NCBI RefSeq assembly: GCF_003334335.1
Contig: NZ_QOWQ01000001.1
Reading direction: 5' to 3' (one strand)
DNA length: 64,000 nucleotides
Source of the DNA: Escherichia coli
Lineage (GTDB): Bacteria; Pseudomonadota; Gammaproteobacteria; Enterobacterales; Enterobacteriaceae
Below, one piece after another: positions 1 to 64,000 of this stretch (positions within the stretch are counted from its first letter, which is position 1; every line of letters starts with the position of its first letter). The notes beneath the pieces were generated by a model that saw only the letters and a list, made by a program, of their open reading frames with translations, had not been told where the DNA came from and searched no databases. Position numbers and translations under genes: made by a program.

Positions 1-650
1 TCGAAAAACGGCTTTTACAGAGCGGCGAAGATTATATTGCGATGCTTGAGGAAGCTCTTGCGGGTTACGGACGTTATCTGGATCTGCTGCAAGCGCGTGC
101 CGAGCCGGATTTAATCATTCAGGCGTTCAATGAGTACCAGCTTTTGTGCGCCCTGCGGGAAGGGCCGTTTGGCGTGGCTGGACTGAATGAGCGAATTGAG
201 CAGTTTATGCAACAGAAGCGCAAAATTCATCGTCATCCGCACTCTCGTTGGTACGAAGGTCGACCGGTGATGATTGCCCGTAATGACAGCGCGCTTGGGT
301 TGTTTAATGGCGATATCGGTATTGCGCTGGATCGCGGGCAGGGGACGCGCGTCTGGTTTGCGATGCCGGACGGCAATATTAAGTCTGTGCAACCGAGTCG
401 CTTGCCAGAGCACGAAACTACGTGGGCGATGACGGTACATAAATCGCAGGGATCGGAGTTCGACCATGCGGCGTTGATTTTGCCGAGCCAACGCACGCCG
501 GTAGTAACGCGAGAGCTGGTTTATACCGCGGTGACCCGCGCGCGTCGCCGTCTGTCGCTGTATGCCGATGAGCGCATATTAAGTGCGGCAATCGCCACTC
601 GTACTGAGCGGCGCAGTGGTCTGGCGGCGTTGTTTAGTTCACGGGAATAA
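1..650 (+). CDS. recD: RecD (exodeoxyribonuclease V alpha subunit), C-terminal part; 5' end is outside the window
   Basis: Frame is open from the window edge to the stop at 650; contains helicase motif [11 protein letters not shown] and C-terminal [12 protein letters not shown]; convergent with argA as in E. coli. Confidence 0.85.
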
Positions 651-711
651 ACGTAATTGCCGGATGCGACGTACGAGTGTTACGCATGTCGCATCCGACG
701 ATTTTCATCGC

Positions 712-2043
712 TTACCCTAAATCCGCCATCAACACTTTGGATTTACGCTGGTAGTTGTACAACTGCTTTTTGCTCTCGGGCAGTAAATCAATATCCACTG
801 GGGTAAATCCACGTTCCTGGAACCAGTGAATACTGCGCGTGGTCAGCACAAACAATTTGCTTAAGCCGCTCTGCTTCGCCTGAGCGGCAATGCGTTCCAG
901 CAGAACTTCACCCCTTGATGAACTGCGGTAATCCGGGTGAACTGCCACACAGGCCATTTCCCCAATCTTCTCTTCCGGGAACGGATAGAGCGCGGCGCAG
1001 GCAATAGTCGTGTTATCGCGCTGAATAATGGTGAATTTGTCGATTTCCATCTCCAGCTGCTCGCGAGAACGGCGTACCAGAATACCTTGCTGCTCCAGTG
1101 GGCGAATCAACTCCAGAATACCGCCAATATCGTTGATTGTTGCGCGACGAATCTGCTCGGCGCTTTCCATCACAATCTGCGTACCGATACCGTCGCGTGA
1201 GAACAACTCTTGCAACAGCGCGCCATCTTCCTGATAACTGATTAAATGACAGCGACGCACGCCGCTGCGGCAGGCTTTCACTGCGCCACGCAAAAAGCGC
1301 ACCGTACCGGAGTTGTAATCGCCTTTCTCTTCCTGGGCTTCTACCCGCGCTTGCGCTTCGTTAGGGAAAAGTTCGGAGACAATATCACCGTCGTCATTAG
1401 TGACGCCCTGGGAAGAGCAAAAACCAATCATCTTTTCAGCTTTCAGTTTGATGGCCAGTTGAGTGGCAATCTCTTCCGAGGTCAGGTTAAAGCTCTCGCC
1501 AGTGACTGAAACAGCGACCGGCCCCATTAGCACTATTGCACCGCTGTCCAGTTGACGATGGATCGCGTCTTCATCAATCCGCCGGATACGCCCGCTATGG
1601 CAGTAATCCACGCCGTCATCGACGCCCAGCGGCTGGGCAATAATAAAATTGCCACTGACGACGTTGATATGCGCGCCCTGCAGCGGCGTGTTATTGAGAC
1701 TCATCGACAGGCGAGCAGTAATATCCAGTTGCAATGTTCCCGCAGCCTGCTTCACCAGTTCCAGTGTTTTGGCGTCGGTCACACGTATATTCTTGTGATA
1801 CAGCGGTTCGTGGTGATGCGCAGCCAGATTTGCGTCGATCTGCGGACGTGCGCCATAGACCACCACCAGACGGATGCCGAGGCTGTGCAACAACCCGATA
1901 TCATTAACGATACTGGAGAAATTCTCATGCTCAATGGCTTCACCGCCGAGCATGATGACAAACGTTTTTCCCCGGTGGGTATTGATATAGGGAACCGAAT
2001 GGCGGAATCCCTCGACCAACTCGGTTTTACGTTCCTTTACCAC
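712..2043 (-). CDS. argA: N-acetylglutamate synthase
   Basis: ORF 712..2109; recognised N-terminus (M)[33 protein letters not shown], so likely GTG start at 2043 (443 aa); C-terminal GNAT region. Confidence 0.9.
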
Positions 2044-2274
2044 GGCACACCTCTTTGCATGATTATTCGAAATTAGTGTATTTTTATTCTGTTTTTTCGC
2101 AGGGTGCAAGTGTAAATTTTATGCGAGAGCGACTTTTTTATCAGTAATGCCGTGAATATAAAAAGAATGTTTACCGTTTATTAGATGACAGATTATGCGT
2201 CTTTCGCTAAAGTTTCCGGTCAAATTAGTCGTTTACTTGTTACACAGCTTAGATTTCTTTTGCTCGGGAGAGGC

Positions 2275-3528
2275 ATGTCAGGATCCAACACTGCAATCAG
2301 CCGTCGTCGTTTACTGCAAGGCGCGGGTGCCATGTGGCTATTGAGCGTAAGTCAGGTCAGTCTGGCTGCGGTCAGCCAGGTCGTGGCGGTGCGCGTCTGG
2401 CCTGCGTCCAGCTACACCCGCGTGACGGTGGAATCAAATCGTCAGCTGAAATATAAGCAGTTCGCGTTGAGTAACCCTGAACGCGTGGTGGTGGATATCG
2501 AAGATGTAAACCTGAACTCGGTACTCAAGGGGATGGCGGCACAAATTCGTGCAGACGACCCGTTCATCAAGTCGGCGCGCGTCGGGCAATTTGACCCGCA
2601 AACCGTACGGATGGTTTTTGAATTAAAGCAAAACGTAAAACCGCAGCTGTTTGCCCTTGCGCCGGTCGCCGGGTTTAAAGAGCGTCTGGTGATGGACCTC
2701 TATCCGGCCAATGCACAGGATATGCAGGACCCGCTGCTGGCGCTGCTGGAGGATTACAACAAAGGCGACCTCGAAAAGCAGGTGCCGCCAGCGCAAAGTG
2801 GTCCACAACCGGGTAAAGCAGGGCGCGATCGTCCGATTGTCATTATGCTTGACCCTGGCCACGGTGGCGAAGACTCCGGTGCGGTGGGGAAATACAAAAC
2901 GCGCGAAAAAGATGTGGTATTGCAAATAGCTCGCCGTTTGCGCTCTCTGATCGAGAAAGAGGGCAATATGAAGGTGTACATGACGCGCAATGAAGACATC
3001 TTCATTCCATTGCAAGTGCGCGTAGCAAAAGCCCAGAAACAGCGTGCTGACCTGTTTGTCTCTATCCATGCCGACGCCTTTACCAGTCGTCAGCCGAGCG
3101 GTTCCTCTGTGTTTGCGCTCTCAACCAAAGGTGCAACCAGTACTGCGGCAAAATATCTGGCACAAACCCAGAACGCCTCGGACTTGATTGGTGGCGTGAG
3201 CAAAAGCGGTGACCGCTATGTCGACCACACCATGTTCGATATGGTACAGTCGCTGACCATTGCCGACAGCCTGAAGTTTGGTAAAGCGGTACTGAATAAG
3301 CTCGGTAAAATCAACAAGCTGCATAAAAATCAAGTTGAACAGGCCGGGTTTGCCGTACTAAAGGCACCAGATATTCCCTCCATTCTGGTCGAAACGGCGT
3401 TTATCAGTAACGTTGAGGAAGAGCGTAAACTGAAAACGGCGACTTTCCAGCAGGAAGTTGCGGAGTCTATTCTTGCGGGGATTAAAGCGTATTTTGCCGA
3501 TGGGGCGACGCTGGCGAGAAGGGGATGA
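2275..3528 (+). CDS. amiC: N-acetylmuramoyl-L-alanine amidase AmiC (Tat-exported)
   Basis: ORF 2185..3528; recognised start [23 protein letters not shown] with twin-arginine signal; amidase_3 domain (DPGHGGED). Confidence 0.9.
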
Positions 3529-3529
3529 T

Positions 3530-3558
3530 AAAAAGGCGCTGAATGGCGCTTTTTTATG
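3530..3558 (+). terminator. Rho-independent terminator downstream of amiC
   Basis: aaaaaggcgctgaatggcgcttttttat: GC stem (ggcgc/gcgcc) followed by a T-run directly after the amiC stop. Confidence 0.6.
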
Positions 3559-3601
3559 GGAGACCAGAAACAAAAAAACACCCGTTAGGGTGTTCAATAA
3601 T

Positions 3602-3678
<77 letters not shown>

Positions 3679-3887
3679 TCCGTGGATGCGCACTATACTC
3701 CGCTCGCGTTTTCATGCAACCTTTTTTTTACCCCGATCACGGATTTGGCATGATTTTGAACAAAAACAAATCACTAAAGCCTATTTTTTGTGCAAAATTT
3801 GCGTCAGGGAGAGGCTGCTCATTTCATTAAACGCGGCGGTTTGTTATCTTCGTTGCGCCTTATTTTTTAACCTGAAGAAGAGAACAA

Positions 3888-4984
3888 TGAAAGGACGTTG
3901 GGTAAAGTACCTTCTTATGGGCACGGTTGTGGCAATGCTTGCCGCCTGCTCTTCCAAACCAACCGATCGCGGACAGCAATATAAAGACGGGAAATTTACC
4001 CAGCCTTTCTCTCTGGTGAACCAGCCAGATGCCGTTGGCGCGCCGATTAACGCCGGTGATTTTGCCGAGCAAATTAACCATATCCGTAATTCGTCACCGC
4101 GTCTGTATGGCAACCAGAGTAATGTTTATAACGCGGTGCAAGAGTGGCTGCGCGCAGGCGGTGATACCCGCAATATGCGCCAGTTCGGCATTGATGCCTG
4201 GCAGATGGAAGGTGCCGACAACTATGGTAACGTGCAGTTTACCGGTTATTACACGCCGGTAATTCAGGCGCGCCATACCCGCCAGGGCGAGTTCCAGTAT
4301 CCTATTTACCGTATGCCGCCAAAACGTGGTCGTCTGCCGTCTCGTGCGGAGATCTACGCGGGGGCATTGAGTGATAAATATATTCTCGCTTACAGTAACT
4401 CCCTGATGGATAACTTCATTATGGATGTGCAGGGTAGTGGGTATATCGACTTTGGTGATGGCAGTCCGCTTAACTTTTTCAGCTATGCAGGGAAAAACGG
4501 TCATGCCTATCGCAGCATTGGTAAGGTGCTGATCGACCGTGGCGAAGTGAAAAAAGAAGATATGTCGATGCAGGCGATTCGTCACTGGGGCGAAACACAC
4601 AGTGAAGCCGAGGTTCGCGAGCTGCTGGAACAGAACCCGTCTTTCGTCTTCTTTAAACCGCAATCTTTTGCTCCGGTGAAAGGGGCAAGTGCGGTGCCGC
4701 TGGTTGGTCGCGCGTCAGTTGCCTCTGATCGTTCCATTATTCCGCCAGGTACTACCTTGCTGGCAGAAGTGCCGTTGCTGGATAATAACGGCAAATTTAA
4801 TGGTCAGTACGAACTGCGTCTGATGGTGGCGCTGGATGTCGGTGGTGCAATCAAAGGCCAACACTTCGATATCTATCAAGGGATCGGGCCGGAAGCCGGA
4901 CACCGCGCAGGTTGGTACAACCACTATGGACGTGTCTGGGTGCTGAAAACCGCCCCGGGCGCAGGTAACGTCTTTAGCGGCTGA
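3888..4984 (+). CDS. mltA: Membrane-bound lytic murein transglycosylase A (lipoprotein)
   Basis: Real start MKGRWVKYLLMGTVVAMLAACSS (lipobox LAAC) inside the longer artefactual ORF 3458..4984; 365 aa. Confidence 0.9.
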
Positions 4985-5067
4985 TGTGATATTCTGTATG
5001 CCGTTTTTACGGATATGACAGGGTGAGGGGTAACCTCACATCCTGATTATTGACTAAGTGCGCGTTG

Positions 5068-5175
5068 TTCATGCCGGATGCGGCGTGAACGCCTTATCCG
5101 GCCTACAAATCATGCAAATCCAAAATATTGCAGGAGTTATGTAGGCCTGATAAGCGTAGCGCATCAGGCATTTAT
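5068..5175. repeat. REP (repetitive extragenic palindrome) pair, BIME-like
   Basis: gccggatgcggcgtgaacgccttatccggcctaca and inverted tgtaggcctgataagcgtagcgcatcaggca between mltA and tcdA. Confidence 0.75.
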
Positions 5176-5222
5176 GCGTTTAGGGTGAGGGATAACCTCG
5201 CCCTTTTTAATTCTGAGGTGCT

Positions 5223-6029
5223 ATGTCTGTGGTAATTAGTGATGCATGGCGTCAGCGTTTTGGTGGCACAGCGCGTCTGTATGGTGAAAAAGCGTTGCAA
5301 CTGTTTGCTGACGCGCATATTTGTGTGGTTGGTATCGGTGGTGTCGGTTCCTGGGCGGCGGAAGCGCTGGCGCGCACGGGGATTGGCGCAATCACGCTTA
5401 TCGATATGGATGATGTGTGCGTCACCAATACCAATCGGCAAATTCATGCCCTGCGCGATAACGTTGGGCTGGCAAAAGCGGAAGTTATGGCGGAGCGTAT
5501 TCGCCAGATTAACCCGGAGTGCCGTGTAACGGTGGTGGATGATTTCGTGACGCCGGATAACGTAGCGCAGTATATGAGCGTGGGTTATTCGTACGTGATT
5601 GATGCCATTGATAGTGTACGGCCCAAAGCGGCGCTGATTGCTTATTGTCGGCGCAATAAAATCCCACTGGTCACAACCGGTGGCGCGGGTGGGCAGATTG
5701 ATCCGACGCAGATTCAGGTTACCGATCTGGCGAAAACGATTCAGGACCCGCTGGCGGCGAAGTTGCGCGAGCGCCTGAAAAGCGATTTTGGCGTAGTGAA
5801 AAACAGTAAAGGTAAGCTCGGCGTGGATTGCGTGTTTTCTACTGAAGCGCTGGTGTACCCGCAGTCAGACGGTACGGTGTGTGCGATGAAAGCCACGGCA
5901 GAAGGGCCGAAGCGGATGGATTGTGCATCTGGATTTGGCGCGGCAACGATGGTGACCGCCACCTTTGGGTTTGTTGCGGTTTCTCATGCGCTGAAGAAGA
6001 TGATGGCGAAAGCGGCGCGTCAGGGTTAA
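5223..6029 (+). CDS. tcdA: tRNA threonylcarbamoyladenosine dehydratase (CsdL/TcdA), ThiF/MoeB-like E1 fold
   Basis: 268 aa; Rossmann motif VVGIGGVGSWAAEALARTGIG; position next to csdE-csdA. Confidence 0.9.
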   Translation: MSVVISDAWRQRFGGTARLYGEKALQLFADAHICVVGIGGVGSWAAEALARTGIGAITLIDMDDVCVTNTNRQIHALRDNVGLAKAEVMAERIRQINPECRVTVVDDFVTPDNVAQYMSVGYSYVIDAIDSVRPKAALIAYCRRNKIPLVTTGGAGGQIDPTQIQVTDLAKTIQDPLAAKLRERLKSDFGVVKNSKGKLGVDCVFSTEALVYPQSDGTVCAMKATAEGPKRMDCASGFGAATMVTATFGFVAVSHALKKMMAKAARQG

Positions 6030-6079
6030 ACAATCAGGTCGGATGAGACGCGAACGTCTTATCCGACCCGGTTCTGTGC

Positions 6080-6523
6080 TTAAACCTGCTTCGTCGCAGC
6101 GATAATCGCCTCGCTTAACGCATTTAACCCCTGGCTGCGTGAGGCGCTAAGCTGCGCACGTAATCCCAGCTCATCAAACAATGCCAGTGGTGACTGTGCC
6201 TGCAACTCGGCGGCGGTTTTCCCCTCAACGGCAGTCAACAACACCGCCAGCAGGCCGCGCACAATGCGCCCTTCGCTGTCGCCAAAGAAATGCATTTTGC
6301 CGTTTTCAGCCACTGTATATCCCAGCCAGACGCGGTTTTCGCATCCGGCAATCTCTTTAGCCTGCGCTTTTAACTCGTCTGGCAATGCCGGAAGCTGTTT
6401 CCCCAGCATGATCAACTGGCGATATTTATCTTCCCATTGCGTCAACGGTGCGAAGGTATTGCGTAACGTTTCTGCGGTTACGGTTGTGCCGAACGGATGT
6501 CCGGCGAATTGCGGGTTTGTCAT
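6080..6523 (-). CDS. csdE: Sulfur acceptor protein CsdE (SufE-like)
   Basis: 147 aa, [20 protein letters not shown]..., SufE-like; directly downstream of csdA. Confidence 0.9.
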
Positions 6524-7728
6524 TAATCCACCAATAATTCCAGCGCGCGGTCAACGGCATTCACCAGCGCATCCACATCACTCTTTGTATTATATGGCGC
6601 AAAAGAGGCGCGCAGTGTGCCGGTTACGCCTAATTCTGCCAGTAGCGGCTGAGCGCAATGCTGCCCGGCCCGCAGGGCAATACCGTACTCCGCCAGCAGC
6701 GTCACCATATCGCTATGATGAACGCCAGCAAAATCAAAGGCCAGCAGGCTGGAATCCTGGCAGCGGAATGAACGAAAGCCGGGACGTTTCGCCAGCGCAT
6801 CTTCCGCCAGCGTTGCTAAGCTACGGCTCCAGCTTTCGGCCTGGTTGATATCGTAATCTGCCAGCCATTCCAGCGCCGCGCTTAATCCTATGACACCAGC
6901 GACATTTGGCGTTCCAGCTTCCAGTTTCCACGGCGCAGATTGAGTCGTGAAGCCGTCAAAACTCACTTCGTGAACCATTTTGCCGCCGCCCAGCCAGGGC
7001 GACATCGCCTCCAGCAGTTCTGATTTACCATACAGCACGCCGATACCTGTCGGGCCATACAGTTTGTGACCTGAAAAAGCATAGAAATCAATATCCAGTT
7101 GCTGAACATCCGCGGGGAAATGCACTGCCCCCTGAGCACCATCAACCATCACCACCATCCCGGCTGAATGAGCAAAGGTAATCGCTCGCGCCAGATCCGG
7201 GCAACCGCCAGTAACGTTCGACATCTGACCCAACGCCAGAATCCGACTACGGGGAGTAATCAGTTCTGGCAACAAATCGACATCCGGCAGTCGCTGCGCA
7301 TTAAGCGGCAATTTCACCACTTTGGCTCCAGTTTGTTGGGCGACCATCAGCCAGGGGACGAGGTTGGCGTGGTGTTCTGCCACGCTGACAATAATCTCAT
7401 CGCCCGGTTGCAGACGCGGACGCGCATAGCATTGTGCCACCATGTTGATGGATTCAGTGGTGCCGCGCGTCCAGACGATAGTTTTATCATCCGGTGCATT
7501 CAGTAATTGCGCCACTTTCTCTCGTGCAGCTTCATAACGCGCGGTCAGGCGTTGGGCTTCGGCAAACTGGCTGCGATGGACGTTTCCGGCGCTCAGACTG
7601 TAAAACTGTTGGGTGGCTTCAACCACGGCTTCAGGTTTAAGCGCGGTCGCGGCGCTGTCGAGATAGACGCCCGCATCCTGTAGTGCGGGAAACTGGGCGC
7701 GAAACTGCGCGGGATTAAAAACGTTCAT
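6523..7728 (-). CDS. csdA: Cysteine sulfinate desulfinase / cysteine desulfurase CsdA (PLP-dependent)
   Basis: ORF 6523..7764; recognised start [16 protein letters not shown] at 7728 (401 aa); class V aminotransferase motifs ([12 protein letters not shown]). Confidence 0.9.
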
Positions 7729-7916
7729 GGTACTCCTCGGCTTGATGCACCGATCGTGACGCAAAATTCACTTTGATACAAGGAGAGTGCTAACCATCAG
7801 AATTATCTGGATATCCTGGCGAAGCCGCGTAAGTAACATATGCTGAATAGTGTTAGGCGTTAATTTTAGCCTGTTAATCAATACTATTAAGATTTATTAA
7901 TCGCTTTAAGGAGAAG

Positions 7917-8147
7917 ATGATGAAAAAGACTGCCGCAATTATTTCTGCCTGTATGCTGACTTTTGCCCTGAGCGCCTGTTCCGGTTCGAACTATGTGATG
8001 CACACCAATGACGGACGTACCATCGTCTCTGACGGCAAACCACAGACTGATAACGATACCGGTATGATTTCGTATAAAGACGCTAATGGCAACAAACAGC
8101 AGATCAACCGTACTGACGTGAAAGAGATGGTCGAACTGGATCAGTAA
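7917..8147 (+). CDS. ygdI: Small lipoprotein YgdI (DUF903)
   Basis: 76 aa, [24 protein letters not shown] lipobox signal peptide. Confidence 0.8.
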
Positions 8148-8163
8148 TTCGCGATCGCAAGGT

Positions 8164-8369
8164 AAAAAAAAGCACCGCAATTAGGCGGTGCTACATTAAT
8201 CACTATGGACAGACAGGGTAAATGTACAGGAAGTGAAAAAAGGTAGCTTTGCTACCATGGTCTGAATCGCAGACCAATTGCAAACACAACAACACAACAT
8301 CACAACCGTAAGCCAAAAGTTCACCAGAACACGCATTCCGATAAAACTTTTCGTTCCGGCTCAGGAAGT
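8164..8369 (-). ncRNA. gcvB: GcvB small regulatory RNA (Hfq-dependent), divergent from gcvA
   Basis: Reverse complement reads ACTTCCTGAGCCGGAACGAAAAGTTTTATCGGAATGCGTGTTCTGGTGAACTTTTGGCTTACGGTTGTGATGTTGTGTTGTTGTG...GCACCGCCTAATTGCGGTGCTTTTTTTT; G/U-rich target-binding region and terminal hairpin with U-run. Confidence 0.85.
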
Positions 8370-8497
8370 GCCGCCACTATAGGTATTTGCTGGTAGAAGC
8401 TCAACGGACAATTTATAATGGCTCAGATTAAAAAAACTAATAGGTTACATAGTGTGATCTAATTGTTAAATTCATTTAACATCAAAGTTTAATAGCC

Positions 8498-9415
8498 ATG
8501 TCTAAACGATTACCACCGCTAAATGCCTTACGAGTTTTTGATGCCGCAGCACGCCATTTAAGTTTCACTCGCGCAGCAGAAGAGCTTTTTGTGACCCAAG
8601 CCGCAGTAAGTCATCAAATCAAGTCTCTTGAGGATTTTTTGGGGCTAAAACTGTTCCGCCGCCGTAATCGTTCACTCCTGCTGACCGAGGAAGGGCAAAG
8701 CTATTTCCTCGATATCAAAGAGATATTTTCGCAATTAACCGAAGCGACGCGTAAACTCCAGGCCCGTAGCGCCAAGGGGGCGTTGACGGTCAGTTTACTC
8801 CCCAGTTTCGCCATTCATTGGTTGGTTCCGCGACTTTCCAGCTTTAATTCAGCTTATCCGGGAATTGACGTTCGAATCCAGGCGGTTGATCGTCAGGAAG
8901 ATAAGCTGGCGGATGATGTTGATGTGGCGATATTTTATGGTCGGGGCAACTGGCCGGGGCTACGGGTGGAAAAACTGTACGCCGAATATTTATTGCCGGT
9001 GTGTTCGCCGCTACTGCTGACTGGCGAAAAACCCTTGAAGACACCGGAAGATCTGGCTAAACATACGTTATTACATGATGCTTCGCGCCGTGACTGGCAG
9101 ACATATACCCGACAGTTGGGGTTAAATCATATCAACGTTCAGCAAGGGCCAATTTTTAGCCATAGCGCCATGGTGCTGCAAGCGGCTATCCACGGGCAGG
9201 GAGTGGCGCTGGCAAATAACGTGATGGCGCAATCTGAAATCGAGGCCGGACGTCTTGTTTGCCCGTTTAATGATGTTCTGGTCAGTAAAAATGCTTTTTA
9301 TCTGGTTTGTCATGACAGTCAGGCAGAACTGGGTAAAATAGCCGCCTTTCGCCAATGGATCCTGGCGAAAGCCGCTGCTGAACAAGAAAAATTCCGCTTT
9401 CGTTATGAACAATAA
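8498..9415 (+). CDS. gcvA: LysR-family regulator of the glycine cleavage system
   Basis: 305 aa, MSKRLPPLNALRVFDAAARHLSFTRAAEELFVTQAAVSHQIKSLE HTH. Confidence 0.9.
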   Translation: MSKRLPPLNALRVFDAAARHLSFTRAAEELFVTQAAVSHQIKSLEDFLGLKLFRRRNRSLLLTEEGQSYFLDIKEIFSQLTEATRKLQARSAKGALTVSLLPSFAIHWLVPRLSSFNSAYPGIDVRIQAVDRQEDKLADDVDVAIFYGRGNWPGLRVEKLYAEYLLPVCSPLLLTGEKPLKTPEDLAKHTLLHDASRRDWQTYTRQLGLNHINVQQGPIFSHSAMVLQAAIHGQGVALANNVMAQSEIEAGRLVCPFNDVLVSKNAFYLVCHDSQAELGKIAAFRQWILAKAAAEQEKFRFRYEQ

Positions 9416-9433
9416 TTTACGTAGGGTACGACC

Positions 9434-9829
9434 ATGACCAGCCGTTTTATGCTGATTTTCGCCGCCATTAGCGGCTTCATTTTTGTGGCTCTGGGCGCTT
9501 TTGGCGCGCATGTGTTAAGTAAAACCATGGGGGCCGTTGAGATGGGCTGGATCCAGACCGGCCTCGAATACCAGGCGTTTCATACGCTGGCGATCTTAGG
9601 TCTGGCGGTGGCAATGCAGCGTCGCATCAGTATCTGGTTTTACTGGAGTAGCGTTTTCCTCGCGTTAGGCACGGTGTTGTTCAGCGGCAGCCTTTATTGC
9701 CTGGCGCTGTCCCATCTGCGTTTGTGGGCGTTTGTCACTCCGGTTGGCGGCGTGAGCTTCCTCGCGGGCTGGGCGTTAATGTTAGTTGGTGCTATCCGTT
9801 TAAAGCGCAAGGGCGTAAGTCATGAATAA
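9434..9829 (+). CDS. ygdD: Inner membrane protein YgdD (DUF423)
   Basis: 131 aa, hydrophobic, overlaps rlmM start by 8 nt. Confidence 0.8.
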
Positions 9830-10922
9830 GGTTGTATTGCTGTGCCGTCCGGGCTTTGAAAAAGAGTGCGCCGCAGAAATTACCGATAAAGCCGGCCAGC
9901 GGGAAATTTTCGGTTTTGCCCGCGTGAAAGAGAATGCGGGTTATGTCATTTATGAATGTTATCAACCTGATGATGGCGATAAGTTAATCCGTGAGCTGCC
10001 GTTCAGTTCATTAATTTTTGCCCGCCAGTGGTTTGTGGTGGGGGAACTCCTGCAGCATTTGCCGCCAGAAGATCGTATTACCCCCATTGTCGGCATGTTA
10101 CAGGGCGTAGTAGAGAAGGGCGGTGAACTGCGTGTTGAAGTTGCCGATACCAACGAAAGCAAAGAGTTACTGAAATTCTGCCGTAAATTTACTGTTCCGC
10201 TACGCGCTGCCTTGCGCGATGCCGGGGTGCTGGCGAACTATGAAACGCCGAAGCGTCCGGTTGTGCATGTATTCTTTATTGCACCAGGCTGCTGCTATAC
10301 CGGTTACTCATACAGCAACAATAATTCGCCGTTCTATATGGGCATTCCGCGCCTGAAATTTCCGGCAGATGCGCCGAGTCGTTCCACGCTCAAACTGGAA
10401 GAGGCATTTCATGTGTTTATTCCTGCGGATGAGTGGGATGAACGCCTGGCGAACGGGATGTGGGCGGTGGATTTAGGCGCTTGCCCTGGCGGCTGGACCT
10501 ACCAACTGGTGAAGCGCAACATGTGGGTTTATTCCGTCGACAACGGCCCGATGGCGCAAAGTCTGATGGATACCGGACAGGTGACGTGGCTGCGGGAAGA
10601 CGGTTTCAAATTCCGTCCGACGCGCAGCAATATCTCCTGGATGGTATGCGATATGGTTGAAAAACCGGCGAAAGTTGCGGCATTGATGGCGCAGTGGCTG
10701 GTTAATGGCTGGTGCCGTGAAACCATTTTCAACCTCAAACTGCCGATGAAAAAACGCTACGAAGAAGTGTCACACAATCTGGCGTATATTCAGGCACAGC
10801 TTGATGAACATGGCATAAATGCTCAGATTCAGGCGCGGCAGTTGTATCACGATCGCGAAGAAGTGACGGTGCACGTCCGCCGCATCTGGGCTGCGGTGGG
10901 TGGTCGTCGCGACGAGCGATAA
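9822..10922 (+). CDS. rlmM: 23S rRNA 2'-O-ribose C2498 methyltransferase
   Basis: 366 aa, [24 protein letters not shown]; SAM-binding motif [10 protein letters not shown]. Confidence 0.9.
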
Positions 10923-10965
10923 CAGGCAAGGCCGGGGCGTCGTCTCCGGCCTGCTACCCTTTCCG

Positions 10966-11697
10966 TCAGGCTGTTACCAAAGAAGTTGCAACCTGGCGCT
11001 CATCAGAAATAATGTGCGTTACCTCATCCAGATGCCCGATGCGGGCTTCCCCTGAACGATTAAATTTACTTTTATCAATCAATAACAACGATTGCGCGGC
11101 ACGTTTTAATAGCATCGATTTGTAATCAGCGTTGATCGCATTGGAGTCCCACAGTGCGCCGCTGCTATCGATCCCTTCACAAGAAAAAATAAACAGATCG
11201 ATTTCCAGCGATTTAAGTTGGGAAATCAGCGAGGGATTGACGTAACAGCCATATTTGCGCTCAAGTGTGCCGCCGGAACTGATCAGTTGAATGCGTTCGC
11301 GTTTACCGAGTTCATGGCAAATCGGATGGCTATTGGTGAAGACCTGAATGTTGATGTCAGGCAACTGGCGTGCCAGATACCAGCAAGTTGAACTGGCGTC
11401 TAAGGCTATCACCATCCCTTCTTCAATCCACGCGAGCGCCTCGCGCGCGATATCTGCTTTATGCGCATAATGGCTTTTCAGCCTGATGTGAAAGGGATCG
11501 CCACTGTCTTGATTTTGACGGTGGATATATTTAGCGCGTCCATGATTGCGCAGAATTTTACCCTGCGTCTGTAATTCATTGAGATCGCGACGAATGGTTT
11601 CTTTACTGACCTTTAGCTGTTCAGAGAGAGCTTCCGTGGTCAGGCTGGTATGGTTCAGCAGCAGGTCGACTATCGCTTGCTGGCGTGCCGCTTTCAT
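10966..11697 (-). CDS. fucR: DeoR-family activator of the L-fucose regulon
   Basis: ORF 10966..11706; recognised start MKAARQQAIVDLLLNHTSLTTEALSEQLKVSKETIRRDL (243 aa). Confidence 0.88.
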   Translation of the reverse strand: MKAARQQAIVDLLLNHTSLTTEALSEQLKVSKETIRRDLNELQTQGKILRNHGRAKYIHRQNQDSGDPFHIRLKSHYAHKADIAREALAWIEEGMVIALDASSTCWYLARQLPDINIQVFTNSHPICHELGKRERIQLISSGGTLERKYGCYVNPSLISQLKSLEIDLFIFSCEGIDSSGALWDSNAINADYKSMLLKRAAQSLLLIDKSKFNRSGEARIGHLDEVTHIISDERQVATSLVTA

Positions 11698-11754
11698 ATT
11701 TTTCACCCCATCATTCGATAACCGCCCGCGTCATGCGGGCGTACCGGTATGAGA

Positions 11755-12177
11755 TTACGGTGTTACCCCTTTTTTTAAAAGAATATTCCCGTACTTCGCT
11801 CGTTCGCCTGTGATAACGATCGCAAAGGCTTTTTGCGCCCGTTCATAAAACGCAAAACGATTGATGCGGATGATGTCAGGACACGGGGCTTGTAGTGAAA
11901 GCGCATTACGGTAACGTCGTTCTACTTCAGGATCGAGAGTGTCACCTTCTACCGCCGCCATCATCACCAGCGGCGGTGCATAACTGTCCAGTTCAAATAA
12001 CGGGATAATCGCCTGGAGCAAGTCGCTCACCAACAGGCCATCAGCGCGGATCACCTGCGGTCCCATCGAATGGGCGGGAAAGTGAGCATCGGAAAAAATA
12101 ATTTCATCTCCATGTCCCATCTCTGCCAGCACTTTCAATAGTTCGGGAGAAATTAACGGCGAAATTGTTTTCAGCAT
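11755..12177 (-). CDS. fucU: L-fucose mutarotase
   Basis: 140 aa, [34 protein letters not shown]. Confidence 0.9.
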
Positions 12178-12178
12178 T

Positions 12179-13627
12179 TCACACTTCCTCTATAAATTCA
12201 GGTTCAGTTTGCGGGTAGAAATAACGGTACTGATAATGAATCTGTGCGCGGGCTTCTTCCGGGCTGTTAAATTCCCCTACGCCATACCAACCGAACAGCG
12301 CAGCTCCTGCGACGGTCGTTTCGGCGTCGTCGAGAACTTTTACCGGAATATCAAGCATATTGGCTTTAATCTGATTCCACAATGTGTTGCGACTTCCTCC
12401 ACCGACTAACAATAATTCAGAGGCCTTAAAGTGCCCGATTTTTTCCAGCATCTGTAGATTGCGCTGTAATTGCGCAGTTAACCCTTCCAGCGCCGCGCGA
12501 TAGAAATGCCCCCGCGTGGTATTAAGCGTCACTCCTTGCCAGCCAGCGTTCTGACACGACAATAAATCACACTGCATTTTTACGCCATCCGCGCCAGGCG
12601 CGATCAGACGAGCTTCTTCAATCAACATTTGCCAGGGTGTTTCAGCCGTCCAGAACAGTTTTCTCACCCATTCCAGCACGCCGGATGCCAGCCATTGCAT
12701 ACCTGGGTTATACAACCCTGCCTGGCTATCCAGTTCGCAGGTGGAACCGGCGTACTGACTTAACAGCGAAGTATCAACCTGGGCGCTGCGAACCATTAAA
12801 ATTTCCCATGTACCGGAAGAGAGCACGGGTTCATTTTGTTCAGCACCAGCGCCAAAAAGGGCGAACTGGGTATCGTGACCTGCGGAAATCACCGGTATGC
12901 CAACGGGTAAGCCGAGCATTGCTGCGGCGCTGTTCTGTAGCGTACCAATCTGTTCACCCGCTTCCACCAGACGAGGGAAGAGTCGGCGTGGAATACCGGT
13001 GGCTTGTAAAATTTGCGGACTGAAATCGCGTTGCTGGATATCCAGCATCTGGCTGGTTCCGGCCATCGTGATATCAGTAGTGAATTCGCCGGTTAAACGG
13101 TGGTTAATCAGCGACGAAATAAAGAGCCAGGCGTGCGCGCGTTCCAGCAGTTGTGGATGATTTTCTTTCAACCACACCAACTTATATAACGTATTGAAAC
13201 TAAAGGCTCCGACGCCAGAAATAGCCTGCAACCGCTGTGCGGAGATTAACCGTTCAATATTGTCCATAACCGCTGCTGTTCGCGGACATTTCCAGCTAAT
13301 AATCGGATAGAGCAGATTGCCTTGCTTATCTACCAGAGCGCCATCCACACCAAAGGTGGTGACGGCGATACCGCGGATGTGGCATTCAGTCAGTTCACTA
13401 TTGATTTGCCGACAGCAATCAGCAAAGCGTTGCAAAATGGCGTCTAAAGACCACTGGTGCCAGGTGTTGTTTTCCATCGCGATATCGCTGGCATTAGGCG
13501 TTGAGGCGCGGGCAACAATTTTGCCCTGCCGATTAACCGCGATGGCCCTGACATTGGTCGCGCCACAGTCGAGTACCAGGATAACTTCTTGTTTCATAAT
13601 CGCTCCTGCAATATAGCCGGATAACAT
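12179..13627 (-). CDS. fucK: L-fuculokinase (FGGY family)
   Basis: 482 aa, FGGY kinase motifs, position in fucPIKUR operon. Confidence 0.9.
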
Positions 13628-13705
13628 TGCTTATCCGGCTAACCACTCTTGCTTGTTCAGGCCCGGTAGCCGGAGCGACCGGGCATCACATCAGGGAGTA
13701 ATGTA

Positions 13706-15481
13706 TTAACGCTTGTACAACGGACCGTAGTTCTGGCAAGCGCGGTAATCCTGGCCTTCAATATCCATGCCGTGCGCAGCCCAGGCAGAAGGACGATACA
13801 CTTTGGTCTCTTCAACGTTGTGCATACATACCGGGATACGCAGCATGGAGGCGAGAGTGATAAAGTCTGCGCCAACGTGGCCGATGGTCAGAACCCCATG
13901 GTTAGCGCCCCAGTTCGCCATTACCGAGTACACATCCGTAAACGGCCCTTTACCGGTGAGGCGCGGTGCAAACCAGGTGGTTGGCCAGGTTGAGTTGGTG
14001 CGTTTGTTGAGGATGTCATGCACATCCTTCGGCAATTCCACGCTCCAGCCTTCCGCGATTTGCAGTACCGGTCCCAGGCCTTTGATGATGTTGACACGAG
14101 TCATGGTGAACGGGACGCCGCCTTCGGTAAGGAAGCGGGAAGAGTAACCGCCGCCACGGAAGTATTCGTGGATCGCCGGGCACCATTCGGTAGCGGCGAG
14201 GCAAGCGTCAGCCTCTTGCTGAGAGATTTCCCAGTGTGGCTTCATCGTCGGGTTACCTTCGCTGTCGCGTTGTTTACAGGAACCGTCCAGCGCAGCAGAA
14301 CCGGAGTTGATCAAATGGATGATGCCGTGTTCTGCCAGTCCATCCAGTTTATGCCCCGTTACACGCTCAATTGCTTCTGGTGACCAGTAGGTACGCACAT
14401 CGGCAAATACCTGAGCGGTGCCGGTGAGCTGGTGACCCATTAGCATTGCCACGCCGTTAAGACTGTCGTTTTCGGTCGCCACGACAAAGGGTTCGCGCAC
14501 GCCATTCCAGTCAAATGAACTGTTGAGGATCGCTTCGGCGGTGTCACCATTGGGATATTGATCGGTCCAGTGACGTTGCCCCTGGAAGCCCGCAGCGATG
14601 GCGTTGTAGCCAAGTGATTCTTCCACGCGACCAATATCGGCCAGTTTGCTGTTGCCTTGCATCATGTCGCGGATACACATCGCCATCAGTAAACTTTCGC
14701 GCAGAACTGCGCGGCTTTGCTCGGCATTACGTTGATACTGTTTGTTATTTTCATCTTCGCCATAGCGGAAGTTTTTATCAGCCCAGGCCAGTGCCATTTC
14801 CAATTCGGCTTCGTCGTAAATCTTCTGATCGATACGGCGACGCAGTTCGGTCATATCCACCGCCTGGACTTTCATTCCCAGCCAGGATTCAAAGAAGTTG
14901 TGATCAACAATGGAACCGGCGATACCCATCGAAACGCCGCCCAGCGACAGATAGCTTTTACCTTTCATGCTGGCGACGGCCAAACCGGCGCGGGCAAAGC
15001 GCAGCAGTTTTTCTTCAACATCGGCAGGAATCGATGTGTCATCGGCATCCTGAACGTCATGACCGTAAATGGAGAATGCTGGGATGCCTTTCTGGCTGTG
15101 AGCTGCCAGAGCCGCTGCCAGGTAAACAGCGCCGGGGCGTTCAGTGCCGTTAAAGCCCCAAATGGCCTTCGGGCGGGTTGGATCCATGTCGATGGTTTCA
15201 CTGCCATAGCACCAGCAAGGCGTTACCGTAATGGTGAGGCCTACATTCTGACTGCTGAATTTTTCTTCGCAAGCAGCGGCTTCAGCCATACCCGCGATAC
15301 AGGTATCGGAAATGACACACTCGACGGCAGCTCCGCAGGCATGGCGCAGTTTCTCGGTCAGCAGTGCGGCCGTAGCTTTCGCCATATTCATTGTTTGTTC
15401 TTCAAGCGACTCACGAACACCCATGCGACGACCGTCAATAACCGGGCGGATACCAATTTTCGGTAAGCTGATTTTTTTCAT
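13706..15481 (-). CDS. fucI: L-fucose isomerase
   Basis: 591 aa, [30 protein letters not shown]. Confidence 0.9.
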
Positions 15482-15513
15482 TACAGATTCCTCACTTTAT
15501 TCGGAAAATATGT

Positions 15514-16830
15514 TCAGTTAGTTGCCGTTTGAGAACGGAAACGGGCAAAGATAAAGATGACCGCGAAGCAGAGTGCGGGGATCAGTTCAGCAGTGGGGAT
15601 GTTGCCCGCCGCGTCACTGACAAAACCCATGACCGGAGTGACAATACCGCCGCCAATAATGGTCATAACGATGAAGGACGAACCATATTTGGTGTCCTGG
15701 CCGAGATTCTTAATGCCCAGCGAGAAGATTGTTGGGTACTGAATCGACATAAAGGCGCTGCATAAAGTCAGGGCTATTAAGCCCACATGACCGCCAGCGA
15801 AGGCTGAGATCAGGCACAGTGCCATAGCGATTAATGCGTAGGCGGCCAGGACTTTGTGTGGTGCGAAGCGACTGATGAGCCAGGTACCGGTGAAACGACC
15901 AATAAAGAAGCACACCATGGTTCCGGTTAAATAGTTAGCGGCAAAGCCTGCAGTCATACCTGGAATTTCTTCTACAGCGTAGCGAATCAAATAGCTCCAG
16001 CAGGCCGTTTGTGCGCCGACATAGCAGAATTGCGCTAATACCGCCCAGCGCCAGTGGCGAATACGCGCCAGGCGAGAAAGCGATGCGGAGAACGATCCTT
16101 GTTTGGCGTCACTGTGATTATCACTCTGCAATGCCGGGAATTTCGTCAGCATGATCAGCAGGGCGACCAGTAACACGATAGCCACGATGATCATATAAGG
16201 TGTCTGTACCGATAATACCAGGCTGTGTTTATACGCACTCAATTGCTCTGGAGACATTTTATCGAGAACGTCTTGCGATTGATGTGGCACGTTAGACAAA
16301 ATAAGACTTTGCCCAAAGACAACCGCGATAATTGCGCCAAACGAGTTAAATGTTTGCGCAAGATTTAAGCGGAAGTGACCACTACTTTCCGGCCCTAATA
16401 CCGTAACAAAAGGGTTTGCGGCAGTTTCCAGACAACCTAATCCGGCTGCAATAATAAATAGGCCAACTAAAAATAAGGTGTAGTTCATTATTTCTGCGGC
16501 GGGCCAGAATAATGCAGCACCCAAGGCATATAAAAATAACCCGGTAATAATCCCTGCTTTATAACTGAGTTTTTTCATCAATATCCCAGCAGGGATTGGG
16601 ATAATGAAATAACCAAAGTAAAAGGCCGATTGGATCAGGCCAGCCTGGAAATTTGTCAGCGTAAAAGCCTGCTGGAATTGAGGTAATAAAATGTCGTTAA
16701 GGTTATTGGCTACCGCCCAAAGAAAAAACAGTGAGCACAGCAGCGCGAATGGAATAATGTAACTTCTGCTTTGCCCTGCATCTTTATCTACCGCACGGTA
16801 ACTCTGCGTTTGTATTGATGTGTTTCCCAT
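15514..16830 (-). CDS. fucP: L-fucose:H+ symporter (MFS)
   Basis: 438 aa, multi-TM, MGNTSIQTQSYRAVDKDAGQSRSYIIPFALLCSLFFLWAVANNLNDILLPQFQ. Confidence 0.9.
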   Translation of the reverse strand: MGNTSIQTQSYRAVDKDAGQSRSYIIPFALLCSLFFLWAVANNLNDILLPQFQQAFTLTNFQAGLIQSAFYFGYFIIPIPAGILMKKLSYKAGIITGLFLYALGAALFWPAAEIMNYTLFLVGLFIIAAGLGCLETAANPFVTVLGPESSGHFRLNLAQTFNSFGAIIAVVFGQSLILSNVPHQSQDVLDKMSPEQLSAYKHSLVLSVQTPYMIIVAIVLLVALLIMLTKFPALQSDNHSDAKQGSFSASLSRLARIRHWRWAVLAQFCYVGAQTACWSYLIRYAVEEIPGMTAGFAANYLTGTMVCFFIGRFTGTWLISRFAPHKVLAAYALIAMALCLISAFAGGHVGLIALTLCSAFMSIQYPTIFSLGIKNLGQDTKYGSSFIVMTIIGGGIVTPVMGFVSDAAGNIPTAELIPALCFAVIFIFARFRSQTATN

Positions 16831-17376
16831 AGCATCCTCTTAGGTTCAGAAGCTTAAGCACGTAATCGGTTATGTTTTCAAAAGTGCAAAACCAGCGAGT
16901 TCGGGCTTCATATCAGTGAATATTTGCCTGTCTGAAATGAACTCATGGATTCATTTTCAAATAAAAAACGCTCTGTAATATGACGGCGGTCACACTTATT
17001 AGCTAGAAGGTGACTTTATGTGACTACCATCACTTTAATAATCGAAATTTCATGCCCGTTTCAGAAAATAAATCATAAAAAACACAAATCAGATGACCGT
17101 ATTAATTGTTTGTGCCGAAAACGGTCATTCCGGGCTTGGAGGAATAGAAAAATGACCGTTTTGATAAATATTTTTAAGAGCGGTCATTTTTAATGGGGTT
17201 ATAAAAAGAGAACTTGCAGTTATTTACTGTGATTAGTTGAACCAGGTCACAAAATATAAGCTTGTGAATTTCTTTCTTGTTAATCAGGAAGAAGATGGTG
17301 GGTAATTAAACGGCTAATTCAATAGTGTGAAAGGAACAACATTATTGCCCTGTTTTGAATCAGAGAGAGGTAGCTA

Positions 17377-18024
17377 ATGGAACGAAATAAACTTGCTCGT
17401 CAGATTATTGACACTTGCCTGGAAATGACCCGCCTGGGACTGAACCAGGGGACAGCGGGGAACGTCAGTGTACGTTATCAGGATGGGATGCTGATTACGC
17501 CTACAGGCATTCCATATGAAAAACTGACGGAGTCGCATATTGTCTTTATTGATGGCAACGGTAAACATGAGGAAGGAAAGCTCCCCTCAAGCGAATGGCG
17601 TTTCCATATGGCAGCCTATCAAAGCAGACCGGATGCCAACGCGGTTGTTCACAATCATGCCGTTCATTGCACGGCAGTTTCCATTCTTAACCGATCGATC
17701 CCCGCTATTCACTACATGATTGCGGCGGCTGGCGGTAATTCTATTCCTTGCGCGCCTTATGCGACCTTTGGAACACGCGAACTTTCTGAACATGTTGCGC
17801 TGGCTCTCAAAAATCGTAAGGCAACTTTGTTACAACATCATGGGCTTATCGCTTGTGAGGTGAATCTGGAAAAAGCGTTATGGCTGGCGCATGAAGTTGA
17901 AGTGCTGGCGCAACTTTACCTGACGACCCTGGCGATTACGGACCCGGTGCCAGTGCTGAGCGATGAAGAGATTGCCGTAGTGCTGGAGAAATTCAAAACC
18001 TATGGGTTACGAATTGAAGAGTAA
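17377..18024 (+). CDS. fucA: L-fuculose-phosphate aldolase (class II)
   Basis: 215 aa, MERNKLARQIIDTCLEMTRLGLNQGTAGNVSVRY. Confidence 0.9.
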   Translation: MERNKLARQIIDTCLEMTRLGLNQGTAGNVSVRYQDGMLITPTGIPYEKLTESHIVFIDGNGKHEEGKLPSSEWRFHMAAYQSRPDANAVVHNHAVHCTAVSILNRSIPAIHYMIAAAGGNSIPCAPYATFGTRELSEHVALALKNRKATLLQHHGLIACEVNLEKALWLAHEVEVLAQLYLTTLAITDPVPVLSDEEIAVVLEKFKTYGLRIEE

Positions 18025-18048
18025 TTTCGTAAAGCAACAAGGAGAAGG

Positions 18049-19200
18049 ATGATGGCTAACAGAATGATTCTGAACGAAACGGCATGGTTTGGTCGGGGTG
18101 CTGTTGGGGCTTTAACCGATGAGGTGAAACGCCGTGGTTATCAGAAGGCGCTGATCGTCACCGATAAAACGCTGGTGCAATGCGGCGTGGTGGCGAAAGT
18201 GACCGATAAGATGGATGCTGCAGGGCTGGCATGGGCGATTTACGACGGCGTAGTGCCCAACCCAACAATTACTGTCGTCAAAGAAGGGCTCGGTGTATTC
18301 CAGAATAGCGGCGCGGATTACCTGATCGCTATTGGTGGTGGTTCTCCACAGGATACTTGTAAAGCGATTGGCATTATCAGCAACAACCCGGAGTTTGCCG
18401 ATGTGCGTAGCCTGGAAGGGCTTTCCCCGACCAATAAACCCAGTGTACCGATTCTGGCAATTCCTACCACAGCAGGTACTGCGGCAGAAGTGACCATTAA
18501 CTACGTGATCACTGACGAAGAGAAACGGCGCAAGTTTGTTTGCGTTGATCCGCATGATATCCCGCAGGTGGCGTTTATTGACGCTGACATGATGGATGGT
18601 ATGCCTCCAGCGCTGAAAGCTGCGACGGGTGTCGATGCGCTCACTCATGCTATTGAGGGGTATATTACCCGTGGCGCGTGGGCGCTAACCGATGCACTGC
18701 ACATTAAAGCGATTGAAATCATTGCTGGGGCGCTGCGAGGATCGGTTGCTGGTGATAAGGATGCCGGAGAAGAAATGGCGCTCGGGCAGTATGTTGCGGG
18801 TATGGGCTTCTCGAATGTTGGGTTAGGGTTGGTGCATGGTATGGCGCATCCACTGGGCGCGTTTTATAACACTCCACACGGTGTTGCGAACGCCATCCTG
18901 TTACCGCATGTCATGCGTTATAACGCTGACTTTACCGGTGAGAAGTACCGCGATATCGCGCGCGTTATGGGCGTGAAAGTGGAAGGTATGAGCCTGGAAG
19001 AGGCGCGTAATGCCGCTGTTGAAGCGGTGTTTGCTCTCAACCGTGATGTCGGTATTCCGCCACATTTGCGTGATGTTGGTGTACGCAAGGAAGACATTCC
19101 GGCACTGGCGCAGGCGGCACTGGATGATGTTTGTACCGGTGGCAACCCGCGTGAAGCAACGCTTGAGGATATTGTAGAGCTTTACCATACCGCCTGGTAA
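18049..19200 (+). CDS. fucO: L-1,2-propanediol oxidoreductase (iron-containing alcohol dehydrogenase)
   Basis: MMANRMILNETAWFGRGAVGAL; true start may be the second ATG at 18052; Fe-ADH motifs. Confidence 0.9.
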   Translation: MMANRMILNETAWFGRGAVGALTDEVKRRGYQKALIVTDKTLVQCGVVAKVTDKMDAAGLAWAIYDGVVPNPTITVVKEGLGVFQNSGADYLIAIGGGSPQDTCKAIGIISNNPEFADVRSLEGLSPTNKPSVPILAIPTTAGTAAEVTINYVITDEEKRRKFVCVDPHDIPQVAFIDADMMDGMPPALKAATGVDALTHAIEGYITRGAWALTDALHIKAIEIIAGALRGSVAGDKDAGEEMALGQYVAGMGFSNVGLGLVHGMAHPLGAFYNTPHGVANAILLPHVMRYNADFTGEKYRDIARVMGVKVEGMSLEEARNAAVEAVFALNRDVGIPPHLRDVGVRKEDIPALAQAALDDVCTGGNPREATLEDIVELYHTAW

Positions 19201-19218
19201 ATGCGCTGATGTGATAAT

Positions 19219-19248
19219 GCCGGATACGACGTTTGCGGCGTATCCGGC
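19219..19248. terminator. REP-like hairpin between convergent fucO and xni (possible bidirectional terminator)
   Basis: gccggatacg acgtttgcgg cgtatccggc: perfect 10-bp inverted repeat; no clear U-run. Confidence 0.4.
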
Positions 19249-19254
19249 TCGCCG

Positions 19255-20121
<867 letters not shown>

Positions 20122-21489
20122 TTAATCGCAGGCAACGATCTTCATTGCCAGGCCGCCGCGAGAGGTTTCGCGGTACTTGGCGTTCATATCTTTACCTGTT
20201 TCGTACATGGTTTCGATAACTTTATCGAGGCAGACGCGCGGCTCGCTGGTACGGCGCAGCGCCATACGTGCGGCGTTCACCGCTTTTACTGCCGCAATGG
20301 CGTTACGCTCGATGCATGGCACCTGTACCTGTCCGGCGACCGGGTCACACGTCAGACCGAGGTTGTGCTCCATGGCGATTTCCGCCGCGATGCACACCTG
20401 CGCCGGGCTTGCGCCTAATAGTTCTGCCAGACCAGCCGCCGCCATTGAGCACGCCACGCCAACTTCACCCTGGCAACCCACTTCAGCACCAGAAATCGAC
20501 GCGTTCATCTTATAAAGAGAACCAATGGCGCTGGCTACCAGCAGGTAACGAGCCAGTGAGTTAGCGTTCACTTCGCGGATAAACTTGTCGTAGTACGCCA
20601 GAACTGCCGGGATAATCCCGCACGCACCGTTAGTCGGCGCAGTCACCACGCGACCGCCAGCAGCGTTCTCTTCGTTCACTGCCAGTGCAAACATGTTGAT
20701 CCAGTCAACAACCGCCATCGGGTCAGTGGTGGTTTTATCCTGGCTGACCAGCATCCGGCGTAGTGCCGCAGCACGGCGTGGAACGCGCAGTTTGCCAGGC
20801 AACACGCCTTCGGTGGAAATACCGCGCTCAATACCGCCGCGCATGACTTCCCAGACGTTCGCCAGGTGCTGTTCCAGCTCTTCTTTGCTGTGCAGCGCCA
20901 GCTCGTTTTTCATCATCAGGCCAGAGAGTGACAGCCCGGTTTCCTGACAATGTTTTTGCAGATCGGCTGCTGAACTGTACGGATAAGGAACTTCAACCGG
21001 TGCGCTATCCTGCTGGCCAAAATGCTCTTCATCAACGATAAAGCCACCGCCAATAGAGTAGTAAGTCTGGCTGTAAACGACTTTATCGCCCGCCAGTGCG
21101 GTAATGCGCATACCGTTTTCATGCAGAGAAAGGTTGTCGGCGTGGAAGTTCATGCACTGATCAACCGGGAACTCCACTTCATGCTGACCGTTTGCCAGCA
21201 TCAGGCGACCATGAGTATTCACATCCTGAATAAAACTGGGGATGGAATCGATATCCACGGTATCCGGCAGGTTACCCGCCAGGCCCATAATAATGGCGAT
21301 ATCAGTGTGGTGGCCTTTACCGGTCAGAGAGAGCGAGCCGTACACGTCAACCACCACGCGGGTCACGTCTTTAAGCAGGTTACGGGCAATCAGATCGTCG
21401 GTAAATTGTTTACCCGCTTTCATTGGTCCAACGGTATGAGAACTGGAAGGGCCAATGCCGATTTTGAAAATATCGAATACGCTAATCAT
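20122..21489 (-). CDS. sdaB: L-serine dehydratase 2 (Fe-S)
   Basis: 455 aa, MISVFDIFKIGIGPSSSHTVGPMKAGKQF. Confidence 0.9.
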   Translation of the reverse strand: MISVFDIFKIGIGPSSSHTVGPMKAGKQFTDDLIARNLLKDVTRVVVDVYGSLSLTGKGHHTDIAIIMGLAGNLPDTVDIDSIPSFIQDVNTHGRLMLANGQHEVEFPVDQCMNFHADNLSLHENGMRITALAGDKVVYSQTYYSIGGGFIVDEEHFGQQDSAPVEVPYPYSSAADLQKHCQETGLSLSGLMMKNELALHSKEELEQHLANVWEVMRGGIERGISTEGVLPGKLRVPRRAAALRRMLVSQDKTTTDPMAVVDWINMFALAVNEENAAGGRVVTAPTNGACGIIPAVLAYYDKFIREVNANSLARYLLVASAIGSLYKMNASISGAEVGCQGEVGVACSMAAAGLAELLGASPAQVCIAAEIAMEHNLGLTCDPVAGQVQVPCIERNAIAAVKAVNAARMALRRTSEPRVCLDKVIETMYETGKDMNAKYRETSRGGLAMKIVACD

Positions 21490-21546
21490 AGGAAATACAT
21501 CGCGTTAAAACGGAGGAAGCGCCGCCCGAAAGCGGCGCGAAAGGAC

Positions 21547-22836
21547 TTAGCTGAACAGAGAGTAGAAGATTGCGGAGATTGCAATCAGACCCATCACGAC
21601 AACGAATACGTTGCTGATGTGACCGCTGTACTTACGCATTGCCGGTACTTTCTGAATTGCGTACATCGGCATCAGGAACAGGATCATCGCGATGATTGGA
21701 CCGCCCAGGGTTTCAATCATACCCAGGATGCTCGGGTTCAGGGTGGCAACAATCCAGGTCGTTACCAGCATGAACAGCGCAGTGATACGGTTCAGCTTGT
21801 TGATTTCGATAGACTTACCTTTACCACGCAGAGATTTAATCACCATACCGTTGAAGCCTTCACGTGCGCCCAGGTAGTGACCGAGGAAGGATTTGGTGAT
21901 AGCGATAATCGCGATAATCGGAGCCATCCACGCGATAACCGGTGCGTTAAAGTGGTTAGCCAGGTAAGACAGAATCGAGATGTTCTGCTCTTTAGCCGCA
22001 GCCAGGTCTGCCGGAGTCAGGCTCAGTACACAGCTGAAGACGAAGAACATTACGGTCAGCACCATCATGATGTGTGCGAATGCCAGGATCTTCGAGCATT
22101 TCTGTTCTGCCATATCGCCGTACTCTTCACGCTTCGCAACGGCGAAAGAAGAGATGATCGGAGAGTGGTTGAACGAGAACACCATTACCGGAATTGCCAG
22201 CCACAGGGTCATCCACAGACCGTTTCCGGTTGCAGATGCAGTGTCCAGAGACAGCGTTTCCAGTGCAGCGCCGTTCCACTGCGGGATCAGGTACAGAGCC
22301 AGCAGCATCAGTACGCCAACAAACGGGAATACCAGAATACTCATCGCTTTAACGATCATCTGCTCACCGAAGCGAACGATGGTCATCATACCCACGATCA
22401 GGATCAGCGACAGAATCGCACGCGGCGGTGGCGTCATACCCAGCTGGTGAGACATGAAGCTTTCAACGGTATTGGTGATTGCCACGCTATAAACCAGCAG
22501 GATCGGGTAGATAGCGAAGAAGTAGAGCAGGGTAATCAGTTTACCTGCGCCAATACCAAAGTGTTCTTCTACAACCTCGGTGATGTCTTCGCCCGGGTTT
22601 TTACCAGACAGTACGAAGCGAGTCAGGCCGCGGTGAGCAAAAAACGTCATCGGGAACGCAAGGATAGCCATGATGATCAGCGGGATCATACCGCCAACAC
22701 CGGCGTTGATTGGCAGGAACAGCACGCCCGCGCCGATTGCCGTGCCGTAAAGGCCCAGCATCCACATGGTGTCTGTCTTGCGCCAGGCACTACGAGAGTC
22801 TTTCGACGCAATCGTGCTGGTTTGAGTCGTTTCCAT
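21547..22836 (-). CDS. sdaC: Serine:H+ symporter (HAAAP family)
   Basis: 429 aa, [46 protein letters not shown]. Confidence 0.9.
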
Positions 22837-23392
22837 CTATTTCTCCTGGAGGAATGCAAATAATTCAGCTTTTAGCCAGTTCAGCCCGGGAAGGTGCCTG
22901 ACCGTAAAAATGAAATCTGTCTATCGGCGATGGCTTAATCATTTACCGCCGTAATAATTTGAGGGCGGAAAGATACACACAAGTTATGTATCTATCAGTG
23001 ATCTTGATCTCAAATACAATAATCTACTTGGAAGATAGATTATCCCAACGCTTTACTCTGTAAATCAAAAGTAAAAGAGAATTTAAGGGCAATATTTGCC
23101 CATTAAACGACATCTGACTTCTTCCGGGGCGCGCAATATATGTAGGTTGAACTGAAAAAATCAATACTTTTAGTTAATCATGGTGATAATTTCTTTTTCA
23201 TAGCGATAAAATACGGTTTATGAAAATAGGGAAACGTTTGCGTTGCAACATAAATTGTATGACATATTAACTGTGATGATATTTGTCGCGTGAGGGTGGT
23301 AAGAAACATTCATATAACAAATGAAATGAGTTGATGAGTAAGTGACCAAAAACGAGAAAACCCGGCAACAAACGTCACCGGGGGAGCGGAGA

Positions 23393-24757
23393 TTACGTGC
23401 AGATTTCGTAGCAAGGGATGTAGGCTGAGCCTGGCAACTTCATACGATGCTGGGCAACAAAACCCTGTAGCAGGTCGTCCATACGACGCATAATCTCTTT
23501 ATCGCCGTTGATTTTGTAAGGACCAAACTCTTCAATGGCGCGAATACCGACTTCTTTTACGTTACCCGCCACAATACCGGAGAACGCACGGCGCAGGTCG
23601 GCAGCCAGCACTTCAACAGGTTGATCCGGGTAAAGCTTCAGATTAGCCATATTCTCGTGAGACGGCTCAAACGGCATTTGCAAATCTGGCGCAATGCGCA
23701 TTGACCAGTTAAAGCTGTAGGCATCGCCTGTATCACGGCGATTTTCTTTCACCAGCGGCATCGATTTTTTCATCTGACGAGCGACTTCAGCTGCGTCATC
23801 AATGATGATGCGGTAATGGCGGCGCGCGTTTTCACCCAGCGTATGCACGACAAACTCGTCCAGTACGCGGAAGTAGTCGGCGCTCTCTTTCGGGCCGGTG
23901 AGGATCAATGGTAAAACCTGATCTTTGTTGGCCGGGTTCATTAAAATTCCCAGCAAATAGAGCAACTCTTCTGCCGTACCCACACCGCCAGGGAAGATAA
24001 TGATACCGTGAGCGATACGGACAAACGCTTCCAGACGTTTTTCGATATCTGGCATGATGATCAATTCGTTGACCAGCGGGTTAGGCGGTTCAGCGGCGAT
24101 AATCGACGGCTCTGTCATACCAATAAAACGACTGTCTTTGTAACGCTGCTGCGCGTGTCCGACCGCAGCACCTTTCATCGGCGCTTCCATCGCTCCCGGA
24201 CCACAGCCGGTGCAGATATTCAGCTCACGCAGGCCCAGCTGGTTTCCGACGCGACGGGCATACAAATACTCGTTTTCGTTAATTGAGTGACCGCCCCAGC
24301 AGACCACCATATTTGGCGCTTCACCCACATGCAGCGCGCGAGCGTTACGCAAGATGGAAAAGACCAGGTTAGTGATGTGGACGGAGTTGTCGAGATTCAG
24401 GTTGGGAAAACGAACGGTGTTATGGATTTGCCCGTAAACGAAGAGAATGTCACGCAGGACCGCGAACAAGTTGGCCTGCAAAGCGCGAATAATTCGCCCA
24501 TCGACAAAAGCCTCTTCCGGGGGATTAATCAGTTCCAGCTTTACGCCGCGTTCACGGCGCAAGACGTTAATATCGAAATTTTCAAAACGAGACAGCAATT
24601 CTTTGCTGTTATCGGTCAAACTACCGGAGTTCAGTACGGCAAGTGAACAGTTGCGAAACAGTTGATAGAGGTCGCTGCTGGCGGTGCGTTTAAGCATATC
24701 CACTTCCAGCTGCGACAACATATCCATGGAGCCAAGCGGGCTAATATGTGTAATCAA
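23393..24757 (-). CDS. ppnN: Pyrimidine/purine nucleotide 5'-monophosphate nucleosidase (LOG-family, ppGpp-regulated)
   Basis: 454 aa, [41 protein letters not shown]; LOG-type motif [10 protein letters not shown]. Confidence 0.88.
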
Positions 24758-24868
24758 GAAAAACTCCTTATGGGACGAATATCGTCATTCCCTTTGATTA
24801 CAATAGCCCTGCCTGATGACCTTTCACAACCTTCTGCGTGAATCCAGCACGCAAAATTGAGAAAAAAT

Positions 24869-25717
24869 TTATTGCCGAACCAGTCTTGTGGTCGATGGGA
24901 CAAAATCGCTATTACTGCGCCACGGGTTAATGTCCAGACCGCCACGACGGGTATAACGTGCGTAAACGCTCAATTTTTCTGGCTGGCAGAAGCGTAACAG
25001 GTCATTAAAGATGCGTTCCACGCACTGTTCGTGGAACTCGTTGTGATGACGGAATGAGACCAGGTAACGCAGCAGTTTTTCTCTGTCAATTTGGCGTCCA
25101 CGATACTGAATTTGGAGCGAACCCCAATCTGGTTGATGGGTGATCAGGCAGTTTGATTTCAGCAGGTGGCTGACAAGCGTCTCTTCCACTACTTTTTCAC
25201 CACAGGTGGCATTCTCCAGATAGTCAGTAGTGAATTCATAGTTATCGATAGTGATATCCTGGTCATCAATGCAAGTGCCATTAAAATGACCTATCGGCTG
25301 GCCTTCCAGTTCATCAAGACGATATAACGCCACGCTAATCTTACCCTGAGCGCAAGTGCTTAAGTCGCGCTCCAGCGTCTGGCGCACCTCATCCCAGTTA
25401 TTAAAACGCGTCTGGTTAAAACTGTTGAGATAGAGCTTAAAACTCTTCGACTCAATCAGATTTACGCTGGTGTAATCAAGTTCAACATGACCGACAGCGA
25501 CCTGCGGCAAACCTTTCGCATTCAGCCAGGAAAGTTCATACAGCGTCCAGATATCCGTACCGTGAAAAGGCAGGTTATCCGCTTTCAGACCCAGCGGGTC
25601 GCGATTCAGGCTGCGTGGAACGCCTTGCAGTAGGCTGGCGTCATAGGTATCCCGGTAATCGGTTGATTTTCCAAGAGTCAGGCCCGCAAGTGCCTGATGG
25701 TTTGCATAAGAAGACAT
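24869..25717 (-). CDS. queF: NADPH-dependent 7-cyano-7-deazaguanine reductase (preQ0 to preQ1)
   Basis: 282 aa, [37 protein letters not shown]. Confidence 0.9.
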
Positions 25718-25784
25718 GTTTCACCGTCATAAACCAGATAAACTAAACGACAAGTGTATCTGGTTTAAGTGAAGAGAGAAATTA

Positions 25785-26330
25785 GTGGACGATTTGACCG
25801 CACAAGCCCTGAAAGATTTTACTGCACGCTACTGCGATGCGTGGCATGAAGAGCATAAAAGCTGGCCGTTAAGTGAGGAACTGTACGGTGTTCCTTCACC
25901 GTGCATTATTTCAACTACCGAAGATGCCGTATACTGGCAACCCCAGCCGTTTACCGGGGAACAAAATGTAAACGCGGTTGAACGCGCTTTTGATATTGTG
26001 ATACAACCCACAATTCATACCTTTTATACGACTCAGTTTGCCGGGGATATGCACGCGCAGTTTGGCGATATCAAACTGACATTGCTGCAAACCTGGAGTG
26101 AAGACGACTTCCGTCGGGTGCAGGAAAATCTGATTGGTCATCTGGTGACTCAGAAAAGGCTAAAACTGCCGCCCACACTATTTATCGCGACGCTGGAAGA
26201 AGAGTTAGAGGTCATCTCGGTGTGTAATCTCTCCGGTGAAGTGTGCAAAGAGACGCTGGGAACACGTAAACGGACGCATTTAGCCTCAAATCTTGCGGAA
26301 TTCCTTAATCAACTTAAGCCTCTTCTGTAA
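25785..26330 (+). CDS. syd: SecY-interacting protein Syd
   Basis: 181 aa, [40 protein letters not shown]. Confidence 0.88.
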
Positions 26331-26349
26331 TCCAAATACCCCATCTGGT

Positions 26350-26367
26350 TGTGAGAGATCTCTTACA
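26350..26367. promoter_or_regulatory. UvrY (BarA/UvrY two-component) binding palindrome upstream of csrB
   Basis: TGTGAGAGATCTCTTACA, perfect 18-bp palindrome about 175 nt upstream of the csrB 5' region; barA is encoded at 33252..36008 in this window. Confidence 0.65.
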
Positions 26368-26540
26368 GACTCTGTAGGAGATCGCTAGGAAATAAGCGAA
26401 TACTTAAAAAGATAAGAATCGTTATTTTCATTTAAAATCAAAATGTTGATTGTTAATTCTTAACTTTCATATGAAATTTTCCTTAAGGCATTGTCTGTAA
26501 GCGCCTTGTAAGACTTCGCGAAAAAGACGATTCTATCTTC

Positions 26541-26907
26541 GTCGACAGGGAGTCAGACAACGAAGTGAACATCAGGATGATGACACTTCTGCAGGACACA
26601 CCAGGATGGTGTTTCAGGGAAAGGCTTCTGGATGAAGCGAAGAGGATGACGCAGGACGCGTTAAAGGACACCTCCAGGATGGAGAATGAGAACCGGTCAG
26701 GATGATTCGGTGGGTCAGGAAGGCCAGGGACACTTCAGGATGAAGTATCACATCGGGGTGGTGTGAGCAGGAAGCAATAGTTCAGGATGAACGATTGGCC
26801 GCAAGGCCAGAGGAAAAGTTGTCAAGGATGAGCAGGGAGCAACAAAAGTAGCTGGAATGCTGCGAAACGAACCGGGAGCGCTGTGAATACAGTGCTCCCT
26901 TTTTTTA
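26541..26907 (+). ncRNA. csrB: CsrB regulatory RNA (CsrA-sequestering)
   Basis: About 367 nt with no long ORF; many CAGGA(U)G / AGGA hairpin-loop motifs (caggatgatg, accaggatggtg, tccaggatggag, tcaggatgattc, ttcaggatgaag, ttcaggatgaac, aaggatgagc); ends in terminator gggagcgctgtgaatacagtgctccc + T7. Confidence 0.9.
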
Positions 26908-26951
26908 TTCCTGCTATCCTTCGCGGCAGTTTTTCTTATTGAGGTTGCTTT

Positions 26952-27281
26952 ATGACCACTCATGACCGCGTTCGTCTCCAGTTGCAGGCGCTTGAAGCGT
27001 TACTGCGTGAACATCAGCACTGGCGAAACGATGAACCCCAGCCGCATCAATTTAATAGTACCCAACCGTTCTTTATGGACACCATGGAACCACTGGAGTG
27101 GTTGCAGTGGGTGCTGATCCCGCGAATGCACGATTTGTTAGATAACAAACAGCCGTTACCGGGCGCTTTTGCCGTTGCACCCTATTATGAAATGGCGCTG
27201 GCGACGGACCATCCGCAACGCGCGCTTATTCTGGCTGAGCTGGAAAAACTGGATGCTCTTTTTGCGGATGATGCGAGCTAA
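26952..27281 (+). CDS. yqcC: DUF446 protein YqcC
   Basis: 109 aa, MTTHDRVRLQLQALEALLREHQHW; stop overlaps truC start (TAATG). Confidence 0.85.
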   Translation: MTTHDRVRLQLQALEALLREHQHWRNDEPQPHQFNSTQPFFMDTMEPLEWLQWVLIPRMHDLLDNKQPLPGAFAVAPYYEMALATDHPQRALILAELEKLDALFADDAS

Positions 27282-28063
27282 TGCTGGAAATACTCTATCA
27301 GGATGAATGGCTGGTTGCGGTAAATAAACCCTCCGGCTGGCTGGTTCACCGCAGCTGGCTGGATCGCGACGAGAAAGTAGTGGTCATGCAAACCGTGCGT
27401 GACCAGATAGGCCAGCATGTTTTTACTGCTCATCGTCTGGACCGACCCACTTCTGGTGTGTTGTTGATGGGATTATCCAGCGAGGCCGGACGGCTGCTGG
27501 CACAACAGTTTGAACAGCACCAAATCCAGAAACGTTACCATGCGATTGTGCGCGGCTGGTTGATGGAAGAAGCGGTGCTGGATTATCCACTGGTGGAAGA
27601 ACTGGACAAAATCGCTGATAAATTTGCCCGCGAAGATAAAGGCCCGCAGCCAGCAGTGACGCATTATCGCGGTCTGGCGACCGTAGAAATGCCGGTAGCG
27701 ACCGGACGTTACCCGACCACGCGCTACGGCCTGGTGGAACTGGAGCCGAAAACCGGACGCAAACATCAGCTTCGCCGACATCTTGCCCATTTGCGTCATC
27801 CGATTATTGGCGATAGCAAACATGGCGATTTACGCCAGAATCGCAGCGGTGCTGAGCATTTTGGCCTCCAGCGGTTAATGCTACATGCCAGTCAGTTGTC
27901 ATTGACGCATCCTTTTACTGGCGAGCCGCTGACTATTCACGCGGGCCTGGACGACACCTGGATGCAGGCGTTATCACAATTTGGCTGGCGCGGTCTGCTT
28001 CCTGAAAATGAAAGGGTTGAGTTCAGTGCGCCATCGGGTCAGGATGGAGAGATAAGTTCCTAA
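27281..28063 (+). CDS. truC: tRNA pseudouridine(65) synthase
   Basis: 260 aa, [25 protein letters not shown]; RluA-family catalytic HRLDRPTSG. Confidence 0.9.
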
Positions 28064-28080
28064 TCCAGGGAGAAAACGGT

Positions 28081-28530
28081 ATGGCGGAAATTGGTATTTT
28101 TGTCGGCACCATGTACGGGAATTCACTGTTAGTGGCCGAAGAAGCGGAAGCGATTCTGACCGCGCAGGGCCACAAAGCAACGGTATTTGAAGATCCTGAA
28201 TTAAGCGACTGGCTGCCCTATCAGGATAAGTATGTTCTGGTGGTTACGTCCACGACCGGGCAGGGCGACCTTCCTGATAGCATTGTGCCACTCTTTCAGG
28301 GAATCAAAGATAGTCTGGGCTTCCAGCCGAATCTGCGTTATGGCGTGATTGCGCTCGGCGACAGTAGTTATGTGAATTTCTGCAATGGCGGCAAACAGTT
28401 CGATGCCTTGTTGCAGGAACAGAGCGCTCAGCGGGTTGGCGAAATGCTGTTGATTGACGCCAGTGAGAACCCGGAACCGGAAACGGAATCAAATCCGTGG
28501 GTCGAACAGTGGGGCACGCTGTTGTCCTGA
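28081..28530 (+). CDS. yqcA: Flavodoxin-like protein YqcA
   Basis: 149 aa, [26 protein letters not shown]; flavodoxin FMN-binding T/S-rich loop ([12 protein letters not shown]). Confidence 0.88.
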
Positions 28531-28964
28531 TATGTTCAGCGAGCGGTAAATGTCGTTTTAGCGGTGCTGAATCGAATCTTTTCAGGCAAATGCCAGTAAA
28601 AACTGCTTCATAGCGCGGATTTTTACTGGCGTTTGCCTGGAGTCAAGCGATCCATTTCATACTCTTCTTTATTTCTTCGTTTTAACCCTTCCTTTCTTGT
28701 TCTTGTTTTCATTTCCGTGAAGTGGATTCCACCGTCCAGGGCTAATGCCAAAATCGGGCCTCATTGAACGCATTAATGTTGTGTTGTTGCACGGTGAGCC
28801 GCTATGGCGCGCTTTTTATACTGCTATTGCCAGATATAAACACGCGCCGTATTCGGCGAACGACCTATAAAAACGGCAAAAAACACCCTACGTCACCTCT
28901 GATTTCCTGGCGATGTCGCAGTCCAGAGTGAGCGTGGCTAACGCGAATTTTCAGGAGTGCAACA

Positions 28965-30317
28965 ATGAGTTCTTTAAGTCAGGCTGCGAGCAGTGTGGAA
29001 AAACGCACAAATGCTCGTTACTGGATAGTGGTGATGTTGTTTATCGTCACATCCTTCAACTACGGCGACCGCGCTACGCTCTCTATCGCCGGTTCGGAAA
29101 TGGCCAAAGATATCGGCCTTGATCCCGTGGGAATGGGCTATGTGTTCTCTGCTTTCTCATGGGCTTATGTTATCGGGCAGATCCCTGGTGGCTGGTTGCT
29201 GGACCGTTTTGGTTCAAAACGCGTCTACTTCTGGTCGATCTTTATCTGGTCGATGTTTACCTTGCTGCAAGGCTTCGTCGATATCTTTAGTGGATTCGGC
29301 ATTATCGTTGCCCTGTTTACGCTGCGCTTCCTGGTCGGGCTTGCTGAAGCGCCATCTTTCCCCGGCAACAGTCGCATTGTTGCGGCCTGGTTTCCGGCGC
29401 AGGAAAGGGGAACGGCGGTGTCGATTTTTAACTCCGCTCAATACTTCGCAACGGTGATCTTCGCGCCGATTATGGGCTGGCTGACGCATGAAGTGGGCTG
29501 GTCACACGTCTTCTTCTTTATGGGCGGTCTGGGGATTGTCATCAGCTTTATCTGGTTGAAAGTCATCCACGAGCCAAATCAACATCCGGGGGTAAATAAG
29601 AAAGAGCTGGAGTACATCGCCGCGGGTGGTGCGCTGATCAATATGGATCAGCAAAACACCAAAGTTAAAGTGCCGTTCAGCGTGAAGTGGGGGCAGATCA
29701 AACAGCTGCTAGGGTCACGGATGATGATCGGCGTTTATATCGGTCAGTACTGTATCAACGCCCTGACTTACTTCTTTATTACCTGGTTCCCGGTTTATCT
29801 GGTGCAGGCACGCGGGATGTCGATTCTGAAAGCGGGCTTTGTGGCTTCCGTTCCGGCGGTTTGCGGTTTTATCGGCGGTGTGCTGGGTGGGATTATTTCC
29901 GACTGGCTGATGCGCCGCACGGGATCGCTGAACATTGCGCGTAAAACACCGATCGTAATGGGCATGTTGCTGTCGATGGTGATGGTGTTCTGCAACTACG
30001 TCAACGTTGAGTGGATGATCATCGGCTTTATGGCGCTGGCCTTCTTCGGTAAGGGCATCGGGGCGCTGGGTTGGGCAGTAATGGCAGATACCGCGCCAAA
30101 AGAGATCAGCGGTCTTTCCGGTGGCCTGTTCAACATGTTCGGTAACATTTCTGGCATCGTCACGCCAATCGCAATTGGTTATATCGTTGGCACGACTGGC
30201 TCGTTTAATGGGGCGCTGATTTATGTTGGTGTTCATGCCTTAATCGCGGTACTGAGCTACCTGGTGCTGGTGGGCGATATCAAGCGTATCGAGTTGAAAC
30301 CTGTTGCGGGGCAATAA
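28965..30317 (+). CDS. gudP: Glucarate/galactarate MFS transporter
   Basis: 450 aa, [43 protein letters not shown]. Confidence 0.9.
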
Positions 30318-30318
30318 G

Positions 30319-31659
30319 ATGGCGACACAATCCAGTCCTGTTATTACTGATATGAAAGTCATTCCGGTGGCAGGGCATGACAGCATGTTGCTTAATATTG
30401 GTGGGGCACATAACGCATATTTCACCCGCAATATTGTGGTACTCACCGATAACGCCGGGCATACCGGCATTGGTGAAGCGCCGGGCGGAGATGTGATTTA
30501 TCAGACGCTTGTCGATGCTATTCCGATGGTTCTGGGCCAGGAAGTTGCGCGACTGAATAAAGTGGTCCAGCAGGTGCATAAAGGTAATCAGGCCGCCGAT
30601 TTTGATACCTTCGGTAAAGGTGCCTGGACCTTTGAATTACGCGTTAACGCCGTGGCGGCGCTGGAAGCCGCTTTGCTTGACCTGCTAGGTAAGGCGCTGA
30701 ATGTTCCGGTCTGCGAACTGTTAGGGCCAGGCAAGCAACGCGAGGCTATTACCGTCCTCGGTTATCTGTTTTATATCGGTGATCGGACCAAAACCGATCT
30801 TCCTTATGTGGAAAATACGCCGGGCAACCATGAGTGGTATCAGTTGCGGCATCAGAAAGCAATGAACAGCGAAGCCGTTGTGCGTCTGGCGGAAGCCTCA
30901 CAGGATCGCTACGGCTTTAAAGATTTCAAACTTAAGGGCGGCGTGTTACCTGGCGAGCAAGAAATCGACACTGTTCGTGCATTGAAGAAACGCTTCCCGG
31001 ATGCGCGGATTACCGTTGATCCCAACGGTGCATGGCTGCTTGATGAAGCCATTTCTTTATGCAAAGGGCTGAATGATGTTCTTACCTATGCCGAAGATCC
31101 ATGCGGCGCAGAACAGGGCTTCTCCGGACGTGAAGTGATGGCGGAATTTCGACGGGCGACCGGCTTGCCCGTCGCGACTAACATGATCGCCACCAACTGG
31201 CGCGAAATGGGTCATGCGGTGATGCTCAATGCGGTAGATATTCCACTTGCCGATCCGCACTTCTGGACGCTTTCCGGTGCAGTCCGTGTGGCGCAGCTTT
31301 GCGACGACTGGGGGCTGACCTGGGGCTGCCATTCTAATAACCATTTCGATATCTCTCTGGCGATGTTTACCCATGTGGGCGCGGCGGCACCGGGTAATCC
31401 TACCGCTATCGATACCCACTGGATTTGGCAGGAGGGCGATTGTCGCCTGACCCAAAATCCGCTGGAGATTAAAAACGGAAAAATTGCCGTTCCTGATGCG
31501 CCCGGTCTGGGCGTGGAACTGGACTGGGAACAGGTACAAAAGGCACATGAGGCCTATAAACGTCTGCCTGGCGGTGCGCGTAACGACGCAGGTCCGATGC
31601 AGTACCTGATCCCCGGCTGGACCTTTGACCGTAAACGTCCCGTTTTCGGCCGTCATTGA
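30319..31659 (+). CDS. gudX: Glucarate dehydratase-related protein (enolase superfamily)
   Basis: ORF 30304..31659; recognised start [31 protein letters not shown] at 30319 (446 aa). Confidence 0.9.
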
Positions 31660-31679
31660 TTCTGAAAAAGGACATAAAT

Positions 31680-33020
31680 ATGAGTTCTCAATTTACGACG
31701 CCTGTTGTTACTGAAATGCAGGTTATCCCGGTGGCGGGTCATGACAGTATGCTGATGAATCTGAGTGGTGCACACGCACCGTTCTTTACGCGTAATATTG
31801 TGATTATCAAAGATAATTCTGGTCACACTGGCGTAGGGGAAATTCCCGGCGGCGAGAAAATCCGTAAAACGCTGGAAGATGCGATTCCGCTGGTGGTAGG
31901 TAAAACGCTGGGTGAATACAAAAACGTTCTGACGCTGGTGCGTAATACTTTTGCCGATCGTGATGCTGGTGGGCGCGGTTTGCAGACATTTGACCTACGT
32001 ACCACTATTCATGTAGTTACCGGGATAGAAGCGGCAATGCTGGATCTGCTGGGGCAGCATCTGGGGGTAAACGTGGCATCGCTGCTGGGCGATGGTCAAC
32101 AGCGTAGCGAAGTCGAAATGCTCGGTTATCTGTTCTTCGTCGGTAATCGCAAAGCCACGCCGCTGCCGTATCAAAGCCAGCCGGATGACTCATGCGACTG
32201 GTATCGCCTGCGTCATGAAGAAGCGATGACGCCGGATGCGGTGGTGCGCCTGGCGGAAGCGGCATATGAAAAATATGGCTTCAACGATTTCAAACTGAAG
32301 GGCGGTGTACTGGCCGGGGAAGAAGAGGCCGAGTCTATTGTGGCACTGGCGCAACGCTTCCCGCAGGCGCGTATTACGCTCGATCCTAACGGTGCCTGGT
32401 CGCTGAACGAAGCGATTAAAATCGGTAAATACCTGAAAGGTTCGCTGGCTTATGCAGAAGATCCGTGTGGTGCGGAGCAAGGTTTCTCCGGGCGTGAAGT
32501 GATGGCAGAGTTCCGTCGCGCGACAGGTCTACCGACTGCAACCAATATGATCGCCACCGACTGGCGGCAAATGGGCCATACGCTCTCCCTGCAATCCGTT
32601 GATATCCCGCTGGCGGATCCGCATTTCTGGACAATGCAAGGTTCGGTACGTGTGGCGCAAATGTGCCATGAATTTGGCCTGACCTGGGGTTCACACTCTA
32701 ACAACCACTTCGATATTTCCCTGGCGATGTTTACCCATGTTGCCGCCGCTGCACCGGGTAAAATTACTGCTATTGATACGCACTGGATTTGGCAGGAAGG
32801 CAATCAGCGCCTGACCAAAGAACCGTTTGAGATCAAAGGCGGGCTGGTACAGGTGCCAGAAAAACCGGGGCTGGGTGTAGAAATCGATATGGATCAAGTG
32901 ATGAAAGCCCATGAGCTGTATCAGAAACACGGGCTTGGCGCGCGTGACGATGCGATGGGAATGCAGTATCTGATTCCTGGCTGGACGTTCGATAACAAGC
33001 GCCCGTGCATGGTGCGTTAA
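31680..33020 (+). CDS. gudD: D-glucarate dehydratase
   Basis: ORF 31656..33020; recognised start [32 protein letters not shown] at 31680 (446 aa); paralog of gudX. Confidence 0.9.
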
Positions 33021-33139
33021 GACAGAAAACCAAAACCGGCTCTATCTGGAGCCGGTTTGAGACTGATGCTAAACGCAAAATAGCCTGTTGTGCTATGTAT
33101 CAGGTCTACATCATTTTTTAATTCATTGAATTTAATTGG

Positions 33140-33185
33140 TTTTGTAGGCCGGATAAGGCGTTAACGCCGCATCCGGCATAAACAC
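33140..33185. repeat. REP element between gudD and barA
   Basis: ttttgtaggccggataaggcgttaacgccgcatccggcataaaca. Confidence 0.7.
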
Positions 33186-33251
33186 AGGCACTTTGTCACC
33201 AATCTGAAACCAGCGTCATAAAAAGCCGATTGCTACTCGACAAGACATCCA

Positions 33252-36008
33252 TTACCCGAGAATTTTGCTGGCTTCGCGCGCGACATTATCCATCTCGTCC
33301 AACAGTTCCAGCAGCTCCGGTTCCAAATCTTCTTCTTTAGTACCGCTACGTAGCTGTTGTTCGATCAGTTGGCAGAGATTCTTCATACGTGGCACACCGC
33401 TATAGCCGCAACTGCCATGCAGTTTATGAATCAAATCAACCAGGCCTTCCGGGTTTTCTCCAACCAGCTGTTCCTCAACTTTGTTGCGAACTTCAGGCAG
33501 GAAATCGAGTAACATTTGCAGCATATCGCGCGCTAAATCGGTTTTTCCTGCTGCCTGGCGTAGTGCCAGTTGCCAGTCGAGGGTCGCATTCGGGTTCACC
33601 ACAATTTCGTTGACTTCGGGCGTCACGACGCGAGAGGAAATACCGCTGCCAGGCTTGTAGCGCAACAACAAATTATGCAATCGCTCTTCTTCAATCGGTT
33701 TCGCCAGATAATCGCTCATCCCTGCGCCAAGCAGCTTCTCTTTTTGCCCGGCCATTGCATGCGCCGTTACCGCGATAACCGGCGTTTGTTGCTGATGCGG
33801 GAGTTGGTGGATGAGTTCGCAGGCCCGAATGCCATCCATGTCCGGCATTTGAATATCCATTAAGATCAAATCGAACGGCATCTGTTTCGCCCGTTCAACC
33901 GCCTGATGCCCGCTATCGCAAAGTTCCACATGTTGCACCATATCTTCCAGCAATGCGCCGATAAGTTTCAGGTTAGCGGGGTTGTCATCAACCGCCATGA
34001 CTGTCATTGCCAGCTTACTTTCATCGGTTACAGGCAAAAGCGTGTTTTGTTTGTGATGACAAAATTCCGTCAGGGCAGGCAACAGGCGTGTAGGTGTTAA
34101 TGGTTTCAGCAGACACGCGCCGATACCATCTTGCTTGAGTTTTTCAGCATTGACTTGTGCATGGCAAGGAAGTGCCAGCATCAGGAAATCGGTCATCGAT
34201 ACCGCTTTCGCTAATCGCTCATGTTGCATTGTTAGCGGCTCGCGGAAGGTCACCGCGATGCCTAACAACATCATGTCGTAATGCGCGGGAGGCAGCGCGG
34301 AGAACGTTGGGCTATAAACCACTTCCAGCGGCGTTTCACTTAAAATATCCAGCGTGCATTGCGCTGCTGCGGAGTTTGGTTCGACATAGGCCAGGCGCTT
34401 ACCTGCGAGGCACTGGGTGGATGGCCCTTCGATAATAATGTTCGGGTTCAGATCGAGATTAATGTGGAACCAGAAAGTTGAACCGCGATTCGGCTGGCTA
34501 TGGAACGAAATATCGCCGCCCATTTCATTAACCAGTTTTTGTGTAATCACCAGCCCCAGCCCGGTGCCACCATGACGGCGGGAAATACTGGCATCAGCCT
34601 GTCGGAAGGCCTGGAATAAGCGCGATTGATCGCGTTCAGGAATACCAATGCCGGTATCCCGAATCTGCACTTCAATCTGCACTTTGGTATTACTCAGCGC
34701 ACGTTTTTCTACCAGAATATCAATGTTGCCATTCTCGGTGAATTTAATTGCATTCCCCACCAGGTTAGTGATGATTTGCTGTAATCGCAGCGGGTCGCCG
34801 ATCACGTTATCAGGCACGTCGCTTTTAATATTGAGCGTCAGTTCTAACCCTTTATCGTGAGAAGAATGTGCCAGCAGAGTAACGACTTCATCCAGCGTGC
34901 TGCGTAGTGGGAATGGAATACTTTCCAGAATCAGCTTACCTGCTTCCAGTTTCGAGAAGTCGAGAACATCATTAATAATTGCCAGCAAATTATTTGCCGA
35001 ACGTTCAATCGTATTCAGGTGATCGCGCTGCGTTGGTGTTAATTCTGTTTTCAGCGTCAGGCGGGTAAAGCCAATAACACCATTCAGTGGTGTACGCAGC
35101 TCGTGTGACATATTTGCCAGAAACTCGGATTTAATACGCGCCGCTTCCTGGGCGCGCTTTTTCGCCAGATCTAACTCAACGTTCTGAATTTCCATCTGCT
35201 CCAGCGTTTCACGCAGATCGGACGTCGCCTGGTCGATATTGTGCTGCATCTCTTCGTGATAAGCAGCCAGCGACATTGCCATCGAGTTGATACCGTTTTT
35301 CAGCATATCCAGCTCGCCGAGCATAAATCCTTCCACCCGGCTGTCGAGTTGCCCGCGACGGATGCGGTCGACGGTATTCACCATGTTGCGAATCGGACCG
35401 GTTACATCGCGCATTAAGCGCCAGCCAAAAATAAGCGCAATACCGATACAAAACAGCATCATCACGCTGGAAATAAAGATCTCTTTATATTGCTGCAAGC
35501 GAACCGATTTAAGATCCAGCTCCAGCGCAATATATCCCAACATATTTTGACTATTTTTGGCATCGCTACTGGGCGATTCGTCGGGGGAGTAACTCTCAGA
35601 AATAATCGGCGTGCGGAGGATCATAATATCGCCGTCACGAGTGACAGTGAGCTGGCGAGGAAACGGCACGTTGCTGCCGAGCTGCATTGATGAGGGATCA
35701 AGATGAAAATTGGAGGTGACAAAGAGTCGGTTATTTTCATCATAAACCGAAATCGCGCGAACAATATCGGAATGGCGACGATGCAGTACGCTTATTAACT
35801 GACCGATAGATTCGCGATTTTGCAGGCTCATGCCATATTCAGTAGAAACTGCAAGCGGCTCAATAATGCTGGCACCGGCATCTTCCAGTTGACGCTGCAA
35901 GTCGTTATAGCGATGCACGACGAAAAAGATACTCAGCAATAAACCAATAAGGACGGTCGGTGCCAGGATCAGAATCATCATGCGTGCGCGCAGGCTGTAG
36001 TTGGTCAT
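33252..36008 (-). CDS. barA: Hybrid sensor histidine kinase BarA (tripartite phosphorelay)
   Basis: 918 aa, [29 protein letters not shown]; HisKA H-box ([17 protein letters not shown]), receiver and HPt domains. Confidence 0.92.
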
Positions 36009-36064
36009 GGAGTTCCGTTATGGGACAATTAAGGTCACACTGTTAAATTGAGAAAGTCTCGCCA

Positions 36065-37366
36065 ATGGCGCAATTCTACTCTGCAAAACGACGCACGACG
36101 ACGCGTCAGATCATAACCGTTTCAGTCAACGACCTCGACTCTTTTGGTCAGGGCGTGGCGCGACATAACGGCAAAACGCTATTTATCCCCGGATTATTGC
36201 CGCAGGAAAACGCGGAAGTTACTGTTACTGAAGATAAAAAACAGTATGCCCGCGCTAAAGTCGTACGCCGGTTAAGCGATAGCCCGGAACGCGAAACGCC
36301 ACGCTGTCCTCATTTTGGCGTATGCGGTGGCTGTCAGCAACAACACGCCAGCGTGGATTTACAGCAGCGAAGCAAAAGTGCGGCACTCGCCCGATTAATG
36401 AAACACGATGTCTCTGAAGTGATCGCCGATGTTCCCTGGGGCTATCGCCGTCGCGCGCGTTTAAGTCTGAACTACTTACCGAAAACACAGCAACTTCAGA
36501 TGGGGTTTCGCAAAGCGGGCTCCAGTGACATTGTCGACGTCAAACAATGCCCCATTTTAGCGCCCCAACTTGAAGCATTGCTGCCCAAAGTCAGGGCATG
36601 TCTGGGCAGCTTACAAGCTATGCGCCATCTTGGTCATGTTGAACTGGTACAGGCAACCAGCGGCACGCTGATGATTTTGCGCCATACCGCACCGCTAAGT
36701 TCGGCAGATCGCGAAAAACTGGAACGCTTTTCGCATTCTGAAGGCCTGGATCTGTATCTCGCCCCCGATAGTGAGATACTCGAAACCGTCTCTGGTGAGA
36801 TGCCCTGGTATGACTCAAACGGGTTGCGCTTAACTTTTAGCCCGCGCGATTTTATTCAGGTCAATGCGGGTGTGAACCAAAAAATGGTAGCGCGTGCGTT
36901 GGAATGGCTGGATGTGCAACCTGAAGATCGCGTACTGGATCTGTTCTGCGGTATGGGCAACTTTACACTGCCATTGGCGACACAAGCTGCCAGTGTGGTC
37001 GGTGTAGAAGGTGTTCCGGCGCTGGTGGAAAAAGGCCAGCAGAATGCGCGTCTTAATGGCTTACAGAATGTGACGTTTTATCACGAAAATCTTGAAGAAG
37101 ATGTCACAAAGCAGCCGTGGGCGAAAAACGGCTTCGATAAAGTGTTGCTGGACCCGGCGCGAGCAGGTGCCGCAGGTGTTATGCAGCAAATTATAAAACT
37201 GGAACCTATTCGTATAGTTTATGTATCCTGTAACCCTGCAACGCTGGCTCGGGATAGCGAAGCGTTATTAAAAGCAGGATATACCATTGCGCGACTGGCG
37301 ATGCTGGATATGTTCCCACACACGGGACATCTGGAATCGATGGTACTTTTCTCGCGCGTTAAATAG
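36065..37366 (+). CDS. rlmD: 23S rRNA m5U1939 methyltransferase (RumA)
   Basis: 433 aa, [43 protein letters not shown]; Fe-S cysteines [14 protein letters not shown]. Confidence 0.9.
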
Positions 37367-37413
37367 TTGCGATTTGCCGATTTCGGCAGGTCTGGTCCCT
37401 AAAGGAGAGGACG

Positions 37414-39648
37414 ATGGTTGCGGTAAGAAGTGCACATATCAATAAGGCTGGTGAATTTGATCCGGAAAAATGGATCGCAAGTCTGGGTATTACCAGCCAG
37501 AAGTCGTGTGAGTGCTTAGCCGAAACCTGGGCGTATTGTCTGCAACAGACGCAGGGGCATCCGGATGCCAGTCTGTTATTGTGGCGTGGTGTTGAGATGG
37601 TGGAGATCCTCTCGACATTAAGTATGGACATTGACACGCTGCGGGCGGCGCTGCTTTTCCCTCTGGCGGATGCCAACGTAGTCAGCGAAGATGTGCTGCG
37701 TGAGAGCGTCGGTAAGTCGGTCGTTAACCTTATTCACGGCGTGCGTGATATGGCGGCGATCCGCCAGCTGAAAGCGACGCACACTGATTCTGTTTCCTCC
37801 GAACAGGTCGATAACGTTCGCCGGATGTTATTGGCGATGGTCGATGATTTTCGCTGCGTAGTCATCAAACTGGCGGAGCGTATTGCTCATCTGCGCGAAG
37901 TAAAAGATGCGCCGGAAGATGAACGTGTACTGGCGGCAAAAGAGTGTACCAACATCTACGCACCGCTGGCTAACCGTCTCGGAATCGGACAACTGAAATG
38001 GGAACTGGAAGATTACTGCTTCCGTTACCTCCATCCAACCGAATACAAACGAATTGCCAAACTGCTGCATGAACGGCGTCTCGACCGCGAACACTACATC
38101 GAAGAGTTCGTTGGTCATCTGCGCGCTGAGATGAAAACTGAAGGCGTTAAAGCGGAAGTGTATGGTCGTCCGAAACACATCTACAGCATCTGGCGTAAAA
38201 TGCAGAAAAAGAACCTCGCCTTTGATGAGCTGTTTGATGTGCGTGCGGTACGTATTGTCGCCGAGCGTTTACAGGATTGCTATGCCGCACTGGGGATAGT
38301 GCACACTCACTATCGCCACCTGCCGGATGAGTTTGACGATTACGTCGCTAACCCGAAACCAAACGGTTATCAGTCTATTCATACCGTGGTTCTGGGGCCG
38401 GGTGGAAAAACCGTTGAGATCCAAATCCGCACCAAACAGATGCATGAAGATGCAGAGTTGGGTGTTGCTGCGCACTGGAAATATAAAGAGGGCGCGGCTG
38501 CTGGCGGCGCACGTTCGGGACATGAAGACCGGATTGCCTGGCTGCGTAAACTGATTGCGTGGCAGGAAGAGATGGCTGATTCCGGCGAAATGCTCGACGA
38601 AGTACGTAGTCAGGTCTTTGACGACCGGGTGTACGTCTTTACGCCGAAAGGTGATGTCGTTGATTTGCCTGCGGGATCAACGCCGCTGGACTTCGCTTAC
38701 CACATCCACAGTGATGTCGGACACCGCTGCATCGGGGCAAAAATTGGCGGGCGCATTGTGCCGTTCACCTACCAGCTGCAGATGGGCGACCAGATTGAAA
38801 TTATCACCCAGAAACAGCCGAACCCCAGCCGTGACTGGTTAAACCCAAACCTCGGTTACGTCACAACCAGCCGTGGGCGTTCGAAAATTCACGCCTGGTT
38901 CCGTAAACAGGACCGTGACAAAAACATTCTGGCTGGGCGGCAAATCCTTGACGACGAGCTGGAACATCTGGGGATCAGCCTGAAAGAAGCAGAAAAACAT
39001 CTGCTGCCGCGTTACAACTTCAATGATGTCGACGAGTTGCTGGCGGCGATTGGTGGCGGGGATATCCGTCTCAATCAGATGGTGAACTTCCTGCAATCGC
39101 AATTTAATAAGCCGAGTGCCGAAGAGCAGGACGCCGCCGCGCTGAAGCAACTTCAGCAAAAAAGCTACACGCCGCAAAACCGCAGTAAAGATAACGGTCG
39201 CGTGGTAGTCGAAGGTGTTGGCAACCTGATGCACCACATCGCGCGCTGCTGCCAGCCGATTCCTGGAGATGAGATTGTCGGCTTCATTACCCAGGGGCGC
39301 GGTATTTCAGTACACCGCGCCGATTGCGAACAACTGGCGGAACTGCGCTCCCATGCGCCAGAACGCATTGTTGACGCGGTATGGGGTGAGAGCTACTCCG
39401 CCGGATATTCGCTGGTGGTCCGCGTGGTAGCTAATGATCGTAGTGGGTTGTTACGTGATATCACGACCATTCTCGCCAACGAGAAGGTGAACGTGCTTGG
39501 CGTTGCCAGCCGTAGCGACACCAAACAGCAACTGGCGACCATCGACATGACCATTGAGATTTACAACCTGCAAGTGCTGGGGCGCGTGCTGGGTAAACTC
39601 AACCAGGTGCCGGATGTTATCGACGCGCGTCGGTTGCACGGGAGTTAG
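37414..39648 (+). CDS. relA: (p)ppGpp synthetase I (GTP pyrophosphokinase)
   Basis: 744 aa, MVAVRSAHINKAGEFDPEKWIASLGITSQKSCECL. Confidence 0.92.
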   Translation: MVAVRSAHINKAGEFDPEKWIASLGITSQKSCECLAETWAYCLQQTQGHPDASLLLWRGVEMVEILSTLSMDIDTLRAALLFPLADANVVSEDVLRESVGKSVVNLIHGVRDMAAIRQLKATHTDSVSSEQVDNVRRMLLAMVDDFRCVVIKLAERIAHLREVKDAPEDERVLAAKECTNIYAPLANRLGIGQLKWELEDYCFRYLHPTEYKRIAKLLHERRLDREHYIEEFVGHLRAEMKTEGVKAEVYGRPKHIYSIWRKMQKKNLAFDELFDVRAVRIVAERLQDCYAALGIVHTHYRHLPDEFDDYVANPKPNGYQSIHTVVLGPGGKTVEIQIRTKQMHEDAELGVAAHWKYKEGAAAGGARSGHEDRIAWLRKLIAWQEEMADSGEMLDEVRSQVFDDRVYVFTPKGDVVDLPAGSTPLDFAYHIHSDVGHRCIGAKIGGRIVPFTYQLQMGDQIEIITQKQPNPSRDWLNPNLGYVTTSRGRSKIHAWFRKQDRDKNILAGRQILDDELEHLGISLKEAEKHLLPRYNFNDVDELLAAIGGGDIRLNQMVNFLQSQFNKPSAEEQDAAALKQLQQKSYTPQNRSKDNGRVVVEGVGNLMHHIARCCQPIPGDEIVGFITQGRGISVHRADCEQLAELRSHAPERIVDAVWGESYSAGYSLVVRVVANDRSGLLRDITTILANEKVNVLGVASRSDTKQQLATIDMTIEIYNLQVLGRVLGKLNQVPDVIDARRLHGS

Positions 39649-39664
39649 GCCGAAATTTGCTCGT

Positions 39665-39679
39665 ATCTACAATGTAGAT
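39665..39679. promoter_or_regulatory. mazEF promoter-operator palindrome (autoregulation site)
   Basis: atctacaatgtagat perfect palindrome 45 nt upstream of mazE start, followed by a related tatctacatat motif. Confidence 0.5.
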
Positions 39680-39725
39680 TGATATATACTGTATCTACAT
39701 ATGATAGCGGTTTGAGGAAAGGGTT

Positions 39726-39974
39726 ATGATCCACAGTAGCGTAAAGCGTTGGGGAAATTCACCGGCGGTGCGGATCCCGGCTACGTTAATGCAGGCGCTC
39801 AATCTGAATATTGATGATGAAGTGAAGATTGACCTGGTGGATGGCAAATTAATTATTGAGCCAGTGCGTAAAGAGCCCGTATTTACGCTTGCTGAACTGG
39901 TCAACGACATCACGCCGGAAAACCTCCACGAGAATATCGACTGGGGAGAGCCGAAAGATAAGGAAGTCTGGTAA
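39726..39974 (+). CDS. mazE: Antitoxin MazE
   Basis: 82 aa, [47 protein letters not shown]; AbrB/SpoVT-type; stop overlaps mazF start. Confidence 0.92.
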
Positions 39975-40309
39975 TGGTAAGCCGATACGTACCCGATATG
40001 GGCGATCTGATTTGGGTTGATTTTGACCCGACAAAAGGTAGCGAGCAAGCTGGACATCGTCCAGCTGTTGTCCTGAGTCCTTTCATGTACAACAACAAAA
40101 CAGGTATGTGTCTGTGTGTTCCTTGTACAACGCAATCAAAAGGATATCCGTTCGAAGTTGTTTTATCCGGTCAGGAACGTGATGGCGTAGCGTTAGCTGA
40201 TCAGGTAAAAAGTATCGCCTGGCGGGCAAGAGGAGCAACGAAGAAAGGAACAGTTGCCCCAGAGGAATTACAACTCATTAAAGCCAAAATTAACGTACTG
40301 ATTGGGTAG
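39974..40309 (+). CDS. mazF: Toxin MazF (ACA-specific mRNA interferase)
   Basis: 111 aa, [36 protein letters not shown]. Confidence 0.92.
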   Translation: MVSRYVPDMGDLIWVDFDPTKGSEQAGHRPAVVLSPFMYNNKTGMCLCVPCTTQSKGYPFEVVLSGQERDGVALADQVKSIAWRARGATKKGTVAPEELQLIKAKINVLIG

Positions 40310-40379
40310 TGTTACTAACTCACTTCTATTCTGGTCACAGGTTTCCACCTGACAGACCCGCAATTTTCAGGACAATTCA

Positions 40380-41171
40380 ATGAATCAAATCGACCGTTTG
40401 CTCACTATTATGCAGCGCCTGCGCGATCCGGAAAACGGCTGCCCGTGGGATAAAGAGCAGACATTTGCCACCATTGCGCCTTACACCCTTGAAGAAACCT
40501 ACGAAGTGCTGGACGCCATCGCCCGTGAAGATTTTGACGATCTTCGCGGTGAACTGGGCGATCTGCTATTCCAGGTGGTGTTTTACGCGCAAATGGCTCA
40601 GGAAGAAGGGCGCTTTGACTTTAATGATATTTGCGCTGCTATTAGCGATAAATTAGAGCGTCGCCATCCGCATGTTTTTGCTGATAGTTCTGCCGAAAAC
40701 AGTAGTGAAGTGCTTGCCCGTTGGGAGCAAATCAAAACCGAAGAGCGCGCGCAGAAAGCGCAGCATTCGGCGCTGGACGATATTCCTCGTAGTTTACCGG
40801 CTTTAATGCGTGCGCAAAAAATCCAGAAACGTTGCGCCAACGTTGGCTTCGATTGGACGACGCTTGGTCCGGTAGTCGATAAAGTCTACGAAGAGATCGA
40901 CGAGGTGATGTACGAAGCGCGGCAGGCTGTTGTCGACCAGGCTAAACTGGAGGAGGAAATGGGGGACCTGCTGTTTGCCACGGTTAATCTGGCTCGCCAT
41001 TTAGGGACGAAAGCAGAAATCGCATTGCAAAAAGCGAACGAAAAATTCGAGCGTCGTTTTCGCGAAGTGGAGCGTATTGTTGCCGCGCGTGGACTGGAAA
41101 TGACAGGTGTTGACCTCGAAACAATGGAAGAAGTCTGGCAACAGGTAAAACGGCAGGAAATTGATCTCTAA
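40380..41171 (+). CDS. mazG: Nucleoside triphosphate pyrophosphohydrolase MazG
   Basis: 263 aa, MNQIDRLLTIMQRLRDPENGCPWDKEQTF. Confidence 0.9.
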   Translation: MNQIDRLLTIMQRLRDPENGCPWDKEQTFATIAPYTLEETYEVLDAIAREDFDDLRGELGDLLFQVVFYAQMAQEEGRFDFNDICAAISDKLERRHPHVFADSSAENSSEVLARWEQIKTEERAQKAQHSALDDIPRSLPALMRAQKIQKRCANVGFDWTTLGPVVDKVYEEIDEVMYEARQAVVDQAKLEEEMGDLLFATVNLARHLGTKAEIALQKANEKFERRFREVERIVAARGLEMTGVDLETMEEVWQQVKRQEIDL

Positions 41172-41383
41172 GGGAATTACGCGGTCAAGCGCCATTTGTG
41201 TCATTTTTTAAATGACAAGCGCTTGATTTGCGTCAAAAACATTTACCCCAAAGGGGCTATTTTCTCACTCCTGATTTCAATAGTGCGCTGGCGAAGAGGA
41301 GGGATAATGAAAGTTTGTGGCACAGGTCATGTTCGGGTATACTGCTTTCCCGTCTTGGTTATTCCATCGTCTTTTCAACCTAA

Positions 41384-43036
<1,653 letters not shown>

Positions 43037-43108
43037 GTAAAAAAGTTAGAGCGGCAACGCGTACCCTGGGTACGCGTTGTTTGTCTGGAGTTTCAGTTTA
43101 ACTAGTGA

Positions 43109-44422
<1,314 letters not shown>

Positions 44423-44441
44423 GACTGACTTTATCTGATTT

Positions 44442-44472
44442 AAAAATGCCAGCCTCCGGGCTGGCATTTTTT
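44442..44472. terminator. Rho-independent terminator between convergent eno and ygcG (likely bidirectional)
   Basis: aaaaatgccagcc tccg ggctggcattttttat: 10-bp stem flanked by an A-run and a T-run. Confidence 0.7.
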
Positions 44473-44481
44473 ATGGTTGAG

Positions 44482-45354
44482 TTACCAGCGGCCGGATGCG
44501 CCGCCACCTCCAGAAGAACCGCCCCCGCCGCTAAATCCGCCGCTATCTGAGCCTCCAGCGGAACCGCTGTTGTCTGAATGATAACTTCTACCAGATGCTC
44601 TTTTCTGAAGTACACATAAACAGGTAAAGACCATAAATATGGTGAAAGTAAAAAAGAAGGAAAATACAGCAATGGAAAAAATTTTATCGGAGAACAGGAA
44701 TAAATCTAAAAGATAGATTGCTGAAATACAGACTCCACTTTTACATGCGCGACAAAAATTACTGCCTTGATGAAAAAACCAGAAAGGGAAGAACATCACT
44801 GCAAATACCCAAAAAATAGCAAAGTAATAATGATCACTGGAAGACGCTGATTCACTTTCTGAAGGATTAGTCGGATATTGGTGTTGTGAAGTGAGTTGGT
44901 TATTCAAAGCGTTTATAGCTAGCTCTAATCCCTTAGCTAATTTTTGTTGTTTAAATGCGGGTATCATGTTGCTACGGATGATATCTCCAGCCAGAGCATC
45001 GGTTACCTTTTCTTCCAGCCCATAACCTACCTGGATGCGGACAGTGCGATCCGACCAGGCAACAACGATCAGTATCCCATCATTACGTTTGGCATCTCCT
45101 AAACGCCAATTGTCAAAAACTCTTGTAGCATATTGTTCAATTGTCTCGTCTTTGGTTGTGGGAACAATTAATACGGCAATTTGCACTTGGGTATTATTGA
45201 AAATAGATTCTAACTTGTGCGTCAGTTCTTTCTTTTCTTGTGAGTTTAAGCTACTCGTAAGATCCGTAACTTGTTGCTGTAATTGTGGGACAATAGTTGG
45301 TTGGGCTGCAACAAAGGAACATACGAAAGTGAACATTAGTATGAAATAGCGCAT
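44482..45354 (-). CDS. ygcG: TPM-domain membrane protein YgcG with glycine-rich C-terminal tail
   Basis: ORF 44482..45423; probable start [18 protein letters not shown] (signal peptide) at 45354; internal TM segment; C-terminus [24 protein letters not shown]; AT-rich coding sequence. Confidence 0.75.
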
Positions 45355-45646
45355 TATAAATTTCTCATTAAATCTGGATAAATAAATTGACGGCGGCATC
45401 GGTAATTTTATATTCGTTATCATTAAAAACTAATACAGAAAAAATAAATATAATTTTGGTGAATGTTTTGACATGATTAAATCCATTTTCTTTATTTTCT
45501 TCTGACATAATACGTTACTCCCTTTAATTATTAACGATATGTTTCGCATTTTTCTTTAAACCTGCCTGTAACAGAATGTTAATAAGACATGATTGTTGTG
45601 GCAGGATCTGCAATAATTAACAATTATCCACTTCACAGAGAATGCT

Positions 45647-46318
45647 ATGCAGTACCCGATTAACGAGATGTTCCAGACGCTGCAAGGTGAGGGTTACTTT
45701 ACCGGCGTTCCCGCCATTTTTATTCGTTTACAGGGATGCCCGGTTGGCTGTGCCTGGTGCGACACCAAACACACCTGGGAAAAGCTTGAGGATCGGGAAG
45801 TCTCCCTTTTCAGCATTCTGGCGAAGACCAAAGAGAGTGATAAGTGGGGGGCTGCGAGCAGTGAAGATTTGCTGGCTGTCATTGGTCGCCAGGGATACAC
45901 CGCGCGGCATGTGGTGATTACGGGTGGTGAGCCTTGCATTCATGATTTGCTGCCACTGACTGATCTGCTCGAAAAGAACGGTTTTAGCTGCCAGATCGAA
46001 ACCAGTGGTACTCATGAGGTACGCTGCACACCGAATACCTGGGTTACCGTATCGCCAAAGCTGAACATGCGCGGCGGCTATGAAGTGTTGTCACAGGCAC
46101 TGGAGCGAGCCAACGAAATCAAGCATCCAGTGGGGCGCGTACGCGATATTGAAGCACTGGATGAACTACTGGCAACGCTGACCGATGATAAACCGCGAGT
46201 CATTGCACTGCAGCCGATTAGCCAAAAGGATGATGCCACACGTTTGTGCATTGAAACCTGCATTGCGCGTAATTGGCGTTTGTCGATGCAAACACATAAA
46301 TATCTAAATATTGCCTGA
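45647..46318 (+). CDS. queE: 7-carboxy-7-deazaguanine synthase (radical SAM)
   Basis: 223 aa, MQYPINEMFQTLQGEGYFTGVPAIFIRLQGCPVGCAWCDTKHTW. Confidence 0.9.
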   Translation: MQYPINEMFQTLQGEGYFTGVPAIFIRLQGCPVGCAWCDTKHTWEKLEDREVSLFSILAKTKESDKWGAASSEDLLAVIGRQGYTARHVVITGGEPCIHDLLPLTDLLEKNGFSCQIETSGTHEVRCTPNTWVTVSPKLNMRGGYEVLSQALERANEIKHPVGRVRDIEALDELLATLTDDKPRVIALQPISQKDDATRLCIETCIARNWRLSMQTHKYLNIA

Positions 46319-46657
46319 TTAAACATTTATAAGCGTTATAAATGGGTGGAACCTGTAAAGACTTCTACTCATTTATATTGTTTGTCGCCTCTGAAAACTC
46401 CTCCATTTTACCCATCCAGGGCTAATCATTAGCATTCTCTACAAATTCTGTGGCATTAATTTTTCGCTGGAGTGAAAATTATTGCGGTAAAGTTTGGTAG
46501 ATTTTAGTTTGTATAGAGTTATTTTAAATATTTACCTTTTTAATCAATGGATTAAGTGCTCTTTAACATAATGGATGTGTTGTTTGTGTGATACTATAAA
46601 GTTGGTAGATTGTGACTGGCTTAAAAAATCATTAATTAATAATAGGTTATGTTTAGA

Positions 46658-47052
46658 GTGTTCCCCGCGCCAGCGGGGATAAACCGGCAAAAACCGGGCA
46701 ATCGCAAAAAGGCGTAATGTGTTCCCCGCGCCAGCGGGGATAAACCTGTGTTTGCGGCATTAACGCTCACCAGCATTTCGTGTTCCCCGCGCCAGCGGGG
46801 ATAAACCGACGTGGTCATGGGTGCTGCTGTTGCAGAGCCAGTGTTCCCCGCGCCAGCGGGGATAAACCGAGCAGATACACGGCTTTGTATTCCGTGCGCC
46901 CGTGTTCCCCGCGCCAGCGGGGATAAACCGAATAGCAATAGTCCATAGATTTGCGAAAACAGGTGTTCCCCGCGCCAGCGGGGATAAACCGGAGCCTGAC
47001 GAGACTACTGAGGCCGTTCTGTCGAGTTCCCCGCGCCAGCGGGGATAAACCA
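46658..47052 (+). CRISPR. Type I-E-style CRISPR array: 7 repeats of 29 bp, 6 spacers of 32 bp, AT-rich leader on the queE side
   Basis: Repeats GTGTTCCCCGCGCCAGCGGGGATAAACCG start at 46658, 46719, 46780, 46841, 46902, 46963 and 47024, strict 61-bp period; last repeat is the variant GAGTTCCCCGCGCCAGCGGGGATAAACCA; no cas genes in the window. Confidence 0.95.
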
Positions 47053-47522
47053 CCATATAACCCGTTATCTCTTTCTCAAGTTTTTATATTAGCAGTACTT
47101 GTAATAAGCAACATATCCACGTAACACCTCATGTTCAAAATAGTTCTCCATGCCAGAGAGGTTCACAATTATCGATACAAAAAATTAAATTTAATCAAAG
47201 TGTTATTTGTATGATTCTTAAATCGTTAAGAAATTTTAATCTATTATTTTTTTAATATTGAATTAATGCCTGTTAATTTTTTCTTTAGAATAACAGTATA
47301 TTTTTTAAGCTTGTTATTCATTGGTTAAGTAATAAATCTGGAAGTTTGTCTTTGTTTTGAGGCTAATGAGTGGTTTTACATAACCGCCTCTATACGCTGT
47401 TGATGAATAGTTCTTATGAATAAAGATATCCAGTTCATACTTTAAGTGAAAATTGATAAAGTGCGATTCGTATTGTCTTTTATTCTAAAGACATCGAGTG
47501 TAGTTAATATTCCTTGTAAAAA

Positions 47523-47645
47523 CAGGGATAAACCGAACTAGTTAAAGTTTTTATTATGTTCCCTGCATCAGCGGGGATAAACCGGACTTGTTATCATTTT
47601 TTAAGTTGTCGAACTTATGTTCCCCGCGTCAGCGGGGATAACCAT
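47523..47645 (+). CRISPR. Degenerate CRISPR remnant: 2 diverged repeats plus a truncated repeat
   Basis: cagggataaaccg (truncated), atgttccctgcatcagcggggataaaccg (47556-47584), 32-bp spacer gacttgttatcattttttaagttgtcgaactt, atgttccccgcgtcagcggggataaccat (47617-47645). Confidence 0.8.
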
Positions 47646-47690
47646 TCAGGTATGTTCAGGCCGGGCAGTTTCCCGCCCGGCCTTCCTCAC

Positions 47691-49169
47691 TTACGCATTC
47701 GACCAGCTCTGGATCGAATCCACATTCCCCAATTCCCCATGCATCACTTCATACGATTTTTTCAGGATCACATCAGTATGTTTGGTTAGGTCTTTGAAAA
47801 TGCCTTTATTCATCGCGTCGTAGCGTTTGGCATTGCTCTCAATCGGTATAAAGATATCTTTCACGCGAACCATGTTATCGACAGCCGTTGCGTAATCCGG
47901 GTATAGCCCCAGACCTACCGCTGTATTAATCGCTGCCCCCAGGCTTGCACAACCGTTAATGGCGTTACGTCGTGCCGGAAGGTTGAACACGTCGGCAAAA
48001 ATCTGCATAAACAGATCGCTGTTCGAACCGCCGCCAGTAATGATCACATGCTTCGCAAAGTGATTCATTTCATTACACATATTGTCGTAATTGTTCTTCA
48101 GCGTCAGCGCCACGCTTTCCAGTATCGAACGATATATCCATGCGTAATCCATGCTGGAATCAAAGCCGATCATAATCCCGCGTTTGTACGGTTCCCACGG
48201 ATTGGTCAGCCAGTCCAGCACCGTCATCAGACCATTACAGCCTGGCGGCACACAAGAAGCTTTTTTGTTGAGTAAATCTTCCGGTGAAAGATCCTGCGCC
48301 CTGGCATCCTGAATTAACGACTCGCCTAGCATGTCGCGCAGCCAGCTCACCGTCCACATGCCTTTGCGAATACCGTAACCTTCATACAGCAATGTTTGCG
48401 GAATAGAAGACATAATCGGCCAGTACGCTACTGGATCTTTCGGCAGTGCTTTGCCGTTCATCATCAATGCGATGTAAGTGCCAAGAGAAATTACCGCCGT
48501 TTCATCATCCAGTAATCCGGCCCCCAGAGCTTCTACCGGTTTATCACTGGTGGTACAAACAACCGGCAGTCCTGCCGGGAAATGTGTCGCCAGTGCGGCT
48601 TGTGGTGTGATATGTCCGAGGACGGTGCCAGGCATTTGCACATCAAACAGCATATGACGGGGGATATTAAACTTATCCATTACCGCAGCATCTTCGCTCC
48701 ATGCCCAGCTCTTATAATCCACCGGCCACTGACCAAAATAGTTGGCGATATTGTCTTTAAACTCGCCGGTTAAGCGATGCGTCAGATAACCCGAAAAAGA
48801 GGTGACATATGCCACGTCAGGGTTAGTGTGTTCGTAAGGGCGTGTAACGCGTGCATCCTGCCAGCTAATCAACGGCGCAGCAGGCGTGCCATCGGCTTTC
48901 AATAACGCACGGCAGCAACGGATGGATCCCAGACCAATACCGACAATATCTTCTTTATTCCCGGCAAACTGACTCATCAAATCGTGACCGGCAAAACATA
49001 ATGATGCCCATAAATCGTCGTCAGGATGTTCTGCAGTATCGGCATCTGGCGTGTGCATCGGCTGTAATAAGCCTTTGCCTTCGCAAACCACGTTACCTTC
49101 CAGATCGTACATCACCACTTTTGTGCTCTGACTTCCGCCATCAATCCCTATGATGTATTTTTTCGACAT
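47691..49169 (-). CDS. ygcE: FGGY-family carbohydrate kinase, substrate unknown
   Basis: 492 aa, MSKKYIIGIDGGSQSTKVVMYDLEGNVVCEG; FGGY N- and C-terminal domains. Confidence 0.85.
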   Translation of the reverse strand: MSKKYIIGIDGGSQSTKVVMYDLEGNVVCEGKGLLQPMHTPDADTAEHPDDDLWASLCFAGHDLMSQFAGNKEDIVGIGLGSIRCCRALLKADGTPAAPLISWQDARVTRPYEHTNPDVAYVTSFSGYLTHRLTGEFKDNIANYFGQWPVDYKSWAWSEDAAVMDKFNIPRHMLFDVQMPGTVLGHITPQAALATHFPAGLPVVCTTSDKPVEALGAGLLDDETAVISLGTYIALMMNGKALPKDPVAYWPIMSSIPQTLLYEGYGIRKGMWTVSWLRDMLGESLIQDARAQDLSPEDLLNKKASCVPPGCNGLMTVLDWLTNPWEPYKRGIMIGFDSSMDYAWIYRSILESVALTLKNNYDNMCNEMNHFAKHVIITGGGSNSDLFMQIFADVFNLPARRNAINGCASLGAAINTAVGLGLYPDYATAVDNMVRVKDIFIPIESNAKRYDAMNKGIFKDLTKHTDVILKKSYEVMHGELGNVDSIQSWSNA

Positions 49170-49195
49170 GATTTTTCTCCTGTAATTTTCCTGGC

Positions 49196-50473
49196 TTACT
49201 TGCTGCTAGCCATTGCGGGGGCGCTATCAGCAGTACGAATTTTTTGGAACAGCAAAAAGGTAAAGACAATCACCATGCCAAGCGCCGCCATGCCCATCAG
49301 CCACATATTGCGGTAGGCTTCTGCAGCGGGCAGGGTGTCTTGCCAGTGGCCGATAATTGGGTAAACGAAGACATCCGGCAGGAATCCAATCACCGAACAA
49401 ATACCTACCGTGGTGCCCATAATGTAAGACGGTGTTCTCGCTTCGCCAGGGCAGGCCCAGTACAGTCCGCGTGAGGCGTAACAGGTGAATCCCAGCAGTA
49501 AAATCAGGCCAATCCCCATCGCGACCGATTGCGGGTTAGAGTTCGTGACGAGCAGGGCAGTTAACGTCAGCAGGCCGAGTACGGAAAGGATTTGGATCAC
49601 GCGGGTAGGGGATTTCACTTTGCTGTAGGTGGTGATTATGCCGCCAAGTGGGCCGCACAGCGCGCGGAATATTTTGTTGATCACAATCCCCATGTAGCTC
49701 GCCGCCACCAGCGACATGCCATACATTTCGGTCAGATAGTTGGTGGAGTAACTCAGAATGGCGTAGATGGTGAAGACGCCAAAAATCACCATGCTGCAAT
49801 ACCAGGTGGTGCTGATACGCAAAACGGCCAGGATGTCGCTAAGCTGGAATGACTGTTTTTCTTCGTTATTGGCACTGCGCAGGTTGTTGTTATCGCTAAC
49901 AAAAAACCAGCACAGAATCCCCAACAAGATGTAAACCACACTATAGATGATAATGACCGTTTTCAGGCTGGTGCTGTCATCCGGTGCAAAGCGAGAAAAG
50001 ACCCACATGGTAAACACCGCCAGCGACATTACACCGACGCCGCGCAGCCCTTCCATCCAGCCCATAATTTTCCCTTGCTCGCTATGATCGCCAAGCAACG
50101 ATGCAGCTTTAATCGACACCGACCACAGCATTAAAATCGTCGTTATCGCAAAGGCGATCTGAATACAGAGCATTACCCACAGCGGTGGATACGTTGCCAT
50201 TAACAGACCCAGTAATCCGGTAATGATCATCGCGGAAGTAATCATTTTGCGGTGTGAAAATTTATCGGCAATAACGCCGCTGGGGGCATAAAGAATAATG
50301 GCCGCAATACCAAAGGTACTCATTATTAAACCTATCTCGGTATTGCTGAATCCCATAAATTTCGCCATGGGAATTTGATAAATATAACGTAAATAAGCCA
50401 GGTCGAAACTAACGCCGCCGCTAAAACTAATTATCGCGAGGGTTATCCAACGGCGATATGAGTTGTGTTGCAT
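49196..50473 (-). CDS. yqcE: MFS transporter, substrate unknown
   Basis: 425 aa, 12-TM-like hydrophobic profile, MQHNSYRRWITLAIISFSGGVSFDLAYLRY. Confidence 0.85.
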   Translation of the reverse strand: MQHNSYRRWITLAIISFSGGVSFDLAYLRYIYQIPMAKFMGFSNTEIGLIMSTFGIAAIILYAPSGVIADKFSHRKMITSAMIITGLLGLLMATYPPLWVMLCIQIAFAITTILMLWSVSIKAASLLGDHSEQGKIMGWMEGLRGVGVMSLAVFTMWVFSRFAPDDSTSLKTVIIIYSVVYILLGILCWFFVSDNNNLRSANNEEKQSFQLSDILAVLRISTTWYCSMVIFGVFTIYAILSYSTNYLTEMYGMSLVAASYMGIVINKIFRALCGPLGGIITTYSKVKSPTRVIQILSVLGLLTLTALLVTNSNPQSVAMGIGLILLLGFTCYASRGLYWACPGEARTPSYIMGTTVGICSVIGFLPDVFVYPIIGHWQDTLPAAEAYRNMWLMGMAALGMVIVFTFLLFQKIRTADSAPAMASSK

Positions 50474-50497
50474 ATCGTATTCCCATTTGTAATAGAC

Positions 50498-50545
50498 AAA
50501 AAAAAGAGAAAAGTAAGCCGCCCTTTCAGGTGGATTACTTTTCTC
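50498..50545 (-). terminator. Intrinsic-terminator-like hairpin in the 5' leader of yqcE (candidate attenuator)
   Basis: On the minus strand: gagaaaagtaa [18-nt loop] ttacttttctc followed by tttttttt, ending about 25 nt upstream of the yqcE ATG. Confidence 0.55.
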
Positions 50546-50651
50546 AGGTCTCTAGTAATTGAAATAATAAATAACATGGAAAGCAGAGGTGTTGTGTGAG
50601 AGTAATCACGCTTCTGCTTTTTAAAATTATTTGACAATACGAATATCACAC

Positions 50652-50667
50652 TGTGATTACGATCACA
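50652..50667. promoter_or_regulatory. Candidate CRP binding site shared by divergent yqcE and ygcW promoters
   Basis: TGTGATTACGATCACA, perfect match to the TGTGA-N6-TCACA core; a ttgaca hexamer lies at 50631-50636. Confidence 0.55.
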
Positions 50668-50722
50668 TTAGCAGTTATGCCCTTATGCTAAAAATTATCT
50701 CCAGTTACCAGAGATAATGAGA

Positions 50723-50767
50723 AAGGTAACTTCCCTCTCGCGGGGGAAGTTACCTTTCTTTTTTTTT
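50723..50767 (+). terminator. Intrinsic-terminator-like hairpin in the 5' leader of ygcW (candidate attenuator)
   Basis: aaggtaacttccc tctcgcgg gggaagttacctt followed by tctttttttttt; 13-bp stem ending about 25 nt upstream of the ygcW ATG at 50792; upstream agttacc (50703-50709) could form an alternative pairing. Confidence 0.6.
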
Positions 50768-50791
50768 GCCTTACGGAAATTGGAGCTAACT

Positions 50792-51577
50792 ATGTCAATC
50801 GAATCTCTCAATGCGTTCTCAATGGATTTTTTCTCCCTGAAAGGTAAAACCGCAATTGTTACCGGTGGGAATAGCGGTTTAGGCCAGGCATTTGCCATGG
50901 CGTTGGCCAAAGCTGGCGCAAATATCTTTATTCCTAGTTTCGTCAAAGATAACGGCGAAACAAAGGAAATGATTGAAAAACAGGGTGTTGAGGTGGACTT
51001 CATGCAGGTGGATATCACCGCAGAAGGCGCGCCGCAGAAGATTATCGCTGCTTGCTGTGAGCGTTTCGGTACAGTTGATATTCTGGTTAACAATGCCGGT
51101 ATTTGTAAGCTGAATAAGGTGCTGGACTTCGGTCGTGCCGACTGGGATCCGATGATTGATGTGAACCTGACCGCCGCATTCGAGTTAAGCTATGAAGCTG
51201 CAAAAATTATGATCCCGCAGAAAAGCGGCAAAATTATTAATATCTGTTCATTGTTCTCTTACTTAGGTGGACAATGGTCACCTGCATATTCTGCCACTAA
51301 ACATGCTCTTGCCGGGTTCACCAAAGCTTATTGTGATGAACTAGGTCAATATAATATTCAGGTAAATGGTATCGCCCCTGGCTATTATGCAACAGATATT
51401 ACGCTGGCGACACGCAGTAATCCAGAAACCAATCAGCGCGTTCTTGATCATATTCCGGCAAACCGTTGGGGCGATACTCAGGATTTAATGGGCGCAGCCG
51501 TATTCCTCGCAAGTCCGGCATCGAATTATGTCAACGGGCATTTATTAGTGGTTGATGGCGGTTATTTAGTGCGCTAA
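50792..51577 (+). CDS. ygcW: Short-chain dehydrogenase/reductase (KduD-like), substrate unknown
   Basis: ORF 50717..51577; recognised start MSIESLNAFSMDFFSLKGKTAIVTGGNSGLGQA at 50792 (261 aa); Rossmann TGGNSGLG. Confidence 0.85.
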   Translation: MSIESLNAFSMDFFSLKGKTAIVTGGNSGLGQAFAMALAKAGANIFIPSFVKDNGETKEMIEKQGVEVDFMQVDITAEGAPQKIIAACCERFGTVDILVNNAGICKLNKVLDFGRADWDPMIDVNLTAAFELSYEAAKIMIPQKSGKIINICSLFSYLGGQWSPAYSATKHALAGFTKAYCDELGQYNIQVNGIAPGYYATDITLATRSNPETNQRVLDHIPANRWGDTQDLMGAAVFLASPASNYVNGHLLVVDGGYLVR

Positions 51578-51646
51578 CCCATAACGGTGGTTTCTGTTTT
51601 CTCTTATTAATGATTATTCCATTTTTATTATCAGGAAGGAATTACT

Positions 51647-53101
51647 ATGTCTTTATCTCGCGCAGCGATTGTCGACCAGCTAAAGGAAATTGTTGGTGCA
51701 GATCGCGTAATTACCGATGAAACAGTATTAAAGAAAAACAGTATTGACCGTTTTCGTAAATTTCCGGATATTCATGGCATTTATACTTTGCCGATTCCGG
51801 CAGCGATCGTAAAACTCGGTTCCACAGAGCAAGTATCCCGTGTGCTGAATTTTATGAATGCGCACAAAATTAACGGTGTGCCGCGTACCGGTGCTTCCGC
51901 CACCGAAGGTGGGCTGGAAACTGTTGTAGAAAACTCGGTGGTGCTCGACGGCTCCGCCATGAATCAAATCATTAATATTGATATTGAGAATATGCAGGCG
52001 ACGGCGCAATGTGGTGTTCCGCTGGAAGTGCTGGAAAACGCGTTGCGTGAAAAAGGTTACACCACGGGGCATTCTCCGCAGTCAAAGCCGCTGGCGCAGA
52101 TGGGCGGCCTGGTAGCAACCCGAAGTATCGGGCAGTTCTCCACACTCTACGGCGCAATCGAAGATATGGTCGTTGGTCTGGAAGCAGTATTGGCTGATGG
52201 CACCGTCACACGCATTAAAAACGTGCCACGCCGCGCGGCTGGCCCGGACATTCGTCACATCATCATCGGCAACGAAGGTGCATTGTGCTATATCACTGAA
52301 GTAACAGTGAAAATCTTTAAATTCACCCCGGAAAACAACCTCTTCTACGGCTATATCCTGGAAGACATGAAAACCGGCTTCAACATCCTGCGTGAAATCA
52401 TGGTGGAAGGGTATCGTCCGTCAATCGCTCGTTTGTATGACGCTGAAGATGGCACCCAACACTTCACCCATTTTGCCGACGGAAAATGCGTGCTGATCTT
52501 TATGGCTGAAGGTAACCCTCGCATTGCGAAGGTGACGGGCGAAGGGATTGCGGAAATCGTTGCCCGCTACCCGCAATGCCAGCGCGTGGACAGCAAGCTG
52601 ATCGAAACCTGGTTTAACAACCTGAACTGGGGACCGGATAAAGTGGCTGCCGAACGTGTGCAGATCCTCAAAACCGGCAACATGGGCTTTACCACCGAAG
52701 TATCCGGCTGCTGGAGCTGCATCCACGAAATCTACGAAAGCGTTATTAACCGTATTCGTACTGAGTTCCCGCACGCCGACGACATCACCATGCTGGGCGG
52801 TCATTCCTCTCATAGCTATCAGAACGGCACCAACATGTACTTCGTCTACGATTACAACGTCGTTGACTGTAAGCCGGAAGAGGAAATCGACAAGTACCAC
52901 AATCCGCTCAACAAGATCATCTGTGAAGAAACCATTCGCCTCGGCGGTTCGATGGTGCACCACCACGGTATCGGTAAACATCGCGTTCACTGGAGCAAAC
53001 TGGAACACGGCAGCGCGTGGGCGTTGCTGGAAGGGCTGAAAAAGCAGTTCGATCCTAATGGCATTATGAATACGGGTACTATCTATCCGATTGAAAAATA
53101 A
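51647..53101 (+). CDS. ygcU: FAD-linked oxidoreductase (GlcD / alkyl-DHAP-synthase-like), substrate unknown
   Basis: 484 aa, MSLSRAAIVDQLKEIVGADRVITDETVLKKNSIDRFRKF; FAD-binding PCMH-type domain. Confidence 0.85.
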   Translation: MSLSRAAIVDQLKEIVGADRVITDETVLKKNSIDRFRKFPDIHGIYTLPIPAAIVKLGSTEQVSRVLNFMNAHKINGVPRTGASATEGGLETVVENSVVLDGSAMNQIINIDIENMQATAQCGVPLEVLENALREKGYTTGHSPQSKPLAQMGGLVATRSIGQFSTLYGAIEDMVVGLEAVLADGTVTRIKNVPRRAAGPDIRHIIIGNEGALCYITEVTVKIFKFTPENNLFYGYILEDMKTGFNILREIMVEGYRPSIARLYDAEDGTQHFTHFADGKCVLIFMAEGNPRIAKVTGEGIAEIVARYPQCQRVDSKLIETWFNNLNWGPDKVAAERVQILKTGNMGFTTEVSGCWSCIHEIYESVINRIRTEFPHADDITMLGGHSSHSYQNGTNMYFVYDYNVVDCKPEEEIDKYHNPLNKIICEETIRLGGSMVHHHGIGKHRVHWSKLEHGSAWALLEGLKKQFDPNGIMNTGTIYPIEK

Positions 53102-53194
53102 TGTGTCAGGCAGCGTTCCGCGATGACGGGGCGTTGCCTTTTCGGCTTCTCAGGCGAGAAGCCGTTCTTATTACCGGACAATGAAGGGGTAAAG

Positions 53195-54532
53195 ATGAAC
53201 ACTTCACCGGTGCGAATGGATGATTTACCGCTTAACCGTTTTCACTGCCGCATTGCTGCGCTCACTTTCGGCGCACACCTGACCGACGGTTATGTTCTCG
53301 GCGTCATTGGTTACGCCATTATTCAGCTTACGCCCGCCATGCAACTGACGCCGTTTATGGCGGGAATGATCGGCGGCTCGGCGCTCCTTGGTTTGTTCCT
53401 TGGCAGCCTGGTTCTTGGGTGGATCTCCGACCATATTGGTCGGCAAAAAATCTTCACCTTCAGCTTTTTGCTGATTACGCTTGCTTCGTTTTTACAATTT
53501 TTTGCCACCACGCCAGAGCATCTTATTGGACTGCGCATTTTGATTGGCATTGGTCTGGGAGGCGATTATTCAGTAGGTCACACCTTGCTGGCTGAATTTT
53601 CCCCGCGCCGCCATCGCGGTATTTTGCTGGGCGCATTCAGCGTGGTGTGGACCGTAGGCTATGTGCTGGCAAGTATTGCCGGACATCACTTTATTTCCGA
53701 AAACCCGGAGGCCTGGCGCTGGCTACTGGCATCGGCAGCTCTGCCCGCGTTGTTGATTACGTTATTACGCTGGGGAACGCCAGAATCACCACGCTGGCTA
53801 CTGCGCCAGGGGCGTTTTGCAGAAGCTCACGCTATCGTGCATCGCTATTTTGGTCCCCATGTTTTACTGGGCGATGAAGTGGTAACGGCGACCCATAAAC
53901 ACATCAAAACCTTGTTCTCTTCGCGTTACTGGCGGCGCACGGCGTTTAACAGCGTCTTCTTTGTCTGCCTCGTAATCCCATGGTTTGTGATTTATACCTG
54001 GCTGCCAACTATCGCCCAGACTATTGGTCTGGAAGATGCGCTGACTGCCAGCCTGATGCTTAATGCGTTGTTAATTGTGGGCGCGCTGCTGGGATTAGTT
54101 CTGACGCACCTGCTGGCACATCGCAAATTTTTGCTGGGAAGTTTTTTGCTGCTGGCGGCAACGCTGGTAGTCATGGCCTGTTTGCCTTCCGGCAGTTCAT
54201 TAACGCTGCTGCTTTTTGTTCTCTTCAGCACCACCATTTCGGCAGTCAGTAATCTGGTGGGCATTTTGCCTGCGGAAAGTTTTCCTACTGACATTCGCTC
54301 GCTGGGCGTCGGTTTTGCCACTGCCATGAGTCGACTTGGCGCGGCGGTAAGTACTGGCCTGCTGCCGTGGGTGCTGGCGCAGTGGGGAATGCAAGTCACC
54401 TTATTGCTCCTGGCGACAGTGTTGTTGGTTGGTTTTGTTGTGACCTGGCTATGGGCACCAGAAACTAAAGCCCTCCCGCTGGTGGCGGCGGGAAATGTAG
54501 GAGGTGCGAATGAACATTCTGTTAGCGTTTAA
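53195..54532 (+). CDS. ygcS: MFS sugar-porter-like transporter, substrate unknown
   Basis: ORF 53123..54532; probable start MNTSPVRMDDLPLNRFHCRIAALTFGAHLTDGY at 53195 (445 aa). Confidence 0.8.
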   Translation: MNTSPVRMDDLPLNRFHCRIAALTFGAHLTDGYVLGVIGYAIIQLTPAMQLTPFMAGMIGGSALLGLFLGSLVLGWISDHIGRQKIFTFSFLLITLASFLQFFATTPEHLIGLRILIGIGLGGDYSVGHTLLAEFSPRRHRGILLGAFSVVWTVGYVLASIAGHHFISENPEAWRWLLASAALPALLITLLRWGTPESPRWLLRQGRFAEAHAIVHRYFGPHVLLGDEVVTATHKHIKTLFSSRYWRRTAFNSVFFVCLVIPWFVIYTWLPTIAQTIGLEDALTASLMLNALLIVGALLGLVLTHLLAHRKFLLGSFLLLAATLVVMACLPSGSSLTLLLFVLFSTTISAVSNLVGILPAESFPTDIRSLGVGFATAMSRLGAAVSTGLLPWVLAQWGMQVTLLLLATVLLVGFVVTWLWAPETKALPLVAAGNVGGANEHSVSV

Positions 54533-55289
54533 AGCCGAACCGGATGCCGGAATGCTGGCGGAAAAAGAGTGGCAGGCGGCGGCTCAGGGTAAAAGCGGAC
54601 CGGATATTTCGCTACTGCGAAGTTTACTCGGTGCTGATGAACAGGCCGCTGCCGCGCTGCTGTTGGCGCAGAGAAAAAACGGTACGCCGATGTCTTTAAC
54701 CGCGTTGAGCATGGGGGATGAACGGGCATTGCACTGGCTGCGCTATCTCATGGCTCTTGGGTTTGAGGAAGCTGTATTGCTGGAGACGGCGGCAGATCTG
54801 CGCTTTGCGCCGGAATTTGTCGCTCGCCATATTGCCGAATGGCAGCATCAGAATCCGCTGGATCTGATAATTACCGGCTGCCAAAGCAGCGAAGGGCAGA
54901 ATGGGCAAACGCCATTTTTGCTGGCGGAAATGCTGGGCTGGCCCTGCTTCACCCAGGTGGAGCGTTTCACTCTCGACGCGCTGTTTATCACCCTCGAACA
55001 GCGTACTGAACATGGGTTGCGTTGTTGCCGGGTTCGCTTGCCTGCGGTGATTGCCGTGCGTCAGTGCGGTGAAGTGGCCTTGCCAGTACCGGGAATGCGC
55101 CAGCGAATGGCTGCGGGGAAAGCAGAAATTATCCGTAAAACTGTTGCTGCCGAAATGCCAGCGATGCAGTGTCTGCAACTGGCAAGAGCAGAGCAACGAC
55201 GCGGAGCGACGCTGATTGATGGGCAAACGGTAGCAGAAAAAGCTCAAAAGCTATGGCAGGACTATTTACGCCAAAGGATGCAGCCATGA
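54510..55289 (+). CDS. ygcR: Electron transfer flavoprotein beta-subunit-like (FixA-like)
   Basis: ORF 54504..55289; start MNILLAFKAEPDAGMLAEKEWQ (259 aa); overlaps ygcQ. Confidence 0.8.
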   Translation: MNILLAFKAEPDAGMLAEKEWQAAAQGKSGPDISLLRSLLGADEQAAAALLLAQRKNGTPMSLTALSMGDERALHWLRYLMALGFEEAVLLETAADLRFAPEFVARHIAEWQHQNPLDLIITGCQSSEGQNGQTPFLLAEMLGWPCFTQVERFTLDALFITLEQRTEHGLRCCRVRLPAVIAVRQCGEVALPVPGMRQRMAAGKAEIIRKTVAAEMPAMQCLQLARAEQRRGATLIDGQTVAEKAQKLWQDYLRQRMQP

Positions 55290-56146
55290 ATATCGCAATT
55301 GTGACAATAAATCAGGAGAATGCCGCAATAGCAAGCTGGCTGGCGGCGCAGGATTTCAGCGGTTGTACCCTGGCGCACTGGCAGATTGAACCTCAGCCTG
55401 TAGTGGCGGAACAGGTGCTGGATGCGTTGGTGGAACAGTGGCAGCGAACGCCTGCGGACGTTGTTCTCTTTCCGCCGGGAACGTTTGGCGATGAACTGTC
55501 GACCCGGCTGGCCTGGCGTTTACATGGTGCAAGCATCTGCCAGGTGACTTCGTTAGATATTCCAACCGTAAGCGTGCGCAAATCCCACTGGGGAAATGCG
55601 CTAACGGCGACGCTGCAAACAGAAAAACGCCCGCTATGCCTTTCCCTGGCGCGTCAGGCGGGAGCAGCGAAAAACGCCACGTTGCCCTCTGGAATGCAAC
55701 AACTGAACATTGTCCCGGGTGCGCTTCCGGACTGGCTGGTTAGCACAGAGGATCTGAAAAATGTTACCCGCGACCCATTAGCTGAGGCCAGACGGGTGCT
55801 GGTGGTGGGGCAGGGCGGAGAGGCAGATAACCAGGAAATCGCTATGCTGGCAGAAAAGCTGGGAGCTGAAGTGGGCTACAGTCGGGCGCGAGTGATGAAC
55901 GGTGGCGTTGATGCTGAAAAAGTGATTGGTATTTCCGGACATCTGCTGGCACCTGAGGTGTGTATTGTTGTTGGCGCTTCTGGCGCAGCAGCGTTAATGG
56001 CGGGCGTACGCAATAGCAAGTTTGTGGTGGCGATTAATCATGACGCCAGCGCTGCGGTATTTTCACAGGCAGATGTTGGCGTGGTTGATGACTGGAAAGT
56101 GGTGCTGGAGGCACTGGTGACAAACATTCACGCAGATTGCCAATAA
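55286..56146 (+). CDS. ygcQ: Electron transfer flavoprotein alpha-subunit-like (FixB-like)
   Basis: ORF 55253..56146; start MNIAIVTINQENAAIASWLAAQ (286 aa); ETF-alpha C-terminal FAD-binding region (VGYSRARVMNGGVDAEKVIGISGHLLAPEVCIVVGASGAAALMAGV). Confidence 0.8.
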   Translation: MNIAIVTINQENAAIASWLAAQDFSGCTLAHWQIEPQPVVAEQVLDALVEQWQRTPADVVLFPPGTFGDELSTRLAWRLHGASICQVTSLDIPTVSVRKSHWGNALTATLQTEKRPLCLSLARQAGAAKNATLPSGMQQLNIVPGALPDWLVSTEDLKNVTRDPLAEARRVLVVGQGGEADNQEIAMLAEKLGAEVGYSRARVMNGGVDAEKVIGISGHLLAPEVCIVVGASGAAALMAGVRNSKFVVAINHDASAAVFSQADVGVVDDWKVVLEALVTNIHADCQ

Positions 56147-56152
56147 CGTGTT

Positions 56153-56260
56153 GCCGGATGATCCTGCCTACGGTTCTGGCCTGGGGACTTGTAGGCCTGA
56201 TAAGACGCGTCAAGCGTCGCATCAGGCGCTGAATGTCGGATGTGGCGTGCGGCCTACAAA
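56153..56260. repeat. REP element cluster between ygcQ and ygcP
   Basis: gccggatgatcctgcctacgg, ttgtaggcctgataagacgcgtcaagcgtcgcatcaggcg, gtcggatgtggcgtgcggcctacaaa. Confidence 0.75.
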
Positions 56261-56293
56261 TCAAACCAAATTCAATTGGTTACGATTATCCCG

Positions 56294-56869
56294 TCAAAGT
56301 AATTTTTTCGCTAACGTCCAGACCCCGGTATTCGTGGTGGAAAGCGCCACGACACCCGCGTTAATCGCATTACGCGCATCTTCTTCATCGCACACCAGCC
56401 CACCGGCAATCAGCGGTTGGCGGATTTTCTCTGTCACCCAGCCCAGCACTTTGGGCATACAGCCTGGCAGGATCTCAATACAATCCGGATTCGATTGCGC
56501 AACTTGCTTATCAATGTTGTGAAACGAAATTGAATCAACAATAAACAGGCGATGAATACAGAAAAAACCTTCCGCTCTTGCCGCTTTCAACATTGAGGCT
56601 TTGGTACTGATAATGCCGTCCGCCTCGGTCACCAGTTTCAAAAACTGAATAACGACTTCTTTATTTGACGCGCCTTCCAGCAAATCAACATGAATAAAAG
56701 CATATTTCCCGGCGTTCTTAATCTTTTTAACGATATTACTGATGGTGCAGATATTGCCGTACAACACGGAAATAAATTGGCATTCAGAATCGATTGCCAG
56801 TTGCAGGCTGGCATTATCTTTAACGGCAGCAATCACCGGATTCTGGCGGAGCAGGTGTAAGAGGGGCAT
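56294..56869 (-). CDS. ygcP: GlpP-family (glycerol-3-phosphate-responsive) antiterminator-like protein
   Basis: 191 aa, MPLLHLLRQNPVIAAVKDNASLQLAIDSECQFISVLYGNICTISNIVKKIKNAGKYAFIHVDLLEG, G3P_antiterm-type fold. Confidence 0.8.
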   Translation of the reverse strand: MPLLHLLRQNPVIAAVKDNASLQLAIDSECQFISVLYGNICTISNIVKKIKNAGKYAFIHVDLLEGASNKEVVIQFLKLVTEADGIISTKASMLKAARAEGFFCIHRLFIVDSISFHNIDKQVAQSNPDCIEILPGCMPKVLGWVTEKIRQPLIAGGLVCDEEDARNAINAGVVALSTTNTGVWTLAKKLL

Positions 56870-56885
56870 AAATTATCCTTATTAT

Positions 56886-57146
56886 TTATCCAAAGCGGTA
56901 GGTGATGCCGAATCCGGAAGGCGGATAGCGCCACTGTTGTAGTGTTGATTCGTCGCACAGCAAACGGCAGGTGCCACACTCCAGGCAACTGCGATAGTCA
57001 ATACGTAAGTTACCTTCCGGTGTGAGCGAAAAAAGACCTGCCGGACAGGCGTTAATCAACCGTTCTGCCGTCTGGCGCTCAACGGAGTCAGCCGGAACAA
57101 TGTGCGGCGCATCAGCAACGCGCCAGAGATTACGGGCTACAGACAT
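56886..57146 (-). CDS. ygcO: Ferredoxin-like protein (FixX-like)
   Basis: ORF 56886..57182; probable start MSVARNLWRVADAPHIVPADSVERQ (86 aa); cysteine cluster CLECGTCRLLC; overlaps ygcN stop. Confidence 0.75.
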   Translation of the reverse strand: MSVARNLWRVADAPHIVPADSVERQTAERLINACPAGLFSLTPEGNLRIDYRSCLECGTCRLLCDESTLQQWRYPPSGFGITYRFG

Positions 57147-58408
57147 CGCAGACTCCTGATAACATCGCCCGCCAGATGCCACAGGCCGTGACGACGTAAA
57201 TGATGCCAGAATAACTGGCGCAGCGGTGGAACAGGTTTATCACCCTGATCCCATAAATCGCGGGAAATATCCTGCATTAACGCAGGCCACGTACGGTACC
57301 ATCCCGGGCGTTGCAAAAGCGCCGGAACATGCTGATAACGCTGTAGAACATCCCACAGCAGGCTGCGCTCTACGTTGTGATGATAAAGCGGAAACAGATT
57401 TTGCGGCTCGCGGTGCTGGCAGGCGCTTATCAGCGTTTGTGCCGCCGCCTGCGCGCCAGTCAGCGCCATATCCATGCCGCGCACGGAAATTCCGGTATTG
57501 ACGCAACTGCGCAACGCATCGCCCACCAGCAGCCAGCCGTTACCGGCGTATTGCACCGGCATACTGTGCAAGCCACCTTCTGGCACCAGATGCGCACCAT
57601 ACTCCAGTGATTCCGTGTTTTTGATAAGCGGGCGCACTGCCGGATGCGCTTTAAAGCGAGTCAGCAGCTCGCTTGCCGGAACACGACTTTGCGTAAGGGA
57701 AGAGAGCGGGCAAACAATCCCTAACGAGAGCGTTTGTTGATTAGTATAAAGAAATGCGCCGCCGGGTAAGTCATCACAGATCCTGCCGCTGAACAGCAAC
57801 GCTGCGCCTTCGTTATTCTCCAGATGAAAACGTTCTTCAATAGCGGATGTTTCCAGCGACAGCACTTCTTTGATCCCCAACGCCATCGCTTCGCCAGCAG
57901 GACGAGCCACTAACCCGTGACGTTCAGCCAGGACGCTGTTGGCACCTTCTGCCAGCACCACATAACGGGCGCGGAGAATATCGTCACCACAAATAACGCC
58001 ACAGACTCTGCCGTTTTCTTCATACAGTGCATCCACCGTCGCTCCGGGGATGCATTCGACACCTTCTTTTTCGGCTTCGGCAACCAGCCACGGATCGAAT
58101 CGTGCACGTAATACACTCCAGGATTCACCGCCGGGCTGTAAGCTGGAAAACGTCGTTACGCCATCGGGCGTTAACAGGGAAAGGCTTTCGTGAGTGATGC
58201 GTCGTTCAAGAGGCGCGGTCAGATGAAATTGCGGGAGGAGTTCCGCGAGTGCATGGGTATATAACCGCCCGCCGGAAAGATTTTTGCTGCCGGGGATTTC
58301 AGCGCGTTCCAGTAACAAAACGGATAAACCCGCTCGCGCGCAGCGTAACGCGCAAGCGGTGCCTGCAATACCGGCACCAATAATAATAATGTCGCAGTCG
58401 TCTTCCAT
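57137..58408 (-). CDS. ygcN: FAD-dependent oxidoreductase, ETF-quinone-oxidoreductase-like (FixC-like)
   Basis: ORF 57137..58438; start MEDDCDIIIIGAGIAGTACALRCARAGLSVLLLER (423 aa), dinucleotide-binding GxGxxG. Confidence 0.85.
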   Translation of the reverse strand: MEDDCDIIIIGAGIAGTACALRCARAGLSVLLLERAEIPGSKNLSGGRLYTHALAELLPQFHLTAPLERRITHESLSLLTPDGVTTFSSLQPGGESWSVLRARFDPWLVAEAEKEGVECIPGATVDALYEENGRVCGVICGDDILRARYVVLAEGANSVLAERHGLVARPAGEAMALGIKEVLSLETSAIEERFHLENNEGAALLFSGRICDDLPGGAFLYTNQQTLSLGIVCPLSSLTQSRVPASELLTRFKAHPAVRPLIKNTESLEYGAHLVPEGGLHSMPVQYAGNGWLLVGDALRSCVNTGISVRGMDMALTGAQAAAQTLISACQHREPQNLFPLYHHNVERSLLWDVLQRYQHVPALLQRPGWYRTWPALMQDISRDLWDQGDKPVPPLRQLFWHHLRRHGLWHLAGDVIRSLRCL

Positions 58409-58485
58409 GTCATGCCCCAGATATCCAGAACACAACACCCTAACATAGCGTTACTTAAGGGAAATTGACCGCCGACACACTCTTA

Positions 58486-58851
58486 TCATTCGCCGCGATA
58501 GATACAACCTGCGGTGCAGGTTTCTTTTACCATCACCGCACTTAACAGCGGCACAACGGGTTTAACCTGATCCCAAATCCATTTTGCTAAAACCTCGCTG
58601 GTTGGGTTTTCCAGACCTGGAATATCATTGAGATAATGGTGATCGAGGCGCTCGTAGGTTGGTTTAAACGCCGCTTTTAGTTCAGCGAAATCGATAATCC
58701 AGCCCGTATGCGGATCGACTTCCCCGGTAATTTCCAGTCGCACCATAAAGGAATGCCCGTGCAGGCGACCACATTTATGCCCTTCCGGGACGTGTGGTAA
58801 GCGGTGAGCGGCTTCGAAGGTGAAATCTTTAAATAACGTGGTGGACATCAT
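58486..58851 (-). CDS. queD: 6-carboxy-5,6,7,8-tetrahydropterin synthase
   Basis: ORF 58486..58935; recognised start [35 protein letters not shown] (121 aa). Confidence 0.9.
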
Positions 58852-59166
58852 AATTTCTCTACAGGACGATAAAACCGCCGTAGAGTACCGGAAAGGCTGT
58901 TTTTTCGCATTATCTAAAACGACTTTGTTGCGCAAAATCGCTGATTTATCTTAATGATTGGCTAAATTCATTTGTTTTTCATTAGGTTGGTTAATCTATT
59001 TTGTTGTTAAAGACTATTGCTAAAACAGGTTAGTCGATTTGGTTATTAGTTATCGCTATCCCGTCTTTAATCCACACCGTTTGCCCCGTTAACCTTACCT
59101 TCTCTTCTGTTTTATGGGCGCTGACAGGGCGCAGAAACAGCTTTGCTTACTGGAACATAACGACGC

Positions 59167-60966
59167 ATGACGACACAGGTCCCACCTTCCGCGTTGCTTC
59201 CGTTGAACCCGGAGCAACTGGCACGCCTTCAGGCGGCCACGACCGATTTAACTCCCACCCAGCTTGCCTGGGTTTCTGGCTATTTCTGGGGCGTACTCAA
59301 TCAGCAGCCTGCTGCGCTTGCAGCGACGCCAGCGCCAGCCGCAGAAATGCCGGGTATAACTATTATCTCCGCCTCGCAAACCGGCAATGCGCGCCGGGTT
59401 GCTGAAGCATTACGTGATGATTTATTAGCTGCAAAACTGAACGTTAAGCTGGTGAACGCGGGCGACTATAAATTCAAACAAATCGCCAGCGAAAAACTGC
59501 TCATCGTAGTGACGTCAACGCAAGGGGAAGGGGAACCGCCGGAAGAAGCCGTCGCGCTGCATAAGTTCCTGTTCTCCAAAAAAGCGCCAAAGCTGGAAAA
59601 CACCGCGTTTGCCGTGTTTAGCCTCGGCGATAGCTCTTATGAATTTTTCTGCCAGTCCGGGAAAGATTTCGACAGCAAGCTGGCGGAACTGGGTGGTGAA
59701 CGCCTGCTCGACCGTGTCGATGCCGATGTTGAATACCAGGCTGCTGCCAGCGAGTGGCGCGCCCGCGTGGTTGATGCGCTTAAATCGCGTGCGCCTGTCG
59801 CGGCACCTTCGCAATCCGTCGCTACTGGCGCGGTAAATGAAATCCACACCAGCCCGTACAGCAAAGACGCGCCGCTGGTGGCTAGCCTCTCTGTTAACCA
59901 GAAAATTACCGGGCGTAACTCTGAAAAAGACGTTCGCCATATCGAAATTGACTTAGGTGACTCGGGCCTGCGTTACCAGCCGGGTGACGCGCTGGGCGTC
60001 TGGTATCAGAACGATCCGGCACTGGTGAAAGAACTTGTCGAACTGCTGTGGCTGAAAGGCGATGAACCTGTCACCGTCGAGGGCAAAACGTTGCCTCTGA
60101 ACGAAGCGCTACAGTGGCACTTCGAACTGACCGTCAACACCGCCAACATTGTTGAGAATTACGCCACGCTTACCCGCAGTGAAACACTGCTGCCGCTGGT
60201 GGGCGATAAAGCGAAGTTACAGCATTACGCCGCGACGACGCCGATTGTTGACATGGTGCGTTTCTCCCCGGCACAGCTTGATGCCGAAGCGCTAATTAAT
60301 CTGCTGCGCCCGCTGACGCCGCGTCTCTATTCCATTGCCTCCTCGCAGGCGGAAGTCGAGAACGAAGTACACGTCACCGTTGGTGTGGTGCGTTACGACG
60401 TGGAAGGCCGCGCCCGTGCCGGTGGTGCCTCCAGCTTCCTCGCTGACCGCGTGGAAGAAGAGGGCGAAGTCCGCGTATTTATCGAACATAACGATAACTT
60501 CCGCCTGCCAGCCAATCCAGAAACCCCGGTGATTATGATTGGCCCAGGCACCGGCATCGCGCCGTTCCGCGCCTTTATGCAGCAACGTGCTGCCGATGAA
60601 GCGCCGGGAAAAAACTGGCTGTTCTTTGGCAACCCGCACTTTACGGAAGATTTCCTCTACCAGGTGGAGTGGCAGCGCTACGTCAAAGAGGGTGTGCTGA
60701 CGCGGATCGATCTCGCCTGGTCGCGCGACCAAAAAGAAAAAGTTTACGTACAAGACAAACTGCGCGAACAGGGCGCGGAGCTGTGGCGCTGGATCAATGA
60801 CGGTGCCCACATTTATGTCTGCGGTGACGCTAATCGCATGGCGAAAGACGTTGAGCAGGCACTTCTGGAAGTGATTGCCGAATTTGGTGGCATGGACACC
60901 GAAGCGGCGGATGAATTTTTAAGTGAGCTGCGCGTAGAGCGCCGTTATCAGCGAGATGTCTACTAA
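59167..60966 (+). CDS. cysJ: Sulfite reductase [NADPH] flavoprotein alpha component
   Basis: 599 aa, [42 protein letters not shown]; flavodoxin and FNR-like domains. Confidence 0.92.
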
Positions 60967-62678
60967 TGAGCGAAAAACATCCAGGGCCTTTAGTGGTCGA
61001 AGGAAAACTGACAGACGCCGAGCGCATGAAGCTTGAAAGCAACTACCTGCGCGGCACCATTGCGGAAGATTTAAACGACGGTCTGACCGGCGGCTTTAAG
61101 GGCGACAACTTCCTGCTGATCCGCTTCCACGGCATGTATCAGCAGGATGACCGCGACATCCGCGCCGAACGTGCTGAACAGAAGCTGGAGCCGCGCCACG
61201 CGATGCTGTTGCGCTGCCGTCTGCCGGGTGGGGTGATTACCACTAAACAGTGGCAGGCGATAGACAAATTTGCCGGTGAAAACACCATCTATGGCAGCAT
61301 TCGCCTGACCAACCGCCAGACGTTTCAGTTCCACGGCATTCTGAAAAAGAACGTCAAACCGGTGCACCAGATGCTGCACTCGGTTGGTCTTGATGCGCTG
61401 GCGACCGCTAACGACATGAACCGTAACGTACTCTGCACCTCGAACCCTTACGAGTCGCAGCTACACGCGGAAGCGTACGAGTGGGCGAAGAAGATTTCTG
61501 AGCATCTGCTGCCGCGTACCCGCGCGTATGCGGAGATCTGGCTCGACCAGGAAAAAGTCGCCACTACTGATGAAGAACCGATCCTCGGCCAGACCTACCT
61601 GCCGCGTAAATTCAAAACCACGGTAGTGATCCCGCCACAGAACGATATCGATCTGCACGCCAACGACATGAACTTCGTGGCGATCGCCGAAAACGGCAAG
61701 CTGGTGGGCTTTAACCTGTTGGTGGGCGGTGGGCTTTCCATCGAACACGGCAACAAGAAAACCTACGCCCGCACCGCGAGTGAGTTTGGCTATCTGCCGC
61801 TGGAGCATACGCTGGCGGTGGCCGAAGCCGTCGTGACAACTCAGCGTGACTGGGGTAACCGAACCGATCGTAAAAATGCCAAAACCAAATACACGCTGGA
61901 GCGCGTGGGGGTTGAGACGTTTAAAGCGGAAGTGGAGCGTCGCGCGGGGATCAAATTTGAACCGATCCGTCCATATGAGTTCACCGGACGAGGCGATCGT
62001 ATTGGCTGGGTTAAGGGCATTGATGATAACTGGCACCTGACGCTGTTTATCGAAAATGGTCGCATCCTTGATTATCCGGCGCGTCCGCTGAAAACCGGCC
62101 TGCTGGAGATCGCGAAGATCCACAAAGGCGATTTCCGCATTACGGCGAACCAGAATCTGATCATCGCCGGTGTACCGGAAAGCGAGAAAGCGAAGATCGA
62201 GAAGATCGCCAAAGAGAGCGGGTTAATGAATGCCGTCACGCCGCAGCGTGAAAACTCAATGGCCTGCGTGTCATTCCCGACTTGCCCGCTGGCGATGGCG
62301 GAAGCGGAGCGTTTCCTGCCGTCTTTTATCGACAACATCGATAATTTAATGGCGAAACATGGTGTCAGCGATGAGCATATCGTGATGCGTGTAACAGGCT
62401 GCCCGAACGGTTGTGGTCGCGCGATGCTGGCGGAAGTGGGCCTGGTGGGTAAAGCGCCGGGTCGCTACAACCTGCATCTTGGCGGCAACCGCATTGGGAC
62501 ACGTATCCCTCGGATGTATAAAGAAAACATCACCGAGCCGGAAATCCTGGCGTCGCTTGATGAACTGATAGGGCGCTGGGCGAAAGAGCGCGAAGCGGGT
62601 GAAGGCTTCGGCGACTTTACGGTGCGTGCGGGCATCATTCGCCCGGTGCTCGATCCGGCGCGCGATTTGTGGGATTAA
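60966..62678 (+). CDS. cysI: Sulfite reductase [NADPH] hemoprotein beta component
   Basis: 570 aa, [64 protein letters not shown]; start overlaps cysJ stop (TAATG). Confidence 0.92.
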
Positions 62679-62691
62679 CCATCAGCCCGGT

Positions 62692-62733
62692 CTTGTAGGC
62701 CTGATAAGACGCGTGAGCGTCGCATCAGGCAAG
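62692..62733. repeat. REP element between cysI and cysH
   Basis: cttgtaggcctgataagacgcgtgagcgtcgcatcaggcaagg. Confidence 0.7.
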
Positions 62734-62751
62734 GCAAACAGTGAGGAATCT

Positions 62752-63486
62752 ATGTCCAAACTCGATCTAAACGCCCTGAACGAACTGCCGAAGGTAGATC
62801 GCATTCTGGCGCTGGCGGAAACTAACGCCCAACTGGAAAAACTGGACGCTGAAGGCCGCGTAGCCTGGGCGCTGGATAATCTGCCCGGTGAATATGTGCT
62901 TTCTTCCAGCTTCGGCATTCAGGCGGCGGTGAGCCTGCATCTGGTGAATCAGATTCGGCCGGATATTCCAGTGATCCTCACCGATACCGGTTATCTGTTT
63001 CCGGAAACCTACCGCTTTATTGACGAGTTAACGGACAAACTCAAGCTCAACCTGAAAGTGTACCGTGCTACCGAAAGCGCCGCCTGGCAGGAAGCACGCT
63101 ACGGCAAACTGTGGGAACAGGGCGTTGAAGGCATTGAAAAGTACAATGACATCAACAAAGTCGAACCGATGAACCGGGCGCTGAAAGAACTTAACGCGCA
63201 AACCTGGTTTGCTGGCCTGCGCCGCGAACAATCCGGCAGCCGCGCCAATTTACCGGTGCTGGCAATTCAGCGTGGCGTATTTAAAGTGCTGCCGATTATC
63301 GACTGGGATAACCGAACTATTTATCAGTACCTGCAAAAACATGGCCTGAAATATCACCCATTATGGGATGAAGGATATTTATCGGTCGGTGATACCCATA
63401 CAACCCGTAAATGGGAACCTGGCATGTCGGAAGAAGAAACACGTTTCTTTGGCTTAAAAAGGGAATGTGGATTGCACGAAGGGTAA
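62752..63486 (+). CDS. cysH: Phosphoadenosine phosphosulfate (PAPS) reductase
   Basis: Real start [65 protein letters not shown] inside ORF 62599..63486 (244 aa); C-terminal ECGLH. Confidence 0.9.
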
Positions 63487-63652
63487 ATATTGCCGGATAA
63501 ATTAAACGCCTCTGTCAGAAATGATGGGGGCGTTTTTATTTTGCGAGCAGTATTCCTGATTTTAAACGTGAACGCCGCTGGAAGAATTATCAGGTATAGA
63601 ATGGCGTCGGGTGCTTGAGGCTGTCTGGCGTTAAGCATTCGCGAGGTTCCAG

Positions 63653-63757
63653 ATGGACAAAAGCCCCAGGCGATATTTCTATCAACCTGAGGCTTACGTT
63701 CGAACCCAAACAATTCGAATGTTAGTCTCTTCTTTGCAGGGAGGCAAGACATGCTGA
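63653..63757 (+). CDS. Mok-like upstream coupling ORF (34 codons) overlapping the hok-like start
   Basis: atg at 63653 to tga at 63755-63757 ([34 protein letters not shown]); stop overlaps the hok-like ATG (acATGcTGA); arrangement typical of hok/sok loci. Confidence 0.4.
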
Positions 63758-63903
63758 CAAAATATGCCCTTGTGGCAATCATAGTGCTGTGTTTTACAGT
63801 ACTGGGATTCACGCTGATGGTAGGCGACTCGTTGTGTGAGTTGAGTATCAGAGAACGTGGTATGGAGTTTAAGGCAGTTCTCGCTTACGAATCGAAGAAG
63901 TAG
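63751..63903 (+). CDS. Hok-family small membrane toxin (50 aa), below the size cut-off of the ORF track
   Basis: [50 protein letters not shown]: N-terminal TM helix, conserved Cys plus C-terminal AYES(K) motif as in Hok/Gef; preceded by GGAGG at about 63741. Confidence 0.7.
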
Positions 63904-64000
63904 CCACCACGCGGGGGTAAAACCCATAAGCGCTAACTTAAGGGTTGAACCATCTGAAGAATGCGACGCCTCGGTGCCTCGTTAAGACGATGCCTCGCGT

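Follow-up and report, generated by a model that had tools for sequence, protein, structure and literature searches.

The window analysed here, a stretch of 64,000 nucleotides, is DNA of E. coli K-12, and its sole difference from MG1655 is one synonymous base at position 45679, inside queE. The region between queE and ygcE and its flanking genes comprise the following features:

45647–46318, + strand: queE (ygcF) coding sequence, the leader-side flanking gene, from the annotation of the identical K-12 record
46319–46657, + strand: leader2.3, the AT-rich leader of the active array
46658–47052, + strand: CRISPR2.3, array of seven type I-E repeats (29 nt each) and six spacers (32 nt each), which RefSeq records annotate as CRISPR
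47056–47087, + strand: relic spacer, leftmost element of the AT-rich DNA, 23/32 to the last spacer of SC418; pi 0.0014
47088–47343, no strand assigned: variable part of the AT-rich DNA, about 25% GC; pi 0.041 in 44 unique sequences, with a peak of about 0.06
47344–47506, + strand: conserved AT-rich segment, about 30% GC, directly 5' of R2.2a
47434–47462, + strand: candidate sigma-70 promoter from a consensus scan (TTCATA, 17 nt, TGaTAAAGT)
47507–47535, + strand: R2.2a, degenerate repeat ATATTCCTTGTAAAAACAGGGATAAACCG, 19/29 to the consensus
47536–47555, + strand: spacer 1, 20 nt, AACTAGTTAAAGTTTTTATT, no variant in 44 unique sequences
47556–47584, + strand: R2.2b, degenerate repeat atgttccctgcatcagcggggataaaccg / ATGTTCCCTGCATCAGCGGGGATAAACCG, 25/29 to the array consensus
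47585–47616, + strand: spacer 2, 32 nt, GACTTGTTATCATTTTTTAAGTTGTCGAACTT, identical in 4049 of the 4063 E. coli genomes that carry it
47617–47645, + strand: R2.2c, atgttccccgcgtcagcggggataaccat / ATGTTCCCCGCGTCAGCGGGGATAACCAT, 24/29 to the consensus, ungapped; terminal repeat of the CRISPR-II locus
47658–47683, no strand assigned: GC-rich hairpin of 26 nt with a predicted 9-bp stem, between the array and the convergent ygcE
47691–49169, − strand: ygcE coding sequence, an FGGY-family sugar kinase, convergent with the array

The last repeat of CRISPR2.3 ends at 47052 and is degenerate at its 3' end (…ATAAACCA). The DNA beyond it (47053–47506) has a GC content of 28%, compared with 51% for the window, and is followed, 454 bp past the seven-repeat array, by three degenerate type I-E repeats that enclose a 20-nt and a 32-nt spacer and end 45 bp before the ygcE stop codon (47691–47693). 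A preliminary description of this DNA had proposed a degenerate CRISPR remnant here, and the proposal holds: the repeats are homologous to those of the main array and have the same orientation, about 4100 of the 5426 complete genomes of E. coli carry the remnant at the orthologous position, and the AT-rich stretch, the repeats and the two spacers that had been listed were each found in place. Two details of that description need amendment. The first repeat, which had been called truncated, is present as a full-length copy in register with R2.2b, with its 3' 11 nt exact (the 3' portion cagggataaaccg lies at 47523–47535), and the last repeat, which had been described as running almost to the ygcE stop, does lie close to it, with the 26-nt hairpin intervening before the stop codon is reached. 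This hairpin, a counterpart of which exists in one Escherichia genome that has no CRISPR at the locus, is by its predicted structure probably a bidirectional terminator. The cas3-casABCDE-cas1-cas2 genes of K-12 lie approximately 24 kb from the remnant, just beyond the edge of the window, and the cas genes cognate to a type I-E array are thus present in K-12.

All three degenerate repeats are predicted to fold as the canonical 7-bp stem with a 4-nt loop (−7.9, −12.1 and −15.1 kcal/mol). The stem of R2.2c is perfect, and variation in this repeat is limited to the loop and the 3' tail; the hairpin of R2.2b is retained with one G-U pair, and a variant at 47564 (T>A, 3 of 41 sequences) disrupts one pair of its stem. 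R2.2a keeps its 7-bp stem by means of two double changes and one G-U pair. These compensatory changes look striking; however, the probability that the stem would be preserved by chance under GC-to-AT decay is about 0.16, and we do not consider them statistically compelling. One repeat-spacer unit has a period of 61 nt and the other, with its 20-nt spacer, a period of 49 nt; as 12 of the first 17 nt of spacer 1 match spacer 2, the two spacers are diverged duplicates, spacer 1 having lost 12 nt, and the second repeat-spacer unit duplicates the first in diverged form. An Rfam scan of 46300–47800 with E-values up to 10 returned matches at chance level only, with no CRISPR-DR or sRNA family among them.

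That AT-rich intergenic DNA might resemble CRISPR repeats by chance, the outcome that the preliminary description had named as fatal to its reading, is a concern for R2.2a if this repeat is taken alone, since its score of 19/29 is within reach of the background and the window contains one further site with that score. Elsewhere in the window this score is the maximum for the repeat consensus over both strands (128,000 positions), so that the 25/29 of R2.2b and the 24/29 of R2.2c are far beyond chance. The spacing and orientation of the repeats are correct, and R2.2c is orthologous to the terminal repeats of other species. The scores and the comparison of orthologs together rule out chance similarity, to which we assign a vanishingly small probability.

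The remnant is already known: it is the same object as CRISPR2.2 of the E. coli CRISPR-II (ygcE–ygcF/queE) locus. This element was reportedly named by Díez-Villaseñor et al. in 2010. The name is in use (PMC3903273, PMC4489801, PMC3737337), and CRISPR2.2 is described as three repeats and two invariable spacers (PMC4489801) located between ygcE and ygcF/queE on the ygcE side (PMC3903273), at a distance of 0.5 kb of AT-rich DNA from CRISPR2.3 (PMC3903273, PMC10910852); we find the same composition and location, with a separation of 454 bp at 28% GC. CRISPR2.2 is part of the textbook anatomy of K-12, and finding the object therefore adds nothing new. Three of the present findings do not appear in the papers compared, PMC3903273, PMC4489801 and PMC3737337: the figures for strong constraint on the remnant and on the 160 bp that precede it, the left-edge relic spacer, and the interpretation of the last repeat as a terminal repeat older than E. 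coli.

The last of these points bears on the origin of the remnant. A repeat of the R2.2c type ('...gcgtcagcggggataaccat') terminates the unsplit arrays of E. coli SCU-101, E. coli SC418, E. albertii and E. whittamii, a distribution that shows R2.2c to be the repeat in which the CRISPR-II locus as a whole ended ancestrally. Just past the main array, the first 32 bp match the spacer that precedes the terminal repeat of SC418 at 23 of 32 positions in fixed register, which shows them to be the relic of a spacer; in 17 genomes that SC418-type last spacer directly adjoins the terminal repeat. Between the relic spacer and the two further repeat-spacer units lie approximately 420 bp of AT-rich DNA. 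An ancestral terminal repeat at one end and a relic spacer at the other indicate one array that has been split and not a second array, and the literature likewise describes a single split array (PMC10910852, PMC3903273). It is thus highly probable that the feature is CRISPR2.2 of the type I-E CRISPR-II locus and constitutes the leader-distal tail of a once-single queE–ygcE array. About three-quarters of the E. coli genomes show the split layout, which none of the other species sampled shares (E. fergusonii and Salmonella were not among these); in other genera and in one Escherichia genome, queE and ygcE are adjacent without a CRISPR. E. coli and E. albertii share a conserved leader2.3 ahead of the first repeat, and E. 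whittamii has it in part. We envisage that the AT-rich DNA would have inserted where a spacer meets a repeat, in an early lineage of E. coli, and would have cut the tail off from leader2.3; the alternative is the opposite direction of change, in which the AT-rich DNA was lost from the unsplit strains rather than inserted into a single array. Cas1-Cas2 adds spacers at the leader end only, and a tail cut off from leader2.3 would therefore no longer be renewed.

The preliminary description had taken the remnant for a second array with its own leader-like region. This region is leader-like in the operational sense that a conserved AT-rich segment of 160 bp lies upstream of R2.2a, in the right orientation and with a promoter-like site about 45 nt upstream of the repeat; homology and acquisition do not support the term. 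Aligned with leader2.3, the AT-rich DNA does not score significantly (28 of 300 shuffles score as well), its proximal 70 nt align with leader2.3 no better than shuffles do, and it has no similarity to the K-12 cas/leader2.1 region. As leader2.3 itself shows no similarity to the cas/leader2.1 region, this test is a weak one, and dissimilarity is a weak argument against a leader. Inspection of the AT-rich DNA by eye did not reveal an IHF-type motif, and leaders have been assigned solely to CRISPR2.1 and CRISPR2.3 (PMC3903273, PMC3737337), leaving CRISPR2.2 with none. The spacers show no turnover: spacer 2 is the same in 4049 of 4063 genomes, and the 44 unique sequences contain no spacer variants. 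Spacers that never vary give no sign of leader-driven acquisition, and the remnant is shown to take up no spacers. We consider it very unlikely that an independent second array was founded here with its own AT-rich leader and has since decayed, given that the ancestral single array can be traced on both sides of the AT-rich DNA, in its terminal repeat on the right and in one of its spacers, preserved as a relic, on the left.

This intervening DNA has a single copy and is confined to E. coli chromosomes. It has no homologue in phage records or in true plasmids, the 'plasmid' matches being E. coli chromosomes filed as plasmids, and nothing like it occurs in the 80 enterobacterial queE loci compared. 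Natural contigs L109 and L163 carry deletions within it, L109 lacking 47267–47418. A search for terminal inverted repeats found none, and six-frame translation revealed no gene remnant; an insertion sequence or MITE was rejected on the basis of the missing terminal inverted repeats, the single copy and the lack of an ORF or homologue. The conserved segment (47344–47506) contains no ORF of at least 32 aa, and the only notable candidate for a small protein, a 31-aa frame with a GTG start at 47446–47541, has no Shine-Dalgarno sequence. The ygcE/queE 'promoter island' 2901670_347 is bound by H-NS in all ChIP data sets according to Table 1 in PMC3661553, where it is classed with horizontally acquired DNA. 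Using the coordinate offset between genome versions, we estimate that this island maps to approximately 47072–47419; most of the AT-rich DNA roughly coincides with it and, to judge from the published ChIP, would be coated by H-NS. The candidate sigma-70 promoter has its predicted start about 40 nt before R2.2a and constitutes weak evidence, with three promoter-like matches found in the AT-rich DNA and 4.0 expected by chance. The upstream 167 nt are predicted to fold modestly more stably than shuffles (z = −2.7 on the + strand; a second z of −2.1), and z-scores for the fold of the whole block are uninformative because the repeat and terminator hairpins dominate both strands.

The block at 47344–47628 (~285 bp), which extends from the conserved AT-rich segment into R2.2c, evolves about seven times more slowly than both of its flanks on the same genealogy. 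Among eight divergent strains, mean pairwise divergence is 0.75–1.0% in the block, compared with 7.0% in the left part of the AT-rich DNA, 6.0% in leader2.3 and 9% at third codon positions, and segregating sites number 8 of 295 in the block and 49 of 299 in the left part (Fisher p = 6e-9). Genomes at least 99% identical to K-12 make up 87% of the total for the block, compared with 57% for both the left part and the leader, and with 27% for the ygcE coding sequence. In the 44 unique sequences, pi is 0.0023 over 47389–47628 and 0.086 at ygcE third positions; it is 0.0049 over 47351–47506 compared with 0.041 in the AT-rich DNA to the left, and past CRISPR2.2 the terminator and coding sequence of ygcE have values of 0.035–0.047. 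The word 'decayed' in the preliminary description consequently fits the past of the remnant and not its present, as few parts of the locus are better conserved today. At the sequence level, such low divergence argues for purifying selection on the block, and we conclude with moderate confidence that the remnant and its upstream 160 bp are not neutral junk.

The main competing explanation is a neutral fossil whose low diversity reflects recent ancestry, through a sweep or recombination, or a locally low mutation rate and not selection. The repeats are degenerate, spacer 1 is only 20 nt long and we found no targets for the spacers; the block is dispensable, being missing from approximately 24% of E. 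coli genomes and partly deleted in others (in O157 TR01, R2.2b and spacer 2 are gone). The increase in diversity at the left of the block is gradual, as would be expected around a swept segment, and none of the outgroups sampled carries the block, a circumstance that accommodates a low local mutation rate. However, both flanks are diverse and share a genealogy (flank–flank distances correlate with r = 0.63, permutation p < 0.0005), and the few differences in the core follow that same tree (r ~0.54) at distances about seven times smaller. This speaks against recent replacement of the core, since replacement would erase the signal. The independent import, free of selection, of one 290-bp tract into all phylogroups is also unlikely, and conservation is lower in the neighboring protein-coding sequence than in the block. 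On balance, we consider a neutral fossil possible but rather doubtful.

If the block is maintained, its structure suggests in what form. All parts required for two crRNAs survive in the sequence, each spacer being preceded by an 8-nt 5' handle and followed by a Cas6e-type hairpin. In our preferred interpretation, held with moderate confidence, the block would be kept as a short transcript with crRNA-like units, which would arise from its own upstream region or by read-through. That the remnant is, more specifically, a maintained functional unit and no fossil, encoding a CRISPR-derived RNA with a host-directed regulatory or protective role, whether dependent on Cascade or not, is a tentative proposal that we regard as possible and short of probable. 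No protospacer for spacer 2 was found in phages, plasmids, IMG/VR, E. coli genomes or E. coli plasmids and prophages. Environmental contigs of IMG/VR contain two exact 20-mer matches to spacer 1, with GAA and CAG as the flanking triplets; we rejected these as protospacers because neither has a type I-E PAM and, the word being very AT-rich, about four matches are expected by chance. Neither the 64-kb window nor the 12.5-kb cas locus of K-12 contains a seed-plus-PAM target at which pairing with either spacer extends further, and matches to the seed alone are as frequent there as chance predicts.

CRISPR-derived regulatory mini-arrays are known in the form of CreA of the CreTA modules and of CreR/crRNA-like RNAs, the latter autoregulating cas genes. 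An RNA of this type from CRISPR2.2 would direct Cascade, by pairing in part, to a host promoter (of cas genes or a toxin gene, for example) and so repress it. The degenerate repeats keep exactly the 5'-handle and hairpin parts that such an RNA requires, the spacers are invariant, the upstream region is conserved, and strains of the SCU-101 type, with a minimal two-repeat array, do not have the split locus; such a minimal array is what has been reported for B2 strains, in which cas-E genes are missing (PMC2941450). Nevertheless, no extended seed-plus-PAM site is present in the adjacent DNA, elsewhere in the window or in the K-12 cas3-casA promoter regions, the remnant is 24 kb from the cas operon and not inside it, and no toxin-like small gene is adjacent. 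In addition, BL21 carries an identical copy of the block and is reported to have no cas genes (PMC3737337), a poor fit to any Cas-dependent role. A mini-array of this type is, in our estimation, an unlikely explanation.

The conservation of CRISPR2.2 is the one surprise of this analysis: a leaderless mini-array and its upstream 160 bp change more slowly than the flanks and the neighboring gene, and an approximately sevenfold slower rate is unexpected for the dead tail of a CRISPR. If this constraint reflects function, the best-studied CRISPR system holds an overlooked CRISPR-derived RNA element, which, if true, would be the first proposed for the model E. coli type I-E system. In any case, we caution that 'degenerate repeats' is not synonymous with 'non-functional'.

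CRISPR2.2 shares features with several known systems. Like the CreA/CreR mini-arrays, it is very small and strongly conserved, with fixed spacers and with degenerate repeats in which handle and hairpin are retained; unlike them, it has no PAM-flanked partial target nearby or at the cas promoters, lies outside the cas operon and has no adjacent toxin candidate. The DNA upstream of R2.2a resembles the type I-E leaders, leader2.3 and leader2.1, in being AT-rich, in its position 5' of a first repeat and in the conservation of its proximal 160 bp, and differs from them in its lack of similarity to leader2.3, of any sign of acquisition and of a leader assignment in the literature. With the H-NS promoter islands (PMC3661553) the correspondence is direct, the AT-rich intervening DNA itself being listed as island ygcE/queE; however, by our estimated coordinates, the island covers mainly the variable left part, and the conserved block and mini-array lie at or beyond its right edge. 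The agreement with published CRISPR2.2 extends to location, three repeats, two invariant spacers, separation from CRISPR2.3 and lack of an assigned leader, with no structural difference. Finally, nearly all terminal repeats in Escherichia and Salmonella arrays are degenerate at the 3' end (PMC2886076), as is R2.2c, which ends the locus in several species; unlike an ordinary trailer end, that of CRISPR2.2 includes two more degenerate repeats and has non-CRISPR DNA standing between it and the active array.

The locus belongs to E. coli K-12: 4 kb around the remnant is identical to MG1655 apart from one base, and the K-12 coordinate equals 2,951,065 minus the window coordinate. The sole mismatch, at 45679, is a synonymous G for C at the third position of a queE codon (ACG versus ACC, both Thr).

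Features of the queE–ygcE locus
45647–46318, + strand: queE
46319–46657: leader2.3, AT-rich leader of the main array
46658–47052: main array CRISPR2.3, seven 29-nt repeats and six 32-nt spacers
47053–47506: AT-rich DNA, 454 bp, 28% GC
47507–47535, + strand: degenerate repeat R2.2a, 19/29 versus consensus
47536–47555, + strand: spacer 1, 20 nt
47556–47584, + strand: degenerate repeat R2.2b, 25/29 versus consensus
47585–47616, + strand: spacer 2, 32 nt
47617–47645, + strand: degenerate repeat R2.2c, 24/29 versus consensus
47658–47683: GC-rich hairpin between R2.2c and the ygcE stop
47691–47693, − strand: ygcE stop, ygcE being convergent with the array

The presence of degenerate repeats with spacers beyond the main array, noted in the preliminary description, is confirmed because no other site on either strand of the 64-kb window exceeds 19/29 to the repeat consensus. 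The first of these had been called truncated; a repeat does lie at that place, but R2.2a is a full-length degenerate copy whose 3′-most 11 nt match the consensus exactly and in which eight of ten differences are GC-to-AT. Each of the three repeats is predicted to fold as the canonical 7-bp stem with a 4-nt loop. Since the two spacers agree at 12 of their first 17 nt, the first unit is a diverged duplicate of the second, minus 12 nt.

The remnant is the CRISPR2.2 of the literature and is thus already known. The CRISPR-II locus is reported to contain either one array (CRISPR2.2-3) or two (CRISPR2.2 and CRISPR2.3) 0.5 kb apart, with leaders adjoining CRISPR2.1 and CRISPR2.3 (PMC3903273). RefSeq labels only the seven-repeat array as CRISPR, and the MG1655 record has no feature annotated between ygcE and queE. 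Of 5426 complete E. coli genomes, 4125 carry the region at ≥80% coverage, in each case as a single chromosomal copy; the remnant is not essential, as ~24% of genomes lack it.

Comparison with other arrays places CRISPR2.2 at the end of a single array. In E. coli SCU-101, the leader is followed by a repeat, a spacer, a terminal repeat (gagttccccgcgtcagcggggataaccat), the same hairpin, and ygcE. A terminal repeat of the R2.2c type, degenerate at its 3′ end, also closes the arrays of E. coli SC418 (eight repeats) and E. albertii (three repeats), and it is the lone repeat of E. whittamii; because it is common to all four, R2.2c is the ancestral terminal repeat of the locus, older than E. coli. In another Escherichia genome, Citrobacter, Cedecea, Klebsiella, and others, queE and ygcE are adjacent without CRISPR. 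By its sequence, the first 32 bp past the main array (47056–47087) is a relic spacer corresponding to the last one in the unsplit SC418 array, just before the terminal repeat; the two are identical at 23 of 32 positions in fixed register (L004, the SC418 locus, 2957–2988). The SC418-type last spacer lies directly beside the terminal repeat in 17 genomes; the relic is nearly invariant among strains with the split locus, and its K-12 version is more AT-rich (9 versus 13 G+C). Rather than the "decayed second array" first proposed, CRISPR2.2 is more aptly called a tail split off from a single array, its terminal repeat and the relic spacer being common to unsplit arrays. We posit that the AT-rich DNA was inserted at a spacer–repeat junction in an early E. 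coli lineage; the event may instead have run in the opposite direction, with unsplit strains having lost this DNA.

Natural rearrangements are also found here. E. coli O157:H7 TR01 (L005 2956–3030) has lost R2.2b and spacer 2 through repeat–repeat recombination, and two metagenome contigs carry internal AT-rich deletions (47267–47418 missing in L109, 47203–47321 in L163). Landing pads integrated at the ygcE locus, which would correspond to 47053–47645, are reported to be lost frequently through intrachromosomal recombination, the cause being unexplained (PMC4558010); the direct CRISPR repeats on either side of the AT-rich DNA could account for such excision via single-strand annealing. In E. 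coli M19 (L091 2607–4422), only the 3′ 456 bp of ygcE remain, and queD and cysJ come immediately after: on the far side of CRISPR-II, the stretch from yqcE to ygcN has been lost in a large deletion. Upstream of queE (~44700–45500), K-12-type strains have yqcG (46 aa) and ygcG. Because annotation tables place a 200-aa LemA-family gene and a TPM-domain gene there in many other E. coli (L003, L005, L086), yqcG may be a leftover of replacement or truncation.

Unexpectedly, the remnant and the right part of the AT-rich DNA are strongly conserved. Among eight strains picked for maximal divergence, mean pairwise divergence is 1.0% in the right AT-rich DNA (47351–47506) and 0.75% in the mini-array (47507–47645), against 7.0% in the left AT-rich DNA (47053–47350), 6.0% in both leader2.3 and the 45 bp around the terminator, and 9% at queE and ygcE third codon positions. 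Segregating sites number 8/295 in the block versus 49/299 in the left AT-rich DNA (Fisher p = 6e-9) and 115/493 at ygcE third positions (p = 3e-17). At population scale, complete E. coli genomes were searched with four queries of 295 bp each, with the results listed below; 4049 of 4063 genomes have an identical spacer 2.

Identity to K-12 in complete E. coli genomes
47351–47645, block: ≥99% in 3640/4167 (87%); <95% in 2
47056–47350, left part: ≥99% in 2354/4162 (57%); <95% in 885
46363–46657, leader: ≥99% in 2627/4569 (57%); <95% in 644
47691–47985, ygcE coding: ≥99% in 1448/5373 (27%); <95% in 655

Across 44 unique sequences from metagenomes and isolates, pi is 0.0023 for 47389–47628, 0.0014 for the relic spacer, 0.041 for the left AT-rich part, 0.035 for the terminator, and 0.086 for ygcE third positions; all 80 metagenome sequences were picked by an exact 21-mer within the block, a bias confined to those 21 positions. 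The segment 47344–47628 takes in the rightmost third of the AT-rich DNA, R2.2a, R2.2b, spacers 1 and 2, and the R2.2c stem; it evolves ~7 times more slowly than either flank and varies less than the neighbouring ygcE coding sequence. Neither spacer varies among the 44 sequences, and conservation ends within R2.2c, near the expected crRNA end. Variants within the repeats affect loop positions (47520, 47629, 47630), a stem end compatible with wobble pairing (47528), the dispensable tail at the 3′ end of R2.2c (47643), one handle position (47582), and, in three sequences, a stem pair (47564). Pairwise distances of the left and right flanks correlate strongly (r = 0.63, permutation p < 0.0005), and core distances follow the same pattern (r ~0.54) but are ~7 times smaller, as expected from purifying selection acting along one shared genealogy. 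A recent replacement (sweep) of the core does not predict this pattern, in which core differences still follow the flank genealogy. The comparisons argue that the remnant and the 160 bp upstream are under strong purifying selection, which is the residual interest of the locus; the accessible CRISPR2.2 literature neither quantifies this selection nor explains it beyond the phrase "invariable spacers."

This constraint speaks for the block being retained for some purpose. Because all the parts for two crRNAs are intact, a crRNA-like transcript would be the most economical idea. No target was found: neither the 64-kb window nor the K-12 cas promoters hold a seed match that has a flanking PAM and extended pairing, and searches of phages, plasmids, E. 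coli genomes, and IMG/VR gave no protospacer. A Cascade-dependent model is weakened because BL21, reported to lack cas genes (PMC3737337), has the AT-rich segment at 100% identity. The block may instead act in cis, as DNA or RNA, for example by shielding ygcE from array read-through, but it is not obvious why such a role would call for conservation of every base. The spacers have a single "viral" match, a 39.7-kb contig (L094, IMGVR_UViG_2531839665_000019), which carries the E. coli chromosomal queE–CRISPR–ygcE region and is probably host DNA beside a prophage or a misclassified contig.

Consensus promoter scans of the AT-rich DNA gave counts at chance level. A looser scan identified one candidate extended −10 promoter at 47434–47462 (TTCATA, 17 nt, TGaTAAAGT), within the conserved block and ~45 nt upstream of R2.2a; a natural variant (47459 A>G) lies in its −10 element. 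A 347-bp ygcE/queE "promoter island" is H-NS-bound in all ChIP data sets (PMC3661553, Table 1). By coordinate conversion it covers ~47072–47419, for the most part left and central AT-rich DNA, and coincides with the most variable part of the whole locus, the centre of the AT-rich DNA at 47144–47303 (pi up to 0.14 in the eight strains), whose variants appear haplotype-structured.

The AT-rich DNA proper (~47088–47506) is single-copy in E. coli and has neither a homologue among phages nor a counterpart in the other species sampled; its only matches in the plasmid search are chromosomes filed as plasmids, and it lies between queE and ygcE in every one of 80 metagenome contigs. Searches within it for terminal inverted repeats and a gene remnant found neither. 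Alignment of the AT-rich stretch to leader2.3, a check proposed earlier, gave a shuffle-level score (equalled by 28 of 300 dinucleotide shuffles), and the 70 nt adjoining the first degenerate repeat aligned no better than shuffles. It has no similarity to the K-12 cas locus and leader2.1, a comparison of little power since leader2.3 is itself unlike that region. By sequence the AT-rich stretch is not a leader, and the suggestion that the remnant has its own leader-like region is not supported, its spacers also being unchanging. The remnant is leaderless in the homology sense and does not acquire spacers. Cas1–Cas2 integrates only at the leader–repeat junction, so severing the tail from its leader would have frozen its content. 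A leader directs polarised spacer uptake, and the spacers of CRISPR2.2 never change.

Follow-up and report, generated by a model that had tools for sequence, protein, structure and literature searches.

Gene content of the ygc/yqc locus

What does the ten-gene ygc/yqc cluster of Escherichia coli catabolize, and which of its genes define it? The initial annotation of the window (the whole 64-kb stretch of DNA analyzed here) had read positions 47691-58408 as a self-consistent but unassigned pathway. The ten adjacent ORFs are indeed uninterrupted, with none pseudogenized, and 100% identical to those of annotated E. coli chromosomes, and Pfam and NCBIfam agree with the gene classes proposed (kinase, MFS, SDR, FAD oxidase, ETF, FixC/FixX-like, and GlpP-like):

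ygcE, 47691..49169, minus strand: FGGY-family kinase, second gene of the yqcE-ygcE operon (RefSeq annotation)
yqcE, 49196..50473, minus strand: MFS transporter, first gene after leader B (RefSeq annotation)
ygcW, 50792..51577, plus strand: KduD-like short-chain dehydrogenase (SDR; NF005390 [KduD], 350.6 bits, cutoff 369)
ygcU, 51647..53101, plus strand: VAO-family FAD enzyme resembling alkyl-DHAP synthase (FAD_binding_4/FAD-oxidase_C; AGPS top solved relative)
ygcS, 53123..54532, plus strand: MFS transporter (RefSeq annotation, NCBIfam/Pfam class)
ygcR, 54510..55289, plus strand: ETF beta-like subunit (RefSeq annotation, NCBIfam/Pfam class)
ygcQ, 55286..56146, plus strand: ETF alpha-like subunit, distinct subfamily (RefSeq annotation, NCBIfam/Pfam class)
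about 56150-56267, no strand: REP/BIME-like repeats between convergent ygcQ and ygcP (read from sequence)
ygcP, 56294..56869, minus strand: predicted GlpP-family RNA-binding antiterminator (PF04309 G3P_antiterm, 1-173 of 173, E = 1.6e-62)
ygcO, 56886..57146, minus strand: FixX-like ferredoxin (FixX match, 82 bits)
ygcN, 57137..58408, minus strand: FixC/ETF-QO-like flavoprotein (359 bits versus FixC, 380 bits versus PRK10015)

The plus-strand operon ygcW-U-S-R-Q is divergent from yqcE-ygcE (yqcE first, ygcE second), and ygcN-O-P lies on the strand opposite to it. The cluster adjoins CRISPR sequences, as had been noted, with a type I-E array (46658-47052) and degenerate repeats (47520-47650) directly left of ygcE. 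The REP elements said to bound it were found at neither border; the sole REP/BIME-like sequence is the internal one, which gave a weak Rfam match to naRNA4 (34 bits, under the gathering score). None of the ten products attained an NCBIfam equivalog cutoff, and in the literature searched we found no functional study of the cluster and no paper that assigns it a function. The locus is thus supported as a self-consistent, functionally unassigned catabolic cluster.

A conserved core of dehydrogenase, flavoenzyme, and kinase

The conserved heart of the cluster is the kinase, the dehydrogenase, and the ether-lipid-synthase-like flavoenzyme, not the electron-transfer module. The triad of YgcW, YgcU, and YgcE, usually with YgcP, is kept across phyla and spans Enterobacterales, Clostridia, Bacilli, Actinomycetes, and Desulfobacterales; of 40 nonenteric loci, 31 have YgcE in this core, and a GlpP homolog lies beside the triad in about half of the nonenteric and nearly all of the enteric loci. 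Identity across phyla is 63-86% for YgcW, whose closest solved relative is KduD (4z9y), and 63-84% for YgcU. KduD oxidizes a -CHOH- adjoining a terminal CH2OH. The best NCBIfam match of YgcE, which falls under all equivalog thresholds, is XylB (142 bits versus a cutoff of 380), and among solved structures it is closest to the AI-2 kinase LsrK. The initial annotation had suggested such a gene-neighborhood analysis; that YgcW and YgcU are conserved across phyla was not described there.

The FixABCX-like module that had been presented as the defining feature is instead accessory and fast evolving. ETF genes are absent from many orthologous clusters, the FixCX-like genes (ygcN and ygcO) are confined to the Enterobacterales versions, and among enterics the four ETF/FixCX-like genes diverge at several times the rate of the core. 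The proposed parallel to fixABCX and ydiQRST of E. coli held for content, since the same four protein families are present (FixC, 359 bits; PRK10015, 380 bits; FixX, 82 bits), but not for organization: the ygc genes are noncollinear and divided between two convergent units, with the ETF genes at the end of the plus-strand operon and ygcN-O-P opposite. YgcQ also differs from the FixABCX/YdiQRST type in carrying the motif SGAAA[L/F] in place of the SGxxQ[H/F] of canonical ETF alpha. The YgcQ motif is common to the YgcU-adjacent ETFs of other phyla, and a YgcR ortholog lies downstream of YgcU in most anaerobe loci.

YgcU resembles alkyl-DHAP synthase

Judged from sequence and a predicted structure, the nearest relative of YgcU is alkyl-DHAP synthase (ADPS, or AGPS), whose catalytic Arg, Tyr, and HHH motif YgcU keeps; this fits the glycerol-ether substrate suggested earlier. 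Its best solved relatives by sequence are the AGPS structures 4bby and 2uuu. The structure prediction that had been proposed as a check also ranked AGPS first in Foldseek (TM, 0.72-0.74), with a moderate model (pLDDT, 66) and a modest margin over D-lactate dehydrogenases (1e-28 versus 1e-25). YgcU R262, Y398, and H438-440 align with AGPS R419, Y578, and H615-617; the ADPS mechanism and catalytic residues have been described (PMC3509576). The first ~150-180 residues of AGPS have no counterpart in YgcU, the alignment beginning at AGPS residue 181 of 658. Eukaryotes interconvert alkylglycerol, alkyl-G3P, and alkyl-DHAP by means of alkyl-DHAP synthase, an SDR-type acyl/alkyl-DHAP reductase, and alkylglycerol kinase, and these three activities are mirrored by the ygc ADPS-like enzyme, dehydrogenase, and kinase. 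Unlike the eukaryotic ether-lipid enzymes, YgcU stands in a catabolic context with a soluble substrate (transporters and CRP control). The ADPS reaction is nonredox and needs no ETF, but in most lineages an ETF is dedicated to YgcU, which argues for net electron transfer in a reaction that may or may not be of the ADPS type.

That ETF, adjacent to YgcU in most loci, is what would be expected if YgcU were a conventional GlcD/LctD-type dehydrogenase of a D-2-hydroxy acid, sugar acid, or polyol phosphate, passing electrons through YgcRQ and YgcN/O to quinone, with the kinase and dehydrogenase catalyzing ordinary sugar-acid or polyol steps. We regard this alternative, the picture drawn in the initial annotation, as rather unlikely, though it deserves serious consideration: YgcU is, like such dehydrogenases, a member of the VAO/GlcD superfamily, D-lactate dehydrogenases are its second-best fold matches, and YqcE is weakly similar to acid-sugar transporters (its only family matches, all weak, are to the D-galactonate and PgtP transporter families). 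A precedent is LctBCD of Acetobacterium woodii (PDB 7qh2), in which a VAO-family FAD enzyme is likewise encoded beside ETF beta/alpha genes, and LctD is detectable as a YgcU relative (E = 3e-22). The active-site motifs of YgcU, however, are of the ADPS type and those of LctD differ; HHH stands where D-LDH and glycolate oxidase have a metal-binding E-H, the ADPS Arg and Tyr are kept, the cap domain aligns with that of ADPS and not of D-LDH, and many orthologous clusters lack the ETF. In anaerobes another GlcD-like oxidase is indeed encoded next door together with an LctBC-like ETF, but in Photobacterium and Firmicute loci this ETF, which has a ferredoxin domain, goes with that second oxidase rather than with YgcU.

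The transporters outside enterics are also of betaine type rather than acid-sugar type. BCCT and OpuA-type transporters accompany the core there, together with a non-Pyl MttB methyltransferase in the same loci, and some of these genes are placed behind the same RNA element that is described below. The E. coli transporters are MFS proteins and not betaine type, so a different substrate is possible in enterics. The betaine-type transporters had been missed by the initial annotation. For ygcS, overexpression increased the yield of NMN from nicotinamide (PMC8601175), which bears on its function only indirectly.

Two leader RNAs and paired CRP-like sites

The yqcE-ygcW intergenic region contains two previously unannotated leader RNAs of ~70 nt, one for each divergent operon, which had escaped the initial annotation:

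leader RNA element A (ygcW leader), 50696..50767, plus strand: covariance model 73.5 bits, E = 1.6e-17
leader RNA element B (yqcE leader), 50498..50567, minus strand: covariance model 77.2 bits, E = 1.5e-18
CRP-like site 1, TGTGATTACGATCACA, 50652..50667, no strand: both half-sites match the consensus; proximal to the ygcW promoter
CRP-like site 2, TGTGAGAGTAATCACG, 50595..50610, no strand: read from sequence; proximal to the yqcE promoter

Each leader has two alternative folds: a strong intrinsic terminator and a weak hairpin, P1, in whose loop AGAG…GAG is invariant. P1 of element A pairs 50703-50709 with 50725-50731 around the loop AGAGAUAAUGAGAAA and is the lowest-energy structure predicted for the first 36-40 nt; the alternative 19-bp terminator (50719-50760) is followed by a U-run, and the element ends 25 nt before the ygcW ATG. 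Element A is the best terminator-like site of the region, with a fold z of -6.6. In element B, P1 pairs 50559-50554 with 50539-50534 around the loop AGAGACCUGAGAAA; the paired arms of the terminator are 50545-50529 and 50522-50506, and its U-run lies at 50505-50498. The nascent 36-40 nt of the two leaders fold as P1 (-1.4 and -6.7 kcal/mol) and the full-length leaders as terminators (-22 and -35 kcal/mol).

Both folds covary. Pairing is 93.8% in P1, with compensatory changes in 5 of 7 pairs, and 88% in the terminator, with compensatory changes in 10 of 17, against at most 17-63% in slid controls; columns common to the two helices covary with both partners, and AGAG and GAG are invariant across 47 diverse element copies. 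The covariance model found elements A and B as the only two strong matches in the 64-kb window, with none upstream of ygcN, and gave 115 matches (E < 1e-5) across 1.5 Mb of related loci. Placement relative to genes was determined for a subset of 54 loci with 57 matches, each of which preceded the nearest cluster gene by 20-440 nt except in L072 and L074, where the element lies ~1-3 kb from the nearest detected gene and heads an operon opening with genes from outside the reference set. In enterobacterial loci the element lies 21-38 nt upstream of the yqcE ortholog. No ygc-type leader element was found in Rfam.

Each CRP-like site keeps its distance to its own leader, site 1 lying 43-44 nt from leader A and site 2 lying 42-46 nt from the AGAG anchor of leader B (31 enterobacterial loci), although the intergenic length ranges from 138 to 274 bp. 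A PhyloScan study ranked yqcE/ygcW second among its genome-wide Crp predictions (PMC1794230). The paired sites were absent from the initial annotation.

These features bear on whether the locus is merely cryptic or decaying in E. coli, its hairpins being ordinary, nonregulatory terminators or insulators. The rapid divergence of the ETF and FixCX genes, the absence of the region from ~7% of E. coli genomes, and the lack of a published phenotype would suit such a locus, but its ten ORFs are intact, the cluster is present at ≥80% query coverage in 5,062 of 5,426 complete E. coli genomes, and the leader region is ≥95% identical in 5,048. Terminators between promoter and first gene, with a covarying alternative hairpin that recurs across phyla and is tied to ygcP, would be unexpected for insulators, and we consider decay the least probable explanation of all. 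The leader RNAs appear to switch on the operons of the core genes.

YgcP and the GlpP precedent

The regulator had been called GlpP-like, and YgcP is a full-length PF04309 protein (E = 1.6e-62), the same family as Bacillus subtilis GlpP, with a match to the solved GlpP 3kts (E = 1.2e-27). Outside Enterobacterales, ygcP co-occurs with the leader element, which was found in 20 of 20 loci with a ygcP homolog versus 2 of 20 without (Fisher p = 3e-9). The ygc leaders share the design of the glpD leader of B. subtilis, in which the 3' half of a weak hairpin, capped by a GAG-rich loop, doubles as the 5' arm of a strong terminator, and 11 of 16 loop positions are identical to those of the glpD UTR by eye. 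The glpD leader went undetected by a profile of the ygc-type element, so that homology of the RNA targets is unsupported by search.

The shared family and leader architecture raise the possibility that the cluster serves as an alternative route for glycerol or glycerol-3-phosphate in which YgcP senses G3P, as B. subtilis GlpP does in antitermination of the glpD, glpFK, and glpTQ leaders. This is very unlikely, given that YgcE scores 99 bits against GlpK (cutoff 590), that the ygc-type RNA belongs to a sequence class of its own, and that the cluster has no associated glycerol facilitator or GlpD gene, its transporters being BCCT, OpuA-type, or MFS. Whereas B. subtilis GlpP controls glp genes, the ygc system would control a dehydrogenase, an ADPS-like enzyme, an FGGY kinase, and transporters, and its leaders are joined to class-II-like CRP promoters in a Gram-negative host. 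YgcP probably responds to a different effector than GlpP does, although this could be plain glycerol-3-phosphate.

A proposed doubly controlled catabolic regulon

On balance, we favor the ygc locus as a working, doubly controlled regulon in which CRP and YgcP-mediated antitermination govern catabolism of a glyceryl-type compound via a substituted DHAP. The regulatory part is well supported in silico; the chemistry and substrate we infer. Transcription from two divergent class-II-like CRP-dependent promoters would begin right at the ~70-nt leaders, each of which would fold by default as an intrinsic terminator and stop transcription before yqcE-ygcE and before ygcW-U-S-R-Q. YgcP, expressed from the separate ygcN-O-P unit and loaded with a phosphorylated pathway intermediate, would bind and stabilize the weak P1 with its AGAG...GAGAAA loop; since P1 takes up the 5' arm of the terminator, RNA polymerase would read through, as with GlpP on the B. 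subtilis glpD leader.

The imported substrate would carry a terminal glycerol-like diol (X-CH2-CHOH-CH2OH). Oxidation of C2 by YgcW and phosphorylation by YgcE, in either order, would yield an X-substituted dihydroxyacetone phosphate, from which YgcU, by chemistry of the ADPS type, with a C1 carbanion and a flavin-N5 adduct, would break the C1-X bond to release DHAP and X. The dedicated ETF YgcRQ and the FixCX-like YgcNO may connect the YgcU flavin to the quinone pool as an accessory module found in anaerobic and facultative lineages. Beyond the Enterobacterales, X is likely to bear a quaternary ammonium group of the betaine type. The leader RNA switches would offer a direct experimental handle on the substrate of the cluster.

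Gene content and borders of the ygc/yqc cluster

Ten intact open reading frames occupy 47691-58408 of the window. They are 100% identical to those of many complete E. coli chromosomes, and at least 80% of the cluster query was covered in 5062 of 5426 complete genomes. The RefSeq classes of the ten products were matched by NCBIfam and Pfam scans.

Products of the ygc/yqc cluster as named in RefSeq
ygcE, 47691-49169, minus strand: FGGY kinase
yqcE (minus strand) and ygcS (53123-54532, plus strand): MFS transporters
ygcW, plus strand: short-chain dehydrogenase (SDR)
ygcU, plus strand: FAD-binding oxidoreductase
ygcR and ygcQ, 54510-56146, plus strand: electron transfer flavoprotein (ETF) beta and ETF alpha
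ygcP, minus strand: "glycerol-3-phosphate responsive antiterminator"
ygcO, minus strand: ferredoxin
ygcN, minus strand (with ygcO, 56886-58408): FAD-dependent oxidoreductase

Because stops and starts overlap (ygcS/ygcR by 23 nt, ygcR/ygcQ by 4 nt, and ygcN/ygcO by 10 nt), the genes suggest three transcription units: yqcE-ygcE on the minus strand, ygcW-U-S-R-Q on the plus strand, and ygcN-O-P on the minus strand. The reported adjacency to CRISPR was confirmed, with a type I-E array (46658-47052) and degenerate repeats directly left of the cluster. The latter (47520-47650) comprise three repeats lacking regular spacers between the array and ygcE, and a GC-rich hairpin (47652-47690) lies directly past the ygcE stop codon. 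The initial annotation had also described the locus as bounded by REP elements, yet neither border has one; the sole REP/BIME-like stretch is internal (~56150-56267), between the convergent ygcQ and ygcP, where the Rfam naRNA4 model gave a sub-threshold score of 34 bits. Apart from this point and the organization of the electron-transfer genes, the observation held, and its interpretation was supported in part.

The description of the cluster as functionally unassigned was borne out. Every enzyme fell under its NCBIfam equivalog cut-off: YgcE scored 142 bits against XylB (cut-off, 380), YgcW 350.6 bits against KduD (curated cut-off, 369), and YgcU 142 bits against GlcD (cut-off, 568). Full-text literature searches with gene names, family combinations, and betaine-lipid catabolism returned no functional study or assignment; the hits comprised promoter SELEX lists, a Crp-site prediction, MazF proteomics, and the engineering of nicotinamide mononucleotide (NMN) production, of which the Crp-site prediction and the engineering study come closest to evidence of function. 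In that engineering study, overexpression of YgcS, which shares ~26% identity with the niacin transporter NiaP, gave a higher NMN yield from nicotinamide (PMC8601175).

A constant enzymatic core and an accessory electron-transfer module

Orthologs of YgcU with 63 to 84% identity were found in Enterobacterales, Photobacterium, SAR324, Desulfobacterales, Sporomusa, Clostridia, Halobacillus/Virgibacillus, and Saccharopolyspora. Across 80 genome loci, its constant partners were a YgcW dehydrogenase (63 to 97% identity) and an FGGY kinase; a GlpP-like gene was usually present too, including in about half of the nonenteric loci. Genes for ETF beta and alpha come after ygcU in the majority of anaerobes and also in enterics of the E. 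coli type, but are absent from the clusters of Pantoea, Erwinia, some Serratia, Halobacillus, Virgibacillus, Saccharopolyspora, and SAR324, and FixC/FixX-like genes were restricted to Enterobacterales. Among enterobacterial genera, moreover, the four electron-transfer proteins (YgcR, YgcQ, YgcO, and YgcN) diverge several-fold faster than the core: in comparisons with Citrobacter/Klebsiella, YgcU and YgcW were 93% and 96% identical, versus 61% for YgcQ and 72% for YgcR, and in Pluralibacter YgcU was 91% identical, versus 44% for YgcQ and 43% for YgcO. Since the core is constant while the ETF/Fix genes are patchy and fast-diverging, the module that had been made the title feature of this locus is accessory. 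Its likeness to FixABCX was upheld at the level of families, as ETF beta, ETF alpha, FixC-like, and FixX-like members are all encoded (NCBIfam), but not at the level of arrangement or motif. There is no collinear four-gene operon; ygcR-ygcQ and ygcN-ygcO lie on opposite strands (plus and minus, respectively) with ygcP and the REP stretch between them, and YgcQ and its YgcU-adjacent orthologs carry SGAAA[L/F] in place of the canonical ETF alpha FAD motif, SGxxQ[H/F].

Two further features of gene content were observed. Anaerobes (L003, L004, and L047 to L067 among the related loci) encode a second, GlcD-like FAD oxidase of ~490 to 510 amino acids, always after the YgcU-linked ETF and absent in enterics; in L004, L060, L067, and L084 this second oxidase has its own ETF pair carrying an N-terminal ferredoxin domain. 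In addition, when set against L031 to L045, E. coli YgcE resembled kinases from Firmicute clusters (53 to 58% identity) more than those from clusters of Serratia, Pantoea, Erwinia, and Limnobaculum (42 to 49%), a pattern suggestive of two lineages of the kinase or of its replacement inside the cluster.

Predicted mutually exclusive RNA folds in both divergent leaders

The yqcE-ygcW intergenic region of 318 bp holds one strong terminator hairpin with a U-run per strand, each 25 to 30 nt ahead of a start codon (a 19-bp stem with U9 and a 15/17-bp stem with U8) and each preceded by a common motif. The same ~70-nt element also precedes the dehydrogenase gene in orthologous clusters of distant phyla.

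Features of the yqcE-ygcW intergenic region
50498-50567, minus strand: leader element of yqcE
50595-50610: CRP-like site TGTGAGAGTAATCACG, yqcE side
50652-50667: CRP-like site TGTGATTACGATCACA, ygcW side
50696-50767, plus strand: leader element of ygcW

The element consensus, rGUUAC-yAGAG-N3-6-GAGAAAAGUAAC-UUCC...GGAAG-n-GCUUUUCUC-U7-9, allows two folds. In the first, a short hairpin, P1 (GUUACy/rGUAAC), presents AGAG and GAG in its loop, both of which were invariant among 47 diverse copies. In the second, a long terminator takes the 3' part of the P1 loop and the P1 3' arm as its own 5' arm; P1 and this arm have 5 to 7 nt in common, so that the two folds are mutually exclusive. In a 37-sequence alignment, P1 pairing was 93.8%, with compensatory changes at 5 of 7 pairs (slid controls, 17 to 56%), and terminator pairing was 88%, with compensatory changes at 10 of 17 pairs. 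Columns that belong to both helices change together with both of their partners, as where U-A becomes C-G in P1 while A-U becomes G-C in the terminator. The first 36 to 40 nt of the E. coli leaders fold as P1 (-6.7 and -1.4 kcal/mol) and the complete leaders as terminators (-35 and -22 kcal/mol).

Within the 64-kb window, a P1-based covariance model recovered just two strong matches, the yqcE leader (77 bits) and the ygcW leader (74 bits). No third element was found upstream of ygcN-O-P, a plausible absence given that this unit encodes the regulator. When applied to 1.5 Mb of related loci, the model returned 115 matches at E<1e-5, with P1 94.3% paired. For the subset placed relative to genes (57 matches in 54 loci), as in both E. 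coli leaders, an intrinsic terminator stands between the promoter and the first structural gene. Placed copies lie 20 to 440 nt upstream of the nearest detected cluster gene (for the dehydrogenase, for YgcU, or for a transporter of the BCCT or the YqcE-type MFS family) except in L072 and L074, where the distance is ~1 to 3 kb because the element heads an operon for an OpuA-type ABC transporter and an MttB-family methyltransferase that opens with genes outside the reference set. Neither leader matched an Rfam 15 family, even at E<=1, nor did copies of the element from three distant loci; the sub-threshold naRNA4 match at the REP stretch was the sole Rfam hit in the region. The leader elements are likewise unannotated in RefSeq E. 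coli genomes.

An extended YgcW starting from an ATG at 50717, within the P1 loop, was considered and rejected: this ATG lacks a Shine-Dalgarno sequence, is not preserved beyond enterics, and precedes the RefSeq start at 50792. The in-frame stretch 50717-50791, a 25-codon N-terminal extension in mechanical ORF lists, is thus probably unused. Elsewhere, in Limnobaculum eriocheiris (L034, 3084-3163), one palindromic terminator without a clear P1 arm matched the element model on both strands (36 and 32 bits) and may serve both divergent operons.

YgcP and CRP as predicted regulators of the leader switches

The label of GlpP-like regulator proved apt for YgcP, which matched G3P_antiterm (PF04309) over its full length (positions 1 to 173 of 173; E=1.6e-62) and the solved GlpP structure 3kts (E=1.2e-27). 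Among nonenterobacterial loci, the element accompanied a YgcP homolog in 20 of 20 cases (19 detected with the covariance model and one through its pattern alone), versus 2 of 20 loci without the homolog, both of them short contigs (Fisher p=3e-9); loci without YgcP often encode a sigma-54 activator instead. On this co-occurrence of gene and element, YgcP is predicted to bind the RNA and to bring about ligand-dependent read-through.

GlpP with glycerol 3-phosphate (G3P) activates glpD, glpFK, and glpTQ by disrupting leader terminators (PMC9604022). The Bacillus subtilis glpD leader (5' UTR sequence from Table S4 of PMC9604022) has the same layout as the ygc leaders: a weak hairpin (GGUC/GACC) with the loop UGAGAUGAGGAGA, the 3' half of which is the 5' arm of a -47 kcal/mol terminator. 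By eye, 11 of 16 loop positions were identical between the two, yet an nhmmer search with the ygc-type element profile had no match in the glpD UTR. Because the profile misses the glpD leader, we call the ygc element a putative new sequence class that shares the glpD-leader design, and we do not claim sequence homology.

Each of the two divergent promoters also carries a CRP-like site, and a 2007 computational Crp-site prediction ranked yqcE/ygcW second genome-wide (PMC1794230). Across 31 enterobacterial loci, each site lies 42 to 46 nt from the AGAG of its own leader while intergenic length varies from 138 to 274 bp; no such sites were found in Firmicute loci. As the site centers are ~50 nt upstream of AGAG, we infer that class II promoters (-41.5) would start transcription on the first nucleotide of the P1 arm, at about 50701 (plus strand) and 50561 (minus strand). 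On strong comparative evidence, the combination of CRP control with YgcP-mediated antitermination at two leader switches is likely to describe how the cluster is regulated. A phosphorylated intermediate resembling G3P would make a natural effector for a protein of the GlpP family. Literature searches found no GlpP-type antitermination system for E. coli, and to our knowledge none has been reported there before.

YgcU, YgcW, and YgcE suggest a route to DHAP

By sequence, YgcU is nearer to alkyl-dihydroxyacetone phosphate (DHAP) synthase (ADPS, also AGPS) than to any dehydrogenase of its superfamily, with hmmsearch E values of 3.8e-56 for AGPS (4bby), 1.2e-36 for glycolate oxidase, and 3.9e-26 for LctD. 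Foldseek likewise placed mammalian AGPS first (TM, 0.72 to 0.74) for an AlphaFold model of moderate confidence (pLDDT 66; 12-sequence alignment) that was used solely for ranking folds. YgcU residues R262, Y398, and H438-440 align with R419, Y578, and H615-617 of AGPS, the first two also with R352 and Y508 of the Dictyostelium enzyme, and all are invariant in 12 YgcU orthologs from several phyla. In contrast, D-lactate dehydrogenase and glycolate oxidase have E-H at the HHH position and a cap region that could not be aligned with YgcU. The roles of these residues were taken from PMC3509576 and from the names of PDB mutant entries of AGPS (Arg419His and Tyr578Phe). YgcU differs from AGPS in size: its 484 residues align only from residue ~181 of 658, and it does not match the extra N-terminal and gating domain or the long hydrophobic tunnel for C16 chains. 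Because the first ~180 AGPS residues are missing, we do not file YgcU as ADPS and regard it as a putative ADPS-like enzyme for a nonlipid substrate.

ADPS acts through a C1 carbanion and a flavin-N5 adduct with no net redox change (reviewed in PMC3509576). The dedicated ETF beside YgcU implies that its reaction may differ from the acyl/alkyl exchange of ADPS in this respect; for the role of the ETF, oxidative bond cleavage is one possibility, and re-oxidation of the flavin where oxygen is lacking is another. That ETF-less clusters occur in aerobic lineages fits both ideas alike.

YgcW, nearest to KduD (2-dehydro-3-deoxy-D-gluconate 5-dehydrogenase), is by its score a close relative rather than an equivalog; KduD oxidizes a secondary alcohol adjoining a terminal CH2OH. 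Among FGGY kinases YgcE is divergent, with XylB and LsrK as its nearest relatives. From these three enzymes we infer a candidate route in which X-CH2-CHOH-CH2OH would be converted to X-CH2-CO-CH2-OP and then to DHAP and X, where X is the group on C1 of the substituted DHAP. In the ether-lipid metabolism of eukaryotes, alkylglycerol, alkyl-G3P, and alkyl-DHAP are interconverted by these same three activities. That the cluster performs ADPS-type chemistry catabolically is a tentative reading of the sequences, to which we give somewhat less than an even chance.

Neighboring genes bear on the identity of X. Transporters in nonenteric clusters are of the BCCT or OpuA-type ABC families, several directly behind the RNA element; in a Firmicute (L072), the element also heads an operon with a non-Pyl MttB-family methyltransferase, and corrinoid proteins are encoded near the cluster in other loci. 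These transporters, together with MttB and corrinoid proteins, point to an X with a quaternary-amine (betaine-type) moiety, and the non-Pyl MttB behind the element speaks for release of a product that remains a quaternary amine, not of trimethylamine. The operon of L072 (6997-14035) has counterparts behind the same RNA element in L069, L070, and L074 (Syntrophomonadaceae/Bacillota), comprising non-Pyl MttB, a PanB-like protein, an OpuA-type ABC transporter, and a proline-racemase-family protein. Betaine lipids such as DGTS offer one candidate in their glyceryl-ether head group; no literature support for a DGTS-type head group as substrate was found, and a substrate of betaine-lipid type is unlikely in our estimate. 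Among glycerophosphocholine (GPC), carnitine, choline, trimethylammonio-propanediol, and DGTS head groups, sequence alone selects none. The E. coli transporters belong to the MFS, so the enteric substrate may differ.

Implications

Taken together, these features would describe a widespread bacterial pathway, as yet undescribed, in which an ADPS-like flavoenzyme runs ether-lipid chemistry catabolically and frees DHAP from quaternary amines with a glyceryl link, such as the deacylated head group of DGTS and other betaine lipids, under a GlpP-family riboregulator of a new sequence class; as a whole, this reading is unlikely. If it were true, E. coli would have a GlpP-type antitermination system not described there, and if that system is confirmed, RNA antitermination of this type would be joined to CRP control. 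Ten E. coli K-12 "y" genes are still without a function, and the locus offers an unusually direct route to experimental resolution, as its leader switches could act as a ready-made reporter with which compound libraries and natural extracts could be screened; a fusion to the ygcW leader should respond solely to formation of the true inducer. Close relatives of YgcU occur in gut enterics as well as in marine sulfate reducers, halophilic bacilli, and actinomycetes. YgcU may perform flavin-N5 chemistry in catabolism; this would put a rare mechanism to a new use, with a possible bearing on quaternary-amine turnover in marine and gut settings.

Follow-up and report, generated by a model that had tools for sequence, protein, structure and literature searches.

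A chromosomal hokX/sokX type I toxin-antitoxin locus interrupted by IS186 and most likely disabled as a delayed-activation killer module

Introduction

In Escherichia coli K-12, hokC and hokE are textbook examples of hok genes with IS186 inserted downstream, and the pattern of insertion sequences at hok loci has been known since the 1990s. In the hok mRNA of plasmid R1, pairing between the tac and fbi elements keeps the full-length transcript untranslatable, and weakening the last 3′ stem-loop abolishes toxicity (PMC9841398). For K-12 gef/hokC, the IS186 insertion is reported to disrupt fbi and to leave an mRNA that terminates within the element, about 200 nt beyond the stop codon, and that remains under the control of its antisense RNA (PMC3562002). 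The hokX/sokX pair has been described as a sixth chromosomal hok locus, and its copy in E. coli B has been described as “inactivated by an insertion element” (PMC7232551). Among uropathogenic strains, about 90% carry hok plus sokX adjoining cysH, and the remainder, which are K-12-like, carry only sokX (PMC12736100).

Here we describe the end of a 64,000-nt stretch of E. coli DNA (hereafter the window), which we assign with high confidence to a chromosomal hokX/sokX type I toxin-antitoxin locus, present as an IS186-interrupted allele that has most likely lost its function as a delayed-activation killer module. A first-pass annotation had flagged the toxin frame, absent from the supplied ORF track, as worth checking. 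It is not overlooked: the name hokX is in the literature and RefSeq annotates the gene in thousands of genomes. The locus is thus already known and this is an ordinary, probably disabled copy of it, and the value as a discovery is small, given that publications already name hokX/sokX and that it is annotated throughout E. coli.

The locus can be set against several described relatives. Like hok/sok/mok of plasmid R1, the paradigm of type I systems and of post-segregational killing, hokX has a Hok toxin, a leader of the RF01794 family and a cis-antisense RNA made of a 5′ tail and a hairpin, and uninterrupted hokX alleles further resemble R1 hok/sok in a predicted tac-fbi fold-back and a GC-rich 3′ stem-loop. 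Unlike R1, hokX is chromosomal and lacks a start codon at the canonical mok position, and in the window allele IS186 has removed both fbi and the 3′ stem-loop. K-12 hokC and hokE are paralogous loci elsewhere on the chromosome. In hokC::IS186A and hokE::IS186B, IS186 occupies the position homologous to that in the window, 21-22 nt downstream of the stop codon in a GCGGGG-N6-CC hairpin, which in these two paralogs reads GCGGGGAGTxATCC; the element has the orientation of the window at hokC and the opposite one at hokE. The K-12 sokX remnant (b4701) is 97.8% identical to the window across the leader, sokX and both putative promoters through the hok ATG, but it is without the hok ORF, the hairpin and fbi, whereas the window retains the full hok ORF. 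Finally, hokX of E. coli B REL606 shares with the window its Hok protein (WP_000956460.1) and, at 100% identity, its IS186 junction. Unlike the window, REL606 carries IS150 in the leader, at the equivalent of positions 63685-87, and its cas genes are gone; nothing interrupts the window leader, and strain 602354, the closest match to the window, has cas3 after IS186. The additional IS150 in REL606 shows that the window does not come from E. coli B itself.

Results

The locus lies immediately downstream of cysH, which encodes PAPS reductase (62752..63486, plus strand); the gene is in the ORF list and corresponds 1:1 to the RefSeq CDS of strain 602354 (locus positions 5266-6000). Strain 602354 is identical to the window over positions 63487-64000. 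A terminator scan on the orthologous locus identified the intrinsic terminator of cysH, a 14-bp stem plus T-run on the plus strand (63504..63543; positions 4018-4049 there correspond to window positions 63504-63535), and this terminator insulates the hok promoter from cysJIH transcription. Weak Rfam matches to ctRNA_p42d, Spot42, ncr952 and mir-101 were rejected as the cysH terminator hairpin or chance, and a PADLOC search gave no match at hokX/sokX. In E. coli, hokX/sokX is located between cysH and the type I-E cas3/iap region, and a megablast search of 5,426 complete E. coli genomes revealed that this region is nearly universal. A RefSeq “Hok/Gef family protein” is found at the hokX position in roughly 4,200 of them (4145 of 5426, counting genomes that cover at least 80% of the query).

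The two ORFs reported in the first-pass annotation, one of 50 codons (63751..63903) and one of 34 codons (63653..63757), are both present, and the proposed membership of the former in the Hok/Gef family holds far beyond chance: Pfam, Rfam and alignment to paralogs agree. The 50-codon ORF, on the plus strand and with its frame intact, encodes a 50-residue protein identical to RefSeq WP_000956460.1 (“Hok/Gef family protein”) that matches Pfam HOK_GEF (PF01848) over the entire model (positions 1-42 of 42; E=3.5e-11). Sequence identity amounts to 78% with K-12 HokE (and to about 85% between the two genes at the DNA level), 50% with HokA and 39% with HokC. The motifs whose loss would have spoken against a Hok protein are kept, with C14, T16, L28-C29-E30 and A45 invariant among hokX, HokE, HokC and HokA, and with the A-Y/C motif of the family at the C-terminus. 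Cys14 and Cys29 are thus both encoded, and Phe15 stands in place of the common Cys15. The protein scores below the curated NCBIfam cut-offs for the HokA equivalog (NF007290; 57.7 bits versus 89) and for the Hok subfamily (NF007279; 41 bits versus 73). By the first of these scores it is not HokA, and its membership at the level of the family rests on Pfam, Rfam and synteny.

We aligned eight hokX alleles, including that of the window, with up to 7% divergence. Seven of the eight encode an identical Hok protein (WP_000956458.1), from which the window protein differs solely by C15F. Within the hok ORF the alleles differ by nine synonymous changes and one replacement, indicating purifying selection on the toxin. 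These data bear on the idea that the hok-like reading frame is open by chance or is what remains of a decayed pseudogene, non-coding as at the K-12 site. Such a reading would accord with the mere remnant found in K-12 and with the missed NCBIfam cut-offs, but it conflicts with the full-length Pfam match at E=3.5e-11, with the Hok cysteines and LCE motif, and above all with an identical protein and a nine-to-one excess of synonymous changes across alleles whose flanks diverge by up to 7%. Judged from the sequence, this conservation pattern effectively refutes the idea, to which we give almost no credence. We also considered whether C15F reflects relaxed selection after IS insertion, and rejected this. 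Phe15 is native in HokA, and a 100%-identical ORF is also found without the IS junction of the window, so that C15F is a benign polymorphism. The hokX ORF is a real toxin gene, which some annotation tracks miss.

A second residue of interest is Tyr46, whose TAC codon (63886-88) falls inside a UACG motif (gcUUACGaa) and whose 24-nt context differs from that of hokE by one base. In hokE, this codon is reported to be 40% A-to-I edited by TadA to give Cys46, a residue implicated in a disulfide bond needed for toxicity (PMC12214031). By analogy, TadA editing of the hokX Tyr46 codon is plausible, and full hokX toxicity may be gated by it. Toxicity of hokX in vivo is likewise plausible by analogy with other Hok coding sequences, 42 of 45 of which were toxic when overexpressed (preprint 10.1101/2025.08.07.668861).

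On the opposite strand, the Sok-like antisense gene predicted over the upstream region is present. The K-12 ncRNA sokX (b4701; NC_000913.3 2887353-2887411), mapped by its offset from the cysH stop codon, corresponds to window positions 63711->63653, giving a 59-nt antisense RNA gene (63653..63711, minus strand) that ends in a terminator hairpin and U-run. Its predicted product consists of a single-stranded 5′ tail, the hairpin GCCUCAGGUUGAUAGAAAUAUCGCCUGGGGC and a terminal UUUUGU, and folds with a free energy of -28.5 kcal/mol (z = -4.6). As the first-pass annotation had stated, K-12 has only a small RNA at this site: the ncRNA sokX is the sole feature annotated between cysH and cas3 in NC_000913.3, and K-12 homology to the window ends exactly after the hok ATG. 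We read a putative sokX promoter from the sequence at 63719..63747 on the minus strand, with a -35 box TTGCCT (63747->63742), a 17-nt spacer and a -10 box TAACAT (63724->63719) located 7 nt before the annotated SokX 5′ end. This promoter is invariant in the eight alleles and scores 8 of 12 matches, against a scan cut-off of 9 of 12.

The hok mRNA 5′ leader (63609..63766, plus strand) matches Rfam RF01794 over the whole model (1-157 of 157) with a score of 113 bits, against a gathering score of 59 bits. The model corresponds to the sense strand of the mRNA, with the hok AUG as its end point. At K-12 hokC, RF01794 likewise matches the hokC strand, with the annotated sokC opposite, showing that RF01794, despite its name, models the hok leader. 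The leader contains the tac element GGGUGCUUGAGGC (63609-63621), the mok Shine-Dalgarno (SD) sequence of the family, GAGG (63689-92), and the hok SD sequence GGGAGG (63739-44); thermodynamic folds fail to reproduce the Rfam consensus 5′ stem. A putative hok promoter -10 box, TAGAAT (63597..63602, plus strand), was read from the sequence 7 nt upstream of the predicted +1 and is invariant in the eight alleles amid variable flanks, with no good -35 box found upstream of it. A sigma-70 promoter scan with the 9-of-12 cut-off flagged neither the hok nor the sok promoter, so both calls rest on our reading of the sequence, on conservation and on the 5′ end of K-12 sokX.

How ribosomes might reach hok is a separate question, since the 34-codon ORF had been likened to mok on the grounds that its stop overlaps the hok start. 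The two frames do share 7 nt, ATGCTGA, but the stop itself (TGA, 63755-57) and the hok ATG (63751-53) have no bases in common. Nor is the frame conserved as a mok gene would be expected to be: it is open in the window, in O26 and in the K-12 leader, and among the eight aligned alleles only in the window/O26 type. In the other six only 18 codons remain open, and the frame closes 40-41 nt short of the hok ATG owing to a 1-nt deletion or to a C->T substitution yielding TAA. We therefore regard the 34-codon ORF (63653..63757, plus strand) as a lineage-specific fusion of an 18-codon and a 12-codon ORF. The K-12 mokC AUG occupies RF01794 model positions 97-99, just after a conserved GAGGC at 84-88; at 97-99 hokX reads GAA, with no ATG, GTG or TTG. 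In mokC and hokE the upstream AUG is in frame with hok and yields N-terminal extensions, whereas in hokX it is out of frame and its ORF ends at ATGCTGA, because the spacer between SD and AUG is 4 nt shorter than in hokE.

The 34-codon ORF could nevertheless be a functional mok, with SokX blocking translation from the ATG at 63653 that delivers ribosomes to the hok ATG. Several features fit: no stop interrupts the frame in the leaders of the window, O26 and K-12, an SD-like GAGG (63643-46) sits 6 nt upstream of the ATG, SokX is complementary to exactly the first 59 nt of the ORF with the ATG included, and in hokE, too, a long upstream ORF spans the region targeted by Sok. Against this, the frame ends after 18 codons in six of eight alleles with 100% identical Hok, one allele changes GAGG to AAGG and another alters codon 2, the family consensus has no ATG at that RF01794 position, and the ATG is located inside a predicted stem with an unpaired probability of 0.03-0.23. 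We consider a functional 34-codon mok improbable, and the frame should not receive a gene annotation.

The better-conserved frame is the 12-codon leader ORF (63719..63757, plus strand), which is invariant in all eight alleles as an ORF and whose TGA follows the hok ATG by 1 nt (ATGCTGA). In one allele this TGA is replaced by TAA with Leu2 of hok retained. Read on the opposite strand, its start, ATGTTA, is also the sok -10 box, and it has no SD upstream, so conservation cannot decide whether the ORF has a coupling role. From the sequence, the 12-codon ORF is the best candidate for a mok-equivalent coupling frame, with some uncertainty, and hokX may be a hok variant without a canonical mok that uses this ORF (ATG 63719 to TGA 63757) for termination-reinitiation onto hok.

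The first-pass annotation had called the locus apparently intact and advised looking for an insertion element beyond the window edge. The toxin frame is indeed intact, but the 3′ stem-loop and fbi have been removed by IS186, which begins already within the window at 63925. The first 76 nt of the element (IS421 in PGAP naming; IS4 family) occupy 63925..64000 on the minus strand, opening with the terminal inverted repeat CATAAGCGCTAACTTAAGGGTTG at 63925; this junction lies 21 nt beyond the stop codon of hok, within the GC hairpin GCGGGG-N6-CCCCGC. IS186 extends past the window edge, with its transposase gene on the minus strand, convergent with hok. In strain 602354 the whole element measures 1339 bp (locus positions 6439-7777), has one mismatch to K-12 IS186A and encodes transposase WP_001300563.1. 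Its 23-bp terminal inverted repeats, length of about 1.34 kb, InsL transposase and 10-bp duplication in a G-run/C-run target are those of IS186.

Comparison with the empty site in O26:H11, which reads TAG-ccaccac-GCGGGGGTAAAACCCCGC-gtactg...GGTCTCCTGCACCCTTTTTT, shows that the 3′ hairpin GCGGGGGTAAAACCCCGC is cut after ...AAAACC at 63924. What the window retains is the left half of this GC stem-loop, GCGGGGGTAAAACC (63911..63924, plus strand), which includes the left copy of the 10-bp target duplication, GGGTAAAACC (63915-63924, plus strand); both junctions and both copies can be read in strain 602354. Beyond IS186 in that strain come the fbi element and T-run (GGTCTCCTGCACCCTTTTTT) and then cas3. 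The fbi element GGTCTCCTGCACCC of the window allele thus lies 1.34 kb downstream, past IS186 and outside the window. The first-pass annotation had itself named absence of the mRNA elements needed for activation as grounds for calling the locus inactive, and with these elements missing it is probably inactive.

We folded the uninterrupted transcript from the +1 at about 63609 to the T-run. Its 5′ end (GGGUGC..GAGGCU) is predicted to pair with its extreme 3′ end (GGUCUC..GCACCC), with a minimum free energy of -130 kcal/mol (z = -3.7), and nt 1-13 are predicted to pair with nt 341 onward with a summed probability of 10.9 of 13. The fbi element also varies naturally, from GGUCUC to GGCCUC, a change that replaces a G.U pair with G-C. 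In the 3′-processed RNA, nt 1-13 are instead predicted to pair locally, and the same holds for transcripts of the IS allele that end 120, 200 or 300 nt into IS186, which resemble the open form. For the window allele, we thus recovered neither tac-fbi pairing, as the IS-allele transcripts fold tac locally, nor the protective GC-rich 3′ stem-loop, which IS186 splits.

To place the window allele in the population, we counted junctions with 374-376-nt queries and with an empty-site query. The latter found the 3′ part of hokX in 4,221 genomes, uninterrupted in 3,417 and broken exactly at the IS site in about 800. A 376-nt query for the junction in the orientation of the window matched some 600-700 genomes, including REL606, BL21(DE3) and E. 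coli C as well as numerous wild isolates, and a synthetic query for the reversed IS186 matched strain AR_0019 at 100%, with about 150-300 genomes in this class. A count from a 130-nt junction query (1367 genomes) was discarded as inflated by cross-matches to hokE::IS186. As rough shares of complete E. coli genomes, about 63% have an uninterrupted hokX, about 15% an IS186-interrupted one and about 22% the K-12-type truncation; in most genomes the match to the window breaks off at 63925. The census offers an approximate measure of the frequency of disabled hokX.

Discussion

By analogy with R1 hok/sok, uninterrupted hokX alleles would be held closed as full-length mRNA by pairing of tac at the 5′ end with fbi at the extreme 3′ end, and would be opened by 3′ trimming back to the GC hairpin. 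The short leader ORF ending at ATGCTGA would then couple ribosomes onto hok. SokX, on the same analogy, would pair with 63653-63711, block hok coupling and trigger decay. In the window allele, the protective 3′ hairpin is cut in two by IS186, and fbi and the terminator end up 1.34 kb further downstream, so that transcripts would run into IS186, as in K-12 gef/hokC, where IS186 is inserted at the same place and in the same orientation. Such transcripts would form no inert reservoir: they would adopt the open-form fold and be exposed immediately to SokX and to exonucleases. By this comparison the toxin gene is still coding, but the delayed-killer module is most likely disabled. Accordingly for annotation, hokX of the window strain is an IS186-interrupted allele and ought to be left out of counts of intact toxin-antitoxin systems.

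A counterweight to inactivation is that genomes with the IS have a Hok ORF free of decay. By analogy with K-12 gef, which is reported to be still transcribed and regulated with the same IS arrangement, the window allele may keep some activity. In its strongest form, this reasoning makes the IS186 allele a still-working pair: an mRNA without fbi would be constitutively open and translatable, so that the cell would need SokX at all times and would be exposed to Hok once SokX was lost. IS186 leaves the Hok ORF, the leader, sokX and the two putative promoters untouched, the ORF is intact in about 650 or more IS-bearing genomes, and IS-allele RNAs fold like the processed, open form. Moreover, K-12 gef/hokC::IS186 is reported to be transcribed and regulated by Sof (PMC3562002), and nearly all tested Hok coding sequences are toxic when overexpressed (preprint 10.1101/2025.08.07.668861). 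Yet in R1, weakening of the 3′ stem-loop alone abolishes toxicity via exonucleolytic decay (PMC9841398), and in the window this stem is halved. The convergent IS186 transposase gene could add antisense transcription, and IS-bearing hok loci are treated as inactivated in the literature (including PMC7232551). We judge a working pair unlikely and retain the disabled module as our reading. In earlier tests, IS-free chromosomal hokA, hokB and hokC also gave no post-segregational killing (preprint 10.1101/2025.08.07.668861), so “active versus inactive” may not be what separates hokX alleles.

IS186 insertions are found in hokX in both orientations, in hokE in both orientations, in hokC and in a plasmid hokD-like locus, and their presence in the hokX and hokE hairpins in both orientations marks the hairpin as a recurrent IS186 target. 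The 3′ stabilizer hairpin of hok mRNAs (G-run N6 C-run) may itself be the IS186 target, making hok loci recurrent self-inactivating hot spots. Taken jointly, coupling through the 12-codon ORF without a canonical mok, TadA gating at Tyr46 and the hok hairpin as an IS186 hot spot form a combination that we put forward tentatively, as rather doubtful in its entirety. If it is true, the new parts would be the leader-ORF variant, Tyr46 editing and the population-scale recurrence of IS186. Insertion at another position is seen in K-12 hokA, where IS150 is located in the leader and not downstream of the ORF.

Insertion elements at hokX and other hok loci

Other strains carry IS186 reversed at exactly the hokX site that it occupies in the window (63911-63924; H211 and H212, genome matches from the junction queries), and strain AR_0019 shows a 100% match to a synthetic hokX junction with IS186 reversed. 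Junction-query matches (including H98, H99, H104 and H105) also place IS186 in both orientations at hokE and adjoining a plasmid hokD-like gene. The GC hairpin at the 3' end of hok, with the pattern G-run N6 C-run, acts as a target that IS186 has hit repeatedly.

A second insertion element is found in hokX of E. coli B. In REL606 (L014, approximately 583-2022), IS150 lies within the leader with a duplication of ACC, at a position equivalent to window 63685-63687 and just 5' of the family mok ribosome-binding site GAGG. K-12 hokA carries IS150 at the analogous leader position, whereas the window hokX leader is free of the E. coli B insertion.

Truncation of hokX in K-12

The hokX homology of K-12 stops exactly past the hok ATG (window 63753/63754; 4267/4268 in L003, the K-12 site), and is followed by unrelated AT-rich sequence running into cas3. 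The truncation in K-12 thus took out precisely the toxin ORF, whereas sokX, its two flanking putative promoters for hok and sok, and the leader were all retained.

In the window, the Rfam model RF01794, named "sok antitoxin", matches 63609-63766 on the plus strand, which is the sense strand of hok mRNA, with its 3' limit at the hok AUG. Likewise, the K-12 match falls on the hokC/mokC strand (L005, the hokC region, 1702-1854, minus strand), with the annotated sokC RNA on the other strand. RF01794 matches are thus markers of the hok leader rather than of Sok RNA.

Codons 15 and 46 of HokX

The window allele encodes Phe15 (TTT, 63794), as is native to K-12 HokA, whereas the seven other hokX alleles compared encode Cys15; among the ten differences found in the hok ORF across all eight alleles, C15F is the sole replacement. 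The Tyr46 codon UAC occupies 63886-63888, with its A at 63887 within gcUUACGaa, and hokE differs by 1 nt across the 24-nt context of this codon. In hokE, 40% A-to-I editing by TadA to Cys46 has been reported, and a Cys29-Cys46 disulfide has been reported as required for HokB toxicity (PMC12214031). By analogy, the hokX Tyr46 codon may be edited as in hokE.

Other alleles and neighboring features

Three other hokX alleles (L008, L009 and L012) share a 1-nt deletion at window-equivalent 63708, which places a TTG at mRNA +7, within tac, in the hok frame. The resulting stretch is open for 95 codons and spans the entire leader; it is probably meaningless. Comparison of L008-L011 with L002, L012 and L013 beyond the hok terminator shows type I-E cas3 next in some genomes and, directly, iap in others, the latter lacking cas genes. 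hokX forms the cysH-side boundary of a variable CRISPR-Cas region.

Across the whole 64-kb window, the Rfam scan otherwise identified only ordinary E. coli features: CsrB (26550-26909, plus strand), GcvB (8164-8369, minus strand), one tRNA (3605-3678, minus strand) and ES036 (CssrF; 5106-5148, plus strand).
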